A stretch of DNA of 64,000 nt from Alphaproteobacteria bacterium (GTDB lineage Bacteria > Pseudomonadota > Alphaproteobacteria > Bin95). The stretch spans positions 2,372 through 66,371 of the forward strand of contig CBFIAF010000019.1 of assembly GCA_965660545.1 (NCBI GenBank). Reading direction: 5' to 3'. Made by a program: the position numbers and the translations under genes. Numbering within the stretch: the stretch's first letter is position 1; every line of letters starts with the position of its first letter. Positions 1 to 64,000 of this stretch are shown here, piece after piece. The notes below the pieces were generated by a model. The model saw only the letters and a program-made list of their open reading frames with translations, was not told where the DNA came from and made no database searches.

Positions 1-670
1 GATCACTTATGAATGGGCATTGCTCTAGATAGGCGTCTATCGCTCGGCGGGCGGCAGGCAATATCGGCGCGATGCGCTGCTTGCCGCCTTTGCCGATAAC
101 GCTCATGGTCTCGCCAATTGGGGCCTGTCCCTGTGTCAGCGCCAGCGCTTCGCCGATCCGAAGGCCAGCGGCGTATAGCAATAGAAATAGGGCATGATCG
201 CGAAGGCTAACCCATGGTGCGGCACCTTCATGCGCCGGTTCGGCGGCCATTTCCAGCACATCACGGGCAGCTGCCTCGCTTATCGGGCGCGGTTGGCGTC
301 GTGGTTGCTTTGGCGCGCGAACGGCGGTGACGGCAGTTTTTTCGACGTATCCCTGCCGCGCAAAATATCGAAGCAGCCCCCGGATTGCAGCCAAGCCTCG
401 CGCCCGGCTCGCAGCAGAAACACCCCTGGCGGCACGCCTTGCAAGCCATGCACGATAGTCGCGGGCGTGGAGAGTTTGAATTGCTGGCAAGTCTGGTGGA
501 GCGCCCAGATGATTGGCCAGGAAGGTCAGGAAGTCAGCAATATCTTTAGTGTAGGCCCGCTCCGTATTCGCTGCCGCCCGCCGTGCTCCCATCAGCCAAG
601 CATGCCAGTCGGCGAGGGCAGTCGCCAGATCAGGCGCAATGGGCAGTTGGGCGAAGGGGGTATTAGCCAT
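1..670 (-). CDS. xerC: Tyrosine recombinase XerC (5' part; runs off the window start)
   Basis: Manual minus-strand translation from ATG at 670: MANTPFAQLPIAPDL...NTERAY...RDHALFLLLYAAGLRIGEAL...VIGKGGKQR. This has the box I Arg and GKGxK motifs and lies downstream of DUF484, the usual synteny. Not in the ORF track because it is open at the window edge. Confidence 0.88.
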   Translation of the reverse strand, partial: MANTPFAQLPIAPDLATALADWHAWLMGARRAAANTERAYTKDIADFLTFLANHLGAPPDLPAIQTLHARDYRAWLARRAARGVSAASRARGLAAIRGLLRYFARQGYVEKTAVTAVRAPKQPRRQPRPISEAAARDVLEMAAEPAHEGAAPWVSLRDHALFLLLYAAGLRIGEALALTQGQAPIGETMSVIGKGGKQRIAPILPAARRAIDAYLEQCPFISD

Positions 671-708
671 AGGCCGAGGTCATTTGCTTATAGGCGGCGC
701 TGGCGAAA

Positions 709-858
709 GTCCCCTCGCCACTCATAGGGGGGAGAGGCATCAGGGCGAGGGAGGGTATATCGGTTATGGGTTGGTGCGGCGATGCGGGCACAGCCAGTGC
801 GCTCTGCAAGCTTCCCCCCTCACCCTGCCCTCTCCCCCATGTAGGGGGCGAGGGTTCT
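709..858. repeat. BoxC-like palindromic intergenic repeat doublet (copy 1)
   Basis: Unit A 709-756 (gtcccctcgcc...gggagaggcatcagggcgagggaggg) and unit B 810-858 (gcttcccccctcaccctgccctctccccc...ggggcgagggttc). Both match the reverse complements of units at 19499-19614. Confidence 0.75.
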
Positions 859-879
859 AGGTTTGGTCTTCTTGCCCAT

Positions 880-1590
880 TCAGTGCTCATGCCCATGCAA
901 ATCCAGCCATGCAGCGACGGTGCCGCCAAGCGCGGAGCCTAAGAACGCCAAAAGGTCATCCGCTTGCTCAAGATCAAAGGACCCCGGCTCCCGGGCCCCA
1001 AAGGCCAGCATTGCTTTTGGGGCATCTGGCGTGATGTCCAGGCGAACCAGAGCAGCGGACTGGACGACGCCTGCGGCGGGGCCGAACAGTGTTGGGTCGG
1101 GGTCCATGTCTGAGATAAAGCGGGACCGGCGGTCAGCACCGCAGAGATATCCGTCGATATCGCCAGCTCTTAGCGCCTGCACGCCTGGCGGCATGGACAT
1201 GCCATCGCTCGGGCTGCCCTCAACGCAGAAGGTGACCGCTTCCATGTGCAGGATTTGCGGATACTGCTCGGTCACGCAGTCAATCAGGGCCTCGAAGCTT
1301 GGTGCCCGGATGGCAAGCAGCGTGGCTTCCATGATGGACGCCTGGCTTGATTGATTGGCGCGGGCGACGGCCAGCAGGTCCTGGGTCGTGCCCCGCAACG
1401 CTTTCAGCTCGTCCCGATGCCGCTCTACCATGAAGCGCTGCATATCGACAACTACGCCGCCGCCGCGATCTGGCGGGGTTAGGCTGTCCAGCAGTTCTGG
1501 GTGGTCTTGCAGAAATTGCCGGTTGGCGCGAAGCCAGGCCGCAACTGTATTCGCATCCAGGTCAAGAGTTGTGTCGTCGGCGTCGCTCAT
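880..1590 (-). CDS. DUF484 family protein
   Basis: VAAWLRANRQFLQDHPELL...GVVVDMQRF and LAFGAR...F...QADDLLAFL motifs; sits upstream of xerC. Confidence 0.85.
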   Translation of the reverse strand: MSDADDTTLDLDANTVAAWLRANRQFLQDHPELLDSLTPPDRGGGVVVDMQRFMVERHRDELKALRGTTQDLLAVARANQSSQASIMEATLLAIRAPSFEALIDCVTEQYPQILHMEAVTFCVEGSPSDGMSMPPGVQALRAGDIDGYLCGADRRSRFISDMDPDPTLFGPAAGVVQSAALVRLDITPDAPKAMLAFGAREPGSFDLEQADDLLAFLGSALGGTVAAWLDLHGHEH

Positions 1591-1591
1591 T

Positions 1592-2248
1592 CTAAAGGAT
1601 AGACTGGCCGGTTTTTTCCCAGTCGCTCAGGAAGGCTGCAAGCCCTTTATCTGTCAGCGGATGGGAATATAGCTGGCGGATGACATTCGGTGGGATTGTC
1701 GCTACATGGGACCCGGCCTTAGCAGCTGCCAGCAAGTGCTGCGGATGTCGGATGGAGGCTGCCAGAACTTCAGTTTCGAAGTATGGATAATTTTCATAGA
1801 TCAAAACAATATCTTCGATCAGCATCATGCCGTCTTCGCCGATATCATCCAGTCGACCAATGAACGGCGACACGAAGGATGCGCCCGCTTTTGCTGCCAG
1901 GAGTGCCTGGTTGGCGGAGAAGCAAAGCGTGACATTGACCATCGTACCTTCGCTGGATAATGCATGGCAGGTTTTCAGGCCATCCATCGTCAGCGGCACT
2001 TTGACCGTGACGTTGTCTGCGATCCTGGCCAGCTTGCGGCCTTCCTTCAGCATTGTATCGAAATCCGTCGCTGCGACTTCGGCGCTCACAGGGCCATCCA
2101 CCAGCCCAGAGATTTCTTCGATAACTTCAAGGATATTGCGGCCTGACTTAGCGATCAGGGATGGATTCGTGGTCACGCCGTCCAAGAGACCGGTTGCGGC
2201 GAGGTCGCGGATATCGTCTACGTCCGCTGTATCGACAAAAAACTTCAT
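1592..2248 (-). CDS. fsa: Transaldolase / fructose-6-phosphate aldolase (TalC/Fsa type)
   Basis: MKFFVDTAD...DGVTTNPSL...VKVP...NVTLCFS...SPFIGRLDD; start trimmed to the ATG at 2248. Confidence 0.92.
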
Positions 2249-2332
2249 TCTGACCACTTTCCCGTTGAATATTTGCGGCAGGGCGACCTGGTGGCATTCC
2301 ACCGGGCGTGCTTTTTAAGGTATTCATACCTG

Positions 2333-4561
2333 ATGGCGAAACCTGAGGCCAGCGCTCTGACAGACTTGTTCGATGATGAATCGGATGGCTTCGCCGTCCG
2401 CCCTGTATTAACAACCGCGCCGCTGGCGGGGCCGCTCTCATATCTCGTCCCTGTAGAAACGCCTGCAGGCGCACTGTTTGAGACGCCGCTTGGTGGTCGA
2501 ACCGTCACAGGCGTCGTCTGGGATCAGGATCCGGCGGATAAGCCGCTCGACTTTCCGCGATCTAAGCTTAAGGTGGTTGAGCACCGGTTGGATGCGCCGC
2601 TGCTGCCCCCCCCCCTTCGCCAATTCATTGACTGGACCGCGCGGTATGTGATGTCGCCACCGGGTGCGGTTCTGCGTATGGCCTTGCCGCGCGCCGCCCT
2701 GGCACCGCCGCCAAAACGCACTCTTTACCGGTCGCCGCTTGTAGGCCCTAATCCGGAAGCGCGGATGACGGCGGCACGGCGTCGAGCGATGGCGGAACTT
2801 CAGGATAAGCCAGCTCTCCCGGCGATGGAGGCGGCGCGGGTTGCAAATGTCAGCCCGGCGGTAGTGAAGGGCATGGCGGTGGCGGGGCTGCTTGAGGCCG
2901 TCACGATTGTTGGGGATGCGCCGATGCCGGTGCTGGACCCCGAAGGCCGCAAGCCATCTCTTGGGGCAGCCCAGGCAGAGGCCGTTCAGGCACTAGAGGC
3001 GTCGATGCGGTCAGAGTCATTCTCTGTCACGTTGCTGGATGGCGTCACCGGGTCAGGCAAAACGGTCGTTTATATGGAAGCTATAGCGGAAGCATTGGCG
3101 GCTGGTCGCCAAGCACTTTGCCTGTTGCCCGAAATCGCATTGACGGACCAGTGGCTTGACCGATTTCAGGACCGCTTTGGTGCCCGGCCGCTTGTATGGC
3201 ATTCGGAATTGTCCGCCGTTGAACGCCGCCGCGCCTGGCGTGCAATCGGGACGGGGGAGGCGGGCGTCGTCGTCGGTGCACGGTCTGCTCTCTATCTGCC
3301 ATTCCCGCGCCTTGGCCTCATCATTGTAGACGAGGAGCACGACGGTGCCTTTAAGCAGGAGGATGGCGTGCGCTATCATGCCAGGGATATGGCGGTCGTG
3401 CGCGGGCAGCTGGAGCATGCAGCGGTTATCTTGGCATCTGCCACACCAAGCCTGGAGACCCTGGCAAACGTGAACAGAGGCCGTTACGCGCGCCTTGCAT
3501 TACCGCACCGTCATGGAGGGGCAAAGAAACCTGATATCGGCCTGATTGATCTCCGTAGTCAGCCGCCTGAGCGTGGCAAGTGGTTATCCGCCCCTTTAGT
3601 TGATGCAATTGATGATGCGCTGGCCAACCAGAAGCAAAGCCTGCTCTTCCTGAACCGCCGGGGCTATGCGCCGTTGACGCTCTGCCAGGCTTGTGGCGAG
3701 CGTTTGGAATGCCCCCATTGCTCTGCATGGCTGGTGGAGCATCGCCTGCATGGTCGCTTGATTTGTCATCATTGCGGCTACTCCGCCCGCCCACCTTCCA
3801 ATTGCCAGGCTTGTGGTGCGGAAGATCGGTTTGCCCCCTCTGGCCCCGGCGTTGAGCGGGTGGCGGAAGAAGCGCTTGCCCGGTGGCCTGATGCGCGGGT
3901 CGAAGTCGCGTCGTCCGATACATTGGCAGCACCCCAGGCGATCCGTGATTTTACGCAGCGTATGGCGGCGGGGGAGATTGATATCGCTATCGGTACCCAA
4001 ATTCTGGCAAAGGGCCACCATTTCCCGGAATTAACTGTCGTCGGCATTGTGGACGGTGACCTTGGCCTTGGCGGCGGAGACCTGCGCGCTGCGGAGCGCA
4101 CCTACCAGCTGTTGACCCAGGCTGCTGGACGGGCAGGCCGGGCCGATTCGCCTGGGCGCGCATTAATCCAGACCCATCAGCCCGAACACCCCGTTATGCA
4201 GGCGATTGCAGCATCAGACAGGGATGCGTTCGTCACAGCCGAATCCGCTGCCCGCCAGCTGGCTGGCATGCCACCCCATGGACGGCTCGTCGCAATTATT
4301 ATTACCGGTAAGGACTTTGCGGCGACAGAGCGCACGGCCCGTATCGTTGCCCGTGCAGCACCGCGCTGCGAGGGGGTGCGTGTTCTTGGTCCAGCGCCTG
4401 CGCCGCTGGCACAACTGCGCGGCCGTTGGCGTTTTCGCCTATTAGTCCAGGGGCACAGGGAGACGCATATGCAGGCATATCTGAAGGAATATCTGGGCCC
4501 GGTGGAGATTAAGGGCGGGGTACGATTGCATGTGGATTTTGATCCCTACAGTTTCCTTTGA
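2333..4561 (+). CDS. priA: Primosomal protein N' (replication restart helicase)
   Basis: GVTGSGKT Walker A, DEEH, LNRRGY, Zn-binding CxxC repeats, QAAGRAGR; start placed at ATG 2333. Confidence 0.95.
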   Translation: MAKPEASALTDLFDDESDGFAVRPVLTTAPLAGPLSYLVPVETPAGALFETPLGGRTVTGVVWDQDPADKPLDFPRSKLKVVEHRLDAPLLPPPLRQFIDWTARYVMSPPGAVLRMALPRAALAPPPKRTLYRSPLVGPNPEARMTAARRRAMAELQDKPALPAMEAARVANVSPAVVKGMAVAGLLEAVTIVGDAPMPVLDPEGRKPSLGAAQAEAVQALEASMRSESFSVTLLDGVTGSGKTVVYMEAIAEALAAGRQALCLLPEIALTDQWLDRFQDRFGARPLVWHSELSAVERRRAWRAIGTGEAGVVVGARSALYLPFPRLGLIIVDEEHDGAFKQEDGVRYHARDMAVVRGQLEHAAVILASATPSLETLANVNRGRYARLALPHRHGGAKKPDIGLIDLRSQPPERGKWLSAPLVDAIDDALANQKQSLLFLNRRGYAPLTLCQACGERLECPHCSAWLVEHRLHGRLICHHCGYSARPPSNCQACGAEDRFAPSGPGVERVAEEALARWPDARVEVASSDTLAAPQAIRDFTQRMAAGEIDIAIGTQILAKGHHFPELTVVGIVDGDLGLGGGDLRAAERTYQLLTQAAGRAGRADSPGRALIQTHQPEHPVMQAIAASDRDAFVTAESAARQLAGMPPHGRLVAIIITGKDFAATERTARIVARAAPRCEGVRVLGPAPAPLAQLRGRWRFRLLVQGHRETHMQAYLKEYLGPVEIKGGVRLHVDFDPYSFL

Positions 4562-4850
4562 GACTTGCGGCAATTTGCTACAAGTCTGAAACCCAGGCCC
4601 GAGCCTAAGCGGAAATCCAGGCGCTCTGGCCCTTCCTGCGTCAGTATGGACACACGAGGTCTCGCCTAGAACGCTTGCGTGGCCTCATACCGTATGATAG
4701 CCAGCTTTCCGTTCCGACTGTAGGTTCTTAGACGAATGTACGGCGGACTATTCGAAGCGTAGTTGACGCGGTAGTCTTTGGCTATCCGCTTAGAGCGCTC
4801 ATTCGTCATGTCAAGGCGGCGTGTTCGCCAACCATAGATGAGGGTTAAGG

Positions 4851-5411
4851 GTGGCCTCCCAATCTGGATCCATAATCGGGCTCGCCGGGCGTTATGCTTC
4901 GGCTTTGTATGAGCTCGCGGACGAGCAGAAAGCGCTCGACAAGGTCGCGGATGATCTCCGTGGTCTGAATGATGCGCTGGTTGAAAGCGATGACCTGCGC
5001 CGTATGGTACGTAGTCCCGTTATATCCCGTTCCGAACAGCAGAGCGCCATGTCTGCATTTGCGGGTAAGGCTGGCATGCATGGGCTGACCAAGAACTTTG
5101 TGCTCGTATTGGCGCGCAATCGCCGCTTGTTTGTGCTCGACCAAATGATTGGCGCTTTCCTCGATCTGCTGGCTGAAAAGCGCGGCGAGGTAACGGCGGA
5201 GGTCACGACGGCGAGGCCGCTGGAGGACAGTGCTCTGGCCAAGATAACAGACGCGATTAAGCAGACCGTCGGCGCGCAGGCGCGGGTCGAAACCAAAGTT
5301 AATCCGGACTTATTGGGCGGGCTTGTCGTTCGCCTTGGGTCCAGAATGTATGACAACTCGCTCAGCTCCAAGCTGCAGCGCCTTGAACTCGCCATGAAGG
5401 GAGCTGGTTGA
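4851..5411 (+). CDS. atpH: F1 ATP synthase subunit delta
   Basis: [12 protein letters not shown]...[17 protein letters not shown]; first gene of the atp F1 operon. Confidence 0.95.
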
Positions 5412-6940
5412 TGGAAATTCGGGCAGCCGAGATTTCTGCAATCTTGAAGAATGAGATTGCAAACTTCGGAACTGAAGCTGACGTAGCTGAAGTCGGTCAG
5501 GTTATTTCAGTCGGTGATGGCGTTGCGCGCGTCTTCGGCCTTGATGAAGTGCAGGCCGGTGAAATGGTCGAGTTTGCCGATGGTTCGAAGGGCATGGCCT
5601 TGAACCTCGAAACCGACAATGTCGGCGTCGTTATTTTCGGTGACGACCGCAACATATCTGAAGGCGATAACGTCAAGCGGACCGGGGAAATCGTTGACGT
5701 GCCCGTGGGCAAAGGCCTGCTTGGCCGCGTTGTTGATGGTCTCGGTAACCCGATTGATGGCAAAGGCCCAATTGAGGGCGACGAGCGCCGGTTGGCTGAA
5801 GTTAAAGCCCCCGGCATTATCCCTCGTCAGTCAGTTGATGAGCCGATGCAGACCGGCCTTAAGGCACTCGATGCGTTGGTTCCAGTTGGCCGTGGCCAGC
5901 GCGAGCTGATCATTGGTGACCGCCAGACCGGCAAAACAGCTGTCGCCATTGACGCTATTATAAACCAGAAGCTGGCAAACGCAGGCGACGACGAGAGTAA
6001 GAAGCTCTACTGCATCTATGTCGCTGTTGGCCAAAAGCGCTCCAACGTGGCCCAGGTGGTTAAGACGTTGGAAGAATACGGCGCGATGGAATACACAATC
6101 GTCGTCGCGGCAACGGCCTCTGAGCCTGCGCCGATGCAGTTCTTGGCCCCATATTCCGGTTGTGCCATGGGCGAATGGTTCCGTGACAACGGCATGCATG
6201 GATTGATCGTTTATGATGATCTTTCCAAGCAGGCGACCGCTTATCGTCAGATGTCCCTGCTGCTGCGCCGTCCGCCAGGACGTGAAGCCTATCCAGGCGA
6301 CGTTTTCTATCTTCATAGCCGCCTTCTAGAGCGTGCTGCGAAGATGAGTGACGCGAATGGCAGTGGTTCCTTGACGGCGCTGCCGATCATTGAAACCCAA
6401 GGCAATGACGTTTCCGCGTTTATTCCAACCAACGTGATTTCGATCACCGACGGTCAGATCTTCCTGGAAACGAACTTATTCTTCAAAGGCGTCCGCCCGG
6501 CCATTAACGTTGGTCTGTCGGTTAGCCGTGTTGGCTCCGCCGCGCAAACGAAGGCGATGAAGAAGGTTGCTGGGTCCATTAAGCTCGAACTCGCGCAGTT
6601 CCGTGAAATGGAAGCGTTCAGCCAGTTCGCGTCTGATCTTGATGCCGCGACCCAGCGCTTGCTGGCCCGTGGTGCGCGCTTGACGGAAATTCTGAAGCAG
6701 GGCCAATATTCACCGCTTTCCGTTGCTGAGCAAGTCATGTCCATCTACGCCGGTGTTAATGGCCATCTGGATACGATCCCAGTGCGTGACATCGTGCGCT
6801 TTGAAGAAGCCATGCTTTCTGCTGCCCGAGACCGGGTTGACGATGAAATGGCGGATATTAACCAGACAGGCACTCTCAGCGAGTCCTCAGAGGAAGCGAT
6901 TAAATCCTTTCTCGTCGATTTCGCGAAGAACTTCGCCTGA
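5411..6940 (+). CDS. atpA: F1 ATP synthase subunit alpha
   Basis: [31 protein letters not shown]. Confidence 0.98.
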
Positions 6941-6988
6941 TCTTCGGCGTCAAAGCAGTAGTAACGAGAGAAACGGGAAGCGACGCCC

Positions 6989-7879
6989 ATGGCCAGTTTG
7001 CAGGAGCTCCGCGGTAGCATCGCCAGTGTTCAGGCGACTCGTAAGATCACCTCGGCAATGAAGATGGTTGCCGCGGCGAAATTGCGTCGTGCCCAGGAGC
7101 AGGCTGAAGCCGCACGCCCCTATGCACAGCGCATGGAGCGTATGCTCGCGTCGCTGGGCGCAAGTGTGGAAGGTTCGCCGGGCGCACCAGCATTGATTGC
7201 GGGCACAGGGTCTGATCAGACGCATTTGATTGTCGTTGCTACAGCCGACCGTGGGCTTTGCGGCGGGTTCAACGGCAATATCGTTCGCCGTGCGCGCATT
7301 TTGGCGCAGGAACTGACAAGCGAAGGGAAAATGGTAAAGCTGCTGACCGTGGGCCGTAAAGGCCGTGATCAGATGCGTCGTGAATTTGGCGAAAACATTG
7401 TGCATCATATTGATGGGCTTGGTCGTCGCTCCGTGTCTTTTGAAGAGGCGGACAGCGTTGCTGATGTTCTGCGGACAATGTTTGCAGACGGCGAGTTCGA
7501 CGTTTGCACGCTAATTTACGCCCAATTTAAATCCGCCATCGCGAATGTGGTGACGGCGCAGCAGCTTATCCCGGCAGAAGCGCCGGCTTTAACTGAAGGT
7601 GAAGAAGGAGTGGATCTCGGCGGCGCGGTCTACGAATACGAGCCGACTGAAGAATCAATTCTAGAAGAACTGCTACCGCGCAATGTCTCGGTGCAGTTAT
7701 TTAGGGCGCTGCTTGAAAACGCAGCCTCTGAACATGGCAGCCGCATGACTGCCATGGACAATGCTACTCGCAACGCAGGCGATATGATCAATAGCCTTAC
7801 GTTAACCTATAACCGAACGCGACAGGCGATGATTACGAAAGAGCTTATCGAAATCATCTCTGGCGCTGAGGCCCTTTAG
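6989..7879 (+). CDS. atpG: F1 ATP synthase subunit gamma
   Basis: [31 protein letters not shown]...[16 protein letters not shown]. Confidence 0.97.
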
Positions 7880-7900
7880 CGGCCTAACCTATTTCTTTGA

Positions 7901-9343
<1,443 letters not shown>

Positions 9344-9392
9344 AAACCCGCACGCAGTCAGTTAGGCCTAGAGCCTGTTAGGATTGGGAGAT

Positions 9393-9812
9393 ATGGCGGA
9401 CAATAAAGTCGCTTTTGAGCTGGTTTCGCCAGAACGCCTCGTTGTTTCATTGCCGGTAGACATGGTTGTCGTTCCTGGCGGGGAAGGCGACTTCGGTGTT
9501 CTGCGGGGCCACGCTCCGTTGATTGCTTCGGTTCGTCCCGGTGTGATTGAAATTTACGAGGGCCGTGAGGTCATCGATCGCATATTTGTGGCTGGCGGGT
9601 TCGCTGAAGTGACAAGTGAGCGTTGTACTGTGCTGGCAGAATCCGCTATGCGCGTATCCGACATTGATGTGGGGCGTGCGGAGAAGGATCTCCAAACGGC
9701 CCAAGACGCTTTGGCTGACGCTGGTGATGATGAGGCGCGTGCAGACGCAGAGCGCCGTGTCGATGTCGCCCTTGGCCAGATCGCCGCAGTGCGCCGCAGC
9801 GCAATGCACTGA
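9393..9812 (+). CDS. atpC: F1 ATP synthase subunit epsilon
   Basis: FELVSPER...PGGEGDFGVLRGHAP...GGFAEV; start at ATG 9393. Confidence 0.95.
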   Translation: MADNKVAFELVSPERLVVSLPVDMVVVPGGEGDFGVLRGHAPLIASVRPGVIEIYEGREVIDRIFVAGGFAEVTSERCTVLAESAMRVSDIDVGRAEKDLQTAQDALADAGDDEARADAERRVDVALGQIAAVRRSAMH

Positions 9813-10048
9813 CGGATGCCTGTCGGAGCTAGGGCCAATATACTTCCAAAATTTTACTCGGTAAGGCGTGGCGTGTTCGGCTGCGAGGTCAGTGCTGTCT
9901 GCAATGTGCATTCGCCACAAAATGATCACAATTGCGTTCTTTAGATCAGACTTGATAGGTACTGCCTACACCGTTAATTATTGTGGTATTGCAGGCTACT
10001 TTATCGCGCGACCTTTGCGCTACAGATGATTTGCGAGGGAGAAGCATC

Positions 10049-10855
10049 GTGTCGACCCATTGGTCTGTCGATGACATTCCGTGGGATGGTTTCCGAGCGG
10101 ACCTTGTCGACAAACAGCTTGTAAAGATTGTGAAAGCGGCGGCGTTGGTTGAGTCAAACGCTGACGACTACGCGAGCTATATTTGCAACGTATTCCACGA
10201 TGACGCGACTATGCAGAAGCTTGTCCGGGGCTGGGCGGTTGAGGAAGTGCAGCATGGCGTTGTGCTTGGGAAGTGGGCGAAGATGGCCGACGCCGCGTTT
10301 GATTATGACGCGCGCTTCCAACGGTTCCGTGAAGGTTACAGTATCGAAGTAGAAAGCGACCAAAGCGTGCGCGGGTCTCGCTCTGGCGAATTGATCGCTC
10401 GATGCATGGTCGAAGTCGGCACAAGCTCCTACTACACAGCCATTGCTGAAGCGTCTGAAGAGCCGGTCCTGCGGGAAATCTGCCGCCGTATCGCTACGGA
10501 CGAATGGCGGCATTATGCGATGTTCTACAAAGCATTAAAGCGTTACCTGGAGGTCGAGCAGCCCAGCCGCCTCCTCCGCCTTCGCATCGCTGTCAGTCGC
10601 ATCGCTGAAAGCGAAGACGACGAACTGGCCTATGCGTTTTATGCCGCGAACGATGATGAAGCGTCCTATGACAGGAAGCGTTGCGCGAAAGAATACCTGG
10701 TGCTGGCCATGCCGCTCTATCGCCCGCAGCATCTCGAGCGCGCGATGGCGATGGTTTTGAAGGCGGTTGGGTTTCAGCCGCGCGGGCGGATCAATCGCAC
10801 GCTGACCAAAGGCTTCACCCGCTTTATGGAAATCCGCCTCAAGCTTATAACTTAG
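10049..10855 (+). CDS. Ferritin-like diiron protein (acyl-ACP desaturase-like)
   Basis: Two ExxH motifs (EEVQH, DEWRH) plus HWSVDDIPW N-terminus; GTG start at 10049 after GAGGGAG. Confidence 0.78.
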   Translation: MSTHWSVDDIPWDGFRADLVDKQLVKIVKAAALVESNADDYASYICNVFHDDATMQKLVRGWAVEEVQHGVVLGKWAKMADAAFDYDARFQRFREGYSIEVESDQSVRGSRSGELIARCMVEVGTSSYYTAIAEASEEPVLREICRRIATDEWRHYAMFYKALKRYLEVEQPSRLLRLRIAVSRIAESEDDELAYAFYAANDDEASYDRKRCAKEYLVLAMPLYRPQHLERAMAMVLKAVGFQPRGRINRTLTKGFTRFMEIRLKLIT

Positions 10856-10858
10856 TCG

Positions 10859-11419
10859 TTACGCAATCCCCACCGTCATTGAATGGGCGGTATAAACGGG
10901 TTGATCGGTAACGCTGTTAAACCCAGCACCTCTAACTTGCTGCCGGATGTCCTCTGCGGCGACACGGCGTCCACCGCTTGCCATGCCCGGAATATCTCCG
11001 GTTATCCAATCGACAATGACGAGCGGTGCTCCAGGCTGGAGAATACGTCGGCATTCGTGCAACAGGCTCATACTGTCATCTAACTCATGATGCACTTGGA
11101 GCATGACCAGCATGGCGGCGCTGGCATCGGCAAGCGGTAGGTCTGCGGGGCCGGGCATGAGTTTAGTCGCCAAATTCCCCAAACCTTCCGCTTTGGCATC
11201 AGCCGTAAGCAGCTCAACCATGCCTGCCTGGATATCACAGGCGATGATTTCGCGCGCCGGCAGTAATCGCGCGAATGTTAGGCTAACGAAGCCAACACCA
11301 GCACCGACATCTGCAATGGGGCCATAGGCCAGCGGTTGCACATGATCCAGTATCGTCGCCGGATCAATCTGCTTCAGCCGCGCCGGGTCGCGAAGCCGGG
11401 CGATACGGGCGGGGTCCAT
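10859..11419 (-). CDS. Class I SAM-dependent methyltransferase
   Basis: IADVGAGVG motif I, VHHEL, RRILQPGA, IVDW; start approximate. Confidence 0.8.
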   Translation of the reverse strand: MDPARIARLRDPARLKQIDPATILDHVQPLAYGPIADVGAGVGFVSLTFARLLPAREIIACDIQAGMVELLTADAKAEGLGNLATKLMPGPADLPLADASAAMLVMLQVHHELDDSMSLLHECRRILQPGAPLVIVDWITGDIPGMASGGRRVAAEDIRQQVRGAGFNSVTDQPVYTAHSMTVGIA

Positions 11420-11566
11420 TTTTAGTAGATCAGCCACTAGATTTGCTTTCGATGATATCAGTACTCTTTCCCAGGCGTAGACCGGGATTGGCCGCAACAC
11501 AACGTGCTCTTGCCTGCAAGCGCGTTTCCAGGCGGAATGGTGGCAGACATATGGGAATGAGTGTTC

Positions 11567-12391
11567 ATGGAAATTATCGACGCGCAAATTCATCTTTGGG
11601 GTTCTGGTCTGCCAAGCAATCTATCGCACCGCCAAGTTTCTTCGTTCGATACGGAGGAAGCGGTTGCGATGATGGATGCGGCCGGCGTCTATGGGGCGGT
11701 CATCCATCCGCCGGGCTGGGATCCTGGGTCCAACGCGATGGCATTTAAAGCAGTAGCAGATTACCCAGGCCGATTCGCAATCATGGGATCGCTGCCGCTG
11801 GAAGACCCGGCCTCGCGGGGCAAGATCGCCGGTTGGCGCGATCAACCAGGCATGTTAGGGCTGCGTTACACGTTTACAAATAAGCAAGGGCAGCGCCAAT
11901 TGCATGAAGGCCACCTCGATTGGCTATTTGAGGAGGCAGAGAAAGCGGGTGTGCCGATAGCCGCACTTTGTCCGGATTCGCTGGCTCAATTCGGCCAGAT
12001 CGCGGCACGGCACCCGGGCCTCAAAATCACCATTGACCACCTTGGCGGTCGCGGTGGCACCACGACGCTGAAAGACGCCGCATCGATGACCCATATTCCA
12101 GATTTGCTGGCGTTGGCGAAGCATCCCAACATTGCTGTGAAAGCAACGGGCGCACCTGGATATTCAAGCGAGCCATTCCCGTTCCCCGCGATGCATACAT
12201 ATCTGGAGCAGATCTATCAGGCATTTGGCCCGGCTCGCATGTTCTGGGGGACGGACATCACCAAAATGCCGTGCTCATGGCAGCAATGTGTGGAGATGTT
12301 CACGGCAGAATTGCCGTTCATTGCCTCAGAAGACTTGCTGCTGATCATGGGCCAATCGATTCGGGCTTGGTGGGGCTGGGACCAGGCCTAA
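11567..12391 (+). CDS. Amidohydrolase family protein (Amidohydro_2, lactonase-like)
   Basis: IIDAQIHLW, IDHLGG, RMFWGTD motifs. Confidence 0.82.
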   Translation: MEIIDAQIHLWGSGLPSNLSHRQVSSFDTEEAVAMMDAAGVYGAVIHPPGWDPGSNAMAFKAVADYPGRFAIMGSLPLEDPASRGKIAGWRDQPGMLGLRYTFTNKQGQRQLHEGHLDWLFEEAEKAGVPIAALCPDSLAQFGQIAARHPGLKITIDHLGGRGGTTTLKDAASMTHIPDLLALAKHPNIAVKATGAPGYSSEPFPFPAMHTYLEQIYQAFGPARMFWGTDITKMPCSWQQCVEMFTAELPFIASEDLLLIMGQSIRAWWGWDQA

Positions 12392-12396
12392 TTGGC

Positions 12397-12579
12397 TTAG
12401 GTTTCGGCGGTGTCCGGCTCTTCCCGCGTGATCGCTTGGCCGCAGATGACGCGGCCTTTTGTTGGGTCAAAGGTTAGGGAGGTGGCGCTGTGCAGCTCCC
12501 AGCCGTCATTTAGCGCTTCAGTGATGCGATCACAAAAATTGCGGTCATCGGTGCCGGTTAGAAAACGGTAGCGGCGCAT
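12397..12579 (-). CDS. DUF1737 domain small protein
   Basis: YRFLTGTDDRNFCDRITEALNDGWELH...CGQAI pattern. Confidence 0.75.
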   Translation of the reverse strand: MRRYRFLTGTDDRNFCDRITEALNDGWELHSATSLTFDPTKGRVICGQAITREEPDTAET

Positions 12580-12583
12580 TGCA

Positions 12584-15349
12584 TTATCCTTTGGTGTTGA
12601 AGAAGTCTGTTACGCCGGCAATAGCCTCACTCAGTCCAACCCGTTCGGGTTCTGCACCGTCTGGGAAGGCGGTGAACAGTCGACTAGGCGTGCGGCTATC
12701 GAGTATTACAAACACGCCCATGTCATCCTGCCGCCGGATCAATCGCCCGAACGCTTGGGCAAGGCGCAGGCGGACGATACGGTCATCATATTCCCGCCCT
12801 CCAAAATGTGCCCGCCTAGCTTTGTGCAGAATATCTGGCCTTGGCCAGGGCGCGCGGTCGAACACGATCAGGCGGAGCGATTTGCCGGGAACATCTACGC
12901 CATCGCGTGCAGCATCAGTCCCGAGCAGGCAGGCGTTTTCCTCCGCCCGGAAAATCTCTATCAGGTCTGCCAAAGCCATGCGGTCTATGTGCTGGGCGTA
13001 GAGCGGAATCCGCGCTTCCTCCAGCGCTTCGGCGATGCGGCCATGGGCATCGCGCATGCGGTTGATGGCGGTGAATAGCCCAAGCGCCCCGCCGTTAGAT
13101 GCCATGAATAACGATTTATAGGCTGCCGCTACGTCCTCCGGCCGATTTCGGTTGACGTCTGTGACCACAAAAACCTTGGTTTGCCGACCGTAGTCATAAG
13201 GGCTGGCAACACGGGCGCGCAGCGCCTTTTGCAGCAAGTGCGATGCGCCGGTTCGCGTTTCAGCCGCCAACCAGTTCTGCTCCACATCCTCCGTCCGGTC
13301 TGTCAGAGTTGCAGATGTGACGACGGCACCGTGGGCGGATTCCAGCACGGCGTGGGCGAACGGTTTCGAGGGATCAACCCAGTGGCGATGCATGCCAATA
13401 TCGCGGACTTGGCCGTCCGCTTTGTCCAATTGCAGCCAATCAACAAAATCGTCCAGGGCCCCTTCCTGCAGGCTCGTAAGCATTTCGCGCCATGCGGTGA
13501 GTTGCGCACCCCGGCGCAGCAAAGTGCGAGCAATGCCTTCGATGCGCTGGCGGGTCTGGGTCTCCAGGCTGTCTACTTCGTCCTCCAGCCTGGCAAGAAT
13601 GATCGTGCGCAAAGTCTTCATCGGTCCAACCATGCCTTCGATGGCGGTCTCGAGCTTGCGGGCGGCCTCCATCACATCGTCAAGCGGCGGGCGCGCCTCG
13701 CACTCAAGCGTGTAAGGCGATGATTTATTGGATACGCGGGCTTGCACCTGGGCGAATATAGCCGCCAGGAAATGCTCGACAGCACCTACTGGGCCGCCTT
13801 CCAATATGCGTTCCAGCCAGCCGTCGCCGGGAAGGGCAGATGCGCCTTTGAGCGCTGCGTCAAGCGCGGCCTGGCCTTTCTCCACCGCTTTGGGTGGATC
13901 AGTCGGCAATAATTCCCCAGTGCGGGCTTTCAAGCCACGCGCCCGGCCCGCGCGGGCTTCAGCGCCGACAAGCCAGCGCCGAAATTCACGGGTTTCCAGG
14001 CCGGTTAGGGCTGCGGAGAACGCGGCATCGGCGGCGTCGAAAACATGATGGCCTTCGTCGAACACGTAACGCGTTGGGGTATGGGCATCGTCGAGGCCGC
14101 CCACGGCCGCTTGCGCCATGACCAATGCATGGTTGGCGACGACGATGCGCGCGCGACGGGCGCGGCGCACGCTGCGTTCAATGAAGCATTTTTGATAATG
14201 CGCGCAGGCAGCATAAACGCATTCACCACGCCGGTCGGCCAGTCCTAATGCATAGCGCGGCCCGATCAGGTCTACCAACCAGCCTGGCATATCACCGCCA
14301 ACAAGGTCACCGTCCCGTGTTGCCATAGCCCAGCGCGCCATCAGGCCAAGTGCAATTGCATCTTCAAGCCTACCCCTGCCGCCGCGCGCTGCTTCTTCAA
14401 AGTTCAACAAGCAGAGGTAGTTTTCACGGCCCTTGCGGACGACCACATGGGCCTGCTTATCTGCCGCCAGCGGATACAGCCTGTCCAGCTCATCGTCAAT
14501 CTGGCGTTGGAGGTTACGAGTATATGTCGCGATCCATACAGGCGCGCCGTTCTTCTCGGCCCACAGGCTTGCGGGGGCCAGGTATCCAAGCGTCTTGCCG
14601 ACACCAGTGCCAGCTTCCGCCAAAACCAAATCGGGGGCCTCGTCCGATTCGCGAGGCTGGAATGCGGCGGAGCATGCGCTGGAATAATCGGCCTGTTGCG
14701 GGCGGGGTTCTGCGTCATTGCCCAGCATTTCGGTGAGGCGGCGTCGGGTTTCTTCGATTGGCACTGGCTGCTGGCCAGGTTCGCCATCGGGCGGGTCTTC
14801 CCGCCATACAGGTAAGCGCCGCCACACTTCAAACCCTCTGCCTGATGCGCTGGCAACCGTTGCGCCAGATGCCGCCGTAGCGCGGGCGGCGACTGGTCCC
14901 CAGGCCCATCCAGCATCAGCCATGGTCCAGGCAAGATCGGCGACATCTGCATCCGGTTTTGCAGCGGCAAGCTCCGCCAGCAATAGCCGTGCGGCTTCCA
15001 AAAGCGCTCCAGCAGAGTCTTCCAAGGATTTCGGTTCTGCCAGCCCAAGGGCTGCAGCGACGCCTTTTGGTGTAGGCAAGCAGAAACGCGCAGGGCGCAC
15101 GAACGCGTAGAGCGATAGCAGATCGAACGCCTTAAACGGCATGCCGCCCAGCCGCCGCGCTGCGTTCTGCATATGCACCACCACGGGCACCTCGGCGCGG
15201 GCGCGGGCGGCGGCGTCTTTCAAGGACAGTCGCGCAATCTTGCCGTCGCCGCTCATCCACACAGCGGTGTGATGGCCAACGACAAGCGCAGGCGGCGGCG
15301 ATGGACGTGCAGGAGAAGGCGGCTCAGCGTCGAGCAAAGCTGCGGCCAA
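12584..15349 (-). CDS. DinG-family ATP-dependent DNA helicase
   Basis: EAGTGVGKT, KGRENYLC, Fe-S Cys cluster (CVYAAC...KC), DEGHH, QAFGRLIR. Confidence 0.9.
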   Translation of the reverse strand: MAAALLDAEPPSPARPSPPPALVVGHHTAVWMSGDGKIARLSLKDAAARARAEVPVVVHMQNAARRLGGMPFKAFDLLSLYAFVRPARFCLPTPKGVAAALGLAEPKSLEDSAGALLEAARLLLAELAAAKPDADVADLAWTMADAGWAWGPVAARATAASGATVASASGRGFEVWRRLPVWREDPPDGEPGQQPVPIEETRRRLTEMLGNDAEPRPQQADYSSACSAAFQPRESDEAPDLVLAEAGTGVGKTLGYLAPASLWAEKNGAPVWIATYTRNLQRQIDDELDRLYPLAADKQAHVVVRKGRENYLCLLNFEEAARGGRGRLEDAIALGLMARWAMATRDGDLVGGDMPGWLVDLIGPRYALGLADRRGECVYAACAHYQKCFIERSVRRARRARIVVANHALVMAQAAVGGLDDAHTPTRYVFDEGHHVFDAADAAFSAALTGLETREFRRWLVGAEARAGRARGLKARTGELLPTDPPKAVEKGQAALDAALKGASALPGDGWLERILEGGPVGAVEHFLAAIFAQVQARVSNKSSPYTLECEARPPLDDVMEAARKLETAIEGMVGPMKTLRTIILARLEDEVDSLETQTRQRIEGIARTLLRRGAQLTAWREMLTSLQEGALDDFVDWLQLDKADGQVRDIGMHRHWVDPSKPFAHAVLESAHGAVVTSATLTDRTEDVEQNWLAAETRTGASHLLQKALRARVASPYDYGRQTKVFVVTDVNRNRPEDVAAAYKSLFMASNGGALGLFTAINRMRDAHGRIAEALEEARIPLYAQHIDRMALADLIEIFRAEENACLLGTDAARDGVDVPGKSLRLIVFDRAPWPRPDILHKARRAHFGGREYDDRIVRLRLAQAFGRLIRRQDDMGVFVILDSRTPSRLFTAFPDGAEPERVGLSEAIAGVTDFFNTKG

Positions 15350-16490
15350 TCAATTGCCGATGCACTTGGTTCGTGCCTTCCCAAATTTGGGTGATCTTCG
15401 CGTCGCGGAACAGCCGCTCGACTGGATAGTCGGAGACATAGCCGTAGCCGCCATGTAGCTGCACCGCCATATCCGCTGCTTTCATCGCGAGATCAGACGC
15501 CCGCATTTTCAGCATGCTGGCTTCAATGCCGACATCATCCTCGCCTTCGTCAATCATTTCAGAGACATGGGAGAGCCAGCGTTCGCACATCGCCAAATCC
15601 GTTGCGATATCCGCCAGCATGAACTGAATGCCCTGGAATTCAACAATGCGACGGCCTGATTGTTTGCGATCATTGATGTAATCAACCCCAGCCTCAAACG
15701 CCGCACGCGCTATGCCCAATGCATGAGCGGCAACACTTGGACGGGACTTATTAAGTGCAGCGAACAGTATGCTCAAGCCGTCGCCCGGGTCTTTCAACAG
15801 GTTCATGCGGGGGACGCGAACGCCATCGAACGCCAATTCCGCTGTGGACGCAGCGCGATGGCCAAGTTTTTCTTCAAGCCGGACAACGTTGAGGCCCGGC
15901 GCGTTCTTCTCGATCACGAGAGCCGATATAGCGCCTTTCGGATCATCAATTTCAGACCATTTTCCAAAGATCAAAAAGATGTCTGCAACATCACCGTTGG
16001 AGATGAAGCGCTTGCCGCCCTCAATCAGAATCTCGTCGCCATCTAGCGTGAAACGTGTGCGCATGCCGGTGGCGTCAGACCCGGCATCTGGTTCTGTGAT
16101 GCAGAGTGCAGCCAGGCCGCCTTGAGCAATAACCGGCAGAAAGCGGCGTTTTTGCTTCTCTGTGCCGAAATCAATAACCGGCTTGATCGCGTGAAATACC
16201 GTTGACCACACAATGCCTGTGGACGCGCAAGCTGCAGCCACTAGCCGCGCACATTCGATGTAGACGGAATAGCGCATACCCGCGCCGCCATAGGCTTCTG
16301 GGATGAATAGGCCATTCAGACCCAAATCATTGATCGCTTTCACATTGTCCCAAGGAAAGGCCTTGGTGCGGTCAAGCTCTGCCGCTCGGGGAGCGATCTC
16401 TTCACGCGCCATCCGGGCGACGCTTTCAATCACCGCCGCCTCGTCTTCAGCCCAATCATGGCCGTTATCCAAACGCTCAAACACGCGCAT
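15324..16490 (-). CDS. Acyl-CoA dehydrogenase
   Basis: CITEPDAGSD, GGKRFISNG, RKQSG...FQGIQF, HGGYGY, IWEGTNQ; start trimmed to ATG 16490. Confidence 0.9.
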   Translation of the reverse strand: MRVFERLDNGHDWAEDEAAVIESVARMAREEIAPRAAELDRTKAFPWDNVKAINDLGLNGLFIPEAYGGAGMRYSVYIECARLVAAACASTGIVWSTVFHAIKPVIDFGTEKQKRRFLPVIAQGGLAALCITEPDAGSDATGMRTRFTLDGDEILIEGGKRFISNGDVADIFLIFGKWSEIDDPKGAISALVIEKNAPGLNVVRLEEKLGHRAASTAELAFDGVRVPRMNLLKDPGDGLSILFAALNKSRPSVAAHALGIARAAFEAGVDYINDRKQSGRRIVEFQGIQFMLADIATDLAMCERWLSHVSEMIDEGEDDVGIEASMLKMRASDLAMKAADMAVQLHGGYGYVSDYPVERLFRDAKITQIWEGTNQVHRQLIGRSFARR

Positions 16491-16598
16491 TGCTAGCGCT
16501 TCCTCATATGACCCTATTTGGGCTGACAATACCGGGCTGTTGCCCGAAGGGCCATGCTGGCACCACCATGTATGCAGTATTTTTGAAAGGCGCACACA

Positions 16599-18605
16599 AT
16601 GACCAATTACATCACTCTGGAAACAGATAGCCAGCCGTTCGCCGATGGCCAGGGCTTTGGCGATGTTGGCCCTTATGAGCGGCTGAAAGGCCGGGCGCAT
16701 TATCGGGTTGATCCGCTGGCGGCTGCGCAGGCGGGCGTGGTGGATATTCAGTATGCGCCTAGGGATGAAGACGGCTACGTTACCTTTGCCACCGACCTGG
16801 TGATTCTTAAGCCGGTGGAAATGGCGCGCGGCAATGGCTCGCTGTTCTTTGATTATGGCAACCGGGGAAATATCCGCGCGCTGCAATACTTCTGTGACGC
16901 GACACAGTCCAACGAACCCAGCACAGCGGCTCACGCAGGCAATGGCTTCCTGTTCCGGCGTGGATTTACGTTCGTGTCGGCGGCGTGGCAGGGCGATCTA
17001 CTGCCAGGGCAGGGGCGCATGTTGCTTGACCTGCCTGTAGCGCGGGCCTGCGATATGCCGATCACAGGCAAGGTGCGGACCGAATTCATTGCCAGCGGCC
17101 CGGGCATTTTCTGTTTCCCACTGTCAGGCCGCTCGTCCACGCGCTCACACCCTGCAGTATCGCTTGACCTGGACCAAGCGGTGCTGACCCGTCGCCGTTA
17201 CGCTATGGATGCCCGGGAAACAGTTCCGGCAAGCGCATGGAGCTTCGCCCGTATCGATCAAGGCGGCGGATTGCACGCGACGGGCGTAGAGCACGGCGTC
17301 GCTCCGAGCCTAGAGCACATTTATATGGCGCAAGGGTTTGAGCCGGGCTGGATTTACGAGCTTGTGTATGAAGGCCAGGACCCATTGGTAATGGGCCTCG
17401 GCCATGTCGCCGTTCGTGATCTGGCAAGTTTCCTCAAGCATCATGACGGTGATGGCAATCCGCTGAGTGGCGGCATCACCCATGCGTATAGCTATGGGCG
17501 GTCGCAGACTGGTCGCTGCATTCGGGATTACGTGTGGTGCGGGTTCAATGAAGACGCCAGAGGCCGCAAGGTTTTCGATGGCGTCATGCCCCATGTTTCC
17601 GGCGCTGGCGGGAAATGGTTGAACCACCGTTTTGCCAACGCCGTCGTCGCAGGCGGGCAGCAACATGAAGATCACTACTGTCCAGCGGACGCATTCCCGT
17701 TCGCCTACACTGAAACCACCGACCATAATACCGGCGAAACGGACAGCATCCTTAAGCGCCCGGATACCGACCCGCTGGTGATGCATTCCCAAACGGCGAC
17801 GGAATATTGGCAGCGCCGGGGGAGCCTCGTGCACACGGATACGGAGGGAAATGACCTGCCGATTCCAGATGGCGTTAGGATTTATGTCTGGTCATCGACC
17901 CAACATGGCTCTGACCCTAACTTGCAGGCGCCGCAGATGAGCGCTGGCGTCGAGTATTTGAATATCGCCCAAACGTCCATGTTGTTCCGCGCCATGCTGG
18001 ACCGGATGGATGCCTGGGCGAAGACGGGTGCCGCACCAGCACCCTCCTGCTTGCCAACGCGGTCAGATGGCACACTGGTCGATTACGAAACATGGTTGGG
18101 CCAGTACCCTGCAATACCGAACAGCCCGATCCCCCAAGAACCAAACCAACTGCCCCATCTGGATTTTGGGCCGGACGCGAAGGCTGGGATTTTGACGAAG
18201 GAGCCGCCTGAGGTTCTGAAAGAACGCGCCTATGCGATCCTGGTGCCTGTTGTTGATGCGGACGGCAATGAGACAGCGGGTGTCCGTGCGCCCATGATTC
18301 AGGCGCCGCTAGGCACATATAATGGTTGGAACGTTCGCCGACGTGGCCTTGGCGGCGGCGCGATGCACGAATTCTCCGGCGGCTATATTCCATTTCCGGA
18401 AACGCCAGAAGTTCAGGCCGCAACAGGAGATCCGCGCCAGTCAATCACTGCGCGTTACGGCGATGATGCTGGTTATATAGCAGCGATCGAAGCGGCATCA
18501 ATGCGGCTTGTTGCAGACGGTTATATGCTCGAAGAAGATATCGAGCAGGCGAAAGCCCGTGCCGCTGATTGGGGCCGTCCACTGCATGACGTGAAGGGCA
18601 TCTGA
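16599..18605 (+). CDS. Large alpha/beta-hydrolase-domain protein (uncharacterised)
   Basis: FGDVGPYERL, NRGN, GRSQTGR nucleophile-elbow-like motif, EYWQRRGSL, VDADGNE..GVR. Confidence 0.7.
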   Translation: MTNYITLETDSQPFADGQGFGDVGPYERLKGRAHYRVDPLAAAQAGVVDIQYAPRDEDGYVTFATDLVILKPVEMARGNGSLFFDYGNRGNIRALQYFCDATQSNEPSTAAHAGNGFLFRRGFTFVSAAWQGDLLPGQGRMLLDLPVARACDMPITGKVRTEFIASGPGIFCFPLSGRSSTRSHPAVSLDLDQAVLTRRRYAMDARETVPASAWSFARIDQGGGLHATGVEHGVAPSLEHIYMAQGFEPGWIYELVYEGQDPLVMGLGHVAVRDLASFLKHHDGDGNPLSGGITHAYSYGRSQTGRCIRDYVWCGFNEDARGRKVFDGVMPHVSGAGGKWLNHRFANAVVAGGQQHEDHYCPADAFPFAYTETTDHNTGETDSILKRPDTDPLVMHSQTATEYWQRRGSLVHTDTEGNDLPIPDGVRIYVWSSTQHGSDPNLQAPQMSAGVEYLNIAQTSMLFRAMLDRMDAWAKTGAAPAPSCLPTRSDGTLVDYETWLGQYPAIPNSPIPQEPNQLPHLDFGPDAKAGILTKEPPEVLKERAYAILVPVVDADGNETAGVRAPMIQAPLGTYNGWNVRRRGLGGGAMHEFSGGYIPFPETPEVQAATGDPRQSITARYGDDAGYIAAIEAASMRLVADGYMLEEDIEQAKARAADWGRPLHDVKGI

Positions 18606-18608
18606 GCC

Positions 18609-19448
18609 ATGACTATTCTGACAGAAGCAGAATGCGCCCAATATCGCGACGCCGGTTATGTCGCTGGAAAGCGCCTGTTGACGGATGCTGAGGCCGCCCA
18701 ATACCGTGTGGATTCAGAACGCTGCTGCGGCCCCCAGAAGAAAGTCGGCGACCGGAGCCAGGCCTCGAATCGCTTAAAGCCCTACCTGCTGTTTCCCTGG
18801 GCAGGAGAGCTGGTGCGCCATCCAAAAGTTTTGGATGCGGTTGAGCAGTTGATCGGTCCAGATATCCTGGTGTTCCACACAACGGTCTGGTTGAAGGAGC
18901 CGATGAGCGGCAGCTTTGTGCCTTGACATCAAGACGCTACATATTTTGGCCTGGAGCCGTTCGAACACGTGACCGCCTGGGTATCGCTCACGTCCTCAAC
19001 GCCAGAAAACGGCTGTGTTGAAGTGTTGCCCGGTTCCCACATAACAGGTCAGCGCCCACATAAAGTCCAACGGGATGAGCGGGCAATGCTCTCACGCGGG
19101 CAGACTTTGACGGATGCGATTGATGATAGCGGCGGGGTTCGCCTGGAAATGCAGCCGGGCGATGTTTCTTTTCACCACATGCTTTTGATGCACCGCTCAG
19201 CCCCGAACCAGACCCATGACCGCCGCATCGGCATCGGTTTCAGTTATATCCCAACCCATGTCCGCCACACCGGCCCAACGCGCCTATCCGTAACACTGGT
19301 GCGCGGCGAAGATCGGCATGGGAATTTTGATCTGGAACCAATGCCAACAGGTGAGGGCGACGCTACGGCGGTAGAGGCCCACTACCAAGCCCTCAGCCGG
19401 TTCTGGGTGGCATCAGAAGGCATTCCGGAGATGGCGCACGCGCATTAG
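18609..19448 (+). pseudogene. PhyH-family Fe(II)/2OG dioxygenase with in-frame TGA
   Basis: One frame reads ...SFVP*HQDATYFG...TAWVSL...HRSAPN...RRIG. The TGA at 18924-18926 replaces the Trp of WHQD. Confidence 0.78.
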
Positions 19449-19498
19449 GGGGGCGCGGTGATTTTCGTTGCCGTCATTTGTTGTGATCCGCAGTTGCC

Positions 19499-19614
19499 AC
19501 CCTCTCCCTGATCCCTCTCCCTCCAGTGAGGGCGAGGGGACCCTCACGGAGGCCGCCTCCCGCTTGGAACCCTCCGCCCCCCAAAGGGGGGAGAGGACAG
19601 GGTGAGGGGGAAGC
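19499..19614. repeat. BoxC-like palindromic intergenic repeat doublet (copy 2)
   Basis: 19499-19541 and 19567-19614 are reverse-complement matches to units A and B at 709-858; lies between convergent genes. Confidence 0.75.
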
Positions 19615-19650
19615 CTGCGGGTGAGTGCCGCCGTTGGCCCTACTTACTTC

Positions 19651-21354
19651 CTAGGATTCCACGTAGCCAAATAGCGCCGTTGCTTCGGCAGCCGTATAGC
19701 GGCCAAGCCGAACGTCTTCGCGTACAGCATTTGCAGATCGTGCCTTCGGGTCGCCATACCCGCCGCCGCCGGGCGTTTGCACACGCACCCGGTCGACGGC
19801 TTTGAGGGGTATGTCCTGCTCCTTGGAGAGATGGTCTGGCACATGGGCCACGCCATCCCGCCAGACAGTGATTTTATTTGGGCCGCCGTCCTGTCCGCCA
19901 GCCGCACCCTGGGGTCCGAAGCGGCCATGGTCCATTACGAAACTGGCCCTGGCTTCACCTCGTCGAATCTCGACCTCGTAGTCGAGCCCAAATCCACCAC
20001 GAAACTCGCCAGCGCCGCCAGACCCTTCGTGCAGAGCGTAGCGACGGAACAGGATCGGGTAATTCTGTTCTAGTACTTCAACAGGCTGGGCTTTAGAAAT
20101 GCCAATGGTCGAGCAGCCATTACTAAGACCGTCACCATCTTCAGACCCGCCATATCCACCGCCCGTCAGTTGATACATCACATAGCTGCGCCGGCTTATC
20201 GGATCAGTGCCACCGAGCGCGAAGTTGCCGCTCGTGCCTGCCGGTGCCGCTGTGGCCCGGTGCGGCAAGGCTTCAACCAGAGCTGCGAACACAGCCTCTG
20301 CGATGCGTTGGGAGACTTCGGCGGCGCACCCGGATACGGGCCGGGGATATTGGGCATCCAGGAACGTGCCTTCGGGCCGGATGATCGTTAGTGGCTCAAA
20401 GGCGCCCGCGCTGATTGGGGCTTCCGGGAAAAGGTGGCGAATGGCCAAATAGACGGAGCTTAGCGTGGTCGCCAGCACGGAATTCATCGGACCTTGGCAG
20501 GGTGGACTGGAGCCAGCGAAATCGAACGTCATATGATCGCCAGCCTTGGCGATATTCAGCCGGATCGCTAACGGCTCATTGACGACACCGTCGCTGTCCA
20601 CCCAAGCGACGGATTGATAGTCGCCATCTGGGATCTCCTGGATGAGTGCGCGCATCTGTGTCGCTGCACGGCTACGAAGCTCAGCGATGGCGGCCTGCAC
20701 CGTGTCATCGCCATAGCGATCCAGCATTGCGCAGAGCCGCTCTTCGCCAAGGTCCAGTGCTGCGGCCTGGGCCTTAATATCCCCGATGCGCTGGTCTGCA
20801 ACGCGGATGTTGGAGCAGATGATCTGGAAAATCTCCTGATCCATCTGCCCGCGCTTGAAAAGTTTTACGGGTGGTAGTCGCAAGCCCTCTTGCTCTACCG
20901 CCGTCGCAGAGGCTGAAAACCCGCCAGGGACCGACCCGCCAATGTCAGGCCAATGCCCCGTGTTGGAGAGCCAGCAAAAAACCTCCCCATTGCGATAGAC
21001 GGGCCGGGCAAAGCGCACGTCCATCAAGTGTGTGCCACCGAGGTAGGGGTCATTGACGCAATACATATCACCGGGTTCAGGTGCGGCTGTCAGCCCTTCG
21101 GCGATCCGTTCAATCAGCACCCGTGTTGAATATTGCATCGTGCCTACAAAGACCGGCAGGCCGCCAGCACCTTGGGCGATCAGCGCCCCGTCTTCAGCGG
21201 CATAGATGCCGTCGGACCGATCATCGGCTTCTGCGATTATGGGGCTGAATGCGGCACGGGAGAATGCTAGGTCCATCTCATCACAAACCTGTTGCAGGCC
21301 GTTTTGGATGACTGTCAGCGTAATTGGATCAAGCGTCATCGGATCAAGCGTCAT
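19651..21354 (-). CDS. Hydantoinase B / 5-oxoprolinase family subunit
   Basis: AFSPII, NDPYLGGTHLMD, HWPDIGG, SGGAGEFRGG, TPGGGGYG. Confidence 0.9.
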   Translation of the reverse strand: MTLDPMTLDPITLTVIQNGLQQVCDEMDLAFSRAAFSPIIAEADDRSDGIYAAEDGALIAQGAGGLPVFVGTMQYSTRVLIERIAEGLTAAPEPGDMYCVNDPYLGGTHLMDVRFARPVYRNGEVFCWLSNTGHWPDIGGSVPGGFSASATAVEQEGLRLPPVKLFKRGQMDQEIFQIICSNIRVADQRIGDIKAQAAALDLGEERLCAMLDRYGDDTVQAAIAELRSRAATQMRALIQEIPDGDYQSVAWVDSDGVVNEPLAIRLNIAKAGDHMTFDFAGSSPPCQGPMNSVLATTLSSVYLAIRHLFPEAPISAGAFEPLTIIRPEGTFLDAQYPRPVSGCAAEVSQRIAEAVFAALVEALPHRATAAPAGTSGNFALGGTDPISRRSYVMYQLTGGGYGGSEDGDGLSNGCSTIGISKAQPVEVLEQNYPILFRRYALHEGSGGAGEFRGGFGLDYEVEIRRGEARASFVMDHGRFGPQGAAGGQDGGPNKITVWRDGVAHVPDHLSKEQDIPLKAVDRVRVQTPGGGGYGDPKARSANAVREDVRLGRYTAAEATALFGYVES

Positions 21355-23396
21355 TGGCCCGCTCCCACATGGATAATCAGGTTGCCTTGGGTGTCGCCGG
21401 TGACGCGATCACCGGGTTCAAGCACGATGGTCGTGTCCATCTGTTCAATAATGGTGGGGCCGCTAAACGCAGCGTCGATTGGCAGGCGCTCGCGGGCATA
21501 AATCGGCGTTTCAACCCAGTCTGTATCGAAGAAGACCGGGCGACTGCCGGTTAGGGCGTTCGTGACATTGGCCTGCCGTCCTGCCGGGTCGATCAGCAAT
21601 GAGAGATCAAGCGGTGGGCGGACGCCGATGACGGAGGTATTGATATTCACCAGTTTCGGGCGAATTTCGTCCAGTGCGATTTTGAACCGCGCCATGTAGG
21701 CGGCCTCAAACCGCTCGCGTAGGTCCTGGTGGCTGGGGCTTGGACCGTGCAACGGCACGCGCAGTATATGCGATTGGCCGACGAACTGCATATCGACGCT
21801 ATGGATATGCCGGCGCTCTACCAGCTCCACCGTTTCCCTATCGAGCAGCGCTTCGCCCTCAGTGATCTGGTCCTGAAAAACTTCGGCGACGGCGGTTTCA
21901 TCCAACGCATCGAGCGGCTGGTTGAGCGTGCGCACGAAATCATGGCGGAGGTCTGCGAGCGCGCAACCGAGGGCGTTGGTGATGCCGGGGCGAGCGGGCA
22001 TAAGAACCGTCGGCACACCAAGTTCCCGCGCCAGTGCAGCCGCATGCATTGGCCCCGCGCCGCCAAAAGCGAATAGCGCGAAGTCCCGTGGGTCTGCGCC
22101 GAGCGAAATCGACACCATGCGAATTGCGCCCGCCATTTTGGCGTTGGCGATGCGGATAACAGCGGCAGCGGATGCGACGGCGCTTAGGCCCAAAGGTGCC
22201 CCAAGTTTCTCGTCAAAGATGGCGTGGACATCATCCAGGCTAACGCCGCCTTCAACGGATTTGAGCTTGGCGGGGTCAAGCCGACCCAGCAGCAGATTGG
22301 CGTCAGAGATTGTCGGTAGCGTTCCACCGCGTCCGTAGCAAATCGGTCCCGGGTCCGCGCCAGCGCTTTCTGGCCCGACCTCGAGCAATCCCGCTGCGTT
22401 CACATGGGCGATGGACCCACCGCCAGCGCCGACTGTGCGCACATCCACCATGGGTACATGGATTGGCAGCGCGTATTCGACCTCGATTTCTGAGGATACG
22501 GCAGGTTCTGCATCCCGGATCAGCGCCACATCGGTTGAGGTGCCGCCCATGTCATAGGTGATCAAGTTCGGCGCGCCCGCTGCCCGGCCTGTATAGGCCG
22601 CTGCGATAACGCCAGATGCGGGGCCGGACATAACCGTTTTCGCTGCTTCCCGCGCAACCAGTTCGGCGGAAACAACGCCGCCATTGCCGTTCACGACCAG
22701 CACATCTCCTTTGTAGCCTTGGCCTTTGAGCTCGGAGGTCAAACGGCTGATATAGCGTTCTAGCAGCGGCTGGACGGACGCGTTGACCGCTGCCGTCACG
22801 CCGCGCTCATATTCCCGGCTTTCCGCTAGCAACGCATGGCCCATGGTCACAAATGCGTTGGGCCAGATATCGCGCACGATCTCGCCTGCGCGCTGCTCGT
22901 GGGCCGGATTGGCATAAGCATGCAGGAAGTGAATGACGACTGCCTCGCACCCTTCGCCGAGCAGCGCATTGGTTGCGGCGCGCACGTCGTCCTCCGCCAA
23001 GGGCGTGACCACTTCGCCTGCCGCATCCATCCGCTCCTGCACTTCAAGGCGAAGATCACGGGGGATTAGGGGCCGGAACTGGCCTTTCATACCGTAGGGG
23101 TTGGGGCGGGTGCGGCGGCCAAGTTCCAACACATCCCGGAACCCGGCGGTGGTGATAAGGCCGGTCTTGCTGAGCTTGCGTTCAAGTACGGCATTCGTTG
23201 TTGTCGTCGTGCCGTGGACGATCAGGTCAATTGTGGGAAGGTCTGCGTTGCCTTCTGTCAGTGCATGCAACACGCCGAAAGCTTGGTTGCCCGGCGTCGT
23301 TGCGGCCTTGGCAAGGCGGACAGTTCCAGCTTCCGTATCCAGCAACACCAAATCGGTGAACGTGCCGCCGACATCAATGCCTATAATTTGGCTCAT
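21351..23396 (-). CDS. Hydantoinase A / 5-oxoprolinase family ATP-binding subunit
   Basis: GIDVGGTFTD, HGTT, SGPASG, DMGGTSTD, GAGGGS, SAGADPGP. Confidence 0.9.
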   Translation of the reverse strand: MSQIIGIDVGGTFTDLVLLDTEAGTVRLAKAATTPGNQAFGVLHALTEGNADLPTIDLIVHGTTTTTNAVLERKLSKTGLITTAGFRDVLELGRRTRPNPYGMKGQFRPLIPRDLRLEVQERMDAAGEVVTPLAEDDVRAATNALLGEGCEAVVIHFLHAYANPAHEQRAGEIVRDIWPNAFVTMGHALLAESREYERGVTAAVNASVQPLLERYISRLTSELKGQGYKGDVLVVNGNGGVVSAELVAREAAKTVMSGPASGVIAAAYTGRAAGAPNLITYDMGGTSTDVALIRDAEPAVSSEIEVEYALPIHVPMVDVRTVGAGGGSIAHVNAAGLLEVGPESAGADPGPICYGRGGTLPTISDANLLLGRLDPAKLKSVEGGVSLDDVHAIFDEKLGAPLGLSAVASAAAVIRIANAKMAGAIRMVSISLGADPRDFALFAFGGAGPMHAAALARELGVPTVLMPARPGITNALGCALADLRHDFVRTLNQPLDALDETAVAEVFQDQITEGEALLDRETVELVERRHIHSVDMQFVGQSHILRVPLHGPSPSHQDLRERFEAAYMARFKIALDEIRPKLVNINTSVIGVRPPLDLSLLIDPAGRQANVTNALTGSRPVFFDTDWVETPIYARERLPIDAAFSGPTIIEQMDTTIVLEPGDRVTGDTQGNLIIHVGAGQ

Positions 23397-23827
23397 GGAT
23401 TGCTCTCCGGGTCTGCCAGCTTGGCGAGTAGCTTTGTAAAATGCGCTGCTTCTTCTGCCGTTAGCGGGCTCAATGTTTCGGCGGTGATGGCGTGGGCGGC
23501 GCTGACGCTCTTCGCATAGGCTGTGTGGCCTTTGTTAGTCAGCGTAACGACACGGCGGCGGCGGTCTGCAGCATCAGCAGAGCGGCCGATCAGACCGTTC
23601 TCAGCCAATCGGTCGACCATGACTTTCGTCGTGGCGGCGTCCATAGCGATCTGGCGGCCAAGATCGTTTTGGGAAAGCGGTCCACGCTCGTGCAGCCGGG
23701 CAAGTGCGGCGAACTGCGTTGGCGTCAATTCAGGAATACGGGCGCCGAAAATTGCGAGATGGCGTTGGTTCGCCTTCCGCATCAGATATCCCACTTGGCT
23801 GTCCAGGCTATAGGCGGCTGCGTTCAT
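23393..23827 (-). CDS. MarR-family transcriptional regulator (NicR-like)
   Basis: QVGYLMRKANQRH...LTPTQFAAL...SQNDLGR...DRRR winged HTH; divergent from the Mo-hydroxylase genes. Confidence 0.88.
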   Translation of the reverse strand: MNAAAYSLDSQVGYLMRKANQRHLAIFGARIPELTPTQFAALARLHERGPLSQNDLGRQIAMDAATTKVMVDRLAENGLIGRSADAADRRRRVVTLTNKGHTAYAKSVSAAHAITAETLSPLTAEEAAHFTKLLAKLADPESNP

Positions 23828-23852
23828 AAACTGCTCGCTTTGGTCTCAATGA

Positions 23853-23897
23853 TTGACAGCATAGCCTGCTGACGACACTATTTCATTCGTATACGAA
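23853..23897 (+). promoter_or_regulatory. Putative sigma70 promoter with overlapping palindromic operator
   Basis: TTGACA (23853-23858), 17 nt, CACTAT (23876-23881), then the perfect palindrome TTCGTATACGAA (23886-23897). Confidence 0.55.
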
Positions 23898-23902
23898 CAA
23901 AT

Positions 23903-24766
23903 TTGAAGGCTCCAGCGCAAGTGGACTATTTCAGGCCAAACAGTGTGGCGGAAGCCCTAATGATTGCAGAGCGTGGCGGCATGCGCATCGCTGCGGGCTG
24001 CACGGACCTATTTCCAGCGACACAGCAACAACGGTTGCCTGTGCCAATCCTCGACATTACTGGCATTCAGGCGTTGCGTGGCGTCTCCCGAAGCTGGAAT
24101 AGCTACCGGATCGGTGCCACAACGACCTGGACGGATATCGTGCGCGCAGACCTGCCGCCTGCCTTCGATGCTCTGAAGCAGGCGGCGCTGGAGGTTGGCG
24201 CCGTGCAAATTCAGAACTCTGGAACAGTGGCTGGCAATCTCTGCAATGCCTCGCCTGCTGCTGATGGAGTACCGCCGCTCCTGGCGTTGGATGCCTCTGT
24301 AGAACTACAGTCCAACAGAGGCGTGCGATCCCTGCCGCTTGGGGAATTCCTGACAGGCGTTCGGCAAACAGCGTTGCAGCCGGGGGAGATTGTGACGGCG
24401 GTAACAGTTCCAGAGGCTGCACGAGGGCGCTCCAGATTCTTAAAGCTGGGTGCGCGTAAGCACCTCGTGATTTCTATCGTAATGGCGGCTGTGCGCCTTG
24501 ATGTTGTGGACGGTCAGGTTCGAGAGGCGGCTGTATCCGTCGGTTCCTGCAGCCCCGTTGCCGCGCGGTTGCCTGCTGTAGAGGCAGCGTTGGCCAACGC
24601 GCCAATGGATGTTTCACTGGCCGTGCTTGTGCAGGACGCGGACGTCGCCGCAGCATTGACGCCCATCGCCGATATCCGTGGCGATGCGGATTATCGCTAC
24701 GATGCAGCGGCGGAATTGGTGCGTCGCGCCGTGCGGGATTTAGTCGATGAGAGGGTGGTGGCATGA
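23903..24766 (+). CDS. Xanthine-dehydrogenase-family FAD subunit (nicotinate dehydrogenase-like)
   Basis: IAAGCTDL, QIQNSGTVAGNLCNASPAAD, KLGARKHLVIS, DIRGDADYR. Confidence 0.88.
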   Translation: MKAPAQVDYFRPNSVAEALMIAERGGMRIAAGCTDLFPATQQQRLPVPILDITGIQALRGVSRSWNSYRIGATTTWTDIVRADLPPAFDALKQAALEVGAVQIQNSGTVAGNLCNASPAADGVPPLLALDASVELQSNRGVRSLPLGEFLTGVRQTALQPGEIVTAVTVPEAARGRSRFLKLGARKHLVISIVMAAVRLDVVDGQVREAAVSVGSCSPVAARLPAVEAALANAPMDVSLAVLVQDADVAAALTPIADIRGDADYRYDAAAELVRRAVRDLVDERVVA

Positions 24767-27492
24767 AGATTGCGCTCACCGTAAACGGCAGCTCTCACGA
24801 GTTCGAAACGGCACCTGGCCGTCGTCTGACAGATGTTCTGCGGGAAAATTTAGGCCAGCGCGATGTCAAAGTCGGCTGTGATGCTGGCGATTGCGGTGCT
24901 TGCACTGTGCTGGCGGATGGTGCGCCTGTATGCGCTTGCCTGACACCTGTAGCGCAGGTCCAAGGCCGCGAGATTACGACCGTCCAAGGCCTTGGACAGA
25001 ATGGCCTCACTAGCCTGCAGCAGGCCTTCCTCCGCCATGGTGCTGCGCAATGCGGTATCTGCACGCCGGGAATGCTTATGGCGGCGTCCGCACTTTTAGC
25101 TGAGAACACGGCACCAACGCGGGATCAAGCGGAAATGGCGCTTGGCGGTGTTCTATGCCGTTGCACCGGATACCAGAAAATAATCGACGCCGTGTGCGAT
25201 GTCGGAACAGGCTACGAGCCAGCCGGAGCGCCATTGACGGGCGCTGCAGTTGGTGCGCGGCTTGAGCGGTTGGACGGTCTTGCGAAGGTCAATGGCTCAG
25301 AAGCCTTTGGCGCTGACGCATGGCCGGAAGGTGCCTTGTATGTTCGCGCCATTCGCTCACCGCATCATTTGGCGTCGTTCAGTTTTGGCGATCTGGCTGC
25401 GTGGCAGGCGGCGACGCCGGGTATTGAAGCTGTATTCACCGCTGACGATATTGACGGCTCCAATTGCTTCGGCGTCATCCCGCCAATGGCGGATCAGCCC
25501 GCTTTGGCCGATGCCCTGGCCCGCTTCAAAGGTGAAGTGGTTGCGGTGATCGCAGGCGAACGGGAAGCCGTACTGGCGCTCGGCCCATTTGCATTCCCCA
25601 TTACCTGGGTGCCGCTAGACGCCACATTGGAACCCGATGCTGCGATGCTGCCGGACGCGCGGCTACTGCACAATTCAAGGCCCGGCAATATCCTCATCCG
25701 TGGCCGTGTCGCCCAGGGAGATGCTGAAGCTGGCCTCGCCGCTGCCGCCCACGTTGTCGAAGGCGCGTTCGAGACAAGTTTTGTTGAGCACGCATATATC
25801 GAGCCCGAAGCGGGTTCAGCGTGGATGGATGGCGATACGTTGGTCATTCAGGCGTGCACCCAAGCACCAGTGATGGATCAGGACGACGTAGCCAACGTGC
25901 TGGGCTTGCCCGCATGGCGGGTGCGGATCATCCCGACGGCGGCGGGCGGTGGCTTCGGCTCCAAGCTGGATATCTCACTGCAGCCGTTGATTGGCTTGGT
26001 TTCGCTGAAAACCGGCCGCCCGTGCCGCATGGTCTACACGCGCTGTGAAAGCATGGCCTCGACCACCAAGCGCCACGCCTCGCGTATGTCTGCCCGTATT
26101 GGCGTTGATGCCGATGGCCGCATTACTGGCATGGCGTTCGAAGGGGATTTCAACACCGGCCCGTATGCGAGCTGGGGGCCGACGGTCGCCAACCGCGTAC
26201 CGGTTCATGCGTCTGGCCCATACCGAACGTCGAATTATCTGGCGGAAACCCAGGCGGTTCATACCAATGCTTCTAATGCTGGGGCATTCCGGGGCTTTGG
26301 GGTGCCGCAAGCGGCGATCATGCAAGAGACGTTGTATGATCGGTTGGCAGAAAAATGTGGGCTGGATCGGTTGGCATTCCGCCAGTTAAACGCATTACAG
26401 GACGGCGACATTTCCGTTTGTGGGCAGCATCTGAATTCTGCTGGTATCAGCGAATGTTTGGATGCGCTGGCCGCGCCCTGGAAAACAGCTTTGGATGCTG
26501 CAGCGGCTTATAACGCGCGCTCAACGGAGCGGAAGCGCGGCGTTGGCGTTGCGTCATGCTGGTATGGCTGCGGCAATACATCTTTGCCTAACCCATCGAC
26601 GGTCCGACTTGGCGTTACTGCGGACGGGCGCTTGGTTTTGCACCAGGGTGCGACCGATATCGGGCAGGGCTCCAATACCGTCATCACCCAGATATGCGCC
26701 GACGCACTTGGCCTGCCTGTCGCAGCGTTCGAGCTTGTTGGTCCAGATACTGCACTGACGCCAGATTGCGGCAAAACCTCTGCCTCCCGCCAGACCTTTG
26801 TGACTGGCAACGCCGCATTGGCGTCCGGCAAAGCGCTCCGCCAGAGCGTTCTTCGCCTAGCGAATATGAGCGATGCGGCGGAACTCGACCTTGCAGATGG
26901 CGTACTCTCGGCAAGTGAAGGTGGGCGCAGTCAGATAATTGATCTCGCCCGCATGCCCGTTGACGACCATGGTTACGTGATCGCGGCGGAGGAAACCTAT
27001 GATCCGCCGACAGCGCCGCTGGATGAGAATGGTCAGGGTGTGCCTTATGCCATCTATGGTTATGGCGCGCAGATTGCGGAAGTCGAGGTCGATCTGGCGC
27101 TTGGCATTACGAAGGTATTGAAGGTGACGGCGGCGCATGATTTGGGTCGGGTGATAAATCCGCTATTGGCGGAAGGCCAGATTGAGGGTGGCGTGGCGCA
27201 AGGTCTGGGCTTGGCGCTCATGGAAGAATATCTGCCAGGGCGGACAGAGAACTTGCACGATTATCTGATCCCAACGACCGGCGACATGCCCCATATAGAG
27301 TCAATTTTGGTCGAGAAGCCGGACCCTGAAGGCCCCATGGGCGCGCGCGGCTTGGGTGAGCATGTCTTGATTCCAACGGCACCCGCAATCTTTAACGCGA
27401 TCCGCCATGCAAGCGGGGCTGAGATTGATTTCGCACCCGCTCTGCCGCACCGTATCCGAGCCGCTATCAAGCTGAAGGAGGAGCAGTCGTGA
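24763..27492 (+). CDS. Fused [2Fe-2S] + molybdopterin-binding subunit (nicotinate dehydrogenase-like)
   Basis: GCDAGDCGAC, QCGICTPG, CRCTGY, GGGFGSK, AFRGFG, GQG, catalytic GLGE. Confidence 0.9.
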   Translation: MKIALTVNGSSHEFETAPGRRLTDVLRENLGQRDVKVGCDAGDCGACTVLADGAPVCACLTPVAQVQGREITTVQGLGQNGLTSLQQAFLRHGAAQCGICTPGMLMAASALLAENTAPTRDQAEMALGGVLCRCTGYQKIIDAVCDVGTGYEPAGAPLTGAAVGARLERLDGLAKVNGSEAFGADAWPEGALYVRAIRSPHHLASFSFGDLAAWQAATPGIEAVFTADDIDGSNCFGVIPPMADQPALADALARFKGEVVAVIAGEREAVLALGPFAFPITWVPLDATLEPDAAMLPDARLLHNSRPGNILIRGRVAQGDAEAGLAAAAHVVEGAFETSFVEHAYIEPEAGSAWMDGDTLVIQACTQAPVMDQDDVANVLGLPAWRVRIIPTAAGGGFGSKLDISLQPLIGLVSLKTGRPCRMVYTRCESMASTTKRHASRMSARIGVDADGRITGMAFEGDFNTGPYASWGPTVANRVPVHASGPYRTSNYLAETQAVHTNASNAGAFRGFGVPQAAIMQETLYDRLAEKCGLDRLAFRQLNALQDGDISVCGQHLNSAGISECLDALAAPWKTALDAAAAYNARSTERKRGVGVASCWYGCGNTSLPNPSTVRLGVTADGRLVLHQGATDIGQGSNTVITQICADALGLPVAAFELVGPDTALTPDCGKTSASRQTFVTGNAALASGKALRQSVLRLANMSDAAELDLADGVLSASEGGRSQIIDLARMPVDDHGYVIAAEETYDPPTAPLDENGQGVPYAIYGYGAQIAEVEVDLALGITKVLKVTAAHDLGRVINPLLAEGQIEGGVAQGLGLALMEEYLPGRTENLHDYLIPTTGDMPHIESILVEKPDPEGPMGARGLGEHVLIPTAPAIFNAIRHASGAEIDFAPALPHRIRAAIKLKEEQS

Positions 27493-28931
27493 CCGTCAAA
27501 AAGGGCGATAAAGTCCGTTGTGACGCCTGTCCCGTCATGTGTTTCGTCGCTGAAGGCCGCGCCGGCGCCTGCGACCGCTATGCAAATATAGACGGCAAGA
27601 TCGTGCGGACAGACCCGCTGACAGTCTTCGATAAGCGCCTGGAAACGGGCGGCGAGATCAAGCCGTTCCTCCAGGCCGCTTGGGAAGCTAAGCCGTTCTC
27701 AGGCGATGAGGTTTTTGTGTCCGCCATTGGCGCAGGCACCACATATCCAGACTACAAGCCAGCGCCTTTTATTGTGAGCCGCAAGATTGACGGCGTTGAT
27801 TTCGTCACGGTCGTTTCCGAGGCTATTTTCTCTTATTGCGGCGCGAAGGTGAAAATCGATACTGACCGGCATATCGGTGATGAGGCAGCAACTGTCCGTT
27901 CCAATGGCGAGGCGATTGGTCATGTCATGACCGGCGAATATGGCAGCCAAATGCTATCCCTCGGCGGCGTCGACCACCTGACCGGCGGCGGCAAGGCGGA
28001 AGGCCGCGTGACTTGCGACGTGTTGATGCGGCTCTGTAACAAAGAAGCGGTCGAACTCTCCATTGACAATGGCTCCACGGTTCTGGTGCAGGCGGGGCAG
28101 GCGCCGGTTGTGGATGGCCATAGCGAAGCGCGCATGCGGGTTGGCTGCGGTTCCGCCACCATCGGCATGTTTGCATCCCAGTGGTCGGGGCTGGTGGATG
28201 AAGTGGTGGTCGTGGACGATCACATCACTGGCGTTGTCTCAGAACATCAAGCCGGCAAGGTACTGAACTGGCCAGATACAGGCATCCGCATCGAAGGCCG
28301 GCGCTCAACGCCGGGCCGGTACTTTGATGTAGCGGAACCGGGTCTTGGCTGGGGTGGTGCAGATATCGATGACCCACTGACCATCCTTGGTCCTTGGAAC
28401 ACTAAGAAGGGTGCCAAGCCAGGCCTGACCATGCTGATGGTATCCACCACCGGCGAGCAGTATGGTTATTACATACTGGATGAGGACCTGCAGCCGCGCC
28501 CGCATGATTTGCCCGCAGCGCTTCGCCCATCGGTCGATCTGATCGGGGAGAACTGCGAGGCGGCGCTTTGCACCGTGTTGTTCATGGGTGGGGCGGGCGG
28601 ATCGCTACGGTCCGGCGTAACACGCAATCCGGTGCGGCTAACGCGATCTGTGCAGGCTAAGCAGACGACCGTCACTATCGGCGGCGCTTCGGCCTATGTG
28701 TGGCCGGGCGGTGGGATCACGGTGATGGCGGACGTTATGGATACGCCTGACGCGGCCTTCGGTTATGTGCCGACGCCTGCCATCGTAGCGCCCTTGGAAT
28801 TTACGACGACGGTGGAGGAATACCGGCGGCTTGGTGGCCATGATGATGCCGCGCGCACCGTCGAGGACATCCTGGCGCACGGCGGCGAATATGGCGCGGA
28901 CGTGCGCACTATCGGCGGCATAGCCCGCTGA
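27489..28931 (+). CDS. 6-hydroxynicotinate reductase-like Fe-S flavoprotein
   Basis: CDACPVMC...GACDRY, GAGTTYPDYKPAPFI, MRVGCGSAT, GGAGGSLR; directly follows the Mo-hydroxylase. Confidence 0.8.
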   Translation: MTVKKGDKVRCDACPVMCFVAEGRAGACDRYANIDGKIVRTDPLTVFDKRLETGGEIKPFLQAAWEAKPFSGDEVFVSAIGAGTTYPDYKPAPFIVSRKIDGVDFVTVVSEAIFSYCGAKVKIDTDRHIGDEAATVRSNGEAIGHVMTGEYGSQMLSLGGVDHLTGGGKAEGRVTCDVLMRLCNKEAVELSIDNGSTVLVQAGQAPVVDGHSEARMRVGCGSATIGMFASQWSGLVDEVVVVDDHITGVVSEHQAGKVLNWPDTGIRIEGRRSTPGRYFDVAEPGLGWGGADIDDPLTILGPWNTKKGAKPGLTMLMVSTTGEQYGYYILDEDLQPRPHDLPAALRPSVDLIGENCEAALCTVLFMGGAGGSLRSGVTRNPVRLTRSVQAKQTTVTIGGASAYVWPGGGITVMADVMDTPDAAFGYVPTPAIVAPLEFTTTVEEYRRLGGHDDAARTVEDILAHGGEYGADVRTIGGIAR

Positions 28932-29764
28932 GCTGGGATGCGCCGCAAGCCTTGCGTCTGGCCGATGGGCGCTTGCATCTCCACCACGGTCCGATTGATC
29001 TGGTCATCGAAAGCTTCGGCCCCGGCGCTAACGCAAGCTATGCGCGCGCCGCCCACGTGTTCCAAACGGTGCTGATCGACCTGGCCGTGGAACTGCCGGA
29101 TTTGCGACGTCCGATAACTGATGATCCAGTGCTTACAGGAGCGATTGCCCAAGCGATGAGCGCCACAGTTCGGCCTTTCGCACCAGAATTCGTCACGCCG
29201 ATGGCGGCCGTCGCCGGTGCTGTCGCTGACTATGTGCTGCCGGCCCTGGTTGACGGCCCTGGCATTACCAAGGCCTACGTCAACAATGGCGGTGATGTGG
29301 CGTTCTTCCTGACGGAGGGCGCTGTATTCAATGCGGGCATTTTTGCTGAGCAGCCCGGCGCGTTTCAGGTGCGTTATGAGAACCCAGCCCGGGGGGTTGC
29401 TACCTCAGGGTGGCGTGGGCGCAGCCATTCGCTTGGCATAGCAGATGCTGTGACAGTCATGGCGGAGAATGCGGCGGCGGCGGATGTTGCGGCTACGTTG
29501 ATCGCCAATGCTGTGGATGTGCCTGCATCGCCAAAAATCAGACGGGCGCCTGCGGCAGAACTTGCGCCAGATAGTGATCTTGGCGAGCGGCTTGTGACGA
29601 CTGATGTTGTGGAATTATCAGAAAGCGAGACTGCGAGCGCGCTGGATCGTGGTGCTGCCTACGCGCAGCACATTTTGGGACGGGGACTGATCTATCGCGC
29701 AGCGTTGCAGCTAAACGGCGATGTTCGATTTGTGACGTCAGAAGGTTCGCAGCAGCGGCTCTAA
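28928..29764 (+). CDS. UPF0280 / ApbE-like flavin-transferase superfamily protein
   Basis: RLHLHHGPIDL, TPMAAVAGAVAD, NNGGD, ATSGWRGRSHSLGIAD. Start is CTG at 28928 (overlapping the upstream stop) or TTG at 28952. Confidence 0.82.
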   Translation: MSWDAPQALRLADGRLHLHHGPIDLVIESFGPGANASYARAAHVFQTVLIDLAVELPDLRRPITDDPVLTGAIAQAMSATVRPFAPEFVTPMAAVAGAVADYVLPALVDGPGITKAYVNNGGDVAFFLTEGAVFNAGIFAEQPGAFQVRYENPARGVATSGWRGRSHSLGIADAVTVMAENAAAADVAATLIANAVDVPASPKIRRAPAAELAPDSDLGERLVTTDVVELSESETASALDRGAAYAQHILGRGLIYRAALQLNGDVRFVTSEGSQQRL

Positions 29765-30225
29765 TCGGCTTTCTTCAAGTCGTCGGCTATACGATGCAAG
29801 GCCTTCGCATCAGATTGCGCCAGCGCTTTCAACAAGGCTGACAATTCTTCATCGTCAGCCCGTTCGGCTGCACGTTTCAGCGGAACCCATTTGATAGTGC
29901 GCTGGTTTTTCTCTTTCCAGTCATCCATTTGTTCGGTGACCAGGAGCGGATAAACCGCAACTTTGCTCGGTCGGATACTGCCGTCATCATTCAGATGGTC
30001 ATAGGCGTAAGCACCAATGGCTTTGCGACAGGCCGACCCGACGACGCCGGCTTCTTCAAGCGCCTCGACTTCGGCGACTTTGTTCGGCGCCAAGCCTTTG
30101 ATGGGATTACCCTTTGGCAGGATCCAGCGTTTCCGCGTCCGGGATGTCACCATCAGCAGGTGCACGCCGTCTTCATCCTGCCGGAACGGCAGCGCCGCAA
30201 CTTGGCGATGGAATTTCGACGGCAC
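29761..30225 (-). CDS. NUDIX hydrolase
   Basis: QVAALP, VTSR..RWILPKG, EALEEAG Nudix box. Confidence 0.85.
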   Translation of the reverse strand: MPSKFHRQVAALPFRQDEDGVHLLMVTSRTRKRWILPKGNPIKGLAPNKVAEVEALEEAGVVGSACRKAIGAYAYDHLNDDGSIRPSKVAVYPLLVTEQMDDWKEKNQRTIKWVPLKRAAERADDEELSALLKALAQSDAKALHRIADDLKKAD

Positions 30226-30371
30226 GGATGCGATCTCCTAAATGGGCTGGACGGTCAATGGATATAAACAACCTGTAGTATAATGCAATTTCTGCTTAAT
30301 TCCTAATCTGTTGCGCGGCAGCTTTGATATCTATGGTGAAGATACCGTTGAATTGCGTGAGGGGTAGAGCC

Positions 30372-31562
30372 GTGACAGACAAAGTGGATGCCGTAAATCC
30401 GTTCGTGCCAGGGACCGATATTCGCATCCCCGGCGCTGCATCAGGCCCATTAGCGGGACTGACATTCGCCGCCAAGGATCTCTTTGATATTGCAGGTTTT
30501 CCAACGGGCGGTGGCAGCCCGGATTGGCCGCGTGACCAGCCCCTACCGGGAAAACATGCCTGGGCCGTGCAGAGACTGTTGGATGGCGGCGCAAACCTGA
30601 TCGGCAAAACAATCACGGACGAAATTTCGCTCGGCATATTGGGTGAGAACGCGTTTGAAGGCACCCCAAGCAATGTGAATGCGCCAGGGCGGGTTCCGGG
30701 TGGATCATCATCAGGCTCAGCGGCAGCCGTAGCCGCAGGGATCGCTGATATCGCCATCGGCACAGATACAGGTGGGTCCGTGCGGGTGCCGTCCAGTTTC
30801 TGCGGTCTTTACGGCATTCGCCCAACCCACGGTCGCTTGCCGCTGGACGGCATGGCACCGCAAGCCCCAACGTCGGACACGACTGGCTGGTTCGCGCGGG
30901 ACGGTGATAAGTTCGCTCGTACCTCTGCTGTCATACTTGGAGAGCCTGTGGCTGATGACGCCCGACCAAGCACGCTGGTCGTCGCAACAGACGCCTTCGG
31001 GTTCGCGGATGATAGTGTTGCCGCTGCTCTCGCTCCACTGGTGGATAGGTTGAAAGCGTTGTCGGGCACCGTCCGCGAAGATTTATTAGCACCCCAGGGG
31101 CTTTCAACATGGGCGCGGGCGCAGCGCGCCATCCAGCCGTATGAAGCCTGGAAGACATTTGAATCTTGGGTTGATCAATACAATCCGCGCATGACCTTCA
31201 CTGTCGCGCGCGGCCTGATTGCTGGGGCATCTATCCCGGTCGCAGAACGAACCTGGGCCGGGTATATGCGGATCGAAGCCCGCGCGCGCTTGCGGATGTT
31301 GACCGCGGATGGCGGCGTTCTCTGCATGCCGACAACACCGTTCCCAGCGCCTAAACAAGGCCTCGCCGTCTCCGCCATGGACCCGTTCAAGGACAGAATC
31401 ACCTGTCTTGCATCCCTGGGTGGGCTCGCTGGGCATCCACAGATTAGCATTCCGGGGGGGCAGGTTGACGGCCTGCCCATCGGCCTCTCCATTATAGGCG
31501 CACGCGGGGCGGATGCTCAGCTTGCGTCTATCGCACGGACCACCGGTAAGGAATTCGAATGA
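30372..31562 (+). CDS. Amidase (amidase-signature family)
   Basis: KDLFD, PGGSSSGSAAA, GTDTGGSVRVP (Ser-cisSer-Lys triad); GTG start at 30372. Confidence 0.88.
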   Translation: MTDKVDAVNPFVPGTDIRIPGAASGPLAGLTFAAKDLFDIAGFPTGGGSPDWPRDQPLPGKHAWAVQRLLDGGANLIGKTITDEISLGILGENAFEGTPSNVNAPGRVPGGSSSGSAAAVAAGIADIAIGTDTGGSVRVPSSFCGLYGIRPTHGRLPLDGMAPQAPTSDTTGWFARDGDKFARTSAVILGEPVADDARPSTLVVATDAFGFADDSVAAALAPLVDRLKALSGTVREDLLAPQGLSTWARAQRAIQPYEAWKTFESWVDQYNPRMTFTVARGLIAGASIPVAERTWAGYMRIEARARLRMLTADGGVLCMPTTPFPAPKQGLAVSAMDPFKDRITCLASLGGLAGHPQISIPGGQVDGLPIGLSIIGARGADAQLASIARTTGKEFE

Positions 31563-31963
31563 CTGACATGACCCCCAACACCCCTGAAATCGTGGAAGAA
31601 GTCCGCGTCAAGTTTGAGCGCTATGAACAGGCGCTGATCGATAAAAACGTGGATGTTCTGGATGACACATTCTGGGAAAGTCCGTTGGCGACCCGGCTCG
31701 CGATGCATGAACACGGCTACGGCTTTGACGAGATCCACGCTCACCGCGTCGCCCGCCCACCAGGGCCGGGCATCAAAGAGGAACGGTTGCGGCTGGATAT
31801 CCTCACCCTTGGCCGCGATTTCGCCAATGTCAGCCTCGAGTTTAAAGTGCGCGGCAAAGATTTGATCGGCCGTCAGACCCAAGTTTGGGCGCGCCTACCA
31901 GACGTTGGCTGGAAGGTCGTCTTCGCCCATGTCTCGACCGTGGAACACGACGCGCTCTGGTAA
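31559..31963 (+). CDS. AtzH-like / HpxZ (DUF3225) protein
   Basis: FERYEQAL..NVDVLD..FW, GRQTQVW, GWKVVFAHVS. Confidence 0.82.
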   Translation: MTDMTPNTPEIVEEVRVKFERYEQALIDKNVDVLDDTFWESPLATRLAMHEHGYGFDEIHAHRVARPPGPGIKEERLRLDILTLGRDFANVSLEFKVRGKDLIGRQTQVWARLPDVGWKVVFAHVSTVEHDALW

Positions 31964-31975
31964 GTTGGTTCTGGG

Positions 31976-32820
31976 TCAGACGGCGGTATGCGCCGGCTGG
32001 CCCGCAACGCCTTTGTATAGAACGGCCTGGCGAAGCTGTATGATTCGCGCATGCTCTGCCCTGGCGGCGTCGTCCACATCGGCAACCGGCGGCGTTTCCA
32101 GCACGAAATTGCCGTGAGTGTCGCCTCCGCGCACGAGCCATGCGGAATCAGCATCCCCATTCACCTCAGATACATTCAGCGTGATGTAGCGGACGGCGAC
32201 GCCGATTCGGTGCTCACTGGATTGGTTCGGTTCAGATGCGTGCACGGTGCGGACGTGATGTAGCGAGAGTTCGCCCGGCTGTAGCGGACAGAACACATCT
32301 TTATCATCGTCCACTTCGATGGCGATTTCTTGGCCGCGCGTCAGCAGGTTATCTGCGGCGAGGGTATCCCGATGCGGGGTCTGGTCCAGATTTTGGGAGC
32401 CGGGCAGCATTTTCATGCAGCCGCTTTCCAACGTCGTGGGCGACAGCGCGATCCATGCCGTTGTGACGCTTGGCTTGGATAGGCCCCAATATGTGGAATC
32501 CTGGTGCCATGTGACAAAGCCTGGCGTATGTGCGTCCTTCACGAACAAGCTCTCATACCCCAGACCATCAGGTCCGGCCCCAACACATCTTCTACGGCAT
32601 CTAGCACACGCAGATGGCTTGCAAGCTCTGCCGCCCAGGTCTGCAGGAGGTAGAGCTTCTGGCCTTTGGATGGCTCATACCACCCAACATTCGCTGCCTC
32701 ATAGGCCTCGAACCGAGTATGGAATGCAGCCATATCCTCAGGCTATAACGCAGGTACAGGGGCGATGAAGCCGTCGCGCTTGTAGGCGGCGGATTGGGTA
32801 GATGACAGGGATTTTGGTAT
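31976..32820 (-). pseudogene. PhyH-family dioxygenase pseudogene
   Basis: Likely start now ATA (32820), in-frame TAG after RDGFIAPVPAL, and a frameshift near 32550 (GMRACS instead of GMSLFVK). The WHQD and distal His motifs survive in the 3' piece. Confidence 0.8.
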
Positions 32821-32824
32821 GACG

Positions 32825-34246
32825 TTATTCCGCTGCGACGGCGGCGGGTGCATCCGCCCATTTTGGTCTATCGCCGCCAAGCACCGGCGATGGCCGCGCC
32901 CAATATGGCGGCGTCTTGGAAAGCTTCAGAACAGGTCCCAAATGCCGGATGGGCCCATATGCAGGTGCCGATTCAATCCGCATGGCTGCCAATTCATCAT
33001 CGCTGAATTCCATGCCGTCCTGGACAGGGGCAGTTTTGCCCTGGCGATAGATCAGCATGCCAGACCGGCAGAGTGAGACGCGCACATGATAGCTGCCTCC
33101 TTCCCGCGCGCGACGGGCAAGCGCGAGGAGCATGCCGTAAGCTGCCAGATATCCCGTGACATAGTCATTGGCGGCGGCTGGCAAAAGTTTCGGCCGTTCC
33201 GGGCTGCCTTCAGCCGCGATGCCGACCATAGTTTGCGCCACTTGTTCCCATCCGGCGCGATGGCTGAACGGACCATCCGCGCCATAGCAGCTAATGGAAG
33301 CGTAGATGATGCCTGGGCGGATTGCCGCCGCTTGTTCCGGCCCAAACCCAAGCCCTTCAAGCATGCCAGGGCGGTAGCCTTGCGAGAAGATATCGGCGTC
33401 CGCCAGCAGTGCCCGCAATTGCGCGGCCTCTTCGGCATTCTTGAGGTCTAGGAAGCAGGAGCGCTTGCCATGGCTGGTGTCGATCACGTGTTCTGGAACC
33501 TGCGGCAGGCGTTCGGCTGTCACCATCAACACTTCAGCGCCATGTTCCGCCAGCGTGCGCCCAGAAATTGGGCCAGCTAGGATGCGAGTCAGGTCCAACG
33601 CTTTGATGCCGCTGAGCGGACGAGGACCCTCCGGCATCGGCTCAGGGTCGCTATCACCAATTTTGATGATTTCGACGATTGGCTTTGTCGCTAGCACCTG
33701 GCCGTGTGGTGTTGCCAGCCATTCATCATTGGAACGCACCATGCCGCCGCAGGTACGGATTTCGTCAATGGCGTTTTCAAGGTCCATCGCATCCCATTTG
33801 GCAACGGCGGGCGCGATGGAGGCGGGGATTAGGTCGCAATCCAGTAGCTTCAGCATCCGTGCTTGCAGATGGGGCAGGTTGAAATGCGGCAGGACATAGC
33901 GGCCATCCTTGGTCGGGTAGGGCTGCGTTACCTGCATCATCTTTTCATGCGCCGCGTTCACAATGGTTTTGAACGCGCCATCCGGCCCTGGTCGTTGCAG
34001 ATAACTTGTACTGCGAAGCGCTGCGGCGGCATGGCGGACATCGACTGCCGCCTTTTGCCGCTTACCAGTTTTCAGCTCCCAAATATCGTTGACCGCAACG
34101 CCAATGCCGCCAAGCACAGCAGCCGCCGTTTCGCCAATTTTGAAGCGCGTGGATACGACTGGATCAGCGCCTGTGATGGTCACCTCGTCAGCGGCAGGCG
34201 TTCTCAAGCCGCGTGCGGCTAAGACTTCATCGAATGCGGTGGTCAT
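32825..34246 (-). CDS. Class III CoA-transferase (CaiB/BaiF family)
   Basis: PLSGIKALDLTRILAGP, GKRS..LDLK, QGYRPG, ANDYVTG (catalytic Asp). Confidence 0.88.
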   Translation of the reverse strand: MTTAFDEVLAARGLRTPAADEVTITGADPVVSTRFKIGETAAAVLGGIGVAVNDIWELKTGKRQKAAVDVRHAAAALRSTSYLQRPGPDGAFKTIVNAAHEKMMQVTQPYPTKDGRYVLPHFNLPHLQARMLKLLDCDLIPASIAPAVAKWDAMDLENAIDEIRTCGGMVRSNDEWLATPHGQVLATKPIVEIIKIGDSDPEPMPEGPRPLSGIKALDLTRILAGPISGRTLAEHGAEVLMVTAERLPQVPEHVIDTSHGKRSCFLDLKNAEEAAQLRALLADADIFSQGYRPGMLEGLGFGPEQAAAIRPGIIYASISCYGADGPFSHRAGWEQVAQTMVGIAAEGSPERPKLLPAAANDYVTGYLAAYGMLLALARRAREGGSYHVRVSLCRSGMLIYRQGKTAPVQDGMEFSDDELAAMRIESAPAYGPIRHLGPVLKLSKTPPYWARPSPVLGGDRPKWADAPAAVAAE

Positions 34247-34273
34247 TGAAGTTGGTCCTTCACGTGAGGCAAT

Positions 34274-35374
34274 TTAGGCGCTTTGCTTTTGGCGTTTTGT
34301 TGTTTCGCCAGCGCCGCCATCGACAGCTTCCAATGGGGCATTCAATGCCGCACCTGGGCAATGAATGCCAGCGGGGCGGCCTGCGGGGTTCAGCCCTTGC
34401 TGCTCGATATGGCTTGCAGGCACATCTGGTCCTCCAGGGCAGCCAAGCCAGAGGCGCAGCAGGTGGCGGCGGCGCTCCAGGTCTGGCCAGTCCTCATATT
34501 TAGTGCGACTATGCAGGACGGTGTGATTACAGACGAACTGCATATCGCCTGGTTCAAATTCCATGTCCAGGCGGAATTCTTCACTGCCGGCGAGGGCGTC
34601 CAGCGCATCAAACGCGGCCTCTTGCTCCAGCGTGACACGCGGCACGTCATCAAAGCGTTGGGCTTTGCGGATGGCGCTGCGGACATAATGGCCAAAGATG
34701 CGCCCTTCGTGGGCCTGGAATACGGGCATTGGGTACCAGGGGCGGCGGCCTTCTGGAATTTCGTCCCGGCGGTCCCGATATGTCAGCTGCATCAGGACTG
34801 CCAGATGCTCTGGATGCCGCTCGATCATGGCGTGGTAGAGCGCGGTTGAGGATACGGCGCTGGAAAGCCCGCCGGTCTTCGATGTTTTGATGGATAGCAG
34901 CCCGACAACATCGCCTGCATCGCAGTGATAGGGCAGGCGTTCTGCCGTTTGATAGCCCCTGGAACTCGGTTGGCTGTAATCGAAGCCAAGGTCGCGGACA
35001 TGGCCAAGCGCATGCCCCGCCGCGTTTTGCGACACGGCGTCGCCAAGGTGCAGCCCGACTGCCCAGAACGCCGTCGCGGCTTGGCGCAGATTGTAGCGAT
35101 CAATCGGAAATCCTCGAATAAGTGATAGCCCAACGCCGTCCAGCACATTCGCTTTGATCTCTTTCAGCTTCGGTGCGAGGTGCGGCAAGGGCAGGTCGCT
35201 TGCGGTGACTTTTGTCAGATCATCTGTCCGATCACCTTCCGCTGCGATCACGGCTTCAAGGTCGCCAAGCTCGGCTGCTGAAAGGTCGTGCATCCAGCGG
35301 TCTGGCGCTTTCGCTAGGTCTGAACCCTTCCAGTTGGCGGGGCTTGCATCGAAGCGAGGGAAGCTATCTAGCAT
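34274..35374 (-). CDS. TauD/TfdA-family Fe(II)/2OG dioxygenase
   Basis: YHCD (HxD), NHTVLHSRT, RRHLLRLWL. Confidence 0.85.
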   Translation of the reverse strand: MLDSFPRFDASPANWKGSDLAKAPDRWMHDLSAAELGDLEAVIAAEGDRTDDLTKVTASDLPLPHLAPKLKEIKANVLDGVGLSLIRGFPIDRYNLRQAATAFWAVGLHLGDAVSQNAAGHALGHVRDLGFDYSQPSSRGYQTAERLPYHCDAGDVVGLLSIKTSKTGGLSSAVSSTALYHAMIERHPEHLAVLMQLTYRDRRDEIPEGRRPWYPMPVFQAHEGRIFGHYVRSAIRKAQRFDDVPRVTLEQEAAFDALDALAGSEEFRLDMEFEPGDMQFVCNHTVLHSRTKYEDWPDLERRRHLLRLWLGCPGGPDVPASHIEQQGLNPAGRPAGIHCPGAALNAPLEAVDGGAGETTKRQKQSA

Positions 35375-35384
35375 TTGATCCTCC

Positions 35385-36257
35385 TTATTCTTGTCGCAGG
35401 GCCTTGGCGGCGTTCTGCTTGTCGCGGCGTTCGCCGCCTTCGGCCTTCAAGCGGGCACGAATTTCAGGCGTCAGGCGATTATAGCGCCCACGCCATTCTG
35501 GGTCCGGCCAAACGAAATCAGTTTCGACGGTTTGCATCGGCTCATTCGCGTTTTCCAGCGTGTCGAGTGCAATGCCGACAACGTCGCGCTGCATGTCGCG
35601 CTTCCAGGGTTCGCCCGTTGGATTACCCAGGGGGAAATCCAGGAAGACAAACCGGGGCGCGCCGCAATATTCAACGATATCCCGGGCGGACCCGATAACC
35701 ACTGTCGGAATGCCGTTCGCTTCAAGACGGCGTGCAACCAGACTCACGGTCTGGTGACACACGGGTCAAAGCGGGGAGAGGACAGCGACGTCTGCGCCAT
35801 CCGCTTGGACGCGCTCCAGAATTTCTGGCGCATGTCGCTGCATCGTCATGCGGTGGCTGTAGACTGTTGGGGCGCCGAAGAAATGATCGGTCACTCCTCC
35901 GATCCGGCCTTCGCGCGCAAAGCCTTGCATTGTCTCAATGGGCAGGAAGCTCTCACGGTCATCCGTGTGTGTGCTTTCCTTGTCCCAGGCCGTGTTCATG
36001 GTGAACAGGGCATCGGGCGGTGGGGCCGTTGGGCCAGCCCAAACATGGCGAACGCCCTTGGCGTCAATATTCGTCTGGCTTTTGTCGCTGGCTGTTGTGA
36101 TGAGTGCAACACGGCTATCCGCCAGCGGCTTTTTCAGCGGCGTGAAAGGCGCGTCTTCGTTGTGCGCCCAGACGTAATCCTTGTCATAGCCCATCGCCCT
36201 ATAATATTGGCGTGTCCGCTCCATATACGGAATGGGGGCATTTGATCCTCCGCTCAT
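35385..36257 (-). CDS. Glycine/sarcosine/betaine/D-proline reductase selenoprotein-B-like protein (Sec at UGA 35768-35766)
   Basis: Track ORFs 35766..36269 and 35385..35762 share one frame: VAVLSPL-U-PVCHQTVSLVARRLEANGIPTV. PFTPLKKPLADSRVALITTA and FPLGNP are family motifs, and a SECIS hairpin follows the UGA. GGAGG RBS precedes ATG 36257 (alternative start 36269). Confidence 0.85.
35731..35763 (-). promoter_or_regulatory. Bacterial SECIS element
   Basis: mRNA UGA-CC-CGUGUG-UC-ACCAGAC-CGUGA-GUCUGGU-UGCACG: perfect 7-bp upper stem, 6-bp lower stem with two G-U pairs, GU in the loop, loop starting after a 17-nt spacer from the UGA. Confidence 0.8.
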
Positions 36258-36428
36258 CTGATCCTCCATGTCCTATTGCTGCATCAGGATGGCCCAAACC
36301 GTTGAACGCGGGCAAGCCCGCTGCGATTGCGCCTTGTCGTCGGCATATGTCTGCCGCGCAAACGATGTAGAACAATCGCTTCAGCTATATTTGCGTAAGC
36401 CAGGACCGAAATTGAAGGGAACCACCAG

Positions 36429-36824
36429 ATGCTAGAGGGCAAATGTCATTGCGGCGAAGCAGGGTGGACGCTTAAGGACATGCCTGAATCAGTAACCGTT
36501 TGCAGTTGAACGGTTTGCCGTCGATATGGTGTGCTTTGGGCTTACGGCTATATTGGCGATGATAGCCATTATATCGGAACAACAACGACTTACCACCGCA
36601 AGGATGGCCGCACCATAGACTTTCATCGCTGCGCTAAATGTGGGTGCGTAATCCACTACGTTAAGACAACAGCTGAGGCAGACGGGCGCCACCGGACCGC
36701 AGTGAATATACGTATGACCGATCCTGCTTTGATCTTCGACCTCCCAATCGTCCAATTCGATGGCCTAGAGACTTTTGAGAACTTACCACGTGATGGACGT
36801 AAGGTCAGCGATATGTGGTTTTGA
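36429..36824 (+). CDS. GFA (Mss4-like Zn) family protein with in-frame TGA at a conserved Cys (selenoprotein candidate or pseudogene)
   Basis: MLEGKCHCG...VTVCS-TGA(36507-36509)-TVCRRYG...FHRCAKCGC...AVNIRM; GAAGGGA RBS upstream. Confidence 0.7.
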
Positions 36825-36990
36825 AACCAACAAAAAAAGCCTCGATTGAGCGAAGTGATGTACCCGGCAACGGAAGCCCCGCGTTCTAGGCCTTGCCAGT
36901 TGAAGGTCACAACAGAAATTTGCTGCACCCTGTAAGTCTTCGGGCGAGCATAAAAATTGGATATTAACGACCGTTTTAGGAAGTAACAAT

Positions 36991-37737
36991 ATGACTCGCA
37001 TTATGATGGTTACCGGCGCGGGGCGTGGTATTGGCCGGGCGACTGCGATTTTGGCCGCAAAAGCAGATTATAGCGTCTGCATCAACTATGCTGAGGATGT
37101 GCAATCGGCTGAGGAAACTTGTGCCGAATGCGCGGGAACTGGCGTGGCGGTGAACATCTTCAAGGCGAATTTTGCGGATCCATCAGATGTGCGGGCACTG
37201 TTTGCGCATTGCGACAACACGCTGGGGCCTGTGGCCGCACTGATCAACAATGCTGGTATCATCGGCCGATCTGTGAAGCTCGCTGATCTGGAATCATCGG
37301 TATTGCTGGATACCTTTGCGGTGAATGTGCCTGGCTCCATTTATTGCTGCCAGGAAGCGATCCAGCGCATGTCGAACAAGTTGGGTGGGAAAGGCGGGGC
37401 AATCGTCAATATTACGTCTGCCGCGGCTTATACAGGCAGTCCGAATGAGTATGTGCATTATGCAGCGTCTAAGGCGGCGCTAGAGACGCTGACAATTGGC
37501 CTCGCCGAGGAAGTCGGACCATAGGGCATTCGTGTTAATGGCGTCCGTGCAGGCTCGATTGACACGGGCATTCATGCCCGCTCGGGCAATCCAGACGGTC
37601 CCGCAATAGTCGCCAACATTTCACCGCTCCGCCGGGTGGCAGAGCCGGAAGAAATGGCGGAAGCCGCACTCTGGCTGGCGTCAGGCAAAGCCAGCTATGC
37701 CAATGGGACTATTCTGGGGATGACGGGCGGGCTTTAG
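36991..37737 (+). pseudogene. SDR-family oxidoreductase with premature TAG
   Basis: TGAGRGIG, NNAG, YAASK. TAG at 37522-37524, then the same frame continues GIRVNGVRAG...MTGGL to a stop at 37737. Confidence 0.78.
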
Positions 37738-38741
37738 GTCGCGATGCGGATCGCCAGCTTGCCAGTGTTTCCGCCCTCGAACAGCATGCGCAGGCCGGAT
37801 GGGGCGTGCTCCAAGCCGTTCAGGATGTGTAGGCGCTGTTGCAGGCGACCTGCTTTTAACTCGCCAGCAAGCCATGCCCGGGCCTCGCCATAGCGGGCGT
37901 TATAATCAGAGACGATGAAGCCCTGAACCCGCAATCGCTTGCCGATGGCGAGGCCCATATTCTTAACGCCGTAAAGTTCTGCCGCTGCTGTTTGTGAAAT
38001 ACGGCCACAGATTGCTATCCGGCCAAGGGCGGCCATGTTTCCCAGTGCTGCATCCAGTGTTGGCCCGCCGACATTGTCGAAGTAAACATCCACGGCATTT
38101 GGTGCAGCCTGCTTAATTTCGGCGCTGAGGTCCGTCGCGGCCTTGTAATCGATCGTGGCGTCGAGGCGGAGGCTATCGCGAAGCATCGCGCATTTTTCCG
38201 CACCACCTGCAATGCCGATGACACGGCAGTGGTTCAGCGTGCCGACCTGGGCCGCAATCTGCCCAACGGCACCCGCAGCACCCGAAACCAAAACCGTGTC
38301 GCCAGGTTTGACGTTTGCCACCGCCGTCATGCCAAAATAAGCCGTGAGCGCGCTTGTGCCGAGGGGGCCAATCCAGGCTTCAGCGTCGCCCATGGTGAGG
38401 TCCAGCTTGTGTAAGCCTTCGCCAGAAAGCGTTGGGTGGGTTTGCCAGCCAAGTCGGCCCTGGACCAGATCACCCGGTGCTAGGCTATCGATCCGGCTCT
38501 CGACGACCCGCGCAATGCCGCCTGCGCGCATTACAGACCCAAGTTGGATCGGCGGCACATATCCTGGATCTTCGTTCATCCAGACGCGCATGGCTGGGTC
38601 AATCGAGAGCAGCAGCGTTTCCACCAGCACTTCGCCTGTGTCCGGTTGGCGGACGGGTTCCGTCGTTTCATCGAAATGTTCTGGGCCAGCCAGGCCATCG
38701 GGGCGGGCGATCAAGCGGATTTGGCGATTGGCGTTTTGCAT
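37734..38741 (-). CDS. NADP-dependent alkenal reductase (CurA/prostaglandin reductase-like MDR)
   Basis: LSIDPAMR, VSGAAGAVG, DVYFDNVGG, GNTGK. Confidence 0.88.
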   Translation of the reverse strand: MQNANRQIRLIARPDGLAGPEHFDETTEPVRQPDTGEVLVETLLLSIDPAMRVWMNEDPGYVPPIQLGSVMRAGGIARVVESRIDSLAPGDLVQGRLGWQTHPTLSGEGLHKLDLTMGDAEAWIGPLGTSALTAYFGMTAVANVKPGDTVLVSGAAGAVGQIAAQVGTLNHCRVIGIAGGAEKCAMLRDSLRLDATIDYKAATDLSAEIKQAAPNAVDVYFDNVGGPTLDAALGNMAALGRIAICGRISQTAAAELYGVKNMGLAIGKRLRVQGFIVSDYNARYGEARAWLAGELKAGRLQQRLHILNGLEHAPSGLRMLFEGGNTGKLAIRIAT

Positions 38742-38748
38742 GTGAGCG

Positions 38749-39339
38749 CTATCCAGCGATTTTTTTCACGAATATGAAGAATGCCGCCACAACGATGAAG
38801 CTTGCAAGCGTGATCCAGCCCATATGTTTTTCGATGAACGCCTGGATAGGCGCACCAAAGCGCCAAATCAGTGCCGCCTCCAGCATAAACCGCCCGCCGC
38901 GGGCGAGCAGGCTGGCGATCAGGAAGACGCCGATATCCATACCGATAGCGCCGGATGCAATTGTCACTACCTTAAAGGGAAACGGGGTGAAGGCTGCAAA
39001 CGCGACGATCAGGGCACCCTGTTCGGCATAGAGCAAGCGTAGCTCTTCCATCGCCAACTCACCGCCATAAAAAGCGATCAGCGGCGCCCCGATGGCAGAA
39101 AAGAACAGTGCGCCCAAGGCATAGCCGAAAAGGCCACCTGCGACCGAGCCGATGGTGCAGATGCCGGCATAGGCGAATGCCTTAGCGCGGCGGGCAAGGC
39201 ATATTGGCAGCAGCAATGCGTCCGGTGGGATCGGGAAGACCGAGCTTTCAATGAACGCGATGGTGCCAAGCCACCAGGGCGCTGATGGGCTCGCTGCCTT
39301 GGCCATGCTCCAGTCATAGAGCCTGCGGACCAATCTCAT
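38749..39339 (-). CDS. YqaA/DedA-family membrane protein
   Basis: RRLYDW, FIESSVFPIPPD, FTPFPFKV. Confidence 0.88.
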   Translation of the reverse strand: MRLVRRLYDWSMAKAASPSAPWWLGTIAFIESSVFPIPPDALLLPICLARRAKAFAYAGICTIGSVAGGLFGYALGALFFSAIGAPLIAFYGGELAMEELRLLYAEQGALIVAFAAFTPFPFKVVTIASGAIGMDIGVFLIASLLARGGRFMLEAALIWRFGAPIQAFIEKHMGWITLASFIVVAAFFIFVKKIAG

Positions 39340-40352
39340 TAGGCTGCATCCTGGCGCGTGGCATCCTTGGGCACACGGGCGGCTGCATCACGGATGACCT
39401 CCGGCCCCGCACCTTCCCGTGGGCTGTTTTCAGAGATGTGGCGGCGATAGGCCCGCGCACCTGGGCGGCCTTGGAACAGGCCCAAGATATGGCGGGCAAT
39501 AGCGTGGAGCCGCTCGCCTTTGCTCAATTCGCGTTCGATGTAAGGCAACAACGCTTCGATAACAGCATGTGGATCATCAAAATTTGGGCCTGCTTCAAAG
39601 AATGTGGGATCGGCCTCTGCCAAGTCCAATGGGTTTTGGTATGCGGCACGGCCAAGCATGGCGCCGTCCAGTCCGAAGTCTGTGACCGTCTCGCTGGAAG
39701 CTGCGACGCTGGCCAAGCCGCCATTCAGAATGATGGTCAGGTCTGGCCGCTCACGCCTCAGCTTGGCGACGAGGGGGTAGTTAAGCGGCGGGATATCCCG
39801 GTTGGCTTTGGGGCTAAGGCCTTTCAGCCAGGCTTTCCGTGCATGCACGATGAACGTTTCGCAGCCCGCAGCGGATACTTGCTCCACAAAATGAAACAGT
39901 CGCTGCTCTTCATCATCATCGTCAACGCCAAGGCGGCATTTGACCGTGACGGGAACATCCACAGCACCGCGCATTGCGGTGACGCATTCGGAGACCAGTG
40001 CCGGTTCCCGCATCAAGCAAGCGCCAAATGCACCTTTCTGCACACGCTCTGACGGGCAGCCGCAATTCAGATTAATTTCGTCATAGCCCGCATCCGCACC
40101 AATCCGCGCCGAGGTCGCCAAATCATCAGGCTCTGACCCGCCCAATTGCAGCGCTACCGGATGTTCCGCCGGATCGAACGCTAGCAGACTGTCACGGGGG
40201 CCGTGTAGGATTGCGCCGGTCGTCACCATCTCTGTGTAGAGCAGTGCATGGGCGGACAGCAGGCGGTGGAAGAACCGGCAGTGTCGGTCCGTCCAATCCA
40301 TCATGGGTGCTACCGAAAATCGGTGCGGAGGGATGTCTGCTGAATTGCGCAT
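39339..40352 (-). CDS. dusA: tRNA dihydrouridine(20/20a) synthase
   Basis: FSVAPMMDWTDRHCR, NLNCGCPSERV, HARKAWLKGLSPK. Confidence 0.93.
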   Translation of the reverse strand: MRNSADIPPHRFSVAPMMDWTDRHCRFFHRLLSAHALLYTEMVTTGAILHGPRDSLLAFDPAEHPVALQLGGSEPDDLATSARIGADAGYDEINLNCGCPSERVQKGAFGACLMREPALVSECVTAMRGAVDVPVTVKCRLGVDDDDEEQRLFHFVEQVSAAGCETFIVHARKAWLKGLSPKANRDIPPLNYPLVAKLRRERPDLTIILNGGLASVAASSETVTDFGLDGAMLGRAAYQNPLDLAEADPTFFEAGPNFDDPHAVIEALLPYIERELSKGERLHAIARHILGLFQGRPGARAYRRHISENSPREGAGPEVIRDAAARVPKDATRQDAA

Positions 40353-40425
40353 TCGGTCTTGTGCCTGGAATCGAAATCCGCGACAAGATTATTCATCCAT
40401 CCAAACGCCGTGGGGGCCGGAGACT

Positions 40426-41997
40426 TTGGACAATAAGACGTTATCTGGCGACGGTGCAGGCAATGCAGCTGGCGGCCAAACAGCAATCGTACAGCATCTG
40501 GCCATGCCCGGCGTTCTTGGTGTAGACGCGCCTAAACGCATGATGACCCATGGCGCATATGTGTTCCTGGCGGGGGACCGCGCTTACAAGCTAAAGCGCG
40601 ACGTCAAATATTCCTACATGGACTTCAGCACCCAGGCGCAACGTGATTTAGCCGCGCTTGCAGAAATCCATATAAATCGCCGCACCGCACCTGCGCTTTA
40701 TCTAGGAGTGGCGCCTGTATTCAATAATGGCGGCGATATCCGCATCGGTGAAGTTTCTGATGACCTGACGGCGAGCGCCCAGGAGCATTTAGTCGTTATG
40801 CGCCGTTTCGATGAAGCGCAAACGTTTGATGTGCTGGCGGATACCGGTGCAGTTGATGGTGCCTTGGCGGAACGCCTCGCCGTGCAGATCGCCCGCTTTC
40901 ATGACGCAACGCCTGGTGCGGTAGTTGAAGGTGCAGCTATGAAGCTCGCCAGCATTTCTAGGCGCACGATGCGGGACCTTGTTGCTGGGGCGGATGAGCT
41001 TGGGAATGAAGTAATCTCAAAACTGCATGAGGCAATGCAGGCGACGCTGATTCAGGCGCTTTCAGAGGTCGATGAACGTGGGCAGACGGGGCTAGTGCGC
41101 AGGCTGCATGGCGATCTGCACCTTGGCAATGTCGCATTGATTGAAGGTGCGCCAGTCATTTTTGATGCGCTTGAGTTTGATAACGCAATGGCGACCGTAG
41201 ATGTGCTGCACGACGCAGCCTTCTTAGGCATGGACCTCTGGAGCCGCGGCCTTCAAGACGTGGCCGCACGCATGTGGAGCCGATATCTGGCTGAGCGACA
41301 GGATTATTCTGGCCTGGCATTGGCACCTGTGTTCTTCAGCATGAGGGCTGCGGTTCGCGCCAAAACGGCGCTGCATCGTGCGGGATTAGATGAGGGCGAA
41401 GAGGCGGCTGCATCCCAGAGGGAGGCGCAACGCTATGCGCAAGCGGCCTTGGCGCTGCTGGAACGACCATCAGCGCGGCTGGTGGCTATTGGCGGGTTAT
41501 CTGGTTCTGGCAAAACAACGATAGCGCGGACAGTGGCACCGTCATTGGTTGTTGCGGGCGGTGCGATTCATGTCCGCTCCGATGTCATTCGCAAGCTGCA
41601 GCAAGGCATTCCGGCAGAAGAAAAGCTGCCATCCGCCGCTTATACTAAGGATGCGAGTGCGGCTGTATACAAAGCGATATTTGATACGGCTAAAGACTGC
41701 CTGGAGCAGGGCGTACCCGTAATCTTAGATGCGGTCTTTGCAGACCCAGCTGAACGGGCGCAGGCTGAAGCGATGGCTAATCGCATCAACGTGCCGTTTG
41801 ACGGTATTTGGTTAGATTGTGCGACGGATGCGCGGCAGGACCGTATTGCGGCCAGGACGGGCGATGCGTCTGACGCGACGCCGGAAGTTGCTGTGCGTCA
41901 GACTGAGTATGACCTTGGGACAATGCATTGGCGGCGTATTTCGGGTGATGATGATGCGCCAGCCGCTGCAAAGCGGGCACTTAGGCTGCCGCGATAA
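40426..41997 (+). CDS. Bifunctional aminoglycoside-phosphotransferase-like / P-loop kinase (AAA_33) protein
   Basis: THGAYVFL..RAYKLKR, HGDLHLGN, FDALEF, GGLSGSGKT, DASDAT; start approximate (TTG after GGAG). Confidence 0.85.
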   Translation: MDNKTLSGDGAGNAAGGQTAIVQHLAMPGVLGVDAPKRMMTHGAYVFLAGDRAYKLKRDVKYSYMDFSTQAQRDLAALAEIHINRRTAPALYLGVAPVFNNGGDIRIGEVSDDLTASAQEHLVVMRRFDEAQTFDVLADTGAVDGALAERLAVQIARFHDATPGAVVEGAAMKLASISRRTMRDLVAGADELGNEVISKLHEAMQATLIQALSEVDERGQTGLVRRLHGDLHLGNVALIEGAPVIFDALEFDNAMATVDVLHDAAFLGMDLWSRGLQDVAARMWSRYLAERQDYSGLALAPVFFSMRAAVRAKTALHRAGLDEGEEAAASQREAQRYAQAALALLERPSARLVAIGGLSGSGKTTIARTVAPSLVVAGGAIHVRSDVIRKLQQGIPAEEKLPSAAYTKDASAAVYKAIFDTAKDCLEQGVPVILDAVFADPAERAQAEAMANRINVPFDGIWLDCATDARQDRIAARTGDASDATPEVAVRQTEYDLGTMHWRRISGDDDAPAAAKRALRLPR

Positions 41998-42970
41998 AGG
42001 TCCGAACGGCGGTCATGAACGGGCGGGGTTGCTCGGCATGGAGCCAGTGGCCGGCGTCTGCCAAGCTTTCGAATGTGGCGCGCGGGAATAGGCTGCGGAT
42101 CAGCGCTGTGTGGCTGTCCTTAACGTAGTCAGACCGGGCGCCTTTAAGGAACAACGTGCGGCCCTGATAGGGTGCCCAGGAGTCCGGTTCTGGTGCATCC
42201 AGAATATCGGCTATGCGGTTTGAGAGTGCGGGCAGATTACAGCGCCAGTAGAACCCACCATTGGCCTCATCCGGCACCAGGTTCTGTAGCAGGAAGCCGC
42301 GCACGGCCTTGTCGGGAATGGCGTCGACCATGGCCTTGTCCGCTTCGCTCCGCCGAGTGATGGGGCCGAGGTCAAGCGCCATCATGGCGTCGATATAGTC
42401 CAGGAAGCTGGATCGTCCCTCACGTTGATAAGGCACCGGTGAAATATCTGCGACCACCAATCGACCGACGATATCCGGCACCGTCAAAGCCAGCGACATG
42501 GCGACTTTGCCGCCCATGCTATGGCCAAGCACCGTAGGGGACGTGAGACCGTTGCTCTCGATATACGCCGCTACATCCTGCGCCATGTCCTGATAACGCA
42601 TAGCGTCCGCCCAGGGGGAGCGGCCATGATTACGAAGGTCGAGCGCATGGACTTCGTGGTCCTTACCCAACCGCTTGGCGATCGCCATCCAATTACGGGC
42701 AGCACCCAGCAAGCCGTGCAGGATCACAAGCGGCGGGCCAGCGCCCTCGCCATAAATATCGCTGGCGACAGCGATCCGTTCATCAGTCACTGGGCGGTCA
42801 AGCGCCCTATCTAATTGATTTTCAATGCTTTCTACTGTGGTAGATGGCTGCGCATCCCGATCCTTACGGCGTCGCATATTCGCCTTCAGGGACTTGGCCA
42901 GGCGGGCGCGTTTGTCGGCGCTAGCCTTTTGTTTTGGCGTCAATTCTTCTGGGGTGGCCGGTTTGCTCAT
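41981..42970 (-). CDS. YbfF-like alpha/beta-fold esterase with basic N-terminal extension
   Basis: LHGLLG, DLRNHGRS, GHSMGGK, AGHWLHAE. Confidence 0.85.
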   Translation of the reverse strand: MSKPATPEELTPKQKASADKRARLAKSLKANMRRRKDRDAQPSTTVESIENQLDRALDRPVTDERIAVASDIYGEGAGPPLVILHGLLGAARNWMAIAKRLGKDHEVHALDLRNHGRSPWADAMRYQDMAQDVAAYIESNGLTSPTVLGHSMGGKVAMSLALTVPDIVGRLVVADISPVPYQREGRSSFLDYIDAMMALDLGPITRRSEADKAMVDAIPDKAVRGFLLQNLVPDEANGGFYWRCNLPALSNRIADILDAPEPDSWAPYQGRTLFLKGARSDYVKDSHTALIRSLFPRATFESLADAGHWLHAEQPRPFMTAVRTFIAAA

Positions 42971-42980
42971 CCGCGATCGT

Positions 42981-43961
42981 TCAGCAATAGAGCCCGGCGT
43001 TTCGAGCCTTCAATTTGACCAATGCGGCGACGGTATCTAGCAATCGCGTATCGACGCCGACCACATCGCCAAGCTCTGTGACGGAGGTCACAAGCGCGTC
43101 GATTTCCATGGGCCGGCCTCGTTCGAGGTCCTGCAGCATGGAGGTTTTATGGTCCCCGATCTCAAATGCTGCCTTCAAGCGACGTTCCGCGGTCACCCGG
43201 AACCGAGCGCCCAAAGCCTCACCGACGGCCCTGCCTTCAGCGGCGAGCCCAAACAGTAAGTCACGCACGGCTTCATCCTGGCCCAGCCCGCCAAGCGTTG
43301 AGCCTGTCAGCGCTGAAACAGGGTTCAGGCACAGATTGCCCCAAAGCTTCATCCAGATGTCATCGCGGATTTTGGTGCGGATAGGCGCGCGCAGGCCGGA
43401 TTCAGTAAGTGCGGCAGACAGCGCTTCAATACGTGGTGTCTTCTCGCCAGACGGTTCGCCGATTGGATAAGCGTCGCCTTCCATGTGCTGCATAACGCCA
43501 GGAGCGGTGATTTCTGTCGCTGGATGCACGACCATGCCGATGGCGCGTTCTGGCCCAAGGCCGTCCCATTGGGCGCGCCCAGGATCAACGGCTTCTAGGT
43601 GCGTGCCATCATGGTCGCTGCCAAGGCCGTGGAAGTACCACCAGGGTACGCCGTTCATGGCGGTGACGACGGCGGTATCCGGTCCCATCAGCGGCTGCAT
43701 CAGGCCGACCACGCCTGGGCTTTGGTGCGCCTTCAAAGTGACAATCACATAGTTCTGCGGGCCAAGGTTGGCTGGATCATCGGTCACGTTTGGGTGAACC
43801 CTAAATTCCTCGCCGTCCTTGAATTTGCACAGAAGTCCGTTCTGCTGCATCGCTTCCAAGTGGGGGCCGCGCGCGATTAGTGAGACATCGACGCCGGAGC
43901 GCGTGAGCATGCCGCCAAGATGCGCGCCAATGGCACCAGCGCCGTAGATCGCAATCTTCAT
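42981..43961 (-). CDS. 2-dehydropantoate 2-reductase family (PanE/ApbA-like)
   Basis: IYGAGAIG, NGVPWWYF, WMKLWGN, KTSMLQDLERGRPME. Confidence 0.88.
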   Translation of the reverse strand: MKIAIYGAGAIGAHLGGMLTRSGVDVSLIARGPHLEAMQQNGLLCKFKDGEEFRVHPNVTDDPANLGPQNYVIVTLKAHQSPGVVGLMQPLMGPDTAVVTAMNGVPWWYFHGLGSDHDGTHLEAVDPGRAQWDGLGPERAIGMVVHPATEITAPGVMQHMEGDAYPIGEPSGEKTPRIEALSAALTESGLRAPIRTKIRDDIWMKLWGNLCLNPVSALTGSTLGGLGQDEAVRDLLFGLAAEGRAVGEALGARFRVTAERRLKAAFEIGDHKTSMLQDLERGRPMEIDALVTSVTELGDVVGVDTRLLDTVAALVKLKARNAGLYC

Positions 43962-45376
43962 ATTGGTGCAACCTTGCCAGGGTTCATAATATTTTGTGGG
44001 TCTAAAGCGCGCTTCAGCTGTTGCATAACCTCATAACTCTCTTTGCCGACTTCCTTCCGCATATGGCCGATTTTTGACATGCCAACGCCATGCTCGCCAC
44101 TGCATGACCCGCCCATGTCTAGCGCGCGGTTTACCAGCCGGTCATTGAAGGCTGTGGCGCGCGCCATTTCTTTAGTGTTGTCCAGATCAACCATGATGCA
44201 GCAATGGAAATTACCGTCGCCCACATGGCCGCAGATTGGCGAATAAAGGTCTGAAGCGCCAATATCATCCTTGGTCGCGACGATGCACTCTGCGAGGCGG
44301 CTGATCGGTACAACGACATCAGTCGACCATCCGCTTTTGCCTGGAATGTGGGCCAATGCAGCGTAGTAGGCGTTGTGGCGCGCTTCCCAAAGCTTGGTGC
44401 GTTCCTCAGCTTTTGCGGTCCATTGGAATGCCCCGCCGCTATTGCCCATCGCCAAGGCTTCGACGATCTCGCCCTGCTCCGCAACGCCGCTTTCGGTTCC
44501 GTGGAACTCAAAAAACAACGTCGGCTTGGCTTCAAAGCCTTCGAGCTTCGAATAATCTATGCAGGCTTGAAGCTGCACGTCGTCTACGAGTTCCATACGC
44601 GCGACAGGCACGCCCATCTGGATGGTCTGCTGGACAGTCTCAACCGCGCCCGCCAGATCATCAAACTGGCATACGGCAGCAGCAATCTTCTCCGGCACGC
44701 CATACAAACGCAGGCGAACCTCTGTGATAATGCCAAGTGTGCCTTCACTGCCGACGATTAGGTTGGTCAGATCATATCCGGCAGACGTTTTGCGCGCCCT
44801 GCCGCCTGTTTTCATCACGCGGCCATCAGCCATTACGACCGTTAGCCCGATCACGTTCTCTTTCATCGTGCCGTAGCGGACGGCGTTGGTGCCGGAAGCC
44901 CCCGTCGCTGCCATGCCGCCAAGACTGGCATCAGCGCCTGGATCAACCGGGAAGAAATACCCTGTGTCGCGGATATGTTCGTTCAAGGCTTTACGCGTAA
45001 CGCCAGCCTGCACCATGCAGTCGCCGTCCTCACTACTGACCTCAAGCACCTCATTCATGCCGGAAAGATCAATCGTGATCCCGCCATGCAGTGCCTGCAC
45101 ATGACCTTCCAGGGATGTACCTGTTCCCCAAGCGATAACGGGCAGTTCGTGCTCCGCGCATATCTTGACGATCTCAGATACTTCTTTAGTGGATTCCGCG
45201 AACGCCACGCCATCAGGTGCCGCTATGTGAAAATGGTCTTCGCCCTGGCCATGCTGGTCGCGCACAGCTTGTGAGGTGGACATGCGGTCCCCCAACAGGC
45301 TCTGAAGTTTCTCCAATGCCTCACTCAGGCGTTGGGAATTGCGGCGGTCATTGGCTGGGGCTGTGTCCGGGGCCAT
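43958..45376 (-). CDS. FAD-linked oxidase (D-lactate dehydrogenase/GlcD family)
   Basis: GTGTSLEG, FPVDPGADASLGGM, GHVGDGNFH, GEHGVG, NPGK; start at ATG 45376. Confidence 0.88.
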   Translation of the reverse strand: MAPDTAPANDRRNSQRLSEALEKLQSLLGDRMSTSQAVRDQHGQGEDHFHIAAPDGVAFAESTKEVSEIVKICAEHELPVIAWGTGTSLEGHVQALHGGITIDLSGMNEVLEVSSEDGDCMVQAGVTRKALNEHIRDTGYFFPVDPGADASLGGMAATGASGTNAVRYGTMKENVIGLTVVMADGRVMKTGGRARKTSAGYDLTNLIVGSEGTLGIITEVRLRLYGVPEKIAAAVCQFDDLAGAVETVQQTIQMGVPVARMELVDDVQLQACIDYSKLEGFEAKPTLFFEFHGTESGVAEQGEIVEALAMGNSGGAFQWTAKAEERTKLWEARHNAYYAALAHIPGKSGWSTDVVVPISRLAECIVATKDDIGASDLYSPICGHVGDGNFHCCIMVDLDNTKEMARATAFNDRLVNRALDMGGSCSGEHGVGMSKIGHMRKEVGKESYEVMQQLKRALDPQNIMNPGKVAPI

Positions 45377-45494
45377 GGAGTAAATCCTCAAATTTGCTTC
45401 AGCTGAATTGTAACGCATTTCACTGAAATCGTGCAGGGCGCTTAGCGCGCGTATAGTCTCACCCCAGTATATACGGAACATTCAACAGGGGGCG

Positions 45495-47144
45495 GTGATG
45501 GCAATGAAGACGATGAGCACAGGCCAAGCGATTATTGAGCGGGTGCTGGCGCATGGCGTTGATACGGTGTTCGGCTTGCCGGGCGCGCAGACCTATCCCT
45601 TATTCGATGCAATGGCCCAAGCCGGTGACCGTGTGCGCTTGATCGGTGCCAGGCATGAGCAAGCGACGGCCTATATGGCCATGGGATATGCGAAAACCAG
45701 CGGGCGCCCAGGCATTTATACTGTGGTTCCAGGCCCGGGCGTGCTGAACACTACGGCTGCCCTTTGCACCGCCTATGGCACATCAACGCCGGTCATGTGC
45801 ATTACCGGTGAAACGCCGAAGGACTTTATCGGCAAAGGGCGAGGGCATCTGCATGAGCTGCCGGATCAGCGCGGATTGCTTAGAACCCTCATCCGCTGGG
45901 CCGACAGGGTGGAAAGCCCGGCGGCCGCTCCGGCAATGGTCGATGAAGCGTTCCGGCAGATGCTCGGCGGCAGGCCCGGCCCCGTGGCGTTGGAAGCTGC
46001 ATGGGATGTGCTGGCCACGCCGGGTTATGTCGCGGACACGCCAGCACCTGGGCTTCCGGCCAAGCCAGAACCAAATAGTGATGAAATCACGGCAGCTGCG
46101 AAGATTCTGGCCGGCGCGAAATCCCCGCTGATCTGGGTCGGCTCCGGCGCGCAGGATGCTGCGGCTAATGTACTGGCTGTAGCGGAACGGTTGGGCGCGC
46201 CCGTTGGGGCGTTCCGGGGTGGGCGTGGGATTGTCGCCAGCGATCATCCGCTCGGATTGGCCTTTGCGGAAGCGAAATCGGTTTGGGCGGAATCCGACGT
46301 CGTGCTTGCAATAGGCAGCCGGATGGAAGGGCCATACATGCGCTGGCAGGGCATGGCGTGGACGCCACGGCCTGCTACGCCAAAGCTTGTCCGCATTGAT
46401 ATTGACGGCATGGAGCATGCTCGCTTGCCCGCGGATCAATCCATTACGGCAGATGCGGCGATGGCTCTCCGGGCGCTGCTCCCCGCCCTTGATAAGGTGG
46501 GTGCGGGGAAAGCCGATAGACTGGATGCCGTTCAGGAAGCCAAAGCGCGCACCGGCAAGGATTTTCGCAACAACCTGCAGCCTCAAATGAATTACCTGGA
46601 CGCTATCCGCACCGTCCTGCCGCGCGATGGCATCTTCGTGGAGGAGCTTTGTCAGGCAGGGTATGTCTCCTATTCAGGCTTCCCCGTTTACAACCCGCGC
46701 ACTTATGTGACGTCCGGATATCAGGGCACTCTTGGCTACGGCTTCATGACTGCACTCGGCGCTAAGGCCGCGATGGGCGATACGCCAGTGGTCTCAATTG
46801 CGGGAGATGGCGGGTTCTTGTTTGGCGTGCAGGAATTGGCGACAGCAGCGCAGTTCGGCTTGAACGTCGTCTCAATCGTTTTCGATAATGGCGCGTATGG
46901 GAATGTCCGCCGCGACCAGATCCGACGTTTCCAAGGCCGGGAGCTTGGTAGCTACCTGGAAAACCCAGATTTCTTGAAAATGGCTGAAAGCTTCGGCGTG
47001 ATGGGGCTGCGCGCGGAGACACCAGCCGATTTGAAGCCCGCGTTGGAAAAAGCGTTCGCTGCGAACGCGCCTGTGCTGATCCATTGCCCGGTAACATTCG
47101 GCAGTGAGGCTGATCCTTGGCCGTACATCATTGAAGGTCGATAG
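45495..47144 (+). CDS. Thiamine-diphosphate-dependent enzyme (acetolactate synthase-like family)
   Basis: FGLPG, RHEQ, PGPG, GDGG...DN ThDP motif. Confidence 0.87.
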   Translation: MMAMKTMSTGQAIIERVLAHGVDTVFGLPGAQTYPLFDAMAQAGDRVRLIGARHEQATAYMAMGYAKTSGRPGIYTVVPGPGVLNTTAALCTAYGTSTPVMCITGETPKDFIGKGRGHLHELPDQRGLLRTLIRWADRVESPAAAPAMVDEAFRQMLGGRPGPVALEAAWDVLATPGYVADTPAPGLPAKPEPNSDEITAAAKILAGAKSPLIWVGSGAQDAAANVLAVAERLGAPVGAFRGGRGIVASDHPLGLAFAEAKSVWAESDVVLAIGSRMEGPYMRWQGMAWTPRPATPKLVRIDIDGMEHARLPADQSITADAAMALRALLPALDKVGAGKADRLDAVQEAKARTGKDFRNNLQPQMNYLDAIRTVLPRDGIFVEELCQAGYVSYSGFPVYNPRTYVTSGYQGTLGYGFMTALGAKAAMGDTPVVSIAGDGGFLFGVQELATAAQFGLNVVSIVFDNGAYGNVRRDQIRRFQGRELGSYLENPDFLKMAESFGVMGLRAETPADLKPALEKAFAANAPVLIHCPVTFGSEADPWPYIIEGR

Positions 47145-47147
47145 CAC

Positions 47148-48301
47148 TTGAGCACAGAACGCTTCCACGCCGACCTCCCGGAATTCAGGGAGTTTGCTGT
47201 GTTCACGGATTTGGACTCCTACCCGCCGCTGCCAAGTGACTGGACAGTGCTCGCCTCGGATGTTGTTGGCTCCACAATCGCGATTGAGCAGGGCCGATAT
47301 AAGCAAGTGAAGATGTCGGGTGCAGCCACGATCATGGCCGTGATCAATGCGGCGGACGACGTGGACTTGCCTTATGTATTCGGCGGCGACCGCGCTGTGA
47401 TCCCAGCCCCGCCAGTTGTCGCCGAAGCCTGCAAAACCGGGCTGGCCCGCGCCGCCAGCATGATTGAGGCGATCTATGACCTGGAACTTCGGGTGGCGGC
47501 GTTCTCAGCATCTGATCTGCGCGCCAAAGGCGGTGATATTCGGGTCCGCAAGTTCGGCCTTGGCTCTGGCGCGCGATTGGCGGTGTTTGCTGGCGGCGGC
47601 CTCGAGTTGACGGATGAACTGCTCAAAGACGTGGAAGCGGGGGTACCCTATCGTATTCCGTTAGATGATGCCACTCCTGATCTTAATGGCCTGACCTGTC
47701 GTGGGAGCCATTGACACCCAGCCACGGCGTTATGGCGACTATTATAGTCAAAGGCTTGGGCTCCGGCGAAAGCGGTGAGCTGCGCTTCACGCTAGATGAA
47801 ATTCAGCGCATTTTAGGCGGCGATGCCTCCGAAGCCGCACAAACCAGCAACAGAACACTCAGCTTCCGCTTCCCGCCACGCGGCCTCAAGCTGGAAGCGT
47901 TGGCATTCAGCGCCTTCACGCCATTCAAAGCACGATTTTGGCGGATCATTATGGAAAGCTTGGTGCAGCTCTATGCCGAACGCTTCCAGAAGCAGGTTGG
48001 TCCCTACAAGGCTCGGGAATACGGCAAAGAAATGGTCTCGCAGACGGATTTCCGGAAATATGAAGGCATGCTGCGGATGGTGTTGGACCTGATGTTGGAG
48101 CAGGCGGATGCGTTGGAAATCGTGTTCGAGCGAGAACGCGCGGCGGGCAGGTTAGTCTGCGGTTTTCACCGGTCAGACTCAGCGTTGATGACTTGCCTGG
48201 TGTTTGATCTGACGAGTACGGCGCACGTGCATTTCCTTGACGGCGCCGATGGCGGGGTCGCCCTCGCCGCACGTCAGTTGAAAGAGCAGATTGCGGGATA
48301 G
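47148..48301 (+). pseudogene. DUF3095-family protein, frameshifted
   Basis: DVVGST..IEQGRYK, YVFGGD, DFRKY, HVHFLDGADGG. A 1-nt loss near 47703 turns CRWEPL into CRGSH-stop. Confidence 0.75.
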
Positions 48302-48307
48302 CCACTA

Positions 48308-48799
48308 TCAGGGTAACGCTATTTCAACGTCGACACCTGCAGGCGTTTGCGCCCAAGTGGTGTCCGCCTCAGTACGATCATCCCAGCGCAGCATCAGCAT
48401 TTCAGCGGGTTGATCAAAGCATACAAACGGATGGTGCCATACATTCGGCGCATAACAGACGCCGACAGTCTCATCCATGATGAAAGCGCGGAGATTTTCG
48501 AAATCCGGCCCGCCATCCGCCAGCGTCGGTGCTACAGCGACCATCCAGCGGCCACAAGCAATCGGCGCGAATGTTTGGGCGGAGGCGTCATGGCGTTCCA
48601 GCGCTGGCACGGCGAAATCGTCAGTTTGTGGCTTTGCGCGGCTGACCGAGACATTGAGTTCAGCATGGTCGCGGCCATTGAACATAGTCGCTGCGAACTC
48701 ATGACGGTCGCCGTCCAAGTCCCTAAGTGCGAAGCACTCGCCGTATGGCGCGAAGGCATCGGCATCAAATGGTTCGGGGATGACGCGGGTTTTAGGCAT
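48308..48799 (-). CDS. Ureidoglycolate lyase-like (AllA) cupin
   Basis: AFAPYGE, LERH..SAQTFAP, VWHHP. Confidence 0.78.
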   Translation of the reverse strand: MPKTRVIPEPFDADAFAPYGECFALRDLDGDRHEFAATMFNGRDHAELNVSVSRAKPQTDDFAVPALERHDASAQTFAPIACGRWMVAVAPTLADGGPDFENLRAFIMDETVGVCYAPNVWHHPFVCFDQPAEMLMLRWDDRTEADTTWAQTPAGVDVEIALP

Positions 48800-48823
48800 G
48801 GTATGTTGGCTCCTTATGAAATG

Positions 48824-50842
48824 TCAGACCACATCCGGTAAGCGCGGCATGCGGCAATAAGCTGAGAGCGCGCCCGGGGCGGCCCGATTAACGACAATTT
48901 CGCCGCCATGTGCTTCCGCCAGGCGGGTGGCGAGCGTTAGATCAAGGCTGGCGCGAGCGGTGCGGGCGGGCGGGAAGCCAACATCTGCGTCAGGCGAATC
49001 TGGCGCAAAGGTGGAGTTAGCCTCATCCAAGTCAATGTGGCCGGTGGTGACAGTCAGGATTGCCCAGTCGCCTTCGCCCTTGGCTGCAACAACCACTGGG
49101 TCACCGTCATGGGCATAGCGACCTGCGACCATAATCAAGCGCGTGAATATCTGGCAGAGCCGTTCGGCATCTGCATCCAGCGTCAGACCATACTGGACAT
49201 TTGGCGCGATATTCAGTGGCTGTGGCGCAATCCGCTCAGCCGCATCGCTGGCAGCTTTGGCGACGGCGTCCGCAGCGGATGTGGGCGTGCGTTCTAAGGG
49301 CGCGCGCCCGGCTTCAATCGCTGCTACATCAATAATGTCATCGACGAGCGCTATGAACGCGTCGCCAGCAGACAGGATGTCATCCAGATACTCGCCTTGA
49401 CGTTCGGAGAGGTCGCCAGCCACGCCCGCCCGAAGCAGATCCGCGAAGCCGGTGATTGTCGTCAACGGTTTGCGGAGTTCGTAGGAGATAGCGTACAGGA
49501 ATTCGTTCTTGACCCGGTCTGCTTCTTCAAGGGCTTCGGCCCGTCCGCGCAGTGCTGTCTCAACGGCATGGGTGTCGGAGACGTCATACATCGCCGTCAG
49601 CACGCCCCCGTCTGCAAGGGGCGCGGTTTCGATTTCTAGCGTGCGGCCGTCATGCGATTGTGCCCGAAGTTTTGCAGGCGCTCGGCTCGTCACAGCGTCG
49701 ATCATTTCCTGGCGGCCAATATTCCAGGTCTCATCGGTGAGCGACTTACCCGCAACATCTGCGAGCGCCGCAACATGCGGGGCAGCGTCCAGCCCGTCAT
49801 CTTTGGCCCGGAATAAAGCGTTGAATGCGCGGTTCGACAGGCGAAGCTTGGCGTCCTCCCCGAAGAGCGCAATGCCTTCCTGAAGCGCATCGAGTGTTTG
49901 CCGTTGCACACGGTTCAGTGCGTGATAGGAGCGTTCGAGCGTTATTTGATCACTGACATCTTCGTACAAATAGATAAGGCCACCCTGCGGATGGGGGGCT
50001 GCGGTTTCTTTTAGAGTCCGGCCATTGGCCAAAAACAGAAATTCATCGCGCGGCTGCGTCAGGGATTGGAATTCTGCCGCTCGCTCTGCCTTGAACGCTG
50101 CAAAGTCGATGACTTCCGGCAACATGCGGAGGCGACGCAGATCATCCAGGATTTCCGTGATGCCGATGCGTTGCTCAATCCGCGCGGGGTCGAGGCCAAA
50201 TAGGTCGACGAAGGCCTTGTTGCAGAACGCTAGCTGGCGCTCGCGAGTGAAGACTGCGACGGCTGATCCAACCCTCTCCAGCACTTCGGCATGGGCGGCA
50301 ACAAGGCGGGCTTGGCCATCTTGCGCTTCTGCAAGCTCTGTGACGTCCCGCGCGTCGCCGATCAGGCCGCCGCCAGGTTCCTCGCCACCGAGAGGCCGTT
50401 CTGTCGTTTCAACAAGCTGGCGCTTGCCACTGACGACGATCGTGCGGCTTTCAGAGAGTGTTGCATTGGTTCGATGAGCGCGGCGAGCGAGGTTTAGGGC
50501 CTCCAGGCCGCCGATCTCCATATTATCAAGCAAGGCCGCAGCCGGCGAATCGGCACCAACGGCTTCTGCATAGGCCTTGTTTGCGTAGATCAGTTCTAAA
50601 TCGTCGGCGCGGCGCCAAACAGGACTTGGCAACGCGTCGAGGATTTCAGATAGGAACGCAGCGCGAGCGTCCGCTGCCTGGCGGCTCCGCTCCGCGATCA
50701 TAGCGGCTGACTTAAACCTGGCGGCTTCAGCTTGAAGGGTGTCTGGCCGCCAGCGACGCCAAAGGATGGCAAACGTCGCCGCGAGGACCAGCGCAAGGCC
50801 CGCGATAATCGCTAATACGACAATCGCGTTGCCTTCTGCCAT
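48824..50842 (-). CDS. divL: DivL-like PAS-domain pseudo-histidine kinase
   Basis: N-terminal TM, several PAS-like domains, H-box ISYELRKPLTTI with Tyr at the His position; directly downstream of ahcY. Confidence 0.78.
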   Translation of the reverse strand: MAEGNAIVVLAIIAGLALVLAATFAILWRRWRPDTLQAEAARFKSAAMIAERSRQAADARAAFLSEILDALPSPVWRRADDLELIYANKAYAEAVGADSPAAALLDNMEIGGLEALNLARRAHRTNATLSESRTIVVSGKRQLVETTERPLGGEEPGGGLIGDARDVTELAEAQDGQARLVAAHAEVLERVGSAVAVFTRERQLAFCNKAFVDLFGLDPARIEQRIGITEILDDLRRLRMLPEVIDFAAFKAERAAEFQSLTQPRDEFLFLANGRTLKETAAPHPQGGLIYLYEDVSDQITLERSYHALNRVQRQTLDALQEGIALFGEDAKLRLSNRAFNALFRAKDDGLDAAPHVAALADVAGKSLTDETWNIGRQEMIDAVTSRAPAKLRAQSHDGRTLEIETAPLADGGVLTAMYDVSDTHAVETALRGRAEALEEADRVKNEFLYAISYELRKPLTTITGFADLLRAGVAGDLSERQGEYLDDILSAGDAFIALVDDIIDVAAIEAGRAPLERTPTSAADAVAKAASDAAERIAPQPLNIAPNVQYGLTLDADAERLCQIFTRLIMVAGRYAHDGDPVVVAAKGEGDWAILTVTTGHIDLDEANSTFAPDSPDADVGFPPARTARASLDLTLATRLAEAHGGEIVVNRAAPGALSAYCRMPRLPDVV

Positions 50843-50902
50843 ATTCAGCCCCCGGCTATTGTTCCGATTTAGATCAGCCAGATATCGTCCTAGCAAATCG
50901 TG

Positions 50903-52189
50903 CTAATAGCGATAGTAGTCTGGCTTGAACGGCCCGTCATCAGTCACGCCAATATAAGCGGCTTGGTCTGCCGTTAGAGTCGTCAATTTGGCACCCAGGC
51001 GCTCCAGATGCAGCGCTGCTACTTTCTCATCCAGATGCTTTGGTAACACATAGACCTGGTTTTCGTAGTTGGCGCTATTTGTCCAAAGCTCGATCTGAGC
51101 CAGCACCTGGTTGGAGAAGCTGGCGCTCATCACGAAGCTTGGGTGGCCAGTGCCGCAGCCAAGGTTCACTAGCCGACCTTCAGCCAGCAGGATGATCCGC
51201 TTGCCATCCGGGAATTCGATTTCGTCAACCTGGGGCTTCACGTTGTGCCATTTCATGTTACGCAGAGCATCCACGTGAATTTCGTTATCAAAGTGGCCAA
51301 TGTTGCAGACAATCGCCCGGTCTTTCATCGCGCGCATGTGGTCGATGGTTACAATGTCCTTGTTGCCCGTCGCCGTCACAAAGATGTCAGCGCTCCGTGC
51401 GGCTTCTTCCATGGTGGTAACTTCGTAGCCGGCCATGAGCGCCTGGAGCGCGCAGATCGGATCAACTTCCGTCACGAGAACGCGCGCACCCTGGCTACGC
51501 AGGCTCTCGGCGGAGCCTTTGCCCACATCGCCGTAACCGGCGACAAGGGCTACCTTGCCGGCGAGCATAACGTCCGTTGCGCGTTTGATGCCATCAACAA
51601 GGCTTTCGCGGCAGCCATACAGGTTGTCAAACTTTGACTTGGTGACACTGTCATTCACGTTGATGGCTGGGCACATCAACTTGCCAGCCTTCGCCATGTC
51701 ATAGAGGCGATGCACGCCTGTTGTGGTTTCTTCCGACACGCCGCGGATATCCAACATTAACTCAGGATATTTCTCATGCACGATGACTGTGAGATCGCCG
51801 CCGTCATCCAGCAAAATGTTCGGGCGCCAGCCGTCTGGGCCTGCAATCGTCTGGTCGATGCACCAGAGGTATTCTTCTTCCGTCTCACCCTTCCATGCGA
51901 ACACAGGCACGCCAGTGACGGCGATAGCGGCAGCGGCTTGGTCCTGGGTTGAGAAGATGTTGCAGGAGCTCCAGCGCACTTCTGCGCCAAGTGCTGTCAG
52001 CGTTTCGATCAGCACTGCTGTTTGGATCGTCATGTGTAAGCAGCCAACGACGCGCGCGCCTTTCAGCGGCTGCGCTTCGCCGAATTCTTGGCGAAGCGCC
52101 ATCAGGCCCGGCATTTCGGTTTCGGCGATCGCGATCTCTTTGCGGCCCCAATCGGCGAGGCTGATGTCTTTAACCTTGTAGTCGGGCAT
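50903..52189 (-). CDS. ahcY: Adenosylhomocysteinase (short form)
   Basis: [46 protein letters not shown]. Confidence 0.97.
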
Positions 52190-52321
52190 ATCGAGGGATC
52201 TCCGAAAGTTTTATCTAGGATGAAGGTTTAGAGTGACGGTTGAAGCGAGCCGCAAAATCTATATGCACGGCATAGCATATAGTTTGGCAGAAGCAATGCG
52301 CCCGCCGCCGATTGCGAAGAA

Positions 52322-53365
52322 TTACGCGCCAGTGAGGGCAGCTTTTTCGGCTTCGGTATAGAAGGCGTCCGCGTGAATACGCGCCTGATCAAGCCCGGCA
52401 GCCTTAAAGATTTCAACACCGGCCTCGACCATCGGCGGCGGTCCTGCGAGATATGCGCGCGCACCATCTAATGGATCAGCGCCGAACGCTTCGAGGTCGG
52501 CTTTGAAGGCTTCGGTGACGAATCCGGCGCGGCGGGCGCTACTTACTTCCGGTTCTGAAAGAACAATTTCATAGCTGAAATTTGGGTGCTGGCTCGCCAA
52601 GTCTTTGAGCTCGTCTTCCAGATAAACATCCGCTGCCGTTCGCGCACCGAACCATAACCGGACGGGTCTGTCAGCCACATCCGTTTTGGCCAGTGCTGAT
52701 TGCAGGATAGCGCGGATGGGTGCCAGGCCAGATCCGCCAGCAATGGCAAAAATGGGGCCGGTTTCAGCCTCTCGCAAAAATGCGTAGCCCATGGGGCCGT
52801 TTACGGCGACGGGTTCGCCCGCCGCGAGTTGGTCAAACACGAAGGCGGAAACCCCATCATCACCCATTCGGCGGATGTGGAATTGTAAGCGGGCAGGATT
52901 ATCCGGCGGGCTGGCAAAGGAATAGTCCCGCGCTGGGAAGCCTGGGAACGCGACGGCGGCAAACTGGCCCGCTGTATAGTCCATCGCCTCGGGCAAAGTG
53001 ATCTGCACAGCAGCGATATCATGGGTGAGTTTTTCCACCGCAGAGACTTCGCCGACAAGTTGCTTCAACGGGTGGGCAAGCGCATCGTCATGGTTGACGA
53101 CAGCGAGCGTGCAGTCAGACCGGGGCTCAGCGCGGCAGGCGAGGACAAGGCCGCGTGCCGCTTCATCAGCAGTCAACGCCATAGACGAGTGTTCCCGCAT
53201 ATGCGCTTCGCCCAGTACTAGTCTGGATTTGCAGGCACCACAGTTTCCAGACCTACAGCCAAACGGATAGGGAATATTCTCCTCAACCGCGATCTCAAGG
53301 ATGGTTTCGTCGGCCTCAACTTCGATCACTTCATCGAAGGTCAGCAGCGTAATTGTGTGGGTCAT
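52322..53365 (-). CDS. [2Fe-2S]-ferredoxin:NAD(P)H reductase (oxygenase-reductase type)
   Basis: GCRSGNCGAC, RDYSFAS, AGGSGLAP, GPPPMV. Confidence 0.87.
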   Translation of the reverse strand: MTHTITLLTFDEVIEVEADETILEIAVEENIPYPFGCRSGNCGACKSRLVLGEAHMREHSSMALTADEAARGLVLACRAEPRSDCTLAVVNHDDALAHPLKQLVGEVSAVEKLTHDIAAVQITLPEAMDYTAGQFAAVAFPGFPARDYSFASPPDNPARLQFHIRRMGDDGVSAFVFDQLAAGEPVAVNGPMGYAFLREAETGPIFAIAGGSGLAPIRAILQSALAKTDVADRPVRLWFGARTAADVYLEDELKDLASQHPNFSYEIVLSEPEVSSARRAGFVTEAFKADLEAFGADPLDGARAYLAGPPPMVEAGVEIFKAAGLDQARIHADAFYTEAEKAALTGA

Positions 53366-53383
53366 AAGTTTGTCAGCCTGGAG

Positions 53384-54637
53384 TTATTTTGCCTGGCGGC
53401 GAGTTTCGACATAGGTCAGCAGCGTCAATAGCATGCACCCGGCGCTGGCGTAAAAAATAATGCGTGGATCGGCATTATCCATAACCCAGCCAAATGCGAC
53501 TGGCGTTACCGCATTGCCAAGCGCCAGGCCGCTCGAGGTAAAGCCGAACAGCTTGCCCATCTGGCCCTTGGGCGCAATCTGGCGAACCAGCATGTCCCTG
53601 GCGGGCATCAGGCTGCCCTGCAACCCGCCGGCCACCAGGAATACGCCAGTTAGCAGGCCAATGGACATCGGAACGTGGCCAAGGTTCGCGACAAGGGCTG
53701 AAATTATGATGATGTTGATCGTAAATATGGTGCCGGGACGGCCCGTCCGATCAGCCAAATAGCCGCCCGCCAAGTTGCCGACTGACGCTGCCAATAGGTA
53801 GCCAGAGAGTGCACCCGCTACAGCCTCCGCCGTCAAATCCCAGATAACGGGCAGAGCCACAACGCTGAAGTTTCGAACCCCGCCAAACGCAATTGCATAG
53901 ATCAGCTGGAAACTAAAAAGCATCAACACAGATCGGGACAGCAATAGGGCTATTCCGGCATCAACCGTGCCGCCTTTGGGTGCTTTGGCCTCAGTCAACG
54001 TTTGGCTTGGGGCGGCGGATATGGTTGTTTGGGGCTCTATCCGGCCGGCGATCAAAAACAAATATATTGCGAGCGCCATGCCGAACGCGCCGACGGCCAG
54101 AAATGTCGTTGTGAGATCAGTCAAGGCGGTTAAGCCGAGCATCACAGCCGGCGCCGCCGCCCACCCCAAATTGCCAGAGATCGCATGGAAGCTGAACGCC
54201 CGGCCGATCCGTTTATCGTGAACGCGAGCGGACAAAATGGCGTAGTCGGCAGGATGAAACACTGCGTTCGCTGTTCCGCCAATTGCGGCCAGTGGCAACA
54301 ACATCCAGAAACAGGGCGCGACGCCGTAGAGCGCTACGGACAGCCCGAGCAGGCCAAGCCCCAGCGCCAGAATGCGGGCGGGGCTGAGACGGTCTATAAA
54401 GAAGCCGACGGGCGTTTGCGCGATACTGGTCGCAATCGCAAATGTGCTGACGACCACGCCAAGTTCCATAAAGCCCACATCATGCCGCGCCGCCATCATC
54501 CCAAATACAGGCGGCAGCACCAACTGGTAAAAGTGGCTCATAAAATGAGCCGAGGTCACCAGTGAGACGGCTTGAATTTCATCAAAAGATAGCTCTGCGC
54601 TAGGCTCTGTAGCGCTTGCGCCAGCGGCGGCGGTCAT
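53384..54637 (-). CDS. MFS transporter
   Basis: About 12 hydrophobic segments, HFMSHFY, FHPAD, GYLADRTG. Confidence 0.85.
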   Translation of the reverse strand: MTAAAGASATEPSAELSFDEIQAVSLVTSAHFMSHFYQLVLPPVFGMMAARHDVGFMELGVVVSTFAIATSIAQTPVGFFIDRLSPARILALGLGLLGLSVALYGVAPCFWMLLPLAAIGGTANAVFHPADYAILSARVHDKRIGRAFSFHAISGNLGWAAAPAVMLGLTALTDLTTTFLAVGAFGMALAIYLFLIAGRIEPQTTISAAPSQTLTEAKAPKGGTVDAGIALLLSRSVLMLFSFQLIYAIAFGGVRNFSVVALPVIWDLTAEAVAGALSGYLLAASVGNLAGGYLADRTGRPGTIFTINIIIISALVANLGHVPMSIGLLTGVFLVAGGLQGSLMPARDMLVRQIAPKGQMGKLFGFTSSGLALGNAVTPVAFGWVMDNADPRIIFYASAGCMLLTLLTYVETRRQAK

Positions 54638-54739
54638 TGAATTAGCAGCGCTCCGGTAGGCCGATAAGATCAGGTTACTGAAGCATGGGCGGAAACGGAG
54701 ACGGCTGCAACATAGGACGTTCAGGAGCGCTTAAAAGCA

Positions 54740-55809
54740 TCAACTCGATGCTGCTTCGCTGATCTCCATCGTGATCTGTAGGAAACGATCAATGTCGGCT
54801 GCGGAATTGCAGTGCAGCGGCGATATGCGGATCGCACAATCTAGGCCGAAGAAATCGAGCATCCGCTTCGTGTAAAGGCTGCTGGCCACACGCTCATAAA
54901 CGATCACGCCGCGACGTCCACATTCGCGCACCGCATCGGTATGGCCGAGGCGGTCGAAGCCAATGGCTAAGATCAAGTCGTGTTTGGTTCAGTCCTTGTA
55001 GTCAAGGAATACGCTGACGTCGGGAAGCGAACGCAGGCCCGTAATGCCCTCGCTGCCGTTGAGCATTTGCGTCAATAGGGCTCGTTCATGCCGTTCAATG
55101 CGGTTCATGCTGCAAACGAACAGTGCGCGCCGCTCGCTGCTCTGGGTGAACTGATCACCGATCCAGCAGACATAATTGACTATCTCTATCGCCACGGCGA
55201 ACTGCGCGGGTGCGGAACTGCCTAGGTTCCATTAGTCCTTTCTGCTGCCCGCCAGCTTGTGGTGCGGCAATGCGACCGCGTGGTCGGAAAGCCATGCTAA
55301 GCCGGAGCCTCTGGACCCAAAGAAATTGCAGGAGGCTATAATAATGCCGTCGATCGGGGTCTTGTCTAGGTCAATCAGCCCCTGGAGCGCTCAGCGTTCA
55401 GGCTCATCGCTTTAAAATGTTGATGGGTGCTTCAGGATGGATGTGACCATATTAGTTTCAGGAATACTCTCGGTCACGGCGCGCACCATATCGAACATCG
55501 AGCCCGATGCTGTCAGCGCTGCGTAAACGCCGCCCCCTTTGGCGTTGAGGATCGTGCAAATGTCGTCAGTGCCTGCGGCCTGCACTTTCTGCAAGAAAAG
55601 CGTGAGTGTGTGAATGCGTTCAGGGCAGTTGGGAAGAGCATCGATGCGGGCGAAGGCTTCGGTCGAGGACTTGAGGCGGAATGAGCCGCCGGCATTGTCA
55701 AAAAAAACAGCCGCTCGCGGCCTTCGATATCACGGTCAATGTAGTGAAAGCTGCTTTTGATCTCGCGCATCAGCGCGTTAGGAAACGTTAGGCCTTGGCC
55801 TTTGCTCAC
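54740..55809 (-). pseudogene. Class V aminotransferase / cysteine desulfurase-like pseudogene
   Basis: RLFF-(frameshift in the A8 run at 55700-55707)-DNAGGS, HPS, IRISPLHCNS..DIDRFL. Several stops and frameshifts and an apparent internal deletion; the PLP-Lys region reads ASCNFFG. Confidence 0.75.
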
Positions 55810-55982
55810 AGAATATCTCTTCGTCAAGGGGTTGGGGCTAGAAAGCACGCAGCTCTAAAGAGCCAAAGCCAAGCTTAGAGTACGACGATTATCGAATCCT
55901 GTATTCCTCCCTTTTAGGTCACGTTTTGTGTACCCAAGAAGGTCATACCGCCCGTCTGTCGATTGCTAGGCTGGCGGCAGTT

Positions 55983-56396
55983 TCAGCCCTTGCTACCCCA
56001 AACCATGCTGCAGATCCGACTGATTTTCTGCTGGTCCAAGGTTGCCAGTGGCAGACCAGCATAGTTTACCCCACCATCACTCCGCACGAACACGCGGCTT
56101 ACGGGGATTTCGCCCTTGAATAATTTTGGGTTGGCGGGAACGGCACAGCGTTCTTGAAGCAAGATGCCGAATCGACGCTTGTTGGCTGGGGTGCATTGCC
56201 TAGGCGGACAGACGCGCCGTACACGTTGGCCGCGGGAGGTCACGCCTGGCTGGCACGCGACGTTCCCAGCACGCTCATGGGCGTGAAGCTTCCGGCAGGC
56301 TTCCTCTGTCAGCATGGGGGTAGTCGCTGATGGTGCCGCAATGGCACCTGCGATAACGAGAAGGCACGCGGCGGGGAGGAGGCGGTTCAGGCCCAT
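55983..56396 (-). CDS. Hypothetical exported protein, possibly degraded
   Basis: Signal-peptide-like N-terminus; central part looks scrambled. Confidence 0.4.
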   Translation of the reverse strand: MGLNRLLPAACLLVIAGAIAAPSATTPMLTEEACRKLHAHERAGNVACQPGVTSRGQRVRRVCPPRQCTPANKRRFGILLQERCAVPANPKLFKGEIPVSRVFVRSDGGVNYAGLPLATLDQQKISRICSMVWGSKG

Positions 56397-56660
56397 AATG
56401 GTTGTCCCATGATCATGATTGGGTCGGGATAATCGGATATTGCCTATACAGAATAGGAGCTTATGGTTAGGGATGACTTGCGCTAATGGTCAATCGACGA
56501 GATTTGTATTCGATCTTTGCGAGTTGTTGTTTTCGTGACCGCCTGCGGAATATCGTCTCTATCAGCACCCAAAAGCTAGCAATTAAGTTACTGGGAACCG
56601 AACGGTTGCGATTCTTTACTGCTAAAAAACAGGTGACAGCCCTGCGCATAGCTGCTATGA

Positions 56661-56760
56661 GCTACCCGCATGGGAAGCGATGAAGCCGTGCCTTAGATGC
56701 AGCCTTCGCTTAGGCCCAGGTTCAGGGAGAGCGTCAGCCGACGTTACGAATTCGGTAGAC
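56661..56760 (+). ncRNA. Candidate structured RNA (riboswitch-like leader or sRNA)
   Basis: Nested stems by eye: CTACC/GGTAG, TGAA-CC/GG-TTCA, GCCT/AGGC, CGTC/GACG; followed by a terminator. Family not established. Confidence 0.35.
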
Positions 56761-56774
56761 GGAACCAAAATATA

Positions 56775-56801
56775 GCAGGGCCCTCGGGTCCTGTTTTTTT
56801 T
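56775..56801 (+). terminator. Rho-independent terminator
   Basis: GCAGGGCC-CTCG-GGTCCTG followed by T8. Confidence 0.8.
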
Positions 56802-56831
56802 ACACTCTATCGCTTTTGTAGCGATTAATCT

Positions 56832-56864
56832 TTTCCGATCAATCTGAACTAGATTGATCGGAAA
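56832..56864. promoter_or_regulatory. Perfect 14-bp inverted repeat upstream of the antitoxin gene
   Basis: TTTCCGATCAATCT-gaact-AGATTGATCGGAAA. Confidence 0.6.
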
Positions 56865-56892
56865 TTGCTCTAGTGCTTTGAATGCATTTCAC

Positions 56893-57159
56893 ATGTTGAA
56901 AACTGAAGTTGTTAAGGCCCGAATGGAGCCGGATTTAAAATTCGAAGGCGAAGTAATATTGTTTGCTAGTGGTTTGTCCACTACAGACGCGATTACGATG
57001 TTTTTCAAGCAACTCTTAATGAAACGAGGCTTTCCATTTGAGGCAACGATCCCAAATGCCGAGACAATTGCGGCAATGAGTGAAGTTCTATCTACAGCAA
57101 AGCGATACAGCAGCGCAGAGGCGATGCTGGCAGATGATCTGGCTGAAGACTCTGATTAA
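56893..57159 (+). CDS. RelB/DinJ-family antitoxin
   Basis: VKARMEPDLK...GLSTTDAITMF...GFPFE...PNAETIAAM; ribbon-helix-helix type. Confidence 0.8.
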   Translation: MLKTEVVKARMEPDLKFEGEVILFASGLSTTDAITMFFKQLLMKRGFPFEATIPNAETIAAMSEVLSTAKRYSSAEAMLADDLAEDSD

Positions 57160-57404
57160 TGTGGACTTTGGTTGCGGCTTCCGCATTCAAGCGGGACCTC
57201 AAGCGGTGCAGGAAGCGGCACCTTGATATGACCGCGCGATCCCTTGTCAACACGGGTTGCTGCGAGACGACCCCTTGCCGCCTCGATGCAGCTCGCACCG
57301 CCTGTGCGGTAACTTTGAAGGATGGTGGGAATGCCATATCGGCCCAGACTGGCTGCTCATTTACAATATTGTTGAAGACGCGCTCCCACGCGGGCCTGTT
57401 CTAG
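57159..57404 (+). pseudogene. YafQ-family toxin, disrupted
   Basis: Frame 1 gives AFKRDLKR and the C-terminal SHAGLF. The central PLP..HRLCGNFEGWWECHIGPDWLLIY is in another frame, so there are two frameshifts. Confidence 0.75.
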
Positions 57405-57407
57405 CCT

Positions 57408-58283
57408 CTAGACCTGATCAACCGGCAGCTTCAGGCATGAGACGCCGTTGTTCTCCGCCTCTGGCATGTCCCCAGCGCGGATGTTGACCTGGATGGAAGG
57501 CAGGATCAGGCGGGGGAGGGATAGCTCGGCATCCCGTTCGCGGCGCATGGCGACGAAGGCGTCCTCTTTCGTGCCGTCCTTCACGTGCTTGTTGGCGGCG
57601 CGCTGTTCGCCGACGGTTGTTTCCCAAGCGTAGTCGCGTTCGCCAGGGGCGTAATCATGGCCGACGAAAATACGGGTTTCTGGCGGAAGTGATAAAATAC
57701 GCTGGACAGACCGATACAGCTCACGGGCGTCCCCGCCGGGAAAGTCGCAGCGGGCGGTGCCGAACTCAGGCATGAAAATAGTATCGCCAACGAAAACAGC
57801 ATCCCCAATGACATAGCATACGCAGGCGGGTGTGTGGCCGGGCGTATGCAGCACCCGCGCCTGCAGGCCGCCGATTTCGAACGTCTCGCCATCAGTCCAA
57901 AGATGGTCGAACTGTGCGCCATCGGTTGTGAATTGAGGGCGGAGGTTCAGCAATTTGCCGAAGGATATTTGCACCTGGTCAATAGCGCTGCCTATAGCGA
58001 TCTGGCCGCCCAGCCGTTCCTTTACATGTTTGGCGGCAGACAGATGGTCTGCATGCACATGGCTTTCCAGCACCCAATCCACTGTTAGGCCAAGCGCTTC
58101 GGCTCCGTCGCAAACGGTATTGGCAAAATCGGTAGACGTGCGGACGGCGACGATATTGAAGTCCAGCACGGCATCAACGATTGTCGCGCGCAAGCGCATC
58201 GGATCATGGACTATGTAGCAGATCGTCCCGGTTTCCTGGTGCAGGAAGCCCTCAACAACGGGTTTCGGATTACTGCTAGCCAT
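57408..58283 (-). CDS. MBL-fold metallo-hydrolase (persulfide dioxygenase/Blh-like)
   Basis: ESHVHADH, TPGHTPAC, GDTIF..GTARCDF, GHDY; start at ATG 58283. Confidence 0.87.
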   Translation of the reverse strand: MASSNPKPVVEGFLHQETGTICYIVHDPMRLRATIVDAVLDFNIVAVRTSTDFANTVCDGAEALGLTVDWVLESHVHADHLSAAKHVKERLGGQIAIGSAIDQVQISFGKLLNLRPQFTTDGAQFDHLWTDGETFEIGGLQARVLHTPGHTPACVCYVIGDAVFVGDTIFMPEFGTARCDFPGGDARELYRSVQRILSLPPETRIFVGHDYAPGERDYAWETTVGEQRAANKHVKDGTKEDAFVAMRRERDAELSLPRLILPSIQVNIRAGDMPEAENNGVSCLKLPVDQV

Positions 58284-58394
58284 AATAGCGTCCTTTCGTG
58301 TGACGCTTGTCGATCTGGCCGCTTGCGCTTGGCGCTTGAGCGCGGTTTGATATGCACAGCAAACACAAAACACCCGCATACAGGAGCTTGCGCC

Positions 58395-59147
58395 ATGACC
58401 GACCCGGTCATTACCTACCAATCCAAAGACAAAATCGCCACGATTACCATCAATCGCCCGGAGAAGATGAACGCTCTCTCCAACCAGTTGGTCGTTGAAC
58501 TTCGAGATGCTTTCCAGCGCCTGCAAGACAGTGATGACCGCGCTTGTGTGCTGACAGCAGCTGGGGACAAAGCCTTCTCGGTTGGTGCTGATTTGAAAGA
58601 CCCACCGCGCGATCCAAACCTCTGGGAATGCATGCCGGGTGTGGGCGTAATGCTCGATAAACCTGTGGTCGCAGCCGTTCATGGCTATTGCGTTGGCGGC
58701 GCATTTTGCTTGGTCGAATTCTCCGATATCGCCGTTGCTGATGAAACGGCAGACTTCTTCTACCCAGAAGCCCAGATTGGTTTCTGCGGCGGTTTGATCG
58801 CTGGCCTCGCAGCCCGCATCACACACAAGCACGCGATGGAATTCATGCTGACCGGCGTGCATTACAAAGCCCAGCGCGCCTACGAAGTTGGCATGGTCAA
58901 CAAGGTGACGCCCAAGGGGGAACACCTGGCTGCGGCTTACGAATATGCCCGCATCCTGGCCGATTCGGCACCGCTCGTCGTACGAGCATTGAAGCGCTTC
59001 ACGCGGGATGTCGTAACGGCGCGTGGCCCGTCTGAACTTTCAGCACTGGCACAGCGTGAATTGCTTGCGATCTCTCGGTCTGAAGACCAGCAAGAGGGCG
59101 GCCGCGCCTTCCGCGAAAAGCGCACACCGCAGTTCACTGGCAAATAA
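58395..59147 (+). CDS. Enoyl-CoA hydratase/isomerase family protein
   Basis: INRPEKMNAL, AFSVGADL, KPVVAAVHGYCVGG, AFREKRTPQF; AGGAG RBS before ATG 58395. Confidence 0.88.
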   Translation: MTDPVITYQSKDKIATITINRPEKMNALSNQLVVELRDAFQRLQDSDDRACVLTAAGDKAFSVGADLKDPPRDPNLWECMPGVGVMLDKPVVAAVHGYCVGGAFCLVEFSDIAVADETADFFYPEAQIGFCGGLIAGLAARITHKHAMEFMLTGVHYKAQRAYEVGMVNKVTPKGEHLAAAYEYARILADSAPLVVRALKRFTRDVVTARGPSELSALAQRELLAISRSEDQQEGGRAFREKRTPQFTGK

Positions 59148-59160
59148 GGAAGGCTGATCC

Positions 59161-60057
59161 ATGGCAGGCACTGCTCCCGTTTGGCGCTCAATGATGTTCG
59201 TGCCGACGATCAATGAGAAGTTCATCGAGAAAGCGCCCGGCGTTGGTGCCGATGCTGTGATCCTCGACCTTGAGGATTCCATTGCCGCTTCCGCCAAAGA
59301 GACCGCAAGGGGGGCTGTTGCGAGTGTGGCTAAACGTTTGGCGGATCAAGGCTTGGACGTCACCGTCCGCATCAATCGCCCTTGGCGCTTGGCTGCCCGG
59401 GACATTGAAGCGGCCGTTACGCCCGACGTTAAGGCACTACTCTTGCCAATGACCGACACTGAGGCGCACGTAAAGGAAGTCAATGCCGTCGTGACGGAGA
59501 TTGAGGTCGAAAAGGGCATGATCCCCGGCCATACATTCCTGTTTCCGCTGATTGAAACGGCGGAAGGCCTGTTGAATGCGCGCGAGATCGCTAAAGCGAG
59601 TCCGCGCACGATGGCGCTGTCACTGGGTTCTGAAGATTTTGCCCTCTCCATGGGGTCTTCTACCGATACGGACATGCTGCTCGGGCCGAAACAGCACATC
59701 GTCGCCTGTGCCAGGGCGGCAGGGGTGGCCCCAATGGGCTTCATCGGCTCCATCGCTGAGTTCCGGGATATCGGAAAGCTGGAAAGCATGATGGCGCTTT
59801 CCAAGCGTGCTGGGTTCCGTGGCGCGTCCTGCATTCATCCAAACCAGGTGAAGGTTGCCAACGCAACGTTCGGGCCGAGCGATGAAGAGGTGGAGGAAGC
59901 ACGCGAAATTATTGACGCCTACGATGCAGCGCTAGCGGCAGGCGAAGGTGCCATTACGGTGCGCGGCAAGATGGTGGACGTTCCGGTGGCAGACAGAATG
60001 CGCGCCATCGTAGAATTCGCAGATGCCATCTCTGCCCGCCAAGCCCGCAAAAACTAA
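59161..60057 (+). CDS. CitE/malyl-CoA lyase-like (HpcH/HpaI) CoA-ester lyase
   Basis: RSMMFVP, DLEDS, LIET, GSED, CIHPNQ, GKMVDVP. Confidence 0.87.
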   Translation: MAGTAPVWRSMMFVPTINEKFIEKAPGVGADAVILDLEDSIAASAKETARGAVASVAKRLADQGLDVTVRINRPWRLAARDIEAAVTPDVKALLLPMTDTEAHVKEVNAVVTEIEVEKGMIPGHTFLFPLIETAEGLLNAREIAKASPRTMALSLGSEDFALSMGSSTDTDMLLGPKQHIVACARAAGVAPMGFIGSIAEFRDIGKLESMMALSKRAGFRGASCIHPNQVKVANATFGPSDEEVEEAREIIDAYDAALAAGEGAITVRGKMVDVPVADRMRAIVEFADAISARQARKN

Positions 60058-60071
60058 TTGAGGGTAGTGCA

Positions 60072-60950
60072 TTGGTTCTAAATGAAGCCCAAAAGGTTGA
60101 ATTCTGGAGCGATGGCTTTCTCGTTGCGGAGAATGCCGTAACGCCGAACCAGCTTCAAGCCATGCGGCAGATGATGGCGGAATGGGCAGAGGAAAGCCGG
60201 GCACATACCAAGCCGTATGGGCCGCCAACGATCGATGGCCGCGCCCGTTTCGACATGGGCGCGGAGCATTCAGCGGAACAGCCAGCGCTCCGCCGTGTCA
60301 ATAATCCGTCAGACCTCTATGGCCCCTTTCAGGAGGCGATGGAAAATTCGGCGATGACTGAGATGGTCAATGAGCTGATCGGCCCGAATCTCAAATTCCA
60401 TCACTGCAAAATCAACCAGAAGCTTCCGGGTGCTGCTACGGAAGTCCACTACCATCAGGATTTTCCGTTCACGCCACACACCAATGACGATATCGTCACC
60501 GCACTATTGATGCTCGACGATGTTGATGAGGAAAATGGTTGCTTGAAGGTCGTACCCGGCAGCCATAGAGGCCCGCTGCATTCTCTGTTCGAAGGCGACA
60601 CTTTCATTGGCCGCATGTCGGATGATGTGACGGCGAAAATGAAAGCGCGCGACTTGCCAATTACCGGCAAAGCAGGCTCTGTATGCCTAATGCACACGCG
60701 TTTGGCTCACGGGTCTGATCCGAGCAGATCTGAGACGCCGCGTGGGCTTTACATCTGTGTGTATACGGCGGCAGATGCAGTTCCTATCGCCCAAAACCCG
60801 ATGCCAAACCAAAATCAAGGCCGTGTCATCCGTGGCGAGAAACAACGGAGGGCTCGCCTGTCGCCTGGCTTGGTGGAACTGCCGGAACAGCCAAAGTCGG
60901 CGTCATTTTTTACGGTGCAGGGCCAAGCCTCCGCCACTGGTCAGGACTAA
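60072..60950 (+). CDS. PhyH-family Fe(II)/2OG dioxygenase
   Basis: YHQDF (HxD), ENGCL..PGSH, LAHGS...R. Confidence 0.85.
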   Translation: MVLNEAQKVEFWSDGFLVAENAVTPNQLQAMRQMMAEWAEESRAHTKPYGPPTIDGRARFDMGAEHSAEQPALRRVNNPSDLYGPFQEAMENSAMTEMVNELIGPNLKFHHCKINQKLPGAATEVHYHQDFPFTPHTNDDIVTALLMLDDVDEENGCLKVVPGSHRGPLHSLFEGDTFIGRMSDDVTAKMKARDLPITGKAGSVCLMHTRLAHGSDPSRSETPRGLYICVYTAADAVPIAQNPMPNQNQGRVIRGEKQRRARLSPGLVELPEQPKSASFFTVQGQASATGQD

Positions 60951-60955
60951 ATTTG

Positions 60956-62131
60956 ATGAGCCAACCGCTGCTTTTCTCACCGATGCAAATCCGGGGCATG
61001 AGCCTTAAGAACCGTTGTGTCATTGCGCCGATGCACCAATACGCCGCTGTCGATGGCTTCGCCCAGGACTGGCATTTGATGAATATTGGGCGCTATGCGG
61101 CTGGCGGCGCGGGGCTGGTTTTTGTTGAATCGACGAAGGTTGATCGGCGCGGCTGCGGAACGATCGGCGATCTGGGCCTTTGGAAAGATGATCATATTTC
61201 GGGTCATAAGCGGTTGGCTGACACAATCCGCAACTATGGCGCCGTTCCTGCTATCCAGCTTGGCCATTCTGGGCGGAAGGCCCGCCGGTTTCGGCCTTGG
61301 CAAGGCGGGAAACCGTTAACGCAAGAGGCTGCGGAAGCGGAGGGCCTAAAAGATTGGGACCAGTGGAAGCTTGTGTCTGCATCTGCGCTCGCTAATCCAG
61401 GTGACCCTGAACCGCACGGCCTGACAAAGGCCGAAGTCCAGGACCTCGTGAAGATGTGGGGCCAAGGCGTACGGCGGTCAGTAGAAGCCGGGTATGAGGC
61501 GCTCGAACTCCACGGCGCACACGGATATTTGGTGCATCAATTCCTGTCGCCATCCTCCAACGCGCGGAATGACGAATATGGCGGGTCGGAAGAAAACCGC
61601 CGTCGCTTCCTGATGGAAATCGTTGAGGAAACACGGCTTTATTGGCCAGAAGACAAGCCGCTCTTCTTGCGCCTTTCCGTGCAGGACGACGCTGGGTTCG
61701 GCCCCGATGAATCAGTGAATGTGGCAAAGGCTGTCGGTCCCATGGGCGTCGATGTGATCGACTGCTCGTCTGGCGGCATGCGCGGCTCGCCCGTGATAAG
61801 CGCCGGGCCTGTCTCCTACGGATATCAGGTGCCCTATGCCGAACGCCTCAAGCAGGACGGCGGCGTGATGAGCATGGCCGTTGGCCTAATTGTTCACGCA
61901 GACCAGGCCGAAGCTATTCTACAAAACGGCCAGGCAGACCTTATCGCGATCGCGCGGGAGGCCATGTACAATCCAAACTGGCCAATGGATGCCGCAATAA
62001 AGCTTGACGCTGATCCCTCTAGTGCGTCCGTCCCAGCTGCAGTTTCATATTGGCTCGAAAAGCGTGCCAGTTTAGTCGACATAACGCCGTCCACCTATGG
62101 GTCTGGCATTGATAAGCTTTTAGCGAATTAG
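60956..62131 (+). CDS. NADH:flavin oxidoreductase (old yellow enzyme, YqjM-like)
   Basis: LKNR..APM, QLGHSGRK, HGAHGYL..FLSP..N.R.DEYGGS.ENR. Confidence 0.88.
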   Translation: MSQPLLFSPMQIRGMSLKNRCVIAPMHQYAAVDGFAQDWHLMNIGRYAAGGAGLVFVESTKVDRRGCGTIGDLGLWKDDHISGHKRLADTIRNYGAVPAIQLGHSGRKARRFRPWQGGKPLTQEAAEAEGLKDWDQWKLVSASALANPGDPEPHGLTKAEVQDLVKMWGQGVRRSVEAGYEALELHGAHGYLVHQFLSPSSNARNDEYGGSEENRRRFLMEIVEETRLYWPEDKPLFLRLSVQDDAGFGPDESVNVAKAVGPMGVDVIDCSSGGMRGSPVISAGPVSYGYQVPYAERLKQDGGVMSMAVGLIVHADQAEAILQNGQADLIAIAREAMYNPNWPMDAAIKLDADPSSASVPAAVSYWLEKRASLVDITPSTYGSGIDKLLAN

Positions 62132-62143
62132 GAACCGAATACT

Positions 62144-64000
62144 ATGAGCGAAGAAAATCTCGTCCGTTTCGAAAAGCACGGTGCCATTGGCGTTATCACG
62201 GTGGATAATCCGCCGGTAAACGCGCTATCGCCTGGCGTGCCTGAAGGCATCATTGCGTCGGTCGATGCAGGCGTCGCGGACCCGGACGTGAAAGCCATGG
62301 TGCTGATTGGCGCTGGGCGCAGCTTCATTGCGGGCGCTGATATCCGCCAGTTCGGTAAAGGCCGCCCGCCCTTAAAACGCAAAACCTATGACGCGTTTGA
62401 AGAATCCTCAAAGCCTATTGTCGCTGCTATCCATGGATATGCGCTTGGCGGCGGGCTAGAGAATGCGCTTGGCTGCCATTACCGCATCGCCGTCACCAGC
62501 GCCAAAGTGGGGTTGCCGGAAGTTCTGATCGGCTTGCTGCCGGGCGGTGGCGGCACCCAGCGCCTGCCGCGGCTAATTGGGCCGAAGACAGCACTTGATC
62601 TCATTGTATCCGGGCGTCACGTCCCAGCCGAAGAAGCTGCTGGCATGGGTATCCTGGATCGGGTGATTCCGGCAGACGGCGACTTGCTTGCTGAAGCCAT
62701 CAAGCTGGCTGAAGAGAAGGCTGATGTCCGCCCACTGCCAATGATCCGCAATGACGATTCCAGGCTTGGCGAAGCGTCGGCGGACGGGGACATCTTCGAA
62801 GCCAAAAAGAAGCAGATCGCTCGCAAAGCCCGTAACCAGATTGCGCCTTATAACAACATCAAAGCCGTGCAGGCTGCTTGCGAATTGCGGTTCGATGAAG
62901 GGATCAAGCGTGAGCGGGAGCTGTTCGAAGAACTGGTGAGCTCAGACGAATCCAAGGCGCTCCGCTATGCCTTCTTCGCCGAGCGGGAAGCCCAGAAGTT
63001 GCCTGACGTACCGAAAGGCACGCCCGTCCGCGATATCAAAACCGCCGCCGTCATTGGCGCTGGCACCATGGGCGGTGGCATCGCCATGTGCTTCGCGGAT
63101 GCCGGCATTCCGGTGAAGGTGCTGGAAGCGTCTCAAGAGGCGCTCGACAAAGGCTTTGAGCGTATTCGCAACAATTACGAAGTCAGCGTGAAGCGCGGGT
63201 CGCTCGATGCGGATGAAATGGAGGCCCGTTTCGCCCGCATTGAGAAGGTCACCAATTATGATGATATCGGCCAGAGCGATGTCGTAATTGAAGCAGTTTA
63301 TGAAGAGATGTCCGTTAAGGAGGTCGTCTTCAAAGAGCTCGACCGGGTAATGAAACCGGGTGCGGTTCTGCTATCCAACACCTCCGCTTTGGATATTGAC
63401 CAGATTGCGGCAGCAACCTCCCGCCCGGAAGAAGTTGGAGGCGCACATTTCTTCAGCCCAGCCAATGTTATGAAACTACTGGAAGTGGTGAAAGGCTCGA
63501 AAACGTCCCCGGAAATTACCGCGACGACCATGGCGCTTGGCAAGACCATCTCCAAAGCCCCAGCAGCTTGCGGCAATTGTGACGGCTTCCTCGCCAATCG
63601 CAGCCGCGCGCCGTTTAATTCAGAAATGGTTATCATGCTTGAAGAAGGCTGCATGCCAGAGCAGGTGGACAAAGTGATGATCGATTTCGGCTACCCCATG
63701 GGGCCGTTCGCTGTGGGCGATTTGGCAGGCCTTGATATCGGCCATGCCGGGCGCGTACGTCGGGCGGAAGCTGATCCGAATTACCGGATGCTGCCCATCG
63801 CCGACAAACTGGTTGAAATGGGCCGCCTTGGCCAAAAAACGGGTGCGGGCTGGTTTAAATATGCAAAGGGTGATCGCACACCGCATCCTGATCCCGTTGT
63901 GGCCGACCTGATCCGCACGATGTCGACAGAAATGGGCAACGCGCCACGGGATTTCACCGAAGATGAAATCCTGAAACGTCTACTGTTCTCGTCCGTAAAT
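62144..64000 (+). CDS. Fused enoyl-CoA hydratase / 3-hydroxyacyl-CoA dehydrogenase (runs off the window end)
   Basis: Manual translation from ATG 62144: [58 protein letters not shown]. Confidence 0.88.

What the first reader, a model, noticed from the sequence alone, without database searches (positions are those of the whole stretch)
35385..36257. Hidden selenoprotein: GrdB/PrdB-like U-x-x-C protein with a clear SECIS
Seen: two track ORFs join in frame through UGA (SPL-U-PVC), and a 7-bp perfect hairpin with a CGUGA loop follows after a 17-nt spacer. Known: D-proline and glycine reductase B subunits use Sec in a UxxC motif, and bacterial SECIS elements have this geometry. Inference: a ~290-aa selenoprotein that standard callers would split, implying this alphaproteobacterium has the Sec trait.
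Basis: partly seen in the sequence, partly recalled or inferred. Interest (0 to 1): 0.85.

Follow-up and report, generated by a model that had tools for sequence, protein, structure and literature searches.

The report
Real selenoprotein gene, known PrdB-like family
This is a genuine selenocysteine-containing gene that ordinary gene callers cut in two, but it belongs to a PrdB-like family already known as a common marine selenoprotein, and its substrate is still unknown.

Summary
On the minus strand one gene (36257 or 36269 down to 35385) is interrupted by a single in-frame TGA at 35768-35766 (SPL-U-PVC-HQT). A 7-bp hairpin with a CGUGA loop starts 10 nt after the TGA; the loop starts 17 nt after it.

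The interpretation also holds.
- The TGA aligns with Cys in every full-length homologue aligned.
- 80 of the 100 related loci examined carry TGA at that codon, and all 80 keep the hairpin.
- The hairpin shows synonymous compensatory changes (CAG/CUG to CAA/UUG, at least 9 switches on a tree). Its loop codons are invariant in TGA forms but free in Cys forms.
- The genome encodes selA, selB, selD and tRNA-Sec(UCA).

It is not new in kind. "Proline reductase PrdB" UxxC selenoproteins were reported as abundant in the Sargasso Sea (2005) and in the GOS ocean survey (2008).

It is not a true D-proline or glycine reductase. It scores far below the curated cut-offs, and no PrdA/GrdE or GrdA gene was found.

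The substrate is unknown. A local operon (TauD-type dioxygenase, family III CoA-transferase) and fusions of relatives to acyl-CoA synthetase, CoA-transferase or kinase domains hint at an activated carboxylic acid. The genome holds four more TGA-containing paralogues.

The parts
35385..36257 (-). Coding sequence of the PrdB/GrdB-like selenoprotein (290 aa from ATG 36257; alternative ATG at 36269 gives 294 aa; stop TAA/TAG-type codon at 35387-35385)
   Evidence: one frame with a single TGA; about 291-aa homologues align end to end. GGAGG (36267-36263) lies 5 nt before ATG 36257 (read). The relative P0041 starts MSGGS.
35766..35768 (-). In-frame UGA read as selenocysteine (U168 from ATG 36269; U164 from ATG 36257)
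   Evidence: The column is Cys in all 19 full-length homologues. 80 TGA versus 20 TGY in 100 loci.
35757..35759 (-). Codon of the resolving Cys of the U-P-V-C motif
   Evidence: C171 is nearly invariant in alignment A1.
35737..35755 (-). Conserved SECIS core: 7-bp stem (ACCAGAC/GUCUGGU) with a 5-nt apical loop CGUGA, starting 10 nt after the UGA
   Evidence: In 56 distinct TGA-form sequences, five pairs are paired in 56/56, one in 55/56 and the outermost in 48/56. Pair 18-28 is G-C in 33 and A-U in 23 with none unpaired, and switches at least 9 times on the tree. Codons ACC GTG AGT are invariant in 80/80, 80/80 and 79/80 TGA forms versus 16/20, 2/20 and 3/20 Cys forms.
35730..35762 (-). Extended helix in this clade only: 6 more pairs (GUGUGU/GCACGC) below the core, with two 1-nt bulges
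   Evidence: MFE structure. Not conserved outside close relatives: pairs 7-39, 9-37 and 10-36 are unpaired in 24, 38 and 36 of 56 distinct sequences.
34274..35374 (-). TauD/TfdA-family Fe(II)/2-oxoglutarate dioxygenase gene, starting 10 nt after the selenoprotein stop; probably co-transcribed
   Evidence: PF02668, E 6.9e-32; only a weak NCBIfam hit (TmpA, 25.2 bits against a cut-off of 400). Adjacent in the close relatives L024-L027 and L043-L046 only.
32825..34246 (-). Family III CoA-transferase gene (473 aa; the domain starts at about residue 209), third gene of the apparent operon
   Evidence: PF02515, E 2.2e-50; below all equivalog cut-offs. Synteny holds only in close relatives.

Best explanation
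One minus-strand gene (36257/36269 to 35385) encodes a 290/294-aa selenoprotein. During translation, the hairpin that begins 10 nt after the UGA at 35768-35766 acts as a bacterial SECIS. It recruits SelB carrying Sec-tRNA(Sec), so selenocysteine is inserted instead of terminating (shown by comparative evidence, not biochemically). The protein is the Sec form of a large family of stand-alone PrdB/GrdB-like proteins with a U/C-P-V-C motif. By homology with PrdB/GrdB (inferred), the selenolate attacks a substrate carbon and reductively cleaves a C-N or similar bond. The Cys three residues on then resolves the adduct to a selenenyl-sulfide, which a thiol system re-reduces. Because no PrdA/GrdE pyruvoyl subunit and no GrdA were found, it is not a D-proline or glycine reductase, and the substrate is unknown. 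The local operon and the domain fusions of relatives suggest, weakly, a carboxylic acid activated as a CoA thioester or similar.
For: A single in-frame TGA joins two ORFs. Cys stands at that column in all 19 full-length homologues. Of 100 related loci, 80 have TGA and 20 TGY. In 41 relatives' genomes, 104 of 106 listed matches carry an in-frame TGA (my count of the table), and all 20 loci fetched from that search have U at the motif. SECIS evidence: the inner stem pairs are kept in 55-56 of 56 distinct sequences. Pair 18-28 is G-C 33 / A-U 23 with none unpaired, achieved by two synonymous changes (Gln CAG>CAA with Leu CUG>UUG). Pair 15-31 is C-G 50 / U-A 4. Observed paired cells are 84.8% against 20-43% for structures slid by 1-3 columns. 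There are at least 9 independent switches of pair 18-28 on an ML tree of 100 loci. Loop codons are invariant in TGA forms and variable in Cys forms. The four paralogues in the same genome have U at the same site; three also have loop CGUGA 17 nt after the UGA, and two of those sit on a quite different stem (GCGCGC). Sec machinery is complete. Homology: PrdB TIGR04483 E 1e-26 over residues 40-247, GrdH 7.8e-14, TIGR01918 8.1e-12. Literature: 'Proline reductase PrdB', UxxC, 42 genes in the Sargasso Sea and 235 Sec plus 110 Cys forms in GOS (passages read). Function hints: the TauD and CoA-transferase genes are adjacent on the same strand. The 16 longer relatives found comprise 9 AMP-binding fusions, 3 CoA-transferase III fusions, 3 fructosamine-kinase/APH fusions and 1 LysR, and all carry CPVCHQ.
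Against: There is no direct evidence of selenium incorporation or read-through. All curated models are missed: PrdB 93.9 bits against 300, TIGR01918 44.8 against 65.45, Pfam GRDB 18.1 against 22. So the PrdB-type chemistry is an extrapolation from distant homology. The single-sequence fold statistic is modest (z -2.14). The lower stem is not conserved. The operon with the TauD and CoA-transferase genes is conserved only in close relatives of at least 76% identity. Across 38 representative loci, no Pfam family recurs in neighbours (at most 4 of 133 ORFs). The fusions belong to a paralogous subgroup of about 36-51% identity and are all Cys forms. The searches for PrdA/GrdE and GrdA also matched none of the 14 control genomes, so they lack a positive control.
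Confidence: 0.9

Rival explanations
1. Pseudogene: a Cys-type gene inactivated by a TGY-to-TGA nonsense mutation, with the hairpin being a coincidence of the coding sequence.
For: A TGC/TGT to TGA change is a single substitution. Cys forms exist (20 of 100 loci). The amino acids HQTVSL are conserved in Cys forms too, so part of the hairpin sequence is forced by the protein.
Against: TGA stands at the same codon in 80 of 100 loci spanning 45-95% protein identity, with intact frames on both sides. Synonymous positions in the hairpin are frozen only in TGA forms (AGT in 79/80 versus 3/20; GTG in 80/80 versus 2/20). Compensatory synonymous changes occur. The Sec machinery is complete.
Confidence: 0.02
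2. Genuine D-proline reductase (PrdB) or glycine/betaine reductase B subunit used for Stickland-type reduction.
For: The best NCBIfam hit is PrdB (E 1e-26). The UxxC motif is present. Sources name homologues 'D-proline reductase (dithiol) PrdB' or 'glycine reductase'. The literature files the marine family under PrdB.
Against: 93.9 bits against the equivalog cut-off of 300; GrdB, GrdF and GrdH models score 38-51 bits against cut-offs of 602-800. No PF09338 (PrdA/GrdE) and no PF04723 (GrdA) match in a genome rated 100% complete (these searches had no positive control). None of the neighbour genes scanned is a Prd or Grd gene. The DNA is held by marine water-column metagenomes.
Confidence: 0.03
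3. General thiol/selenol redox protein (a disulfide or peroxide reductase using the UxxC pair) with no small-molecule C-X cleavage chemistry.
For: A UxxC motif at a strand-to-helix junction (strand 161-165, helix 171-184 in the model) is typical of redox-active dithiol proteins. No neighbour is conserved across 38 representative loci. There are several paralogues per genome. One paralogue lies 1.5 kb from a DsbD-like gene.
Against: The homology is to the substrate-specific B subunits, not to thioredoxin-fold proteins. The Foldseek PDB search found no match at E 0.001 or better, only weak ones, and none of the listed rows is a thioredoxin-type redox protein. Fusions are to substrate-activating enzymes rather than redox partners. 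One paralogue has U-P-L-D, with no resolving Cys.
Confidence: 0.2
4. The UGA mostly terminates: the cell makes a 163/167-aa N-terminal protein, and separately or rarely a read-through product.
For: Bacterial Sec insertion is never fully efficient (established knowledge). Gene callers produce exactly these fragments.
Against: The N-terminal fragment lacks the catalytic motif and the conserved C-terminal half (FPLGNP and other motifs). No Shine-Dalgarno-like sequence precedes the GTG at 35762, which lies inside the helix. The conservation pattern supports a single protein.
Confidence: 0.03

Closest known systems
'Proline reductase PrdB' UxxC selenoprotein family of marine metagenomes (Zhang, Fomenko & Gladyshev 2005, PMC1088965; Zhang & Gladyshev 2008, PMC2398784; passages and tables read)
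   Same: UxxC motif, assignment to pfam07355, many Sec forms alongside Cys homologues, marine surface-water origin. The window's DNA is held by marine metagenome runs. This is almost certainly the same family.
   Different: I could not compare sequences because the supplements are closed. Those papers treat it as proline reductase and do not mention PrdA (0 occurrences of 'PrdA' in PMC2398784).
D-proline reductase subunit PrdB of Clostridium sticklandii / Clostridioides difficile (NCBIfam TIGR04483)
   Same: Homologous over about 208 residues (E 1e-26), similar size, Sec in a U-x-x-C motif. The catalytic logic is probably shared: a Sec nucleophile and a resolving Cys.
   Different: 93.9 bits against a cut-off of 300. 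About 40 extra N-terminal and 45 extra C-terminal residues. No PrdA found in the genome. No prd-type neighbours. An uncultured marine alphaproteobacterium rather than a Stickland-fermenting Firmicute.
Glycine/sarcosine/betaine reductase selenoprotein B (GrdB/GrdF/GrdH; Pfam PF07355, NCBIfam TIGR01918)
   Same: Residues about 89-243 align with positions about 270-425 of the roughly 431-435-position models, the part that holds the Sec.
   Different: Lacks the N-terminal ~270 residues of GrdB-type proteins. Below all cut-offs. No GrdA or GrdE found.
Bacterial SECIS elements, e.g. [quoted passage not shown]
   Same: The hairpin lies inside the coding sequence just after the UGA and has a 5-nt apical loop, CGUGA, containing G. 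The loop is conserved while the stem co-varies.
   Different: No curated RNA family covers it: the Rfam scan of 35300-36400 gave nothing relevant. The conserved core is short (6-7 bp). Whether this organism's SelB binds it is untested.

Membership tests
Bacterial selenoprotein gene (Sec-decoding UGA) | In-frame UGA aligned with Cys (or Sec) in homologues | tested here: met
   Cys in all 19 full-length homologues; 80 TGA and 20 TGY at that codon in 100 loci.
Bacterial selenoprotein gene (Sec-decoding UGA) | SECIS stem-loop immediately downstream of the UGA with a small G-containing apical loop, supported by covariation | tested here: met
   7-bp stem and loop CGUGA. Pair 18-28 is G-C 33 / A-U 23 with 0 unpaired and at least 9 switches. 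Three of the four paralogues keep the loop, two of them on different stems.
Bacterial selenoprotein gene (Sec-decoding UGA) | selA, selB, selC and selD present in the genome | tested here: met
   all four are above curated cut-offs; tRNA-Sec has anticodon TCA.
Bacterial selenoprotein gene (Sec-decoding UGA) | Selenium actually incorporated at the UGA | not testable with these tools
   Needs 75Se labelling or mass spectrometry. The RNA-library contigs laid cannot show it.
D-proline reductase PrdB (TIGR04483, equivalog) | Score at or above the curated cut-off (300 bits) | tested here: not met
   93.9 bits, E 1e-26.
D-proline reductase PrdB (TIGR04483, equivalog) | Pyruvoyl-forming partner PrdA (PF09338 family) encoded in the genome | tested here: not met
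   no match in the 100%-complete genome. The search also matched none of the 14 control genomes, so there is no positive control.
D-proline reductase PrdB (TIGR04483, equivalog) | U-x-x-C catalytic motif | tested here: met
   U168-P-V-C171.
Glycine/sarcosine/betaine reductase selenoprotein B (PF07355; TIGR01918) | Score at or above the gathering/curated cut-off | tested here: not met
   PF07355 18.1 bits against 22. TIGR01918 44.8 against 65.45; GrdB, GrdF and GrdH 37.8-51.4 against 602-800.
Glycine/sarcosine/betaine reductase selenoprotein B (PF07355; TIGR01918) | Partner selenoprotein A (GrdA, PF04723) present | tested here: not met
   no match. The search matched none of the control genomes either.
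Marine 'PrdB' UxxC selenoprotein family of the Sargasso/GOS surveys | UxxC motif, similarity to pfam07355, Sec and Cys forms, marine metagenomic origin | tested here: met
   (E 0.0018), read against Table 2 of PMC2398784.
Marine 'PrdB' UxxC selenoprotein family of the Sargasso/GOS surveys | Direct sequence identity with the published set | not testable with these tools

The most novel reading that the evidence does not exclude
The stand-alone U/C-x-x-C PrdB-like proteins are a distinct, PrdA-independent class of reductases. They would cleave a C-N or C-S bond next to a carboxyl group that has been activated as a CoA thioester, or by adenylation or phosphorylation. This would replace the pyruvoyl-subunit chemistry of the Stickland enzymes. 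In this organism the selenoprotein, the TauD-type dioxygenase and the family III CoA-transferase would form a pathway for an abundant marine onium or osmolyte compound (betaine- or carnitine-like). That would explain why oxygen-exposed ocean Alphaproteobacteria keep up to five Sec-containing copies.
Probability: 0.12. Interest if true: 0.7.

Novelty: new member of a known kind. Interest (0 to 1): 0.3.

Why it matters
For annotation, the gene should be called as one 290-aa selenoprotein. The same applies to four further paralogues in this genome and to hundreds of split fragments in public protein sets. The family matters because its name, 'proline reductase', is almost certainly wrong outside Stickland fermenters. 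It is among the most abundant ocean selenoprotein families, it has no dedicated curated model and no solved structure, and its substrate is unknown. The fusions to CoA-ligase, CoA-transferase and kinase domains found here give a concrete starting point for testing its function. The very clean synonymous covariation also makes this hairpin a good training case for bacterial SECIS models.

Tried and rejected
**Searches that gave nothing useful**
- Rfam scan of 35300-36400 at E up to 10: three chance-level hits and no SECIS family.
- PDB by sequence profile: 0 matches at E up to 1.
- AlphaFold2 model from a 21-row alignment: mean pLDDT 70.7, pTM 0.74. Foldseek against the PDB: no match at E 0.001 or better, only weak matches to generic alpha/beta domains. 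No fold assignment is claimed.
- Promoter/terminator scan of 31800-37000: 2 promoter-like sites against 2.2 expected and 10 terminator-like sites against 5.0 expected. Nothing usable.

**Gene neighbourhood**
- tblastn of six window neighbours against the loci: the TauD and CoA-transferase genes are adjacent only in close relatives.
- All-against-all clustering of ORFs in 80 loci.
- Pfam scan of 133 neighbour ORFs from 38 representative loci. These came from 40 representatives clustered at 80% identity; L045 and L046 were dropped to fit the size limit, and their neighbours were already known. No family occurs in more than 4 of 133 ORFs. A conserved operon partner is therefore rejected.

**Partner subunits**
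- PF09338 and PF04723 searches of the own genome were negative. They also matched none of the control genomes, so absence is not proven.

**Expression**
- 20 of 24 listed runs hold the stretch or part of it; 14 hold at least half of its words, and all of those are DNA runs labelled marine or seawater.
- Contigs of four RNA-library runs were laid. They cover parts of the gene, but none bridges the UGA with 31 or more letters on both sides. DNA carry-over cannot be excluded, so no claim of transcription or read-through is made.

**Literature on function**
- Searches found no paper on the function of stand-alone PrdB-like proteins. PMC13188914, PMC9312934, PMC5029168 and PMC1794560 were read only as matched passages. 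Supplementary sequence sets of the Sargasso and GOS papers could not be seen.

**Genetic-code alternative**
- Reading TGA as Trp or Gly genome-wide is rejected. Table-11 ORFs around the gene match ordinary Pfam families, selA and selB read without internal stops, and a tRNA-Sec is present.
Full report
**What is there**

The feature lies on the minus strand. Two table-11 ORFs, 36269..35766 (167 aa) and 35762..35385 (125 aa from GTG), share one frame. Reading the single TGA at 35768-35766 as U gives a 294-aa protein with ...DVAVLSPL-U-PVC-HQTVSLVAR.... The real start is probably the second ATG at 36257, giving 290 aa. GGAGG (36267-36263) lies 5 nt upstream of it, and the near-identical database fragment P0041 begins MSGGS.

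The hairpin is as described. The arms ACCAGAC (35755-35749) and GUCUGGU (35743-35737) flank the loop CGUGA (35748-35744). In this sequence the helix continues for six more pairs across two single-base bulges (35762-35757 with 35735-35730). The MFE is -25 kcal/mol, z is -2.14, and 3 of 200 shuffles fold as well. By itself that is only suggestive.

**Is the UGA a Sec codon?**

Three independent lines say yes.

1. Homologues.
   - A search of 5.8 billion proteins returned 6439 hits.
- In an alignment of 20 of the best 120 listed hits, picked by hand, with the query, all 19 full-length proteins have Cys at the U column, in PL-C-PVC-HQT.
   - In the search of 1.84 billion cluster representatives there were 1394 hits at E 0.001 or better. 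By my count of the 150 listed rows, 28 end at query residue 166-167 and 16 begin at 170-176. These are further split genes.

2. Genomes.
   - In 41 genomes (own genome plus relatives), 30 have the family, including 24 of 24 in the same taxonomic family, with 2-5 copies each.
   - 104 of the 106 listed matches contain an in-frame TGA (my count).
   - All 20 loci fetched from that search have U at the motif.
   - A separate scan of one genome per species returned 80 loci, 60 with U and 20 with Cys. One extra motif match in L107 was spurious.
   - Four loci occur in both sets.

3. Machinery.
   - selA and selB lie adjacent on C16.
   - selD is on C7.
   - tRNA-Sec with anticodon TCA is on C80.
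   - All are above curated cut-offs, in a genome rated 100% complete.

**Is the hairpin a SECIS?**

The test is the contrast between TGA forms and Cys forms, which encode almost the same peptide (HQT-V/x-SL).

| Codon | 80 TGA forms | 20 Cys forms |
|---|---|---|
| ACC | 80/80 | 16/20 |
| GTG | 80/80 | 2/20 |
| AGT | 79/80 | 3/20 |

The codons just before the stem (Pro, Val, Cys) vary freely at third positions in both sets.

- The Gln codon is CAG in 38 and CAA in 42 TGA forms. The Leu codon opposite it is CUG in 38 and UUG in 42.
- On 56 distinct sequences this pair is G-C in 33 and A-U in 23, with none unpaired and no G-U intermediate.
- A second pair shows C-G in 50, U-A in 4, U-G in 1 and unpaired in 1.
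- Paired cells are 84.8%, against 20-43% when the 3' partners are slid by 1-3 columns. 0 of 500 column shuffles reach the observed covariation score.
- Related sequences share changes by descent, so I counted changes on a quick ML tree of all 100 loci (96 distinct, active-site residue masked). The G-C/A-U state changes at least 9 times among TGA forms, and Sec/Cys changes at least 3 times.
- The lower six pairs are not conserved outside close relatives, so the functional core is the 6-7-bp stem plus loop.
- The four paralogues in the same genome all have U at the homologous site, each followed by a hairpin. Three have loop CGUGA 17 nt after the UGA, two of them on a quite different stem (GCGCGC/GCGCGC rather than CCAGAC/GUCUGG). 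The fourth has loop GUG.
- One Bradyrhizobium MAG locus (L067) has TGT but still the intact hairpin, which looks like a recent Sec-to-Cys replacement.

**What the protein is**

- It is a distant relative of the substrate-specific selenoprotein B subunits:
  - PrdB TIGR04483, E 1e-26 over residues 40-247;
  - GrdH, 7.8e-14;
  - TIGR01918, 8.1e-12;
  - Pfam GRDB, 0.0018.
- All of these are far below the curated cut-offs: 93.9 against 300, 44.8 against 65.45, 18.1 against 22.
- Two paralogues tested also fall below the cut-offs, and U aligns with U between paralogues.
- No PrdA/GrdE-type (PF09338) or GrdA (PF04723) gene was found in the genome. Those searches lacked a positive control.
- There is no solved relative.
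- The AlphaFold2 model is of medium confidence (pLDDT 70.7). It places U-x-x-C between strand 161-165 and helix 171-184. It found no PDB fold at E 0.001 or better.

So this is a stand-alone PrdB-like protein, not a D-proline or glycine reductase.

**How it probably works**

- Shown by comparative evidence: SelB-dependent Sec insertion at the UGA, directed by the hairpin.
- Inferred from family chemistry (established for PrdB/GrdB, recalled knowledge): the selenolate attacks a substrate carbon and breaks a C-N-type bond. Cys171 resolves the selenoether to a selenenyl-sulfide, which is then re-reduced.
- Local context:
  - A TauD/TfdA-family dioxygenase gene starts 10 nt after the stop codon.
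  - A family III CoA-transferase gene follows it, all on the same strand.
  - Both are below every specific NCBIfam cut-off.
  - This arrangement is kept only in close relatives of at least 76% identity.
- Wider context:
  - Across 38 representative loci, no Pfam family recurs next to the gene (at most 4 of 133 ORFs).
  - The paralogues sit in unrelated contexts, such as downstream of hydantoinase A/B genes or near a DsbD-like gene.
- A search for longer relatives found 16 proteins, all carrying CPVCHQ:
  - 9 with an N-terminal AMP-binding (acyl-CoA synthetase) domain, one cluster with 161 members;
  - 3 with a family III CoA-transferase domain;
  - 3 with a fructosamine-kinase/APH domain;
  - 1 LysR, possibly a gene-calling artefact.
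- They are about 36-51% identical to the query, so they are paralogous.

Together with the CoA-transferase gene in this operon, this points weakly to a substrate that is an activated carboxylic acid. I rate that as a lead, not a finding.

**Comparison with what is known**

- The Sargasso Sea survey lists 'Proline reductase (PrdB)' with a UXXC motif as the third most abundant selenoprotein family: 42 genes against 1 Cys homologue (PMC1088965, passages and tables).
- The GOS survey lists 235 Sec and 110 Cys forms in 38 samples, assigned to pfam07355 (PMC2398784, Table 2). It contains no mention of PrdA.
- Later reviews keep the family under D-proline reductase (PMC9312934 and PMC13188914, passages).
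- The window's DNA is held by marine and seawater metagenome runs: 14 rows with at least half of the sampled words, from 8 studies, 7 of them possible sources.
- The nearest named genome records are uncultured marine Alphaproteobacteria. More distant TGA forms occur in Reyranella, Hyphomicrobiaceae and Acetobacteraceae. Cys forms occur mainly in Bradyrhizobium.

The gene is therefore a new member of a known selenoprotein family in an organism whose Sec trait is unsurprising. What remains open is the function. Three literature searches found nothing on stand-alone PrdB-like proteins.

**Verdict**

Novelty is low: a new member of a known kind. Interest is about 0.3. That score rests mainly on three points: the family is abundant, probably misnamed and functionally uncharacterised; the genome carries five Sec-containing copies; and the SECIS covariation is unusually clean.

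**Tools unavailable**

Noticed in passing
Own genome outside the window: G000:C17:2201-3058(-), C8:55915-56733(+), C30:13457-14056(-), C12:90826-91434(+) (loci L123-L126): Four more PrdB/GrdB-like genes, each with one active-site TGA followed by a hairpin. Three have loop CGUGA and one has GUG. The two long forms (417-442 aa) read PV-U-PNC on a GCGCGC stem. The C8 copy reads U-P-L-D, with no resolving Cys, and sits just downstream of hydantoinase A/B genes.
   Followed up: partly
G000:C7 (locus L010:1387-3573, minus strand): SelD is the C-terminal part of a 728-aa protein whose N-terminal ~300 residues are a pyridine nucleotide-disulfide oxidoreductase domain. This is the Ndh-SelD fusion described as common in marine samples in PMC2398784 (passage read).
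   Followed up: partly
window 36991-37746 (+), stop at 37522-37524: The SDR gene upstream of the selenoprotein has an in-frame stop that is not TGA at codon 178 (EVGP*GIRVNG), where the 88%-identical relative in L045 has Glu and runs on to 248 aa. The frame continues with clear homology after the stop, so this is a nonsense mutation, a strain variant or an assembly error.
   Followed up: partly
window 35737-35768 (-): RNA-library contigs from two runs of one study (X16 and X17) match the window only over the 32-35 nt of UGA plus hairpin and then run on unlike it (tables 7 and 8). Other genes' sequences in the sea share this element nearly letter for letter, as expected for paralogues and relatives carrying the same SECIS.
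   Followed up: no
L067:4463-4510 (Bradyrhizobium sp. MAG): A Cys form (TGT) that still carries the complete hairpin CACCAGACCGTGAGTCTGGT, unlike 19 other Cys forms. It looks like a recent Sec-to-Cys replacement.
   Followed up: no
window 32825-34246 (-): The family III CoA-transferase ORF is 473 aa, but the Pfam domain starts only at about residue 209. The first ~208 residues match no Pfam family. This is either an extra domain or an over-long start call.
   Followed up: no
window 31976-32548 (-): The PhyH-family ORF is only 190 aa and matches just the C-terminal half (positions 99-212 of 213) of the PhyH profile. It may be truncated or have a missed start. It is conserved at 88-93% identity in relatives L043-L046.
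   Followed up: no
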